A DNA stretch of 64,000 nucleotides from Catajapyx aquilonaris (taxonomy: Eukaryota): positions 1 through 64,000 of the forward strand of contig JYFJ02000422.1 in NCBI GenBank assembly GCA_000934665.2, read 5' to 3'. The notes beneath the pieces were generated by a model. The model searched no databases and was not told the DNA's origin. It was given only the letters and a program-made list of their open reading frames with translations. Below, piece after piece: positions 1-64,000 of this stretch. Positions within the stretch are counted from its first letter, which is position 1; every line of letters begins with the position of its first letter. Made by a program: the position numbers and the translations under genes.

Positions 1-138
1 AGTTGTTTTATAAAACCGACCGGGGTTGTCGCCACCTACGATTTTTCCCCACCCCCTCGCGCGCACCTGACCCATGACTCTGATACACCATGTAGAGAAC
101 TTCGACTTAGGGAAGGTCGACTTATAGAAGTTTTACTG
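1..138. mobile_element. Right end of a Tigger/pogo-like MITE
   Basis: Ends ...cgacttatagaagttttactg|ta, the same terminal type (CAGTAAAAC, TA) as element 4531-5305. Confidence 0.5.
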
Positions 139-604
139 TATTTCTCTTTCCGCCTTCCTCCCCACTTCTCTATCTCCCCACAAACCTGCTTACTATTTAG
201 CGGTTATTTTGGAAGTTATTTTGAATGTTGTCAAAATATTAGTTGATATTATGTTGAGTGGATGTATTTCTTAAAAATAATGAAGGAGGGTCTAGACTGC
301 GAAAAATTGGTCCAATAACTCTACTTTGGTGCCAGTGGGTCAAAATGGGCCACTTTTTTATGTTTTAACCTGTAAAATTCATTACGATTCATGCCCTAAA
401 ACCTAAATGAATGTGACCATTCAACATAATATTTGTGGCTAATATGTCAATAAGCCATCGAAGTACCTGTCTGAAAATAAACTACCCATGATGTAGCTTA
501 GTGCCAAAAAATTGTAACCACAATGGGCACAGAAATAGGAAAACTGCATAACTGAGCTGACAGCAGCAGTCTCGGCAGCAGTAGTATCAGTGGTAGTAGT
601 ACTC

Positions 605-618
605 GTAATAATAATGTA

Positions 619-653
<35 letters not shown>

Positions 654-681
654 TAATAATAATTAATAATAATAATAATAA
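605..681. repeat. (ATA)n microsatellite
   Basis: Direct inspection. Confidence 0.95.
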
Positions 682-682
682 A

Positions 683-1029
683 GGGAGGTGGAGTGGCGCT
701 GCAGTAACGTATGCGCCCAAGGATGTTAAGGTCCCGGGTTCGATCCCAACCCAGGGTTCCCCCCTTCATCTCGTGCAGAGTTTGGGGTCATCTCTGAGAC
801 TCTGGCTTTGTCTCAGGTGGTACCTCCATTAAGACAAATCACCTGGAGGAGTTCACAAAATGACCACAGCAACGACATTGCACTGCACCTTGCACATTCC
901 CTCCTGTCATCCTGCCCGTGGGCCCAGGCGTTTCAAAAACTATGGTTCCAATGTACTATGTACAAAGAACGGTACAATAAATGTTCGTGCGAGAAACCCC
1001 AGTAGGGGTAAAAGCACTACCAAAGGATT
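683..1029 (+). mobile_element. tRNA-derived SINE, family A
   Basis: A-box-like TGGCGCTGCAGTAA and B-box GGTTCGATCCC; body closely matches copies at 8300 and 9710; runs into an (ATA)n tail. Confidence 0.85.
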
Positions 1030-1188
1030 AATAATAATAATGATAATGATAATAATAATGATAATGATAATAATAATAAGAATAATAATAATAAGAATAA
1101 GAATAATAATAATAAGAATAATAATAATAATTTAATAAGAATAATAATAATAATAAGAATAATAATAATAATTTAATAATAATAATAA

Positions 1189-1219
<31 letters not shown>

Positions 1220-1305
1220 AAGAATAATAATAATAATTTAATAATAATAATTTAATAAGAATAATAATAATAATAAGAATAATAATAATAATTTAATAAT
1301 AATAA

Positions 1306-1336
<31 letters not shown>

Positions 1337-1383
1337 AAGAAGAAGAAGAAGAAGAATAATAATAATAATTTAATAATAATAAT
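1028..1383. repeat. Compound (ATA)n/(AGA)n microsatellite with a higher-order duplication of about 120 bp
   Basis: Direct inspection; expanded SINE tail. Confidence 0.95.
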
Positions 1384-1692
1384 TCTTTCATTCCTGTGTT
1401 GTACAGTACATCTTATGGGCCTTTATTTATTAATCCTAACATGTATGACAGGGAGGATGATTAATTTCTTGGCCTATTATGAGATCATGACGCTTAAAAA
1501 AAACTTGACATTTTGACAATATAGCAAGTGGCAGCGATGAAGTTTTGACTACATCACTATGTGAATGGTAGGGAATATTCTGCCCCTTTGATGATTTGTG
1601 TGCCATGTGTGATAGCTGATAGGAAAGTGGCCTAATCAACAGGATATTACCTTACATTCGCATAGGGATGTCATCAACAATTAAAGGAAAGC

Positions 1693-1917
1693 CTATCGTT
1701 TATCCGCACCTAGCGACGAGGCGGGGTTGGGAAGGTGTGGTGGACACCAAACAACATGTTGGCTACGTGTTGCAAACAATCGGTTGCCGGGAGAGCACAA
1801 CAAAGGGTGTCTTCTTACCCAAGGCACCCGATTGTTTGCGATGCAACGTTGCCAACCGTCCGGAGGCCCCCCGCCTGCCCACCCCGACCGCGTTGTTAAG
1901 GTGCGGATGAACAATAG
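1693..1917. mobile_element. Degenerate fold-back (MITE-like) element
   Basis: ctatcgtttatccgcacct ... aggtgcggatgaacaatag and gcaaacaatcggttgcc ... ggcacccgattgtttgc are inverted pairs. Confidence 0.7.
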
Positions 1918-2353
1918 TTTATCCCAATTAAAAGCTTTCATATGCTAAATGGTTCCTGCCAACCAATGTGCAGGGTATTTCAGTCTTACGTGGGAGTCAT
2001 TGTACTCCCTCCATTCCAGTTTTTATCTCATGATGCTTAAGACAATCTAACATCAACAGTATTTGCTTAATATGGGAAACATAATTTGTATTCTAGGAAG
2101 TGTAAATTGTTAACTAATGTGGAATTGATCAGTAAGTTTGATTTTTTTCCATGTGTAATATTTGTAAGTGAAACTCAACAGTTTACTCATAAACCTTCAG
2201 TTGTAGTGTAACATTCTCATAAATTCCCTGAACTTGGGTTTTGCAGAGATGATGTGAAATCTACCACTTAAAATTAAGGATCACCAATGAAAAATAAATA
2301 CATTACGGTAGGCCTGTAGTAAAAATATGCTATATGATTCCACATAGTCTATA

Positions 2354-2881
2354 CAGGGTGTTTACGACCTAACATTACAAACTTGTAGGGTTAATAGAGG
2401 GGACCAAGACAAACATATTTCACATAGGAACCCGTGTCCGGAAACACCATCTAGAGGGGGTTCATAGACAAGGAATGGGTGCGCTCAGACGCGTCAGGCG
2501 GGCGGCATTAGTGAGCCGACCGTTTTGTTGCTAGGTGGCGCGCGGATTGTACACAACTCAGCAATTCGCCATAACCTGGCAACAACAGAGTTGCTGTTTA
2601 TTATCTGCGCGCTACCTGGCATGCTGACTTTAGTTGTTAGGTGGCTCTGTTGTTGCCAGGTTATTGCGAATTGCGAAGTTGTGTACAATCCGCGCGCCAC
2701 CTAGCAACTAAACGCTCCGACCGCTAATGCCCCCCGCCTGACGTGTCTGAGCGCACCCATTCCTTGTCTATGAACCCCCTCTAGATGGCGTTTCTGGACA
2801 TGGGTTCCTATGTGAAATATGTTCGTCTTGGTCCCCTCTATTAACCCTACAAGTTTGTAAAGTTAGGTCGTAAACACCCTG
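2354..2881. mobile_element. Tc1/mariner-type fold-back MITE with arms of about 235 bp
   Basis: ta|CAGGGTGTTTACGACCTAAC ... GTTAGGTCGTAAACACCCTG|ta; arms pair to about 2590/2645; TA TSD. Confidence 0.92.
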
Positions 2882-3563
2882 TATACTATAGTATTAGTTT
2901 TCTTTAAATTGATTTTTGGCCAGTGGAATCTTTTTAGTGCCATAATAGAATGTGGGTAGTGCATTGCTATTTTAGGATTAGAAACGGCAATTATGTAGAA
3001 AGTGCAACATTTTAAAATGAACTTGCATAGAGCTTATTCAGAGTAACCAGCCGAACTTTAATAATTTAAGACTTTTTCTCATCAAGAAAAGTATTATGGC
3101 TCTGTCTGTCTGTCCGTCTGTGGGCAGGTGTCAGGGCCTAAACCACAAGAGGTAGCGGCAAACGGTTTTCAGATTCATATTCAGTGTTACCTGAATAGGT
3201 TTCATAGTCAACTTCCGGGTGACGGGTCACTTCCGGTTTTCTGGGTTCACTATATCCACAAAAGTGTCCTTGGGTCCTTGTCAATGAGAAATAAGACTGA
3301 CAAGATTTTATGTAATTGTTGTCCAATTTGGATTTCCTTGGAAACGAGAAAAAGTCTGTTTACTTGTTTACTTATGTGTCCTGGAATCAATTACATTAGT
3401 TTTTTAGTTCCTTGCATATTTGATACTTTGTGACACATTATGGGTAGGTCTATGCAGTATAAGCATTTTGTTACCAAACACACCAACCCAACACTTTCGA
3501 TATCAACCCTCTACTAATGTAACAGTACAAAAACAGGTTGCATGACATTTTCATTTGAAATAA

Positions 3564-3566
3564 TTA

Positions 3567-3626
<60 letters not shown>

Positions 3627-3937
3627 AGTTACCCCGTGATAGGGCCAGAGGCCTTCTTAGGGTGGTGGAATACCACCATTTTATATCAATTTTCTTCAAC
3701 TCCAGTGCAAAGATGAAAGGACATGGTGTAAGAATGGGGATTTCTGGAGAGGAGATACAGGTGCAAGTGCAGTGTCTGAGAAAGGGTGTGCAGTCTTCCT
3801 GGAGGTCCGGCTGCCAGACGCCACCAAGGAACGGGTCCTCCTGACGCAGGCGAAAGGGAACTCCCAGGCGGGGTTTGAACCCGGGACCTTCCGCACAGAA
3901 AGCCGAGACTTTACTGTCTCGGACACCGTTCCCTCCC
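3564..3937 (-). mobile_element. tRNA-derived SINE, family B, with (TAA)n tail
   Basis: Minus-strand head gggagggaacggtgtccgag...GGTTCAAACCC; tail microsatellite 3564-3625; flanking repeat atttgaaat at 3553 and 3939. Confidence 0.85.
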
Positions 3938-3960
3938 GATTTGAAATTATTTTGCTTCAT

Positions 3961-4229
3961 GGCTCTTGTGGTGGCCGAGTCGGTAACGACTCGGCTTGCG
4001 GAGCGAAAGGTCCCGGGTTCAATCCCCACCTAGGAGTTCCCTTTCACCTATGTCAGGAGGGTCTCTGACTCGCGCCTTGGAGGTGTCCGGAAACCTAACC
4101 TCCAGGAAGACTGCACATAGCTCAGTTTCAGACATTGGACTTGCACCCGTGTCTCCTCCCCAAAAATCCCCATTCCCTTCTCTATGTCCTTTCTCCCTTG
4201 CACGGTGTCCAAAGAAATAAAAATAAAAG
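3961..4229 (+). mobile_element. tRNA-derived SINE, family B-related, head-to-head with the preceding copy
   Basis: TGGCCGAGTCGGTAA A-box, GGTTCAATCCC B-box; body is the reverse complement of about 3715-3890; A-rich tail. Confidence 0.85.
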
Positions 4230-4530
4230 AGATCAAAGAAATAAATTTAAAATAATATACTTCATGTAAGTACAGTGTTATGGGATTACTTCAGGCGTAT
4301 ATTTTTACTCCAGAAAGATGCAATAACCAAAATATATTCATTGAATTATAAGATTGTTCAAAGGTGGGTGACCCAGTCTATGATCCTATCTATGATCCTT
4401 GGGTTCGATATGACTTATACTCATTTAATGTTATTTTTGATTGCTTTTTGTTAAGTTTACGTGGGTTTTCTTGGGGTTCACCCATTTCTCCCCACAATCA
4501 AAATACATCAGCTGACAGTGATTAAATATA

Positions 4531-5305
4531 CAGTAAAACCTCGATATAACGCTTCCCCACATAAGGCTGTCCGGCATTTAACAGCCTCTTTTCTCAGTCC
4601 CTTGATCAGTCCCATAAGGAGCAATGGTAAATTTTCCCACATATACCGCTCGGTTTATCTGATTCCCGAGTCAATTTATCCCACATACAACGTCAAAAAA
4701 GGTGCATGATTTGTCCCGGGCTTGAAGTTCACCTTTCCTGCCGGCTAAGGTTTGGTTTGGGGGAAGAGAGGAGGAGTGCTGGCCAGTGATGGTGCAACAG
4801 CGGAGAGGCTCTGCTGAGTTGATAGGCTTGCTGCATCCTGGCAGGGTGTGGTCTGAGACCCAGGGGGAAGTGCAAGGGGACTCGAAAGCAGGTTGGAATA
4901 TGGGAACGACGAGCAATTGACAACTTGTGATTAATAAGAGGGCACTTCCCCCCCATACACCTTGGAGGTATGAGGGCCATTTTGGGATGGTGTAAGGAGC
5001 TGGGCCTTATTGCTAAGAGTGGCACATGTGAATATTGAGTTGAGGCGGCTTATGTGAACTGTGGACCTGGAGAGTCACTATTGTTTTTGGTTCTTCAGGG
5101 GATACTTTTGTGGTCAATGTGGTATGTGGGCAGATACTGTAAGGTCAGGCCAGGTAAATGTGGTTTATAGACGTCCGTCTACTATACATAGTATCAGTGA
5201 AGGCATTCATTTCCTAAGTAATGGATGAATTAAATCTAATGAATTCCCACTTATAATGCTACTTTGGGTCAGTCCTTTGAAGAGCGTTATATCAAGATTT
5301 TACTG
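4531..5305. mobile_element. Tigger/pogo-like non-autonomous DNA transposon
   Basis: ta|CAGTAAAACCTCGATATAACGCT ... AGCGTTATATCAAGATTTTACTG|ta. Confidence 0.85.
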
Positions 5306-5465
5306 TAGTTGGGTTTTAAAATGTAGGATCCCCAAAAAGGCCACATGGCTGCCATGGATAACAACAACAACAATATAGCTCCGTGGTTTTAAAATGTTGC
5401 TAGTGATTAAAGTTGTATAGGTGGCCCCAAAGAGCATAATAACTCTATTCTTAAGCTCTTTGGCC

Positions 5466-5769
5466 GGCCCGCCCTTACTTCGACCACGTCATCGTTTTGT
5501 TTACCGACTCCTAGTCAACAAAATCAGCCAAACACACCTCTGGAACCTCACACTTTTCAGGTTTTCATGGAAATGCCCTCACACAACAATTGGGAGTAAA
5601 CATTGTTCTTTTTTGTGTCCACGGTTGACACTGTTAACTAATATTGTTGTGTGATGGCATTTCCATGGAAACTTGAAAAGTGTGAGGTTCCAGAGGTGTG
5701 TTTGACTGATTTCGTTGACTGGGAGTCGGTAAACGAAATGATGACGTAAGGTCGAAGTAAGGGCAGGCC
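5466..5769. mobile_element. Fold-back MITE with arms of about 125 bp (GGCC termini, superfamily uncertain)
   Basis: ggcccgcccttacttcgacc...acacaacaat (to 5590) pairs with attgttgtgt...ggtcgaagtaagggcaggcc (from 5643). Confidence 0.85.
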
Positions 5770-5827
5770 ACCTTTAGGTGGCTCTTTTTCTCTAGTTTTG
5801 GCAGTATTTGAAGGTGATTTATCTTAA

Positions 5828-6297
5828 CCTTTAACTACGTAGGTGGAGCCTGAGAGGCTCCAAGCACTATTTAAACGCATGTAACTTTTTCATTGAATTT
5901 TATTTTCCACTCTCCTTCCGCGACTTTGTCAGAAAAACCTTCCTAAGCATGAAAATGAAAGAAAAATTTTTTTAGTCCCTATTCTTTGGTTTAAAAAAAT
6001 TCGTAACGAGGAACAGGTCCCTCTAACGACTCAGGCTATCCCTATGCAGGTGAAGCCAGAGCGGCTCAAAGTTGTTGATGTAACCTTTTAATTAAAAATG
6101 TTTCCCTGTCAGAATATGCTGACTCAGCGTGTGATTTTTACGTTATCGGTAGCCTAATGATCTGAACTGCACTTTCTGTATGTGAAAAGTCCAATATAAC
6201 AATTTAGTTGATAAGCAGAAATTTAAATATACCGTTGGAGCCTCTCAGGCTCCACCTACGTAGTTAAAGGTGTTTCGCCCACCTACGCAGTTAAGGG
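5828..6297. mobile_element. piggyBac-type MITE
   Basis: TTAA at 5824-5827 and 6298-6301; TIR CCTTTAACTACGTAGGTGG ... CCACCTACGCAGTTAAGGG; right TIR present twice. Confidence 0.85.
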
Positions 6298-6374
6298 TTA
6301 AGGTGTGAAACATATCACAGTCTCAATACTTTTATAATTGACTGTTAGAATAATCGTAATACTAATTGAATATA

Positions 6375-6798
6375 CAGGGTGTATCTGAACTCAGTGCCCC
6401 GACGTATATGACTGCCTTCCTAGCCACCAGAGGATCGATTTAAGTATAGGAGTCATATGTCTGGGCAGCCTCATTACTGAGATACACTCTTTAGCGATTT
6501 TTGCCTAATCGCTCCTTCTGACTTTTAAATAGAATTTTCTGGTGTAACTAGCCAAAGAGGCCTTACCACCTGGGGCAACAAACCAACAAAGTCCCGCCCC
6601 CAGGACCTTCCAGAGCCTTCTGGCTGGGGGAGGGTTCGATGGGTGGCCTAACCGACAGGATATTTTGTACTACATGTTTGCGGCCAATTATCTCCGTAAT
6701 GAGGCTGCCCAGACATATGACTCCTATACTTAAATCGATCCTCTGGTGGCTAGGAAGGCAGTCATATACGTCGGGGCACTGAGTTCAGATACACCCTG
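6375..6798. mobile_element. Tc1/mariner-type MITE with near-perfect TIRs of about 110 bp
   Basis: ta|CAGGGTGTATCTGAACTCAGTGCCCCGACG ... CGTCGGGGCACTGAGTTCAGATACACCCTG|ta. Confidence 0.92.
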
Positions 6799-7893
6799 TA
6801 TAGAATTTTCACCTGGGCACCACAAAATTGAACTTAGCAGGTAATTTTCACCAGCATTAAGATATGCTTACAGTTTTCGTGTTATAGGGTTTTCATATTG
6901 GGACATTCTTTTTCGATGACCCTGTATATATTAGAATCCAACCCTCAATTAATCAGTTCCTGTATAATTTGTTAGTTGTCAGTGACACAAAACTGCTTCA
7001 CTGCTAGGGGCTTCCTGTAAGTCCCATCTGAAGGGTTTGATCACCCAGCACCACCTTCTTACAAATTATGCCTCCTTGTCCATATTTGCTTCTCAACGTT
7101 CAACAACATCACGACATTTCCATATAAGCTAAGTGGTAGTTAGCGATGAAGGGAGACGCAAGTTAACCCCGCATATGAACTAAATTAAAACTTATAAAAC
7201 TATAAACTCCCTACCCCGCCCCCANCCCTGCTCCCTCCCATCTCCGACGACGGAGGAGGGTGGCAGGTAGACCCCGACCACCATGTGCTGGCCAGCAGGA
7301 TCCTGTCCGGCCACTCCGACACCCTGACTGCCTGGTCGACTTCACTCCCGGCCTAAGTTATGGTATGCAGGCCCTACTCCGCCGCGTACCGAGCGTCGGG
7401 GCTCTCCTCGCCCGCCTGATCCTGCAGCCGCCTGGTGTGTGTAATTGCCTACATGAATGCTCCTGTCATCTCCTGTGTACCTCCCTCCTCCTCCATTACT
7501 CACCCCCATTAATTACCCCAAATTGTTTGTGCTTCTCTATTGCCAAAAAATAGTTTTGTAAACTACCATTCCTTAATTTGTAAGAGACCTTGAAGAAATA
7601 ACTGCTGAACCACTGTCTACATTTTGTCACATATAAGTACATATTGTTGAGTGAGTCACGGAGTATAATTCACCTTTGCATTTTCTGACAGTAGCTACTG
7701 TCATGTTGTAACAAGAAAATTCTGAACAGCTTCTGAAATGTGGATGATTCCATTTAAAACAAGACACATGCTACATAAGAACTATCCTGTCATTTATGTA
7801 GGAGCCTCAGTATGCAGACAGAATAGTAATCTGCACCTGCATTAAAGATAAAAAATAATTTATTATACAGTCAACTCCATATACGCTATAAGA

Positions 7894-8153
7894 AGGGCGA
7901 CACGGTGGCAGAGTGGTTAGCGCCGCAGCCTTCCACCTCTAAGGTCCTGAGTTCAATCCCCGGATTGGATGGAGGATACTTATGTGGATAGAGTTTCGAT
8001 GGGTTCTCTCCGTGTTGCATGGGTTTTCTCGGGGTTCTCCCGTTTCCTCCTGCAATCAAAATTCATCACAGCGCAGGCAATGATTAAAGACGGTTGTTCA
8101 AAAGATGATCCCCTAAGAGGCCCAAGGAGGCCTATCATGAGGTATCCATTATT
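7894..8153 (+). mobile_element. tRNA-derived SINE, family C, with 15-bp TSD
   Basis: TGGCAGAGTGGTTAGC A-box, GAGTTCAATCCC B-box; TSD atatacgctataaga 7879-7893 / atatacactataaga 8154-8168. Confidence 0.88.
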
Positions 8154-8299
8154 ATATACACTATAAGAGACATCAAGGGACTGTGGAAATCAGTAGTAAC
8201 CGAGGTTTGTTATATCTAAGTACACAGACCATAGATTATATGGAAATATGCCAGGACCAGCCTTTTGAGTCTGCTATAACCAAGGGTTGCTTGTAGCAG

Positions 8300-8654
8300 G
8301 GGAGGCGGAGTGGTGCTGCGGTAACGTACGCGCCCACGGATGTTAAGGTCCCGGGTTCGATCCCAACCCGGGGACACCCCCTTCATCTCGTGCAGAGTTC
8401 ATTGGGTCACCTCTGGCTTCGTCTCGGGTGGTATTTCCTACAGACTAAACCACCCGGGGGAGTTCACTAAAAATGGCCACATAAAGACATTGCACTGCAC
8501 CTTGCACATCCCCTCCTGTCATCCTGCCCGTGGGCCCGGGCGATTCGCTCAAGGTTCCAGCATTGTACTGCATTGTACTTCAAGTATAATAAAGGTCCGT
8601 GCCGCATACCCTATACAGGGTCAGGCACTGCCCAAGGATTATAGGATTATATAT
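8300..8654 (+). mobile_element. tRNA-derived SINE, family A, with perfect 17-bp TSD
   Basis: TSD agggttgcttgtagcag at 8283-8299 and 8655-8671; homologous to 683-1029. Confidence 0.92.
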
Positions 8655-8865
8655 AGGGTTGCTTGTAGCAGAGGCTAATATATCCAGAGTCAACTCTGTC
8701 TGTACTAAATTCATTAATTAGAGATTTTCCCACATTTTGTCATAAGAGCTCACAAACTTCATGCAGTGTAGGAGCCCTATTGATTTTTTGGGAGGTGCAT
8801 CTGAGAAGAAGTTGGATGTTTAATGCTGTGGCAACTTCATTTTATAGTTTACACTTGGAGATATA

Positions 8866-9087
8866 CAGGGTGTTCCAGATTCGTGGGTCACTTTTTGGTA
8901 ACTGATATCGCCCAATGGCAGTTATTTTTTGTAGCTTGTTGTGCCCCTAACCATGTGCTCCATTCTATAGTAGTTTATGTAGTATATAGTTATATATAGT
9001 TTATATAGTAGTTATAGAATGGGGCACATGGTTAAGGGCACAACAGGCTACAAAAAATAACTGCTATCAGGCAATATCAGTTATCAA
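8866..9087. mobile_element. CAGGGTG-family hairpin MITE, right end truncated
   Basis: ta|CAGGGTGTTCCAG...; core ttttgtagcttgttgtgcccc..ccattctata / tatagaatggggca..caacaggctacaaaa shared with 10381 and 17231. Confidence 0.82.
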
Positions 9088-9709
9088 GTTGTTGTAACCA
9101 CCTGAATGAACTGAAAGTGTGACTTCACCTGGGTATGTACACAGGGTATATAATATGAAGGAAAGCAAGAACCTAGTTAATACTGATATTAAGACTGTAA
9201 TCAAAGTACATTTTAAAAGTAAACTTACTATTCTCATATGCAAGCAGTTTCAAAGCAATACGTTTTCTTGAACCTGACAAACATTAAAGTCTCTATTTGT
9301 ATTCCCAAGGAAGTTGAAAAGAAATTACTGATCTAATTCATTCTGAGAGGTATCAGATATTAGCAAGAGATCATCTGTTCCATTTATAGCACTAATCTTG
9401 TTAAACTAAAAGAAGCTCAATAGTGCTGTTACAGTCTATAAGATGCTGTCACTTGACTAGTTATGCTACACTGTTACTGCTGGAAATGTCTTCCCATTTT
9501 TCATATTGGTTTCTTCACATTGTATTTTCTGTTGACCCCTTGGAAGATAAGGGCAGCAAGTTTGCTTACTAAGTATTGTAGAAAGGTGGGAAAGGTTGTC
9601 TTGTAGCTGGACGATAGAAGAGTATTGACCAAGTATATTTGGGGGTCACAAGTTACTGCCAAGTTCCTTCTGCTTAATTGGTCACTGGCTTCATTATACC
9701 TGTGCTGTA

Positions 9710-9935
9710 GGGAGATGAAGTGGCGTCGCGGGAACGCGTGCGCCCACGGATATGAAGGTCCCGGGTTCAATCCCCACCCGGGGTTCCCACCTTTATCCGT
9801 GTAGAGTTGGGCCATCTCTGGCTTCATTTTGGGTGGAAATTTCCTAAAGACTAATCCACCCGGTGGAGTTCACAAAATGACCAATTAACGACAGCGCACA
9901 TGCACTTTGCACATCCCCTCCTACCTACCCTGGAG
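9710..9935 (+). mobile_element. tRNA-derived SINE, family A-related, 3'-truncated
   Basis: gcgcccacggatatgaaggtcccgggttcaatccc head; ttgcacatcccctcct shared with other copies. Confidence 0.8.
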
Positions 9936-10380
9936 TAATTAATTAAGATCTTCTTAAATGGCTCCAAAAACAAATACTGTGCTGCATGAATCACTGTGCA
10001 TTTTTCTTCTTCTTAAAGTTGAGTAAGTGAAATTAGAATGGTTGATGGTAATACTTGTGTTTCTGAGAATTAGAACTAGACAGGGTGTCGAGCAACCTAG
10101 AAAACCTGGAATATCAGGGAATTTTATTGTTCTAGAAAAATCAGGGAATGATTAGGGAATTCCTTGGCCTCTCTGGAATTTATCCTGATGAGGGATCGGT
10201 GACAACAGCATGTTTTTGTGAAAGCTTTCTTCTGTCATTGATTTATTGCTGTATGTATTGAATAGTCCTACCTGAATTTTTGAATTTAAAAACTCTTAAG
10301 ACCAGTGTACATAATAGATTTTTGAATATGGATTCAGGGTTGAATCCTGGCTGAGAGGGGGTTAACCACCTGTTTGTATA

Positions 10381-10597
10381 CAGGGTTTTCCAAGTATCCA
10401 GGTCACTTTTGGATAACTACTATCAAACGATACCTGTTATTCTTTTGTAGCTTGTTGTGCCCCGATTCAGTTGCCCCATTCTATAGCAGAAGTTATAGAA
10501 TGGGGCAATTGAAACCGGGCACAAGAAGCTGCAAAAAAAGACTGCTACCGGGCGGTAGCAGTTATCCAAAAGTGACCCGGATACTCGGAACACACTG
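10381..10597. mobile_element. CAGGGTG-family hairpin MITE, full length
   Basis: ta|CAGGGTTTTCCAAGTATCCAGGTCACTTTTGGATAACT ... AGTTATCCAAAAGTGACCCGGATACTCGGAACACACTG|ta. Confidence 0.88.
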
Positions 10598-10811
10598 TAT
10601 GTAATTAGTAGTTCAACTCCACATCGTCTGGTTGAGTTGGATCTGGAGTGACGCCTGGTTGGTACTCACCACCGACATTCACTGAACCATGAACTACTGA
10701 GTCATTACGGGGAAATATTTTGCAACTATTTGATACTTCTGTATAGATATTTTAGGTTGTTTGGCTGGAACTTTGGTGTAGTGGTTAAGGCCGAAATCGG
10801 ATAGAGTTGGC

Positions 10812-11074
10812 CTTACTGGCGTGCGGGAGGCAGGAGGGTAGTAGTCGGTGGGGGCAGCGGGCTGTGTCGCAAAGGCAAGGATAAAAGATAGGCGTGTATT
10901 CGCTGAAGATAGGTCTGTATCCGTAAGGAAGGAAGGTTAGGCTTGGCTAGGTTAGGTTGGTACAGCATACCCCTTCCAAAATCCAAAAAATCCATCCTTG
11001 AATCCTTGCCTTTGCCACACAGCCAAGCTGCCCCCAGCCACCATTCACCCTGCCGCCTCCCGCACGCAAGTAAG
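10812..11074. mobile_element. GC-rich fold-back element with internal (AGGTT)n-like tract
   Basis: cttactggcgtgcgggaggc...gcaaaggcaaggat pairs with atccttgcctttgc...gcctcccgcacgcaagtaag. Confidence 0.75.
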
Positions 11075-12223
11075 ATCGGACAGTCAATGATCTCTCATAT
11101 GGCATATGGTTGTTTTTTTTTTTGGGGGGGGGGGGTTCTCCAGAGTGTCCTCACACTCAATATTAATCAGCAGCACATTTTAATAATTAATAATTGCTTT
11201 GGGTTACTTGAACTTGGCTATTTTTTGTCACAGTGATTGGTAACATAAATTGCAAAGACAGAGATCCTAGGACAAAGATGAGATGCCGTTATGCACCCTG
11301 CTTAATGCCACACACTGAATGATAGGGCCTATCCATGATTGGAGAGAAGAGGGAAGAAAGGGTGAAGGTCAATCTTTGCAGAGCTGTCACCATATGAAAG
11401 AAATTACAAGATTCTGGATGCAGTTATATGCTCACAGATTGACTATTTTGGTTATCGTCAACAATATTGCAGTAGAACCTTGCTTTTTTCGCTTTCATCC
11501 AACTATGTATGGTCTCTCAAGTCTGTACAGTACTGTACAGTATGTGAAGAGATAGTTCTGTTCGTGGTGTGTGATTTTATGTGCATCTGGAATTCTACGC
11601 TTTCCCTAATCATTATTAAACTTTACTTTCAGTGATTATTAGAAGTATAGCTGCTTACATCAGCCCAAATTTGCTCAACTTTCCATGATCTGATTTTCAT
11701 GAATTTTAATTGAGAATGGGCCACTGGAACATTTGTCATAAAGCATAAATGATTGAACCCATTCTCACAGGTCAGATCTTGATGCAGGGGATGGAAAAGG
11801 ATGACTCCATGGAATCTAATCTTAGCAGTTCACACGTTGATTATCATTAAAAGTTAATCCTTAAAAATATGCAGCTTAATTTCAAAATATACCTGACTAC
11901 AGCTGACACTTCAATTGGAACATCCTGCACCAGGGGCAATAATCCCTCTGGGGATTAATTCGTTTCCTTTATAAGCAGCTGATGCTACTGATAACCACTG
12001 AAAGTTATTATTCAAAAGCAACTACTAAATAGAATCTGCTTAATGCCAAAATCTATCTAAAATGAACATTTTTATTGGAACACCCTGTGTAGGGAGTCAC
12101 CCTTATATTGCACCGGGTCACATTCATTTTAAATATGATCAGTGGGGAAAATGACAATTTAATACATATCTTATTTGTGCAAGTAAGTTTCTACAAGGGA
12201 ACTAAATGCTCACGGAAAGAAAT

Positions 12224-12984
12224 GAGGGGTGTGGGGGAAAAGGGTGAGTAGCGTAATTTTTGTCATTTTTGACCTAAACCCCTAGAAACTACGTAAAAGA
12301 CATGACAAACAGTTAGGTATACTCCAAGTTCATGCATCATGCATGGCTACATGGACTAGATCAAAACCAGCATTCCCTATGATTTGTTAAGACTTAAGAG
12401 AATGCAAACTTAAGGCGGCGATATAGAAAATTCGGACTTCTTTGAGTTCCAACTCTGGCCGAAAGAGGAGACACTCGATCCCACCCTCCCTACACAAAAA
12501 AATGGTCGCGTTTGCGGTTGATCATTCCCTCTAGGCACAATAAAAACAGTGGAAATGAATATGAAAATGAATAAAATTAGAGTTCCCCCAACTTCTAGTA
12601 GTTCTCAAATCAGTCTAATTTTGACAAAATTATTATTTGCTGAGAGGTTATAGCTAAATATAAAAATCGGCTTTACAGATCCAGAGCACCTCATTTTTCC
12701 GCATTTTTGGTGCTTGTTACGACATGACTTAAAATTTTACGACGGCGTAAATTACTCCCGAATGCAAATTACTTTTTTAAATACTACATTAAGAATATGG
12801 GAAAAGTACAGTACACACGTGTAAGAGAGAGGTCAGTTACACTTACACAACATAAAAAAAATCGGTTCTGCTGTTGTTAGTTAGCGAGAACTTTACTCCC
12901 AAATTCTCTTGATCCCCTCCTTAAATTTATCCTCCTGGAAAATTACACTTTTGTGGGTTATCACCTTTTTCCACCACACCCCTC
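12224..12984. mobile_element. TIR element with GAG...CTC termini hosting a nested TTAA element
   Basis: GAGGGGTGTGGGGGAAAAGGGTGA ... TCACCTTTTTCCACCACACCCCTC; AAT on both flanks. Confidence 0.65.
12414..12920. mobile_element. TTAA-flanked MITE with GG termini (Kolobok-like)
   Basis: ttaa|GGCGGCGATATAGAAAATTCGGA ... TCCCAAATTCTCTTGATCCCCTCC|ttaa, imperfect TIR. Confidence 0.6.
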
Positions 12985-13255
12985 AATGTCCGTAATGCTA
13001 GGATGTTAAGGTGGCTGTGCTACTAAATGACTCAATCCTGCATTTATGTGCAAAATTGTGTCTGGACAGTACTTGTGGAAATGGTAAAAAAAATTATGTG
13101 TACAAATTGAGATGAGAGAAGTAAATGATAAATTAAACCCTAGCTCTGGACCTATTCGGTTTTGACTAAACAGTTAGTGTATTATGAATTTTAATGTGCA
13201 TGGTGTACTATTAGTGATGAATCAATTTATTTCAAAATATACTTTTTTGTTTCAG

Positions 13256-32703
<19,448 letters not shown>

Positions 32704-35700
32704 TTGCCAGTGTCAGGGGTGGATTCTCATGATTACTATTACCCATACTACAGCTATTACTATTATTATTATTATTACTGTTGTTGTTATTATTATTGTT
32801 ATTTTATTATTGCCTCTTTTATTGCTATTCTGTTCATTTTTATGATTAAATAGTTTTATTATTACTATTATAGTTGATTATGGGAAAAACATTCTGTGTG
32901 ATCTGGAAGTGGAATTTTAGTGTTTTGCTGGGAAGATATTTGCTTTATTATTATCCAACTAGCAGCTAACTTTCCTCTTGAGTTGAAAAGTAGTTGCCCC
33001 GTCCCCAAGCCTGCTTACTTAGGGTTTAATCACATGATTGGTCATTTTAAAAACCAAGGCCTCCTCAGGGTGTGCTAAGATTTTAAATGCCATTATAATT
33101 TTTGCCCAGCACCCACAGCTCAAAAATAAAAGAAGTTCGAATTCAGTTCAGCCCAAAAAGAGATAGCATGGTACATGTTTGGTGTGACTTTTCTGCGACA
33201 TAAATAGAGAAATCTAAATATATATATATATATAAAAATATAAATATATTTTTTTTTAGGGCGGGATGCAAATGAAAAAGGAAATAACAAGCACTGATAA
33301 AAAGTCAGTGTAGTCATTTAGTGGTACTTTTTTTCATTATTCAGAGAACAGCAATTTGTTTAGTGATTGGTGAGCATCTAATTTTTTTAAATAAAGCAGC
33401 TATTGTCACTTTGTACAAAGTAAACTGTGCGCACATGTCGATAACACACCTCTGTTAGCCAATCGACTGACTGAAATGTAATCAGAGCTGTCTTTCCACC
33501 ACAGTGAAATTTTGGAGTATATATAGTATTCCCTTTTAAAAATATTGCAAGGAAATGGGCATGACTTCCTGGTGCCTTCTGGAAGGCCGAATGTCAATTT
33601 CTGTACCTTTTTTTTTTCCACGCTATTTACCTTTGGCCTTATTTTAACCTCTTTGCCTTATTGAAACTATTACCTCCACTTACCAACTTCATTAATATTA
33701 TGAAAATTAAGTTGGAAGGGGGAAAAATGGAGTTGCATTCGAAATTGGAATCAGACCAATGTCATGTACAGAATGTTGCCTCATTTCACGCCCCTTAAAG
33801 GAAAGAGACATGATTTGTGACAGCACTTATTACTGCCAATATGTGAAGTTTTCAAACCTTCAAAGCACCCCTCCATTGCTGTGTAATGGAGTTAACTGTA
33901 AATGTGTTATTTTGCTCCCCCCATGTTAACAGTGGTGAAGAACTTATTTGTTGCATAGTTATGTTGATCAAAGATCAAATATTTGAAAGAAGAATGGTAT
34001 TGAAAGTGAGATACGTGCTAACACGCTAGAGCTATATCATTATACATATATGTATATATATATAATGATGTGAATGGGTTGTTAATGTTTTGGAACTTGT
34101 TTAATAATGGGGACATTTTTTTAAAGAAACCCAGAAATTACCTTTTAAAAGAAATATGCACCTGGCTTGTTGATGTTATAGCTGATCTAATGGATCTGTC
34201 AGAAAGCGCAATTTCCACTATCTTAGCACAACTGCATTTTGTTTTAGTTCAAAAAAATTATATCTCTTGTTCTAGAAGTTATTTATTGCTTATGTTTTAT
34301 AGTCGTTATAATTTATTAATTTACCAGTTTTTTCTCCCTTGGTTTCACCATAGTTATTTTTCTTTGTGACATTGCACATGTAGTTATCAGTGAATCAACT
34401 AAACTACTGGAGGTGAGGGAAAAGGAAAGTTAGGATCCAATGCACTGTACTTATGTTATTATTTTTTCCACAAAAAAGGAAGAAGAGCAAATCAACTCTG
34501 CACTCTAAGCTGTATAAAAAGTAACAAATTTGTACATAGCTCCAAACTTGATGTGCCAAGATTGTGTGTGCTGGGAATAATTTTTTGTTTCTTTTTTATT
34601 ACTGTTATTTTGAACGGGAAGGGAAATGGGCGTTACTTGTTCTGTTGTTTCCAAAGCGCGAGGACAGTGTGACTGAGTGTGCAAGTTTCAAGTTTTTCGA
34701 AAGGAACATGTTTTTAATTGTGACGATGGGTGGCTATTGTTACTGCCTTTGCAGTAGGTCTGAACTATGTTGCTAGTCCAAGTTATATACATATATATAT
34801 ATATATACATATATATATTTTTTGTTGTCAAGCTGGCTCCTTTCCTCCCCCACCTCCCAACAACCTTATTGTTATTGTAATATTTTACATTTAGTTTCTG
34901 ACCAGTGATAAAACCCAAAAGAAACAACACGCTTGCTCTAGTATGTTACAATGTCAGTTTGAATGCATTCTGAATACACAAGAAATATCTTCCCTCCCCT
35001 CCCTTGCGTTCTGGGGATTTTAAAGCTGTATAGAAACCCAGTGTGAAATCTAGTGATAAAGATGGTCAAGTTTTTCAGCAAAGGGGGAAAAATGAAACCA
35101 TCTGTAGTCTTACTGGGGGTTGGGGATAAGTAATTTTTAAAAGACACATTATTTTGCCTCACTTCGGTAGTCAAACTTAGGTGGGCGCTTTCAAGAAAAA
35201 AGAAAAAAAAAAATTGGTTGCAATTTTTTACAAAAGTTAATCAAATGAACAGTAACTGCTTGAATGTATGTAAAATGTCATTGTGAACTGACAGTTGTGG
35301 GGCATGCTCCCATCCACACGCTCATTAGGTTTGGCTCCAATCAGAGCTTGAGTAGTAGTAGAGGTAGTAAACCCCTACTCTTTCCCTGTCTATCAAAGAG
35401 AAGGGTGCACCATGCAATGGAAGAAGCACTTTGGAAACAAGTGACCTGTCCTGATCCTGGCTCTGGAAGACATAAAGAGGGGTGAAGGAACTTAATTTAC
35501 CAGAGATGGCTTATGGCAAACACCATACTGTGTGTCTGATATGGATGGCAAGAAATAACAAGAGAATTACAAGAAAATGGTTGTCCTTCTTGTCATTTTA
35601 TGGCAAGTATATTTAAAAGCTGTACCACAATGAGTCAAGTGCTGTGTTAATAATAAGGACTACGTTTCACAAGTTCCAGCCTTGCATTCACACTTAATCG

Positions 35701-36915
35701 CCATTTCATACACCCATCCTTGCCATTTCTGGGGATGAACATTGTTACATCAATATGTTGACCATGTTGAAAAATTCAGGTGAAAGTGGAACTCTGATTG
35801 AAATCAGACTGGATGTTTGGAATGCCCTTCGACTGGCTACCAGCACCTTGAACTATTACCTCTCAATGACTAAAGCACATGTTCCACTAGCTACTTTTCA
35901 TTTGATTGACTCTTGTAGGAAAAGTTTCAAAAAAAACAAAAAAAAATCCTTTTCCAGTTTTTATTTAGCTCTTAACCCAAATGTGCATTTGTTGCTCTTG
36001 CCACCCCTTACCCACCTTTCCACGAGAAATGGCTTCACATTATGTACAAATAAGCAAGCAGAGGCTGGTTGTACATGTTGCTGATTTTTAACTCCCTGAA
36101 AAAGAAGTGTGGTCAATATAATAATAGTAATAATTATAACAATGATGATAATAATAAGTGAGGGTTTTTTATAGACCACCAATCTTCCATCCCACCCAAA
36201 AAAAAGAAGACAAAATGGAAGAAAGAAGCAACCTGATGTCTTCGTGTCTTTCACTGTGACGCAGTCTCGGTCCTTCCAACAATTTTATCTTTTTTTCCCC
36301 CCCCTCCTCTTTTAGTAGCCAGAGGATGAAGTGACTGATTTGACTGTCAATGTACTATTTGTATAAAATTGGGGGGAAGGGGGAGGGGGGTAAGAAAATG
36401 GCTTTGGGTGTACAGTAAAGTAGGAGCATTGCAAGTAACCCTATGTGGGGGGGAGTATGAAAATATATAAAAATATATTTAAAAAGGACTATGCGACTAT
36501 CTTGTTTCCCGAACTCCCATGTAAGTACGTCCTTCAACTATGGTTCCCCTGGGACCTGCACCAATTTTTATTTATTTTTGACTTTTATGTAAACTCCCCC
36601 ACCCCAATTCCCAAGCAGACAGACATTGGCCATAGGCTTGACTTTCCAGCATCCAGATATTTTTATTTCTCTCTGTCACTTCCTGCGAACCCTGTGCACA
36701 TTGTATAAGAAGACAGCAAAAGAAGTGATTTGTCTAGGCCAGAAACTGTTAAGAAGATCCCAACCTCATCCCTATCTTACAGCTGAAGCATGACACAACA
36801 CACTTCCACCCCCCCCCCCCACCCACAAGTATGTTTCTGGATTGTATATTCAGACAGTGCTTCAAGGTCACTGTAAATTGTGTAATTGTGAATAAAAATT
36901 TACAATGTCTTATTT
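32704..36915 (+). other. Probable long Galpha-s 3' UTR with distal poly(A) signal AATAAA at 36891-36896 and proximal AATAAA at 33125 and 33390
   Basis: AT/U-rich, no recognisable TE, TGTA-rich (TGTATATA 34051, TGTACATA 34531). The end position is inferred, not demonstrated. Confidence 0.5.
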
Positions 36916-37859
36916 GCAAGAAAGATGGTGGTAATCATTGGTGTGGCTGACCTTTTTCTCAATTAGTTGTAACTTGAATATGACCATTCCCTCCGCCTTG
37001 TACATATGTTAGGTGCAGTGCGTGTGCGTGGTGCATTGCCTCTCTGTCAGCGGCGAGTAGATAAGACCTTTCCAGTGACAAAAAAAATTGAAAGCATTGA
37101 AAGTGTACTAGCCCATTTCCTTCTTTATTTTTGGCGCTCAACCCCCCNCCCTCCCTCCCCGGCTGCCTAGTGCCTACTCCCCACTGGGAGCAATATGGCT
37201 GTCTGGCTGTTTTGAAAATGTGGTGTCTGGCAGCGAGGGTCCTCCGGCTGCTCCCGATTCATGCCCATGCCGTCGGATGGCTGTCCAAGTGTCCAGAGGG
37301 ATGGTTGGTGAAGACCGATCCTCTGAGGGCCTTGACAAGATATACAGCACTTGCCATATCTGGTCAGGACAACTCACATACCGTATGGTTTTTCTGTGAT
37401 GCAGACCTTGCAGACCAGTTGTAGGGGGTGGTGCTGTGCCACACTGTAAACACCTGCAGTCTATCTGGTGCCTTGAAAACGACAGTGCTAATTGCATTTA
37501 AGTATATAGTTTGAATCCGTTTTTCTGTTTTGAAATGCCACTGTTTCATATTAATCACAACAAATGTTTAATGATTCATGAATGAGTGATTATCACAAAC
37601 TCTTCTAGTTTTAATTTAAAATTTAATTTAATTTAAAATTGTCACTCTTTCGTTACCAGATGGTTGTAGTAGGTGGTCGTCCAACAGATGTCACCCCTGG
37701 CCTGCCCCTTCGCCCACCCTGCCTTCGGACCAGAGAACTACCGGTAGGACAAGTCTTCTTTTCGTTTATGTGCATGCTACCCTCTGAAAACCTCCTCCAC
37801 CCACCCACGACCCCCCATTATTTTGGTGACGGGATAGGGTGGAGGGGGCCATGGGCGGG

Positions 37860-38910
37860 AAAAGGGGGATTCATTCATTCATTCATTCCGGTCTCAGCAC
37901 GCGAGCCCATGACGTCACGCACACCCCCATCCACCTCCTCTAGTTCCTGTTATTTTTTATCCTCCTCTTTACCCCCTTCCCCTACTCACACACATTTTCC
38001 GGTAGGCGGATATCGTGCGTGTTATTATGCGGACCCACACTCATGCCATTACTTACTGGCTGAGGGGCATACCCTTCCAGTATGTACTGCAAGGCGCGCC
38101 CTTATGCCCCGTATTTACACTTTTTAGCTGGTGCATGTAAACGGTCAGATTATATTGGCGATTAGTGACGTCGCAGGTGCTAGTCACGTTGCCCATATCA
38201 GTTCGTACTACGTGACCTGACACGAAGTCGACTTTGTACTGCACCCCCATTACATTCCGTCCATTGCTCATATGTGGTGTGATTCATTTTTGGGTGGACA
38301 TTAGTCGGTGCAAAACAGCACTTGACTCAGGGTGATCTATAAAAAAATTTAAAAATAAAAATAAAAATATCCATTTAAAGTTGTGCCGGGGTATCAAACA
38401 CAAATTCCGCAAAAAAATAAATAAGCACATTTCACTGTGTTTACAACTAATTTGAGCAGATACGCAGCCTGCATACCTAAACACCTATTATATGATCAGG
38501 ATTCGGGTAATCCATTCATTCCCTCCATGATCATAAAAAGCTGTCCGTGACATGTTCCGTTAAGCCACATAACGTGTTACAGCGAATATTGAATTCCCGT
38601 CCTGTTCCGGCCTTCGCAGAACAGGGCCTTCACTTCGCATGATTCTTCATTTCGGCGAAAAAGGGGCCGTCCCTGCACTTTATGAATGGATTGGGGTAGG
38701 GGGGGATGGGTTTGATGTTTGTTACTGGTAGGGTGGACCTTGTGATGCGTCATAACGAATCTTCTGGTTATGGGAAGTGACGGAGCAACAGGCTCAGTGA
38801 CGTCAGTTCTCAGCGCGTGCCTGTGACGTATTCGTTGCCGCAGGCCAATCGCGTCTGGCGGAAAAGGAACGGAGACGAATAAACTCCGCTCGGCGAAATA
38901 GGCCGGAATG
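37860..38910. promoter_or_regulatory. CRE-rich enhancer/promoter-like module upstream of C/EBP
   Basis: TGACGTCA at 37910 and 38798, several CRE half sites, GGAAGTGACG at 38773, CCAAT near 38845, CpG-rich. Confidence 0.55.
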
Positions 38911-40123
38911 TTGCCACTATTTTGAATTTTACCTACTTAGAAAATTCCAAAAACCTGGAATCTCGGGATTTTGGGTTCGTAGGAACGGACTGTGGGAGAG
39001 AGCAATTGTTTCAAATCGCGATTGTTTTGCAGGGTGGTCCTTGATGGTATGAATAATAATTACACATTGTAATGAAACACTGCTTTCATTATTTGTTAAT
39101 TTTACTGGACCGGGGTGTTTCCCTTTTGTGCGAACAGCCATACAATGCGTGCATGTTACTTCTTAATTTTGTGTCTCAAGTTTTGTTAAAATCTGGAAAT
39201 AATTAAGTAGTTTCAACTAAATTTTTGCGACTAATTACGGTTTAGCAATTATGTGACTATTAGTGTAGAAATCATTTTCATATTTTTTTACTTTTCCTAA
39301 TTTTTGCAAAATTCTTAAATTTTACGGTACATGATATCTTAACCAATGCTACTTATTTATTAGTTTACTGGCTTACGCCATGTGTGATGAACGACAGTTG
39401 AAATGAGCAACATTGGGATGTAACAAGAGGTATAATGGGGTGGCTTTTAGTACCAGTTACTCCCTGATTTTACAAAGCCATGCGTAGCCTGTGTACTGTA
39501 CGTACACGATGCATTGGAAGGAATATATACGTAGTAATTTTGTGCTAAAATTTTAGCGCACTTACTGCCCTGCCATTTGTAGCAATAGTAGCATTGTAAT
39601 TTATTTATAAATTTAATGCCGCATATTACAGCGCTCATTAGTGTTTCAGTGCATAAATAGCGAGCTTCCATCCTGTATAATTGGTACTATTAAAATATAC
39701 GTGTTACTAAATCAATAAAAAGTGTTAGATTCCCAGTATAGACCTGTAAGCATCGATTTCCTTGAGAGAAACAGCAGTCCAGGATGGGACATTTTACGTC
39801 GTCACAGATGTGAAGATCAATAAACCCCCATTTGTTTGTCGAGACATAAATCCGGACGCATCTTCCCATCCAGTTCCAATGAACTCACGGACTACGCAAA
39901 AGTCAGCTTATTGTATGCAAACCCCTGATAAGGGGAATCCCCCATCATCACGCACATTGGGTGCGTTTTACGTACGTTGTGGCCAGAGCCTACGTGTGTT
40001 ATCTGTTCTCCCATCCGACCCCCCCTCCACCTCCTTGAACTCCCACCACACCATACACCCACCCCTTGTAAGCCCCCAACCAACCGGGTGGGAGCCATCC
40101 CTCCCTGTTCAACTTACGCCTGG

Positions 40124-40208
40124 TGACGTAACAGTCCCCGCTAGTTGGCAGGCCTGAGTCGGTGGGCCGTCCGTTTATACTTGCTGCATTGGAGTGGCGC
40201 AGTCATTG
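40124..40208 (+). promoter_or_regulatory. Putative C/EBP core promoter: CRE-like TGACGTAA (40124-40131), TATA-like TTTATA (40174-40179), Inr-like TCATTG (40203-40208)
   Basis: About 30 nt TATA-Inr spacing, directly upstream of an ATG-free leader. Confidence 0.6.
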
Positions 40209-40455
40209 GGATCTAGGCCGCGCACGAGTACGGTCGGGAAGGCAGGAGACTACCAGACCGGTACAGCAAGGCATATACAACAACAACAACAACAAAAGAA
40301 GAAAGTGAGAGTGAGCGGGTTGCGAGTCCAGTAACGACGGCGTCTCTCCAGGAAATCCTGGCCGGACAGTGGGACAGTCGTCAATCGTGTGGTTCGCCTC
40401 CAGGCAGCGTGGCCAGTGGGAGTAGTAGCAGCGGAGTGTCCAGTTGCGGTTCACC

Positions 40456-40491
40456 ATGCCAAGCGGGCATGGAATCGCCACAGATGTATGA
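40456..40491 (+). promoter_or_regulatory. Out-of-frame upstream ORF ([11 protein letters not shown]) overlapping the C/EBP start codon
   Basis: caccATGc at 40456 is the first ATG after the putative TSS; TGA at 40489-40491; it spans the in-frame ATGs at 40469 and 40484. Confidence 0.75.
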
Positions 40492-41476
40492 TAGCTTCGA
40501 CGTCGCGAAGAAGCCCGCGGTGACGGTGACCGGGAACCACGCGCGACACGCCAAGGCAGCATCTGCGCCCTTTGCGCTCTCCGGGGACGAACTGGCGGAC
40601 CTGGCCAATCCAGAGATTTCGCTGGATCTCCAGGGACTCATCGACGACTCGCAGTTCAACGAGGGGCTCTTCCACGACTTCCTGGACAAAGGTAGCGGTC
40701 GGGGAAACAACAACAACGGGATCGTGCCTGTGCCAGTGACCAGCAGCCACTCGCCATCCTCCTCTTGCTCCTCTGTCTCGTCCTCATCCTCCGACTCGTC
40801 CTCGCCTCACACCCTGCAGCAGATACACCCATACCAACGAAACACCTTGGCGTATATGCCCCAGCCCGTACACTCGGGAGCTAGTTTCAACACCGAGGCG
40901 GCCGTGACCGTGAAGGAGGAACCACTGGAGCACCAAGAGTACAGCGCTTGCCGGCAGCAGCCAACCCCGGCTACCACGGCGGCCTTCGCACCAAACACGG
41001 GGTACAACGGCGGCTCGTACGTCGGCACCTCGTCGCAGTACAACGTCGCCCAGCACCACCACCCGCAGCAAGCTCAGCAACCTCAGCAACAGCAGCAACA
41101 GCAGCAGCATCATCACCACCACCATCACGATGCGCTGCGAGGGGTAAGCCACCAGTCCAAACTCCTAGCCAAGAAGGGCAAGCTGGTGGACAAGGGCAGC
41201 GACGAGTACAGGCGACGTCGTGAGAGGAACAACATCGCCGTTCGTAAGTCCCGCGAGAAGGCCAAGCAGCGCTCTCGGGAGACGGAGGAAAGGGTGAAGG
41301 GGCTGAGTAAGGAGAACGAGCGGCTCAACAAGCGGATCGAGCTGCTTACCGAAGAGCTGAACGTGCTGCGGACGTTCCTGGCCAATGTCGGGGTGGTGCC
41401 GGAGCAGCTCTCCAGGGAGATCGCCAAGCACCTGGAGAACTTCCAGCAGCAGCATCAGAACCTGGGCGGGATGTGA
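40469..41476 (+). CDS. C/EBP: Intronless CCAAT/enhancer-binding protein (C/EBP; slbo/CEBPA-B-like), 335 aa from the first in-frame ATG
   Basis: Starts MESPQMYD (context ggcATGg). Transactivation-box-like segment [37 protein letters not shown]-type motif VKEEP, poly-Q/poly-H tract, basic region [25 protein letters not shown] and leucine zipper. The ORF track start at 40409 is a GTG. Confidence 0.97.
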
Positions 41477-42660
41477 TGTGATCAGCCGATGGTGCGGCGG
41501 TACAGAGTGGCCTGAACAGTGCTGGCGACATTGGACCATTTATAAGCCCCGGACTGTCTGGACCGACAGCTGACGCTTGTACGGCCGCCAACACCTTTGT
41601 AGGCAGGTCAAATCTCTCAAAACCGATTCCGTCATGATTATGTGATTTGTGTGTGCGATACCCGTCCCATAAGAAAAAAAAACAAACAAAAATCCCCCCA
41701 CCCACCCAAGAACACGTAACACATACATACCACACACACACATCCCCTCCCCCCACTATTTAAAGAGAGGCAAAAGGGATTATTCAAATCATCTCATTTT
41801 TTTTTGAGGAAGTGTAGGGTTGTTACCTGTCAGCTACAGGCTGGGAGTTCAAAAGTGCTCAAAGAAAAAGGAAAGTTTAAAAAAAAAGGAACTTTGGAGA
41901 GCAGCTACTGTGCTCCCCGCTTGTACATTCCGATCAAAATAACTGATGACTATTTTTTATCGTAATTTATATCATGTAATTATTTGTTGGGTGTTTCACC
42001 ACCTGGGTGGTTGTTCATTGTTACTGGTTCCTAATAATCACATACAAGTGTGTTTTTTTTGGTGCAGATTTTGAGATGGGTAACAACCTGTTAGCAAGAC
42101 ACAGAGTTTATCACAGTGTCAGCACGATTTAAGTCAAATATTGTTAATGTTTAAAAGATCTAGGTTGTATTGTACTTCAGGAACGAAAGTGCTTGTTACA
42201 AAAAAAATATTGGAACACTGGTGCTGTTACTGGCCTGTTTTTTTCTCCTCTTTTTTGTTAACCAGACAGACTGAGAGCATCTCTACAGAAAAATAACCCT
42301 CACCTTTTTTTTAGTGATTTTGGAGGGTCTTCTGTCGAATCCATCCATTTTTTGGTCATAGAGTACTTGAAAAAATGGAAGAAAAATAGATGTGCCTGAA
42401 ATATTTACCTTTGATTTAGTAAGTAGTGTACGTTGGTTTATGTACTACATGTAAGTTTTGTAAATGAGGAATCCAGATAATCAAACTTAAATGTAGGTAT
42501 ATGAAGAGGGCAAGCCCATTGTTTTTTTGCAATGATGGGATTGACTTGTATTTATTACAAGTATTTATTTACAAATTGGCTGGTTGGGCACCATGAAAGA
42601 ATTTTAAATAAGGTGATGATGATGACAAATATATTTTGATAGGAATATGGAGACTTCTTT
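41477..42660 (+). other. Probable C/EBP 3' UTR with AU-rich elements
   Basis: U-rich; TATTTATT and TATTTATTTA at about 42549-42571; no canonical AATAAA seen, variant AATATA near 42627. End inferred. Confidence 0.45.
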
Positions 42661-45600
42661 TATTTGACCAAAAAAAATCAACCCTTTTTTTACGTCACTG
42701 TTATGTCAAGGCAACCCCTCGAAGTGGAAGTGTTTTTTTGAATGTGACGGAGCGTGACGTCGACTGGAGAGAGGATTGACGTACGAGGTCAGGGGGGGTC
42801 GTTTGGCCCCTGGTCACCCCTTGTGCAGGAAAATAGGTCATCCACGTCGGTCATCTCCCGCTCTTTTTGCGTCGCAGCTGCTTTGGCGCCTGGCCAGGTT
42901 CGACGATGAAGCTGCCAAAGTTTTCACAGCATCCTTCCCATAAGATGTCCATAACAATTCTAATGGTTGTTGATTGATTAGCTCAATTACGTGATCCAGG
43001 TAATCAAAATGTTACGTAAAAAAAATGATAGAAAAACGTGAGGCCAGTTGTGCATTTGTGGCGAGCGGCTACTTCCGATAACTGTTTTATCAGTTTTCAA
43101 ATTGGGGATATGCATAACTGCATACGAATTAAAACGGCATTGAAGGAACGTCCGTGACCTTCGCGTGTAACAGAGGGATACGAACGATGGCAGACACTTA
43201 TACCAGCTAATACGTTTGTATATGAGAAAATCTGCCTCATAAACTACGTGGTACAATCGACTTAATCTGTTGATAAGCAATTTGTAGATATGTATTATTG
43301 TTCAACCAGGCTTCCCACGCTGTCTTGAGGTAACCCTTTTTTTTTACGCGAGACAAAACGGAGTTTTACAGACGCAATCAGAAGGCCGACGTTCCTATTC
43401 AGGGACACAACCTGCGGGCTTGGAAACGTCAAACAGGCATGAAGGTCGAGGTGGACTATCAGAAGGCCAATGGACACTAGGAGGGAAAAAAAAAATATTG
43501 ATGATGATGTATCTAGAAGAGGAAGCTAGAAGAGCCTTGAGATCAAGTCAGTTATGTTTTGTAGATTCCAGGAATGAGTATCAGTCATGGGAAATGTTCA
43601 GTCGATGTTTGCCAGTTAGTCAGGCTCGATCTCAATGAATCCGGTTACAACTGCGTCCCGGATGCTGACGTCCCCTTGTCAGAGGCTTGAAAAATTGCCA
43701 CCTGAGGAGATTAGCTTAATGTAGACTGTGGCATATAGGTTGCTATGTAGTCGCTGCGCACTTTCTCTAGCTAGAGAGCAATGTATCTCCTACTACAGTA
43801 ATTTGGGGTGAGTCAATGTGACGAGGGTTTCATAGCAAATATGAGATAGTTTTTTTTTCTTGAAAAAATTATGGAGGAGAGATAACAAATTGATATAGGT
43901 GAAGGTAAATAGACGTGAGGCCATGGTGCTGATAGTTTGTTTCCTGTACGCTCAACGTCTACTTTGCATCAATTTGTGTGCATGTATGCTTATCTACGCG
44001 TTGAAATTTGATAATGACTTCACGTAACCTGGATTCACTCAAACGGCCTTCAGGTCGGTACATGTGTAGTTATGAGACTATACAGGTTATGTAGATACGT
44101 CTAACCATAAATTAGTATGTTATTCGGATTGGTACAACGATATTTAGTTCGATGTTCATTTGAATCGATATTCCGATTTTTTGAGGTCTCTCGCAGTTGA
44201 AGGTACTAAACCTAAACGCATCAACAGAAAGTACGACACGGCGAATAAATCGTGCCCCGTGGCTGGGCAGTCATGATACCCCCGCATTTAGCTCCACCGC
44301 CGTGCTGCCAATACACAGGACACTAACAGTTGGATGGCATCCACAACATGTGTTCCATAATAAGATAAAACAAGAAGCTTGCCTCCGTGCCTGATTGCTC
44401 ATTGGCGTTTCTTGCAGGTCGCCACCTCCGCATTTTTGCCGGGTCGTAAACAAATGGGGGAGGGAGNGGATAAGTCATGGGATACATGGAACTCGGTGGT
44501 CGGCACGTGTACACTAAGTGCAGGCATAGTTTCTAGCTCTACTCCAATGACCCGAAGGCGAAAATGTCAAACCTGTAGTGCATCCGAATCATCTCGGTGT
44601 CTCCTTTTGCCGGCATGTGGATGGGATAACTTACAGGTAGTGGGAGGTGGGGTAGGGGGTGGGGGGGAACATAATCCGGACACTGACAGCATCAGGTCGA
44701 CGGCTGAGGAATATGCGGCATTGATTATTTTGCAGGGAGCGTGCGCTTATGTAACTCATACTGTACGACTATAAAAGGGACTTCCAGGTAATTTCTCCGG
44801 AGAAGTTGCGCAATAGCGCATTATAGTTGCTTAGAAATGATGTGCCTTTTATATTAATTAGTGCTGTTCAGCTCCATAAAATTAGGGTGAAAAACGTAAT
44901 TTTAAAAAAACTATGTATTGTGCGGTATTTTGAAATATGGATAATATATTTTCTGAATTTCACATGATCAAGAGTTATTAGCTCTTGGTATTACTACAGC
45001 TGCACACAGACATACTGTATCGAATTTTTGTTTTTGATGTCAATGTTCGATATTTTATATACGCAATTTTGAATATATCGAATTTATGAAATAAGGATTT
45101 GATATGTGGAGAATTTCATATTGCTCATCTCTAGTGAATCCCTAATGACCGTACCATAGTCTGGTGAACATTTCGGAATAACTGAAGTGCACATTTAGTA
45201 TCCCAGTGAATTTGGCAATCAAATTCTCCTGTAGCATATTGCAGCTAGACATTATTTCACTTAGTGGGCCAATTAGCTTTCATTTTGCCAGCGAACCAAT
45301 CTTGTCTCCAACAGTGCAGCGTCTCCATTGAACGGGCAACGAAACCCACAGGACTTAGCATCCCTCCTCACTTAATTAGCGCCTACCTGTAGTCGTCGAG
45401 AGTGCATGAAATAATGAAGTCCTGAGAAGCGTGCTGACAACATTAACGAGCGGTTTTCAAACTTTTTCTCCACTTTTTTCACCAAATTTTCCTCTCTCTG
45501 CCGGTACAAGAGTTTAATTGGTATCCGCTTTTTCATGCTTGGTTTACCCCATTACATGCGCACGTGTGTGTGCCTATGGAATAGAAGCAGACTTGTTACA

Positions 45601-47941
45601 GTTTGGAGCTACTGTAGGCAGGGTTCCAGTAAATTCGAGGTCATACATAATTGGCTGGTGCCTGAGCGCAAGGTCTATGCCCCATAGCTGCTGGCATGTC
45701 GCAGAATCTCTGCCTGCCCTTTTACGATACGTGCTCTATCATTTCGAAGGTGCTTTTTTGGGTCACCTCTCGTTCCAAAGGTGATGATGGGTCCGCTTTT
45801 AAAGAAACGCCTATGTGCTACACAGGTGCCAACAGGAAGGTGAAAGTAATGTCATACTACAGTATAAGTGTTCGCTGTAGAACATATATTAAATTTTTTT
45901 CCAAATTAAGGATTCGTCTTAACCACATGTAATAAGGGGAAAGAAATGATGTCATTTTCAATTTTATACATGGTATGCATTTACTAAGTTTTAAAAACCT
46001 ATCAATAAATAATCTCATTGAGTATGACAACTGTAGTTGACGCAACAGAAAGAGCGACTGAATATCACACAGTAAACTGTATGAACAGCTTAGTTACATC
46101 ATGCTTTAATATTTATAATTAGATTCTGTATTGTTCTAGCAGTCCGTTTCCCCCACTTGCTGTGGGACTTACCCTGTGACCCTGAATAAAATACTAGATG
46201 CGATATGTAGATACTTGTACTATAGTCTACAGCATATTCCTGAAACCCTAATGAGCAAGAAAATATAGCAAATATATTTCAGCCAGTGGATTTAGATAAT
46301 GTAGCCACTATACAACAAATACAAAACAGGCCATGATATAATCTACTGTATACCTTCTCATATCAGCGCTATCAAGAGATTTACATCATGTAAGTTGGGC
46401 ATTTACACTTCTTGTCCTACGTAAAATCATGACAGCGCGAAAATGGCGCATAATTCTCATGATATCACAGGAACATGCGATTCACCACAATGAGACAGAG
46501 TGTATTGTGTGACGTGGACTTGTATAATCTCTCATTTTTTTTTGTTAATAGGTCAGCACTTGATTCATTCACGCGATTAATAATAGCTCCAGGCGATACC
46601 CTATAGACAGTAGATTTATACGATACTCAAATAGTTCGGGAACAGTTAGCTTAAGAAGTGTATTGACACCGGGACGTCGATACTGTGTGACTCAAACTCG
46701 TACAGCTGGAACGTTCTGGATTCATGTGACGTCATGCATCGAAATGCGTATGTGGACTTGTGTAGAGTATGTGCGATCATGTGAGGCCGTTTGTATTCAG
46801 TGGCACCTTTCCAAGAAAGTAAATAAAAAAAAAAGCGCGAGAGAAACCCGGCGGGTAAACATCTTTTGGGTCGAACGATGCAGAAAAAGTGACAATGTTG
46901 GTATGGTATACATAATACGTAGTTGGCGACGCGGATATTTTTTTTCGTCGCACGGGGAGTAAACACACTCTCTCCCACAGGGTGCCTCATTGGAACTAGA
47001 ATAAGTTGTCGTAGGTCAGGTACTGTGCGTCATCAAATAACGTTTCTGAATCTCGCTTGGAGGTCAATCCAATAATAACGTATTCTTGGGAAAAAAAGCA
47101 CAGCCGGTTTGGCGTGATCTGCGACTGATGATTTTCACGTGCGTATGTGAAAAGTTATCTAGGTATATTCAGATAAGATAAAGCGCTATATAGTTGTTGG
47201 TAACAAACATTGGCGATAGATTTGGGAGACAGTATTCGCGATTACGACGGAATAAACAGGTTGAGGACCTACTTTACTTCTAATGTGTGCATACACACTA
47301 TAATATAGCTGATGCGATAGCGCCGCAAAATACCATCACTTACATTAGCTAGTAATGGACGACTCACGCGTTGTCCTATCCAACCTTGTTCGCAATAAGT
47401 CCTGTAAGCTGGACTCAATTGTGCGTTACATAAACAGTGCTGGCTCATATACTGCAAATTTCCGGACAGGGAAACGGAATCGGGAGTCGATATCTAGGAG
47501 ACCAATTTCAGTGCAAACGCGTGATTGGGATCTGAGCAAATAATTCATTCCGTCTAGTTAGCAAGGTCAGCTTCGCAAATTATTCAAGGGGGGTTCCGAG
47601 AATATTTTGGTGATTAATTTCGGCCCTGGTCGTGCTAAGGGGACTAGCTGCTGCGTTTACTTTTGTCAACCAAGGAAATTGTTGCTATAGATTTCGATTC
47701 GAGTAGGAAGCATTGGGAAATGGAGAGACGCAACTGATTCATTCTGAATATACTGTATACAGTATGTTATACACACTATGCGGCAGATAATAAGATTAGG
47801 TAAATCTATAATTATGCAGTTTGGCCGGGCACAAGAGTATAACTGCCTGCTGTATGAAATAACAGCTCCCCAGCACACCGTATAGCGAAGTTAACACCGT
47901 ATTAATCAATAGTGTATTATGTAAATTAATCTAGGTTATAA

Positions 47942-48112
47942 TTCCATTTGACATTCCATGAACCAACGAAACTGATTATCTTTGATGTATATAATTTTCG
48001 CATGTATGTGGGCAAATATATGTCTATGGGCTCTGTAAGAGATGGGGTTGTGTCCCCCTATAGGAGCTATGCTCCAGCACGGGGTAAAATAAACAAACAA
48101 ACAAACAAACAA
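47942..48112 (+). mobile_element. 5'-truncated non-LTR retroelement fragment with (AAAC)n tail and 15-bp TSD
   Basis: TSD taatctaggttataa at 47927-47941 and 48113-48127; (AAAC)5 tail just before the second copy. Confidence 0.8.
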
Positions 48113-51100
48113 TAATCTAGGTTATAACAAACTGTCAGATTCTGGGTAATGGATAATAAGTGCGGAGGGAAGGGAAATGTAACTTCTCATTGTATAGAGC
48201 CTGCAGGGTAAATATTTTACATGTGGCAAATATTGTGTAAATACATCCTAATTTGCATATTTGCCATTTTGAATGTTTTAATCTCATATTTGAGAAAAAT
48301 ACGCAAAATTATTGCAGAAAGCTATTAAGATGTTTGCAACATTGTGGAGACTCTAGGGACAACAATAACAGATTATGAACATAATTTTTACCGTAATGCA
48401 GTGGTGACGAATTTTTCTCATGTTACAACCATCAGCTTTACTTTTTTGTATGTGTTTTAAGGCACCCATGCCACCTTGACCGTTTCGACTTGGGAGCCTG
48501 TCCCATTGGTNGGGGGGGGAATTTAATGACTCAGCTGTATCAAGTGGAAACTATTTTCTTTACCTTGTTCTTTACATTGTGTGAAACTGACACTGTGTGA
48601 TTGTTTCTTTCACCCATAATTTCACTCTAAACCGTGCCGATGCTGATGCATGAGTAAAACTGTGAAAAATTGGCATCGTTCTATTTGCAATAGAATGTGG
48701 CAATTTGCAACGGAGGCGGGGTTGCATATATAGGCACCAGCTTTTACATAGTAGTTCATTTACCTTACACCTGAATGCACTAGGTATGAAACCGTCCGAT
48801 GACCAATGCAATAATCAAGTGCATGTGCTAGGAATGACCTTCACACATTTATTGTGCTGGAATTTCTACGATTCACTTTAGTTTATTGCACTGAATTTAA
48901 GTTTATTGAACAGCAAATTTACTGCTCTATTCTGCTACATGCTGGTATATTCTGCCGTATCCCCAAATCATCTCATACCCATATTGCATGACGCCCTTGG
49001 GCAATTTGCAAATTACAATTTAAATTGAGATAAAAAGGATTTTTACGGTTATGCCTGGATCTGCGCCTGATATTTTAAATTCACTTTGTATTAGTATAGT
49101 ACTGTCTTTTTTAATGCATATTGCGAAGAGAAATTATCATTGTAATTGCATTACTCCGACCTTAGGACATGTCACCGGAAGTCGAGAATGCTAGTTCATT
49201 ATTAGCTTTTTTTTTTGTTACTGATATTCAGTATACATGTACCGTAGAGCGACAAGAATGGCCCTGTAGAAGTCTCGCACCCAATGACCCCCACCCCAAA
49301 ACCTGCACGTAATTTGCTTTCACGACAAGGAAAATTGTAGTAGGCCTACTCTGCATATCATATCAAATAGGAAGAAGTAGGGGGAGGTCCCGAGGTCTTC
49401 TTCCCTGAACTGTTGCGAAATACTTATTACACTGACGCATTTTGATAACGGCCTGATTACTTCCCCCATACTCCCTCATATTCCATCGTATATTTTGACT
49501 GCCGCAGGTACTTCCAACAATTTCCACATCCATTAATTTAATTGTGACATCTGGGTTGCATTACTCAATATAAAATAGGATTTAACGGATGTTATTTAAT
49601 GTTTATTAATTGTTGCCAACTTAAATCACGATCAGATCATATATTTTCAGTGGTGAAACCCTACCTTCGTGGATTAATTAATGTACTGTACATCAGATGA
49701 TGTAACCGTTCTCTAATTTGCGAAGGCACTGTTGTAATTAATTTTTGCATTGCATATCCTTATATGCCAGTGACCATGCCCATTGAAATTTATTATTTGC
49801 AGTAATATGCAATTTTTAAAAAATGTCTACATTCTATGGCACGATGAATGGGATATGAGTGCATCAATTTGGCTCAACCTTACAAATTACCCGTAGCAAA
49901 TGGATTACCTCAGGCACGTGCATTGCTATCTATCCAATGCAACGATCAGGGGTAATAAATGATAACGTGGAAAATGTGTTCAGATTCTCATCAAGACTCT
50001 ATACGACCCAGATGCTGCCGGCTGCAGACTCAGGTGTAATAATACCTGTGCCATACGCCCTGATGACTATCCAAGCTCACACGGTATATTACATCGCATA
50101 CTGTACATGATGGGTATATTTTGAGAAAAAGGCAAGTTTCGACCCTTTGGAGGATAATACCACGATATATTTTGATTCAGTAGTCCCAGGACGACCTTTC
50201 CATCCCCGGGAACGATTCGAATAGGAATGAAAAAAATAGGGTGGGAATCACGAAAAGAGGTGGGCTCGTGACATGGCATGTAGCGCCGCATCACATAAGC
50301 ATCTGGAGCGAGGGGTTCGCACGCAAGAGGTGGATTCTGCCCAAGGACGTCAGTAGTTAGGTGGGGTGATGGGGGGTGGGTAAGGGGCTTGTGTTATTCC
50401 AAAAGCTGCCTTGGAAACGGGCGCCGGCCATTAAATGTAGAGCCAGAAGCGGAACGGGGTCCGATTGTTTTATGGATCGGACAGCGCCCGCCCTCCCATG
50501 CATGGGTCAAGGAGGTTCAAATCTACAGCTTTTCGCGCGTGGACGGCACCCGGTACAGATCGTACTTTGCGCCTGGGTTGGAGGCAGGGGATTGGTGGTA
50601 GGGAAGGATGGCCACCGACGATTGGTTCGTCAATATTACGCTAATGATGGTTAATTTGCACGTATAGGACTTCCCAGCGGTAGAGCATGTGGGTAGTGCT
50701 CTTCCGGAAAATACGTCATGGCCATATGGTATACGTCAAATGAAGGATGTAACTCGAAGTTTGGACCTGCATTGCAGTGATGTAATTCCAGACGCAATAT
50801 TATAAGCCTCTTATATCATTTCTTGGGTTCGATTAGACGCGATCAGTCCATTCGTTATCGTTGACTAGACCTCTGCGGTCTCACTCTCGCCACATCTCAA
50901 ATTAAATATTGGCTATATACGCCACCGAATATATTCAACCCGGCTGCGCTTATTTCTGGAAGTTAATGAACCGTTACTCATCTTGCATAATGACATCCTT
51001 CATATGAGATGTGCAGGAGGAACGAAGGTTGAAGTGCACCCCCCCACCCCACCCCTCAAATGTCAGTCTGCTACAGTGTCCATCACAAATATATTTTTTT

Positions 51101-54100
51101 CTCTCGATTAAATCTTGTCGATATCATTGACCTGCAATACCCTGCTGTTACTATGCTAAATAAACATTTGCTACTTATGTTCATAATTTTTTTTTTTTGC
51201 GTGCGAGCTATACCTGATGCTGACCATTCCACATGGTAATTATATTCATTCGCAATGACGTGAGCGATACTTATGACGCAAAGGTACATGTCCACCGGTT
51301 GTTTCTCCCCTGCTGGCATGGCCTTGGGAATAATAGGAAAGTTGGTGTCTTCGTAGGAAAAAAAAATAAGGAGATGCAGTAAGCCGGACTGGGGTAACAT
51401 CGGAGCCTTGTTGCATCTTCTCCGATGCACATGATCCATGGTAAATTGTATCACAATGTGATGGTAATGGGAGTCAATAGGAACAGGATCCGGGCTGTTA
51501 TCGTCGTCTCAAGACGGTTTGACCTCATTTATTCACACATGTGTGACGTTCCATTAATTTGTGGCGGGACATACAGTATGGTGCAAAAAAAAAAGAGGGT
51601 GACGGACGGTACTGTTGGGGAGATATGGGCCAGACACCATGGGGTTATGGTTTTTGGAATTTTGGTCTTCGTCCCTCCTGCTCTGATTGACCAAGTGTGA
51701 CCGTGACACGTCAGGGATCACTAACCATGTTACGTCATTCGCACGTCATAACCTATACACGCTTCATTAATTAAGCTTGCTGTTCACATCTTTTGTTTGC
51801 TTATTTTTAGGCAGCAGGTTCAAGGTGTAAAGGTAGAGGAAGTTGACCTCTAAGGTGACTTTCTCAGTGTAATGTACTCAGGTGCCTTATTAAATCAAAA
51901 GCTGCGAATTAAGCTCTGTGAATCACTTCACATATGCGATACACGCTTGTTTACAGGTTTTGTGCAGGTTGCATCTGCAGAGATGAATATATTATAATAC
52001 GGCTGGTCACGTACACTGTACTACCTCTGTAATGAAAATTATCGGATATCGGGGTTTTAAGACGTGAACATAATTCACCTTGAAAGTGACTTCCAGGGGA
52101 AGTTCAAGGTGAGTCGAGTTTTGTGGGAAGTTTCCAAGCGGGATTAGTTTTCCCTTTCAACTAACCTCATTTTCCCTTCGTCTAAAGCGAAACGCGTCAA
52201 GCAGGAATACTGTATATCTCACTTCTCATTTCACATTAATATGTTTGGACACCCCCCACCCCTTAAAAAAAAAATCGAATTTCATGTATTGGAAAACGGG
52301 GTGAATCGGTTCAGCTAATGTACTGAACTAGAACATGTTTGGACTTGTCGTATTTTTAGGAAAGCATATGGGACAGAATTTCAAGGTCAAGGATTAAGAA
52401 TTTTATCTTGGGCGCCCACAAGTCAGGAAGAAAGACATACCTGCCTCGGTCTAATTATAGTATGCAGGAATGTATCGTGCATTCTTTTTTTTGTGTGTGT
52501 GTATCAGCCCATTATTGTAGTTTACGGTATGTAACCCATTTGTTGACACCGGTGTCTGTACCGCTATTACGTGCCTTGCCTTCGTTATGTCAGACGGCAC
52601 GGGAATCACTTTAACCCAGCTTTCGACACCATGTTTTTTTTTCCACGCCCTTGGCATGAGTAACAGGCGCGCCGACAACAGAAGCACAAAAGAGTGACAT
52701 TCTTTAATGGCCGACTTCCCCGAAAAAAGAGGCTGGGGGTGGGGGGACTAGCGAGGCCACAGGTATATAGTCCAAAATTCTTCCTGGACCTTGAATTTTA
52801 TCAACCCCCTCCTCTTTTTTTTCTAGGAAAGAGGGTTGTCCTACATATTGTTTGAAATCCTGACCTACATCACAATTGATTCCACTCAAGTTGTGTGATC
52901 TAAATGTTAAATATTTTAGGCCCAATATGTAAAACGGATTGTGAGCGTGGTATAAACAAGAGGGGTTTTAAAAAAGTGCTTAGGCAGATAATAAAAAAAA
53001 GGAAGTAAGGAGGGCAAGGTTGACGGAGGCTTGATTAGGCTACTGAGAAGCCTCATTGACGTCAGGGAATATCAGGGCGGTTAGACTGGAAAGTGGCCTG
53101 TCGGTGACCTACTCAAAGTCAGCTGACAGGGCATATGTGTATTAGAATACGCTGTACTGTATGTCACGTTTACAGTGCTCGTATGGAATCTTACCCGATA
53201 ATGTATTGTGTGAAGGGGTGGAGCGATGCAGATATGGGATATCGGATATCGATTACAAATGGCGGCATCGATAAAGTTGACTGTACAATTTAAAGAACAT
53301 AATATTGAGCATATGCACTCGTGGCAATGTTTTTTTTATTTAAAAAAAATAGGATTGCACAAAGTGCATTCAGTGATTGGATGTATTTTTGTGCTCCAGC
53401 TCGGATGCAAAAATGCATTTTTGGAATGCGTACACACTCTGGCCGAAATAAACATGGTGCACTGAACTTCCCAGAATAAACACCTGGCTTATAGTGGGCT
53501 GAATTCCGGAAGAGGTCACCTCCCTAACACGTACTCCTTCGGCATGTACAAACACACACACCCAAATCGTGTGAAATCATGTGCACTATTCGTGATCTTT
53601 TCTTATACTATATATTTTTAACGGCCAGTTATCTCTGACGCAGTTTAGAGGAGATAGGAAGTTTCATGTATATATTTTTTTTGTACCGGTGTCAAAGGGG
53701 TGACCGGCGATTTTTTTGGACTTGGTAATTGAGGGATTGAATGATGGTAGGGCTGTTTGTAAGGAACACACAAAAAGCGAAGGTTACCTTGGCTGACAGT
53801 GACCTTCTGTTTTTGGTGTCCTCCAGTAAAAGCAAAAGGGTTACGTCTCTCCTGTATTTATGACCGAATTCTGGTGCTATAAAAAGGGCAATAAATGGCT
53901 CGTGGTAAAAGAGTGCAATATTCTAATTTGCTGCTGCTGTCACTATACACACACAGGCACTCTCAGCAATATTTAACCTTTGTTGCTGGAATGTACGTAA
54001 AGAGTCGACCTTTGAGTTGACAACAATAGCTACGTTTTATAACATGGCGGTATAAGAATACCTATGAAGTAATTTTAAAATAATTTTGATAGGCTTCGAA

Positions 54101-57100
54101 TTTTAAAATTGTAATTAGCTCTCATTGCAATAAATATATTTTCCCGTTCATGACAATTATGGAGCTGAACCTGGGGGAAGGTAACTCATCAGTGCTAGTA
54201 CCTTTTATTGGATATGATGCAGGTGTGGAGGTTACGCAACAATAATAAGCACATATCAGGTGCTAGCGAAAATTATTTGCCACCTCGTGAAAACTGCGCA
54301 TTGTTTACCCGAGTAGCTCCAATCATCAACGACCTTGATATTTTCACCTGCGATATGTTCACAAGGCAATCCGAATCCATGTGAAAATTATTTTCGTATC
54401 CCATGCAAAAATTTACGTGGGATCTTCTTTTTTATTCCACAAGAGAAGTATCTGGAACGACTTTGACCTTCTTAGTAAGACCTTGGCTGACACAGGCGCA
54501 CGTGCCAGTACACACAGCTCGGGGGAAGAGGATCTATTATTGTTGCACTAGAGTTCAGCACTGAAAAGTATACATCTTGAAAGAAGTTTCAAACATCGTG
54601 GTTTTTGCTTCAAGTCCGGGAACTGGGTTAAAAGACAGGCAACAGATTGGACTTTGAACTTTGGTCGGTACCCCAAATACGAACAAGAGGGTCTTTACCA
54701 AAGGGGGGGATTGGTGGAGCCCCAGGGATAAGAAAAGCACTGGATTAAAAGAGCATCGTCGCATGTGATGCCACTGATTAGATTATGAGCGTTCAGAGGG
54801 CGACGTCTCACGTCAGCAGACAACATCCGTAATTTGACAAGGTGTCCGCCTACCTCTGGGATACTTGGAAGGTGGGGGTTTAGGTCCCAAATTTTGTAGG
54901 GTTACTGCAAGGTCGGGAGAACCAAAACAGTTTATGATGTGGCAGACCTTCTCCTGAAACTGGCAGGGGGTTTTACATTGTCAGGCAAGGGTGCTGACAT
55001 TGTCTTGCAATAATCATTTGAGCAGTTTTTGTTGGGGTGCCGGACCAGTCGGCCCAAGGACAGGAAGAGAGTTATATGAGAAAGGTGATAATCAGCGAAG
55101 GACGCTCAATTCATATAACGCATATCAGAGTTACACTTTTTTTATATTAGTTAAGTGACTGGTGACATCAAAGTACGAGCTGCAAGAAAAGCTTTTTCGT
55201 AAAGTAAACATGACCGATAAGCTTTGCTCTAGAACTTTCAACTGTAAACGAGATTACAAAAATTGCCAGAGGGAGGGAACCAAAAAGGATGTGTATTTGT
55301 ACAGGAAACCGTTCAAATTACCTCCCCCTGCTAAGCCCCACCCAGAAAAAAAAAAAAACTTTTGGAAATGATGCGACCAACCTGATTTTCTTAGCATATA
55401 TTGAGAATAGGTGGCAATAATGTTGTTGGAAAGAAACAATGAATTTTCGGGGAACCACACTCCGATTCGCGCCTGGAACGAAGATGATGTAGGTTTTCCC
55501 CACATAGTCCTCACTCCATTATGATGATATATAAGAGGACGATAAGGTATCTTGTACCACGTTGGCACTTTTGGCAGGGACTCGTGGTTGGATTCAAGTA
55601 ATGTCGATAAGCAGGACCGATAGTAATTAATTAATCTCTCAAGGTCATGGGCTTTGAGCGATCCAACCCTCTTTAAGGGCGCAGGTGTTCCTAATGACCA
55701 GTACGTTCTTTATTCACCGTACCATGCCGTACCTACGTGATGACCGAGAGTAGGTAACATCCCAGGAGTGAGTGATTTATGTGTAGGAATATTAGTATAC
55801 AATGTTTTACCTACTTACACTCGGCAGTATGAATGGTGTGTTAAGTGTGTGTATCTTGTTGACGAGGTCGACAGAACCGACAATATCGCCTCTTCTCAGA
55901 AATGAACGCATGAATGGGGATAAAAAAACAAAAAAGGATCCGGGTCCAGTTCTTACGCGGCACGTAACCCTGCCAGCATACAAAGGTACACCGACCTACC
56001 GTACTGTATGACGTTAGCGTCTATCCGGTATATACATGAAGAGATAGTTGTTGATCCAACTGTCAGTCAATCATGTGCTCAACAATCTGTCCACTCTTGT
56101 TACGCGATAATTCCTTCATTATAATTTTTTTATGTCATCGTCTTCTGTCCCGTGGGGTCATTTCCGACTTATTATGATAGGTACGTCATTTGCACAGTGA
56201 CGTCAATGCGGCATTTACTTTTATTACAGAGGTACAAAGGGTAACCTGTCTGGTGATAACGAGATCCGCTAGAGTTAAAAGATTAACAGTGTAAAAATCT
56301 GGAATGTACCCTTTTTCCAAATAGAACTTTGTAGCATTGTTAAGTTCGGACTATGAAACGTATGCTAAACCAGCAGAACATGTTTCGCATAAAGTATGGA
56401 ATTCCTGACGTAAAAGAGAGGACTGATAAGGAATATCCCAAGGATTTATTTATATTCTGTAAAAAACCTGGAAGATAGTACTGCACACAGAGTAATAACT
56501 GACCTACATACAGGCACCCAATAAGCTTTACGGACGTCTTGCCTACTGGTTCGCCTTATATGTTACGATCACAGTTGCTAATGTTGAAGGCTATTAATAT
56601 CTTACAAAAACTATTAATATATCCTATTACTTAACTCACCTATGGGATTTTATTTGTTCTAATATTTCATCAAGGAGTTAGTATCCGATCAACTCACGCA
56701 ATTTGAACCGACACGAACACCCATAATATACATATGTCCCCAACTTTTATTATTATTTTGATCCTTTTTTTTTTTTACTGGACTAAAGTCTCCCCAACTT
56801 GAGGGCACGAGTAAGACTCCCCCATTACAATCGTACTGGACATGCCCCAAGTTTTGATTCCAACCAGCGATCAAGTCTCACCGTATAATTCGAGTTGTCA
56901 ATGACAGTTATTGGCCACACATGAATACATTGGCAAGCGCCATTCGAAATGAATCGCGTGCCCAGTCAGCTCAGTCGGCACAAGAACGGATCGAAGTCAG
57001 AAGGGGCCATTCAGAAGGGTTGGCGTGAATGAAATCAGACTTATACCAGACTCGTGCAGAGGAAGGAAATGGAGGAAGCCTCCCGATTGAAAGAAAGAAA

Positions 57101-60100
57101 GAAAAAAAAAAGAAAATAAGAGAAGTCCAGGAAGGAAGGAGTGGAGGTCAGCCATTGGCGGAAGTTTATCGAGCTGACCCTTTATAATACTTCAACCTGC
57201 AGCCCCGCCTATTCGGACCTTTCACGCAACCCAATTCAAAAGGCCAACCGACGGCACGCGTCGTGAATTCAGAGAGCTTCATGCAAAATGTTGGTACCAA
57301 TTTTGAAAATGAGGAGACATTTTTTTTTTGTGAATGACTGAATAGAGAGAGAGAGAGAGAGAGGAAAAAAAATGGAGTTCCTGGTGTTGACTATATGTAA
57401 CCGGAGTTTGAATGAACGGAAGTGAAAATGAATGTGGTTTGTCGGTTTCCATAGTATTGAACTGGGGAGGTCAAAGGGAAGGTGACTTCATGCAAGAGGA
57501 ATAAGAACAGCGGCTTAATTTGTAGCTGCTTTTTTATATCTGTGAGTGTAAGTACCGTGTAGAGTTGGTAGATGATTATCCCGTGCATATCATGATGTGG
57601 GGTTTTATTATCGCCTGGTTTCTCATATGGTGTACCGTATTTTATATTACGTTTTTGTGAATGAGGATGTGTTGTCGGTGAACCGTAGCCATATTTTATT
57701 TTTAAATGTTTATCATTTGCGAAAATTACGTCGTAATCTGCTGGTTAACACATAGAGCTGGATTCATAAAACCGGTGCACCTTCTTTTTATTGCGTATTT
57801 TTGTGTCTAAAACATTGTTGATTAGCTATATACACACAAAAAAATGGTTAACTGCGACAACTTTTCTTGTACATTAATCTCCTGATTACTGAGTGGATTT
57901 TCCCAATGATACAGTCTTCCCAGTGAAAAGCTGTCGGAGTCACCAAGTTACTGCTTGTGTAAGTGTGCATTTCTTACGAAGGAAAATAAAATATTCTCAC
58001 CGATTTCTTACCTGCATTCGCACCTCCAATTGGGTGTGGATATTCCTGTGGATACAGTTGGTAAAATTAGTACATAAATATTCTACGAATATATTCGTCA
58101 ACTGGCAGCCCTGCATCGGTCGATGAAAATGGCTGCCTATAAAATACCAACAAGTGTTAACTGTCCATCGAGCGAATTATACAAGCAACATCGCAGCCAT
58201 CCTCGAGGAGAAAAATACATGACAAACACTTCTTCCTTGACCTAGGCCCAACCAAATCCCCCCCCATCCTGCGCCAATCAAATCCTCTCTCGTGTTGCAG
58301 TTCAAGGTCGTGGTTATGATGCCGTGAGGTAGGTAAGGGGCTTTGAAGGGAATTTAATTTGATGGCGTCAGAAGTAAGAAATGGAGGTCACTCTCACAGA
58401 CTAACATACAAAAAAAAAATGAAGCCACCACACCTGAAAACGGCCACATGGGAATTCCTTCCGGAACAGATGTGGGATTTTTATCTTACTTGTTAGGTAA
58501 CTCTGCAGTTGTTGTTTTCCAGGTTAGGTTACACTTGATTCCAGGCTCGTTAAGTAATTCCATACCGTGACAGGAATGAGTTCCCTGCGGTTTTGTATCG
58601 GTAGCAAACCGGTAGTCAACAGGGCAGAACTGGTTTGCCACCAGTGATTTTCAGTGGAGCAGGAACACGCGTTGATTTTTTTTTTTTCATATCGGAGGTA
58701 AAGGTGTATTACGCATGTGTTATGCTTGTACTTACAACTCATGCACGAAACGGATAATTTAAAAAAAAAATTATGCTCGTGTATGTCGCCTGCGTGCACA
58801 TAGTTAGGGGTGAAAAAAGTGTGTTTGTAATCTTACCGTTACGCTTGGCAAAATCTTGGTCGGCTGGTGCACGATAGGGTTGCACTTCAGATCTAGGGTA
58901 TGATGCCGTGGGGTAGGTAATGGGCAGAGGAGTCGGTTGCGTCAGGTGTTACTGTAACAGGTAACGGACTTGCATTCTAATGTAATACACAATGTGGCAC
59001 CTTACAGGCTGCGAATTTTTATTTGCACAAAATTGCGTTTTGTTAGGCCTGTCATGTCAGGATATGCTAAATATTCATAAAACATTCATGTTTGTTTTTC
59101 CAGCAATGATGTGCATGAAGGCAGATTTATTTTTGGTTTTTCAAAATGCAAATTCCGTTTTTGCTGGCTCTTTTGCATGCACACAGTTATTGTCACCTTG
59201 AGCACTAATGCAGCCGTGTAAGAAAAAATGTTAAGGAATTCGGTGGATCTCCTTATTGGGCACCACAAGCTACATGCTAACTACTAACTAATCATTCATT
59301 TTTATAAACAGTTTCATAAACATGGGTACGACACGATGAGACGTACACATTGCTATCAAAAAATAGGTCGCTTCAATCTAGTCTGTTATTTTCCTGCCAT
59401 GTAAACCGCTCCACAATTCAAACAAACAACAATCCCGACTCAGTGAAAGTTAAACAGTCTTATCCGGGAAACGAAGCCGAACAGTCAGCTCGGTCTTATA
59501 AAGCAACCTTACGACCCCCAAGTTTTTGGCCGGGGGAAGTTTGTAGACGAGTATAATAAGGAAACATACTTGGAAAAATACGTTATATGTGCTCGATTAT
59601 GTAACCAATCGTTTTTAGCTTATAAAACGAGGGGTTGGGGAAACCTAATTTGTCGGTTTTCCAGAAGTGAATTTCAACTTGAACCAATCATCGAGTATAT
59701 GTGTGTATCCGGGGAGATATGACGGAGGTGACCCCTCCATTAAAGCTGCTTACTAGCTCTGAGAGGTCTGAATCATTGTCACGAGCGGTCCAGCAGGCGA
59801 GCTGCCAGCGGAATGCTTCTCTTTCATTTCGCTTCCTCCCATATAAGTGCACTTCCGTTCCGAGATTTTGCTGTTGCCGGATGGTAAAATGGACCAGTTA
59901 CGTCAATTTTTCTATCATAGTTCCCAATTTGATGAATTTCGCCTAGCAAGTTAGTACTGATAGGCTGACGGTAACTAGGCCATAGTATGCATATGCTGTA
60001 GGGCTGATGCAATGTCTCGCATAAATGAAGTCAAAACTTGGACTAACTTGACGTCATTTGTGGTAAAATTTGAAGTTATTTGAATCATGACGTGAGAGGG

Positions 60101-63100
60101 CAGATGATGCACATTCCCACTAAGATCAGCCAACTGCACAATGCATCTGCTTCAACGCAGCAGGCTCACCAGAAATATGGATTTACATTACTGCTACGGT
60201 ATTGTAACAGGCAAAATGTGAAACAATTGCTTCGTAGCAATAGAGCAGGATTATTTATTTTTGCACTAGTCTTGCTTCATGTAATAGCTTAAAGCGGCAA
60301 AAGCGGAGTTATTACAGCTCATAATTGTTCAATTTAGAGCTTCTTAAAAGCAGTGTTTTTCAGGAAAAATAGGAGAGTGACCTTGGTACAAACAAGTTCA
60401 TCCTGATGTTTATGCAACGTGAACGACGTTCAGGTTCACTTGTAAGGCTGTTTCTAGAAGCACGTCATTCGTGCTTCATAATTCGCTTGCGGTGTTAACT
60501 TATTACTGGTGCTGCTTTATTGAGGGCACGGAAATTGGACTGCCTGTAATCTCGGGTTTTAATTAGGAAACTGTGGGCATGTGTGATTACGAGTTAAGAA
60601 AACTTTAATGAAACACCTTTGTCTCTTGCTGCATTGAGAAGCCGTGTCATGGCAAGTGGAGTCGAGGATGAATAGCTCCACAAATATCAAAACAAGTCAA
60701 TTAAACCGCAATTTGCGCAGTATTTCAGCTTTAAATTGCCATCTCCAACTTGGATAGGCCTCTTTGTACTAATTCTCAATATGTATTTGCAGAGGTTAGT
60801 ACATTACTTTTATTATCAATATACGTGCTTATGTCACAGTGTAGCTCAGATCACGTTTGTGTACGACTGACATGCACTAAAAGAATGTTAATTGTTGTTT
60901 TAAAAGAAGTGCTGGTCTCAGCTCGAGACCTGCGCTAAACAAGCTACCAGAGATATCATGTAGTGACACTCATTGAAATGTTATTGCAAGCAACGTCGGT
61001 TTTAGTACATTTTAAAATCTGGAATTTGCTCATAATCACATGCAGTCAGTTACTACCTCAAATATTAGCACATTCATAATGTCCACATACTCACCTTACC
61101 TACGTTCTCCAATAACATTTTCAAACCACCAATTAGCTTTGGGAATTTTCATATCATACAACCGTCATTTTATTGCGCATGTGTACTATTGAGGACATAT
61201 GCGTCACAGTTAGTATAGTCTGCTATTGTAATGATATTTCAGGACGATCAGAGTCACATTTTGGTAGAAATCACGTTAATCATTGTGGAAACCTTATGGA
61301 CCCAAATATTTGGATTTAGGTATAGTCTTTCTTCTAGTGGAAAGTTAAAAAGAGAGTAGTGCTAAATGTAATTTTTTTTTAAATAACAGCATATACGCAT
61401 GCGCAATGTACAGGCATATTGTGCTAGCTTCTCAAATTATTCCATCATGTCATCAGCTGTCCCTGCTGGCCGCAGGCCATCACAGCAGTCTCTGCAGCAG
61501 TGTCCAGTCTGACACATGACGATGTGATATATAGACACAGCCAAAAACGTCTGAAAATGGCAGGAAACGGCCCCTCTGGGCCTCTGTTATTAGGGCCACC
61601 ACTTTTGATATTCTGCCGACAGAAAACACTCTTACTTTCTACTCGTAAAGCCCCGAGTGACCCAAATACTTAATAGTGTATAACCTGGGAGGGAAGTCTG
61701 TGTGGGAGTGCAGGTGAGGTGGGGGGGGGGAGTGGAAGGGGATGGAGGAGGTAGGGAGCTGAATCTGATCTGTTGCTTTTGCAGGGGAATGCAGGAATTA
61801 GTTGAGACCTTCTCTACCCCGATAAGACAATCGGAGGAAATGGTCCGTATCTGGGGGATAAAACGAAAGGTCGTGTGTACGGGGGTCAAAGGGGAAAGGA
61901 GACGAGGGGACGAAGAGGGAAAGGCTGGGTAGGAATTAGTACGTTTCCTATATATTTCCTTTGTTTCTTTCATTATTTTGGCGTTTAGTCTTATTGCCAC
62001 TAAGCTACTGAGTTGAATCTGTGGGGAACATTCCGGATAAGGTCGGAATTTAATAGTGATTATTTCCATGTTCATTAGGAAATACCTTCTTGTTTGTTCA
62101 GCCTGACAAATATAATTATGTGCGGTTACAAAATTTATTGAGAATTAATTGGGGGTTTCTGCTGAAAAATTAATTAGAACTGGTATTCAGTTGGTGATGT
62201 AATCGCTGACATGCTGTCTATCGTGTGACTTTTTGGCCGCATGCCTCTTACCAGATCTTTCTGGAATGTACAACCCCAAGTCATTAGATAGACATTTTTC
62301 CCATCAATTTACCGGATATAGCGAGTAATAACCAAGCTAACGGATGAGTCGGGGAAAAAAAGCACGTCAATGTAAGCCTTATATAATCCCAAACACTATT
62401 ACGGGTTGGAAAATGACTATTATTACAGACTTTTGTCCTTATTTCCACCAGCAATCTTTCCAGAACGCTGCACTCGGACGACTATTTTGACCCACATTGC
62501 CAGCTTCCGTTAAAAAACAAACGCGCTGCTCACATTTTACACGAACATTTTTTTTTCTTTTTTGAGAAGGAAAGGTAGGTGGATAATGGGAGAGTGTTAG
62601 TTACGCTTTAATGAAAAATGGAAATTATTGTGTGGAGTAATGGCATAATGCCCATAGCCTTCTGGTGAGTTCAGGGTCACCTCTGAGTTGAGGGTGTGTC
62701 TGAACAGCAATTGGATTCGATTGGCGGATTGGCCTTTGGTGTCAGTGCTTTTTTTTATTCAAGTATAGCTGGCTTTTTAAAATCTGTGACCTCAACCCTT
62801 GTCGGCCTTAGCCCTGGATAACAGGGCAAGCGTCAGCTGCCTCTGCAGATCTATAGCTTTTTTTCGATGACAGTAAAAATCATGCTGGAGGTAAGACCTT
62901 GTAGAAGGTGACGCTTTATTATGTTCCGATTTACTGCAAGTACTTTGAAAGGCAAGTAGAAATGACTCATGACAGTACCGTGGCATAGGAGGTCAAATGT
63001 GAGCACCATACACGTCATTCTGCAGCAGTAATGTTCAACTCGACAACTCTCCTGCACTGCACACGTTGCCAAAGACTGTTCACAGAATTTTATGAGGTGC

Positions 63101-64000
63101 ATCGACACCTTCTCTAGCTTGTTTTTACTGGAGGCGTACCATTCGTGATGCTAAGAAAGAGACGGGTTATATCCTCGCAAAAGTACTATGAAGCAGTTGG
63201 TCCAGGAAATGGCGTATAGGAAAACAAGATACTGTATATAGATGGGGAGTTGCACGTGTCTAGATCTTTCTGTGGCCCCTTAGGTCACCTTGGGTGTGTA
63301 GATAGTACAAAATAGTACAATAGGGGCTGTCCTTCGAAGAAGCACCTCTGCTTCTGCATTCTTGTCATATTTTTAAGGGAAGCGCGCGCGGGAAAATATG
63401 ATCCGTTTTGATTGGTTCGCTAACGGAGGCGTGACTGGCAAGTGTCGGACGATCGGGTTTATTGGTGATATGCGATATCAGTGACCGGGATTGCGCTGGA
63501 AGAGATGAAAAAAAAATGAAGAAAAAAAAGTTTGAAAGAGATGCCTCACCTCTGCCTTGTAGTGGACAAGGTCACCCTGTTGTCCTGACGTCAACTTTTT
63601 CTCGAACGGTTGTCAACAAGTCACAAAAGGAAGCCTATTCTGATGCTTCCAGGGCACCGAATATAGATGCGGTTTTAGACCTCGAGTTGGCTTCGGGCAT
63701 TATGATGGGCCAGTTGGATAGTCGGCCCACTTTTTAAAAGTTGATTTGCCTATCTATGGACGACAATAACATTGATAGGAAGAATGGTCCGCGATATTAC
63801 GTGCTCCAGGGAGAGCAAGGACTATCAAATACACAAAAGGATCCAAGGTTTGAAAATTTATAGAATGGTGGTGACCCAAAGACGCTAACATTAGTCTACT
63901 CTACAGGGTATGACGGAGTTCGGATATGAATTTCATTTTATTCTAAAATCAAATCAGTATGACTTACCAATGCTCAGAATAATTAAAGATATGGGAAATG

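What the first reader, a model, noticed from the sequence alone, without database searches (positions are those of the whole stretch)
40456..40858. Vertebrate-style uORF switch for a truncated LIP/p30-like C/EBP in an invertebrate
Seen: the first ATG of the putative mRNA (40456, caccATGc) opens an 11-codon out-of-frame u[14 protein letters not shown]. It runs over both in-frame ATGs (40469 and 40484) and stops at 40491. There is then no ATG in any frame for about 365 nt until the in-frame Met at 40856 ([11 protein letters not shown]). Starting there gives a 206-aa protein that keeps the VKEEP motif and bZIP but lacks the transactivation boxes. Known: vertebrate CEBPA and CEBPB use a short out-of-frame uORF to drive re-initiation at a downstream AUG, producing inhibitory p30/LIP under mTOR/eIF2alpha control; as I recall the CEBPA uORF also begins MP and its main ORF begins MES. 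Inference: the same activator/repressor switch operates in this protostome gene, which would make it an ancient mechanism. I am not aware of it being described in arthropods. Caveat: the context of the 40856 ATG (tatATGc) is weak.
Basis: partly seen in the sequence, partly recalled or inferred. Interest (0 to 1): 0.85.

Follow-up and report, generated by a model that had tools for sequence, protein, structure and literature searches.

The report
Conserved upstream ORF in invertebrate C/EBP
A tiny reading frame that overlaps the start of this arthropod C/EBP gene recurs, in the same frame and mostly with the same stop, in mite, spider, copepod, termite and mollusc-like relatives, so the start-site switch known from vertebrate C/EBP genes may be much older than vertebrates.

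Summary
An 11-codon out-of-frame uORF (40456-40491) overlaps both N-terminal AUGs of an intronless 335-aa C/EBP gene (40469-41476). The next ATG in any frame is Met130 (40856).

In this gene alone the ATG-free stretch is not significant once codons are respected (P 0.16-0.28). Comparison carries the case. Among 32 hand-picked lineages from metagenome contigs, 22 have a short uORF in the same frame overlapping the main AUG, against 7.4 expected. Sixteen of these end at the same TGA, made by a TAT-GA codon pair. TAT is used there in 18 of 22 lineages, against 26% of other Tyr codons in the same genes. Out-of-frame ATGs downstream are depleted only in lineages with the uORF (28 seen, 51-74 expected).

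I also found a conserved in-frame ACG in good context (40337) heading a leader that evolves like coding sequence. This resembles the non-AUG "extended" start of vertebrate CEBPA.

So the layout resembles vertebrate CEBPA/CEBPB, but here the uORF overlaps the main AUG. Translation of the uORF, the short isoform and any mTOR/eIF2alpha control are all inferred. My limited searches found no description in invertebrates.

The parts
40331..40345 (+). Conserved leader motif GTA ACG ACG GCG TCT (V-T-T-A-S in the main frame). ACG 40337-40339 is a candidate non-AUG start of an N-terminally extended isoform (44 extra codons, 379 aa).
   Evidence: The codon is ACG, with G at +4 and a purine at -3, in 12 of 12 lineages that carry the motif. 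ACG makes up only 37 of 211 Thr codons in the same genes. The leader evolves like coding sequence in frame 0 in four mite lineages.
40456..40491 (+). uORF, 11 codons plus TGA, in frame +2 relative to the main ORF. It overlaps the main AUG and the second in-frame AUG.
   Evidence: The same frame and layout occur in 22 of 32 lineages.
40469..41476 (+). Main ORF, C/EBP (slbo-type) bZIP transcription factor, 335 aa, no intron.
   Evidence: One contig of run X1 is collinear with 40413-42613 without a gap.
40484..40492 (+). ATG TAT GAT (Met6-Tyr7-Asp8). The TAT-GA pair creates the uORF stop TGA (40489-40491) and an ATG in frame +1 (40488).
   Evidence: TAT is used at this Tyr in 18 of 22 uORF lineages, against 41 of 157 other Tyr codons.
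40492..40855 (+). 364 nt of coding sequence without ATG in any frame. It encodes the conserved activation-domain motif (Glu41-Leu72, 40589-40684).
   Evidence: Out-of-frame ATGs are depleted across the uORF lineages.
40856..40858 (+). AUG of Met130 in the motif A-Y-M-P-Q-P-V-H (40850-40873). Candidate re-initiation start of a 206-aa isoform that lacks the N-terminal activation motif.
   Evidence: (Met in 26 of 28 aligned proteins).
40910..40924 (+). V-K-E-E-P motif (SUMO-type consensus; that name is recalled). It is kept in the short isoform.
   Evidence: (K149, E151 invariant; P152 nearly so).
41198..41356 (+). bZIP domain (aa 244-296).
   Evidence: PF07716 bZIP_2, E 6.6e-15.
40413..42613 (+). 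Stretch covered by a single 2203-nt contig of public run X1 (kind of library not on record), identical to the window.
   Evidence: table 8: 0 other letters, 0 gaps. It bridges the uATG, the whole ORF and 1.1 kb downstream.

Best explanation
The window holds the single-exon C/EBP (slbo-type) gene of an arthropod. Its mRNA leader carries a conserved, selected translational control layout with up to four starts in a row. (a) An in-frame near-cognate ACG (40337) in good context would give a rare extended isoform. (b) A uAUG (40456; A at -3, C at +4, so of middling strength) opens an 11-codon uORF in the +2 frame. (c) The main AUG (40469; G at -3 and +4) is reached only by ribosomes that leak past the uAUG, and gives the 335-aa activator. 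(d) Ribosomes that translate the uORF run over both N-terminal AUGs and stop at the TGA built into Met6-Tyr7-Asp8. Because the uORF is short, they can resume scanning through 364 AUG-free nucleotides and re-initiate at Met130 (40856). That would give a 206-aa protein with the bZIP domain but without the N-terminal activation motif, a likely antagonist in the manner of C/EBPalpha-p30 or C/EBPbeta-LIP. Shown: the sequence features, their conservation, and three independent signs of selection (uAUG frame, uORF stop codon, AUG-free zone). Inferred: that the uORF is translated, that re-initiation at Met130 occurs, that the short form represses, and any control by mTORC1 or eIF2alpha.
For: 1. Identity: bZIP_2 E 6.6e-15. 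There are 770 relatives and the best named ones are insect C/EBPs. The N-terminal motif, the activation motif, A-Y-M-P-Q-P-V-H and V-K-E-E-P are all conserved. 2. uORF: a frame +2 uATG whose ORF overlaps the main AUG occurs in 22 of 32 lineages. Dinucleotide shuffles of the 60 nt upstream expect 7.4 (none of 2000 shuffles reached 22; Poisson-binomial 6e-9). Frame +1 shows 4 of 32 against 6.3 expected. 20 of the 22 uORFs are 8-20 codons long. By provisional clade the counts are: hexapod 2 of 6, copepod-like 4 of 7, chelicerate 7 of 10, unassigned arthropod-like including the window 6 of 6, spiralian-like 2 of 2, vertebrate-like 1 of 1. 3. Stop: 16 of the 22 uORFs end at the TGA inside TAT-GA. 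TAT is used at that Tyr in 18 of 22 lineages, against 41 of 157 other Tyr codons of the same genes (Fisher 7e-7). Lineages without the uORF show 3 of 10 against 20 of 69 (P=1). 4. Downstream: out-of-frame ATGs between the N-terminal motif and the V-K-x-E motif number 28 in the uORF lineages, against 73.6 (codon-order shuffles) or 51.1 (synonymous shuffles) expected; none of 2000 shuffles was as low. Lineages without the uORF show 39 against 43.0 or 32.8. In 5 of 22 lineages the first ATG after the uORF stop is the conserved M-P Met, and in 3 more only a one-codon ATG-stop intervenes. 5. uAUG context: purine at -3 in 19 of 22, G at +4 in only 4 of 22. The main AUG has G at +4 in 28 of 32. 6. 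Extended start: (see full report). 7. A contig of run X1 spans 40413-42613 without a gap, so it holds the uATG and the ORF in one piece. 8. The vertebrate layout has the same logic: a CUG/GUG extended start, a uORF '+2 nt out of frame', a main AUG and an internal AUG (PMC12507421, passages; PMC11109482, passages).
Against: There is no ribosome profiling, protein or RNA 5'-end data for this gene or any relative, and the library kind of run X1 is not on record. In the window alone the AUG-free stretch is not significant (P 0.16-0.28). Met130 has a weak context (T at -3, C at +4), fixed by the Tyr-Met-Pro codons. Because it sits in a conserved peptide motif, protein function could explain its conservation. 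The Met is Leu/Ile/Val in L002, L012, L023, L029, L034, L042, L046 and L037. Five of these keep the uORF and show no ATG depletion (L023, L029, L034, L042), so the uORF can exist without the isoform switch. In 7 of 22 uORF lineages an out-of-frame ATG comes first after the uORF. 10 of 32 lineages lack the overlapping uORF, among them ants and springtails. Lineages were chosen and merged by hand, are treated as independent, and are named only by best hit. 34 of 80 loci were dropped because the N-terminus was missing or my anchor pattern did not match. Two of the dropped loci that are full-length were checked afterwards: L011 has the uORF and L025 does not. The uORF overlaps the main AUG, unlike in vertebrates.
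Confidence: 0.55

Rival explanations
1. The uORF is conserved and translated but acts only as a gate or attenuator on the full-length protein, like many overlapping uORFs. It would set C/EBP dosage or make it depend on start-codon stringency or stress. Met130 is an ordinary residue of a conserved peptide motif, and no short isoform of importance is made.
For: The uORF persists in copepod-like lineages in which the motif Met is Leu or Ile, and there without ATG depletion. Met130 has a weak context in all lineages. The motif around it is conserved as a peptide.
Against: Out-of-frame ATGs downstream are depleted specifically in uORF lineages (28 against 51-74 expected; no-uORF lineages 39 against 33-43). 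A pure attenuator does not predict this. The uORFs are short (20 of 22 have 8-20 codons), which favours re-initiation. The first ATG after the stop is an in-frame Met in 13 of 22 uORF lineages, counting 3 where only a one-codon ATG-stop intervenes.
Confidence: 0.3
2. The uORF hands ribosomes back to the full-length frame. After stopping at the TGA, which lies 5 nt after the A of the Met6 AUG, the 40S subunit re-initiates at Met6 (or Met1) a few nucleotides upstream. The uORF would then be a coupling device rather than a diverter.
For: The stop lies at a fixed place right after the second in-frame AUG in 16 of 22 uORF lineages. Met6 is invariant in the 28 hexapod-type proteins. In L046 and L069 this Met is the only N-terminal AUG.
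Against: In chelicerate and some other lineages the residue before Tyr is Leu or Phe, not Met, yet the TAT-GA stop and the uORF are kept. So the stop is conserved without an adjacent AUG. Backward re-initiation after a cellular uORF is inefficient as far as I recall (no call).
Confidence: 0.07
3. It is chance or a by-product. The uATG is an accident of a Cys codon (TGY preceded by a codon that ends in A) in a translated N-terminal extension, and has no role of its own.
For: In frame 0 the uATG reads x-Cys (or x-Trp) in nearly all lineages, and the leader is coding in frame 0 at least in mites.
Against: The residue before the Cys varies (Pro, Ala, Ile, Glu, Val, Arg) and the spacing varies from -7 to -40, but the ATG is kept. 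Selection on the synonymous TAT that makes the uORF stop and the linked ATG depletion are not explained by a Cys residue.
Confidence: 0.05

Closest known systems
Vertebrate CEBPA mRNA: extended (CUG/GUG), p42 and p30 isoforms controlled by a uORF (Calkhoven et al. 1994, 2000 as cited; PMC12507421 and PMC11109482, passages read)
   Same: The gene is intronless. A short uORF, +2 out of frame, sits next to the main AUG. An in-frame near-cognate start in good context lies upstream. An internal in-frame AUG lies downstream of the activation domain. The short form keeps the bZIP domain.
   Different: Here the uORF has 11 codons and overlaps the main AUG, ending 20 nt inside the ORF. In CEBPA it has six codons and ends 7 nt before the AUG. 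The upstream start here is ACG, not CUG or GUG. Nothing here has been tested experimentally.
Vertebrate CEBPB mRNA: LAP*/LAP/LIP with a 36-nt uORF ending 4 nt before the LAP AUG (PMC11109482 and PMC5986274, passages)
   Same: An out-of-frame uORF of similar length (36 nt including the stop here) lies between an upstream in-frame start and the main AUG. The truncated product is predicted to arise by re-initiation.
   Different: In CEBPB the upstream in-frame start is an AUG and the uORF does not overlap the main AUG. The copepod-like loci L002-L004 and L012-L014 resemble CEBPB more closely: an in-frame upstream AUG followed by a small frame +1 uORF.
Overlapping inhibitory uORFs with delayed re-initiation (ATF4/GCN4 type; ATF4 is mentioned in PMC11109482; details recalled)
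   Same: A uORF that overlaps the main start makes uORF translation and main-ORF translation mutually exclusive.
   Different: There is a single uORF here, with no upstream 'positive' uORF, and the proposed output is a second protein isoform rather than on/off control.
DENR-MCT-1-dependent re-initiation after short uORFs in Drosophila (Schleich et al. 2014, as cited in PMC11109482)
   Same: It offers a plausible machinery in arthropods for re-initiation after an 8-20-codon uORF. DENR/MCTS1 promote the short CEBPA isoform in human cells.
   Different: No link to C/EBP/slbo was found in my searches, and none was tested here.

Membership tests
C/EBP family bZIP transcription factor (slbo / CEBPA-CEBPB type) | bZIP domain with the C/EBP basic region | tested here: met
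   PF07716 bZIP_2, E 6.6e-15, aa 244-296. The basic region is invariant across 28 orthologues.
C/EBP family bZIP transcription factor (slbo / CEBPA-CEBPB type) | N-terminal activation-domain motifs shared with named C/EBPs | tested here: met
   M-E-S-P-x-M-Y-D and E-I-S-L-D-L-Q-x-L-I-D-D align with named insect C/EBP proteins.
C/EBP family bZIP transcription factor (slbo / CEBPA-CEBPB type) | Single-exon gene | tested here: met
   One uninterrupted ORF. A contig of run X1 is collinear with 40413-42613 without a gap.
CEBPA/CEBPB-type uORF-controlled alternative initiation | Short out-of-frame uORF whose AUG precedes the main AUG | tested here: met
   40456-40491, 11 codons, frame +2. The same frame is stated for vertebrate CEBPA.
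CEBPA/CEBPB-type uORF-controlled alternative initiation | uORF ends a few nt upstream of the main AUG (7 nt in CEBPA, 4 nt in CEBPB) | tested here: not met
   The uORF overlaps the main AUG and its stop begins 20 nt after the A of that AUG. 22 of 22 uORF lineages overlap, by the way they were defined.
CEBPA/CEBPB-type uORF-controlled alternative initiation | uAUG of less than optimal strength, so that some ribosomes leak to the main AUG | tested here: inconclusive
   A at -3 but C at +4. Across lineages: purine at -3 in 19 of 22, G at +4 in 4 of 22. Strength was not measured.
CEBPA/CEBPB-type uORF-controlled alternative initiation | Internal in-frame AUG downstream of the activation domain, reachable without intervening AUGs | tested here: met
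   Met130 is the first ATG in any frame after the uORF stop. Its context is weak.
CEBPA/CEBPB-type uORF-controlled alternative initiation | Upstream in-frame start (non-AUG in CEBPA, AUG in CEBPB) for an extended isoform | tested here: met
   By sequence only: a conserved ACG 40337 with A at -3 and G at +4, and a frame-0 coding signature in the leader of relatives.
CEBPA/CEBPB-type uORF-controlled alternative initiation | The truncated isoform depends on uORF translation and antagonises the long form | not testable with these tools
   Needs reporters, western blots or ribosome profiling.
CEBPA/CEBPB-type uORF-controlled alternative initiation | Isoform ratio set by mTORC1/4E-BP and eIF2alpha kinases | not testable with these tools
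   No data.

The most novel reading that the evidence does not exclude
The whole multi-start translational layout of vertebrate CEBPA/CEBPB was already present in the single C/EBP gene of the last common ancestor of protostomes and deuterostomes. That layout is a near-cognate in-frame start for an extended isoform, a +2-frame uORF next to the main AUG, the main AUG, and an internal AUG for a truncated antagonist. It would still operate in arthropods and spiralians, with ACG as the extended start and with the uORF stop written into the codons of the conserved Tyr-Asp/Glu pair.
Probability: 0.45. Interest if true: 0.85.

Novelty: new variant of a known kind. Interest (0 to 1): 0.75.

Why it matters
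The uORF-driven ratio of long to short C/EBPalpha/beta isoforms is a studied link between nutrient signalling (mTORC1), metabolism, cancer and lifespan in mice and killifish (PMC5986274, PMC12507421). The passages I read present it as conserved across vertebrates. If the same logic is ancestral to bilaterians, three things follow. It predates the alpha/beta gene duplication. It can be studied in genetically tractable or short-lived invertebrates. And N-terminal annotations of arthropod C/EBP genes are incomplete, because they miss an ACG-initiated extension and a possible short antagonist. It also gives an example of a regulatory stop codon kept by synonymous-codon selection inside a conserved protein motif.

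Tried and rejected
1. The window-only significance of the ATG-free stretch does not hold with codon-aware shuffles.

2. RNA evidence: no RNA holder is listed for the stretch. The one holder, X1, has no library kind on record. In one search no contig lay on 38500-40412 or 42614-44000. That would fit a transcript-derived assembly, but it is not evidence. Contig ends cannot give a transcription start or a poly(A) site.

3. The window's own genome is not held, so I could not search for paralogues.

4. Earlier findings of this scan: nothing on this place, sequence or topic. The listed notes concern prokaryotic coupling and were not used.

5. Rfam on 39800-42800 gave only a sub-threshold chance match (GibS, 27 bits against 115) outside the leader.

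6. Ten other long ORFs of the window have no Pfam hit.

7. Literature:
- Calkhoven 1994 and 2000 are not held.
Its main text does not mention CEBP or slbo. Those tables may bear on novelty.
- Search terms cannot contain a slash. The stand-in 'C EBP' evidently did not match 'C/EBP' (0 occurrences in C/EBP papers), so, and probably 46, were weak.

8. The idea that the uORF peptide is conserved is rejected. Its C-terminal half is dictated by the overlapping main-frame codons and the rest varies.

9. The protein atlas gave only 'Arthropoda/Chordata C/EBP' for L036 and L068.
Full report
OBSERVATION. ATG 40456 (ttcaccATGc) opens [11 protein letters not shown] and stops at TGA 40489-40491. It lies 13 nt upstream of the main AUG and is in frame +2 relative to it. 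The main AUG is at 40469 (gcgggcATGg), and the ORF runs to 41476 (335 aa). The uORF runs over the in-frame AUGs of Met1 (40469) and Met6 (40484). After its stop, the next ATG in any frame is 40856 (gcgtatATGc, Met130), which would give 206 aa.

Two details were missed. An ATG at 40488 in frame +1 (11 codons) overlaps the uORF stop. A TAG also follows the TGA in the uORF frame. There is no ATG in the 542 nt upstream of the uATG either (5.6 expected, P=0.0005).

GENE. The ORF is a C/EBP-type bZIP factor (PF07716, E 6.6e-15, aa 244-296). Of 770 relatives with E<=0.001, the best is 47% identical. The best named ones are insect and springtail C/EBPs. So the source is an arthropod without a close sequenced relative in that collection.

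In an alignment of 28 proteins, several features are invariant or nearly so. These are Met6, Tyr7, the activation motif (E-I-S-L-D-L-Q-x-L-I-D-D), the motif A-Y-M-P-Q-P-V-H and V-K-E-E-P. Met130 is present in 26 of 28 proteins; the other two have Ile.

One contig of public run X1 (library kind not on record) is identical to and collinear with 40413-42613. The uATG, the ORF and 1.1 kb downstream therefore occur in one piece without an intron. It is the only ORF of 130 aa or more in the 64-kb window with a Pfam match.

IS IT MORE THAN CHANCE IN THE WINDOW? Not by itself. The ATG-free stretch has P=0.014 under dinucleotide shuffling. It has P(0)=0.28 when codons are permuted and 0.16 when synonymous codons are permuted. 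One uORF in a leader is also commonplace.

COMPARATIVE SET. A scan of metagenome contigs with the protein alignment gave 567 pattern matches. Of these, 119 were confirmed relatives, and 80 were kept as loci.

- 46 of the 80 loci hold the N-terminal motif (an M within 9 residues before [MLFI]-Y-[DEP]) together with upstream DNA.
- 34 were dropped. Their N-terminus lay off the contig, they were split by introns, they were other bZIP genes, or they did not match my anchor. The dropped loci are L009, L011, L018, L024-27, L032, L033, L035, L038, L044, L045, L047, L049, L051, L056, L057, L061-67, L070-75 and L078-80.
- Two of the dropped loci are full-length and were checked afterwards. L011 has the overlapping uORF and L025 does not.

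I merged near-identical loci by hand (L003/4, L005-8, L012-14, L015-22, L036/39/40, L054/55). With the window this gave 32 lineage representatives. Labels come from the best named protein hit and are provisional:

- Hexapods: L001 (psyllid-like), L005 (attine ants), L010, L015 (termites), L028 and L030 (springtails).
- Copepod-like (best hit Tigriopus, 48-55%): L002, L003, L012, L023, L034, L042, L046.
- Mites and a spider: L037, L041, L048, L052 (99.8% Tyrophagus), L053, L054, L058, L059, L060, L069.
- Unassigned arthropod-like: the window, L029, L031, L036, L043, L050.
- Spiralian-like (best hits are bivalves and Lingula): L068, L077.
- One vertebrate-like C/EBP: L076.

SIGNAL 1, THE uATG. 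22 of 32 lineages have an ATG in frame +2, 7-40 nt upstream of the main AUG, whose ORF runs over that AUG.

- Dinucleotide shuffles of the 60 nt upstream expect 7.4. None of 2000 shuffles reached 22, and the Poisson-binomial tail is 6e-9.
- The other out-of-frame register shows 4 of 32 against 6.3 expected.
- The spacing is -13 in seven lineages, including the window, L031, L034 and L050. Twenty of the 22 uORFs are 8-20 codons long; L001 has 77 and L029 has 38.
- By clade the counts are: hexapods 2 of 6, copepod-like 4 of 7, chelicerates 7 of 10, unassigned 6 of 6, spiralian-like 2 of 2, vertebrate-like 1 of 1.
- The uAUG has a purine at -3 in 19 of 22 lineages but G at +4 in only 4 of 22. The main AUG has G at +4 in 28 of 32. 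This is the pattern expected if part of the ribosomes must leak past the uAUG.

SIGNAL 2, THE uORF STOP. In 16 of the 22 lineages the uORF ends at the same place, the TGA formed by the Tyr codon TAT and the G-A of the following Asp/Glu codon.

- TAT is used at this Tyr in 18 of 22 uORF lineages. Only 41 of 157 other Tyr codons of the same genes are TAT (Fisher 7e-7).
- In lineages without the uORF the figures are 3 of 10 against 20 of 69 (P=1).
- In the window it is TAT here and 1 of 7 elsewhere.

A synonymous choice in the main frame is thus tied to the presence of the uORF. This is hard to explain unless the uORF is translated and its end point matters.

SIGNAL 3, THE AUG-FREE ZONE. I counted out-of-frame ATGs between the N-terminal motif and the V-K-x-E motif.

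- The 22 uORF lineages have 28 in all. Codon-order shuffles expect 73.6 and synonymous shuffles expect 51.1. None of 2000 shuffles was as low in either case.
- The 10 lineages without the uORF have 39, against 43.0 and 32.8.

What comes first after the uORF stop differs among the 22:

- the Met of the conserved M-P motif in 5 (window, L001, L041, L048, L069);
- that Met after a one-codon ATG-stop in 3 (L036, L043, L068);
- another in-frame ATG in 5 (L015, L029, L052, L058, L077), and likewise in the vertebrate-like L076;
- an out-of-frame ATG in 7 (L023, L031, L034, L042, L046, L050, L054);
- no ATG at all in L037.

An M-P a few tens of residues before the V-K-x-E motif is also seen in proteins of other groups. 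These are Limulus, a spider, Lingula, the annelid Owenia and two gastropods.

A FOURTH START. The main frame stays open upstream of Met1. In 12 lineages, including the window, termites, mites, a spider, L029 and L050, it reads (V/I)-T-T-A-S there.

- In four mite lineages the 17 codons from this point differ at codon positions 1/2/3 by 6/6/57. There are 48 synonymous and 10 non-synonymous codon differences. The other two frames give 2/53 and 4/51. That is a coding signature without any in-frame AUG.
- The Thr codon before Ala is ACG in 12 of 12 lineages, against 37 of 211 Thr codons in the same genes. G is always at +4 and a purine is always at -3.
- In L059 this codon is ATG, and in L060 an ATG stands directly before ACG-ACG. 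Both lineages lack the overlapping uORF.
- More generally, an in-frame upstream AUG is present in 7 of 10 lineages without the uORF, against 5 of 22 with it (Fisher 0.018).

I read ACG 40337 as a likely near-cognate start of an extended isoform (44 extra codons).

MECHANISM PROPOSED. Scanning ribosomes meet the starts in this order.

- First comes ACG 40337, used rarely, for the extended form.
- Next comes the uAUG 40456, of middling context.
- Ribosomes that leak past the uAUG start at Met1 or Met6 and make the activator.
- Ribosomes that translate the 11-codon uORF bypass both AUGs and stop at 40489-40491. They can resume scanning through 364 AUG-free nt, long enough to reload initiator tRNA. 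They then start at Met130 and make a bZIP protein without the N-terminal activation motif.

Shown: the features, their conservation and the three selection signals. Inferred: every step of translation, the repressor role and the upstream signalling.

AGAINST.

- There are no translation or protein data.
- Met130 has a weak context in all lineages, fixed by the Tyr-Met-Pro codons.
- The Met lies in a conserved peptide motif.
- It is Leu, Ile or Val in the copepod-like lineages, L029 and L037. Where these keep the uORF, ATGs are not depleted. The uORF can therefore act without the isoform switch, which supports the attenuator rival.
- 10 of 32 lineages lack the overlapping uORF. Ants have instead a three-codon in-frame uORF ending 3 nt before the AUG. 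Some copepod-like loci have an in-frame AUG followed by a small frame +1 uORF.
- Lineages were treated as independent and picked by hand.

COMPARISON WITH WHAT IS KNOWN. The passages I read describe the vertebrate layout as follows.

- CEBPA has an extended isoform from CUG (GUG in humans), a six-codon uORF '+2 nt out of frame' that ends 7 nt before the p42 AUG, and a truncated p30 made by re-initiation.
- CEBPB has a 36-nt uORF that ends 4 nt before the main start.
- This layout is described as conserved 'throughout vertebrate evolution'. Only CEBPA and CEBPB are said to share it (PMC11109482; PMC12507421; PMC5986274).
- The word 'invertebrate' does not occur in PMC12507421.

The present layout has the same parts in the same order and the same uORF frame. 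It differs in that the uORF overlaps the main AUG.

My literature searches were limited. uORF with slbo gave four papers, none on this topic. uORF, CEBP and Aplysia gave none. CEBPB/uORF/LIP/conserved/Drosophila listed nothing relevant. The conserved-uORF surveys I could read do not mention CEBP or slbo in their main text. 'C/EBP' could not be typed as a search term. The original Calkhoven papers and the supplementary tables could not be read. So I call it undescribed only within these limits.

VERDICT. It is a new variant of a known kind of system, of real interest to people who work on translational control and on C/EBP biology.

Noticed in passing
window 40331-40345 (and L015, L029, L037, L041, L048, L050, L052-54, L058, L069): A conserved in-frame ACG with a purine at -3 and G at +4 heads a leader that evolves like coding sequence. 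It is a likely non-AUG start of an extended C/EBP isoform. In L059 and L060 an ATG stands at or next to this position.
   Followed up: yes
window 40488-40523 and 40489-40494: An ATG in frame +1 overlaps the uORF stop (ATGA) and opens an 11-codon ORF. The uORF stop TGA is followed by TAG in the same frame. The frame +1 ORF exists wherever the codons are TAT-GA, but its length varies (7-42 codons in relatives).
   Followed up: partly
window 39916-40455: 542 nt upstream of the uATG hold no ATG (5.6 expected, P=0.0005). A TATA-like TTTATAC at about 40173 and a (CAA)n run at 40268-40307 lie within it. The transcription start is unknown.
   Followed up: partly
L002-L004, L012-L014 (copepod-like): These loci have an in-frame upstream AUG that gives a conserved 45-70-residue extension. 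Inside the extension sits a small frame +1 uORF (nine codons, MPSSLAWLS / MTSSSVWLS, in L002-L004). This is closer to the CEBPB LAP*-uORF-LAP layout.
   Followed up: partly
L005-L008 (attine ants): Instead of the overlapping uORF, there is a three-codon in-frame uORF (M-C-E-stop) that ends 3 nt before the main AUG. It is identical in four loci.
   Followed up: no
L053, L036, L043, L068: These loci hold one-codon 'start-stop' elements. In L053 the uATG is followed at once by TAG. In L036, L043 and L068 a single ATG-stop lies in the otherwise ATG-free zone.
   Followed up: no
L041, L052 (mites): A second conserved small uORF (eight codons, frame +1) lies 44-50 nt upstream of the main AUG, ahead of the overlapping uORF.
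   Followed up: no
window 1-64000: The window is gene-poor. The C/EBP ORF is the only ORF of 130 aa or more with a Pfam hit. The gene region has 56% G+C against about 40% around it. (TAA)n arrays lie at 606-681 and 1029-1383. There is a Gln/His-rich tract at about 41050-41130.
   Followed up: no
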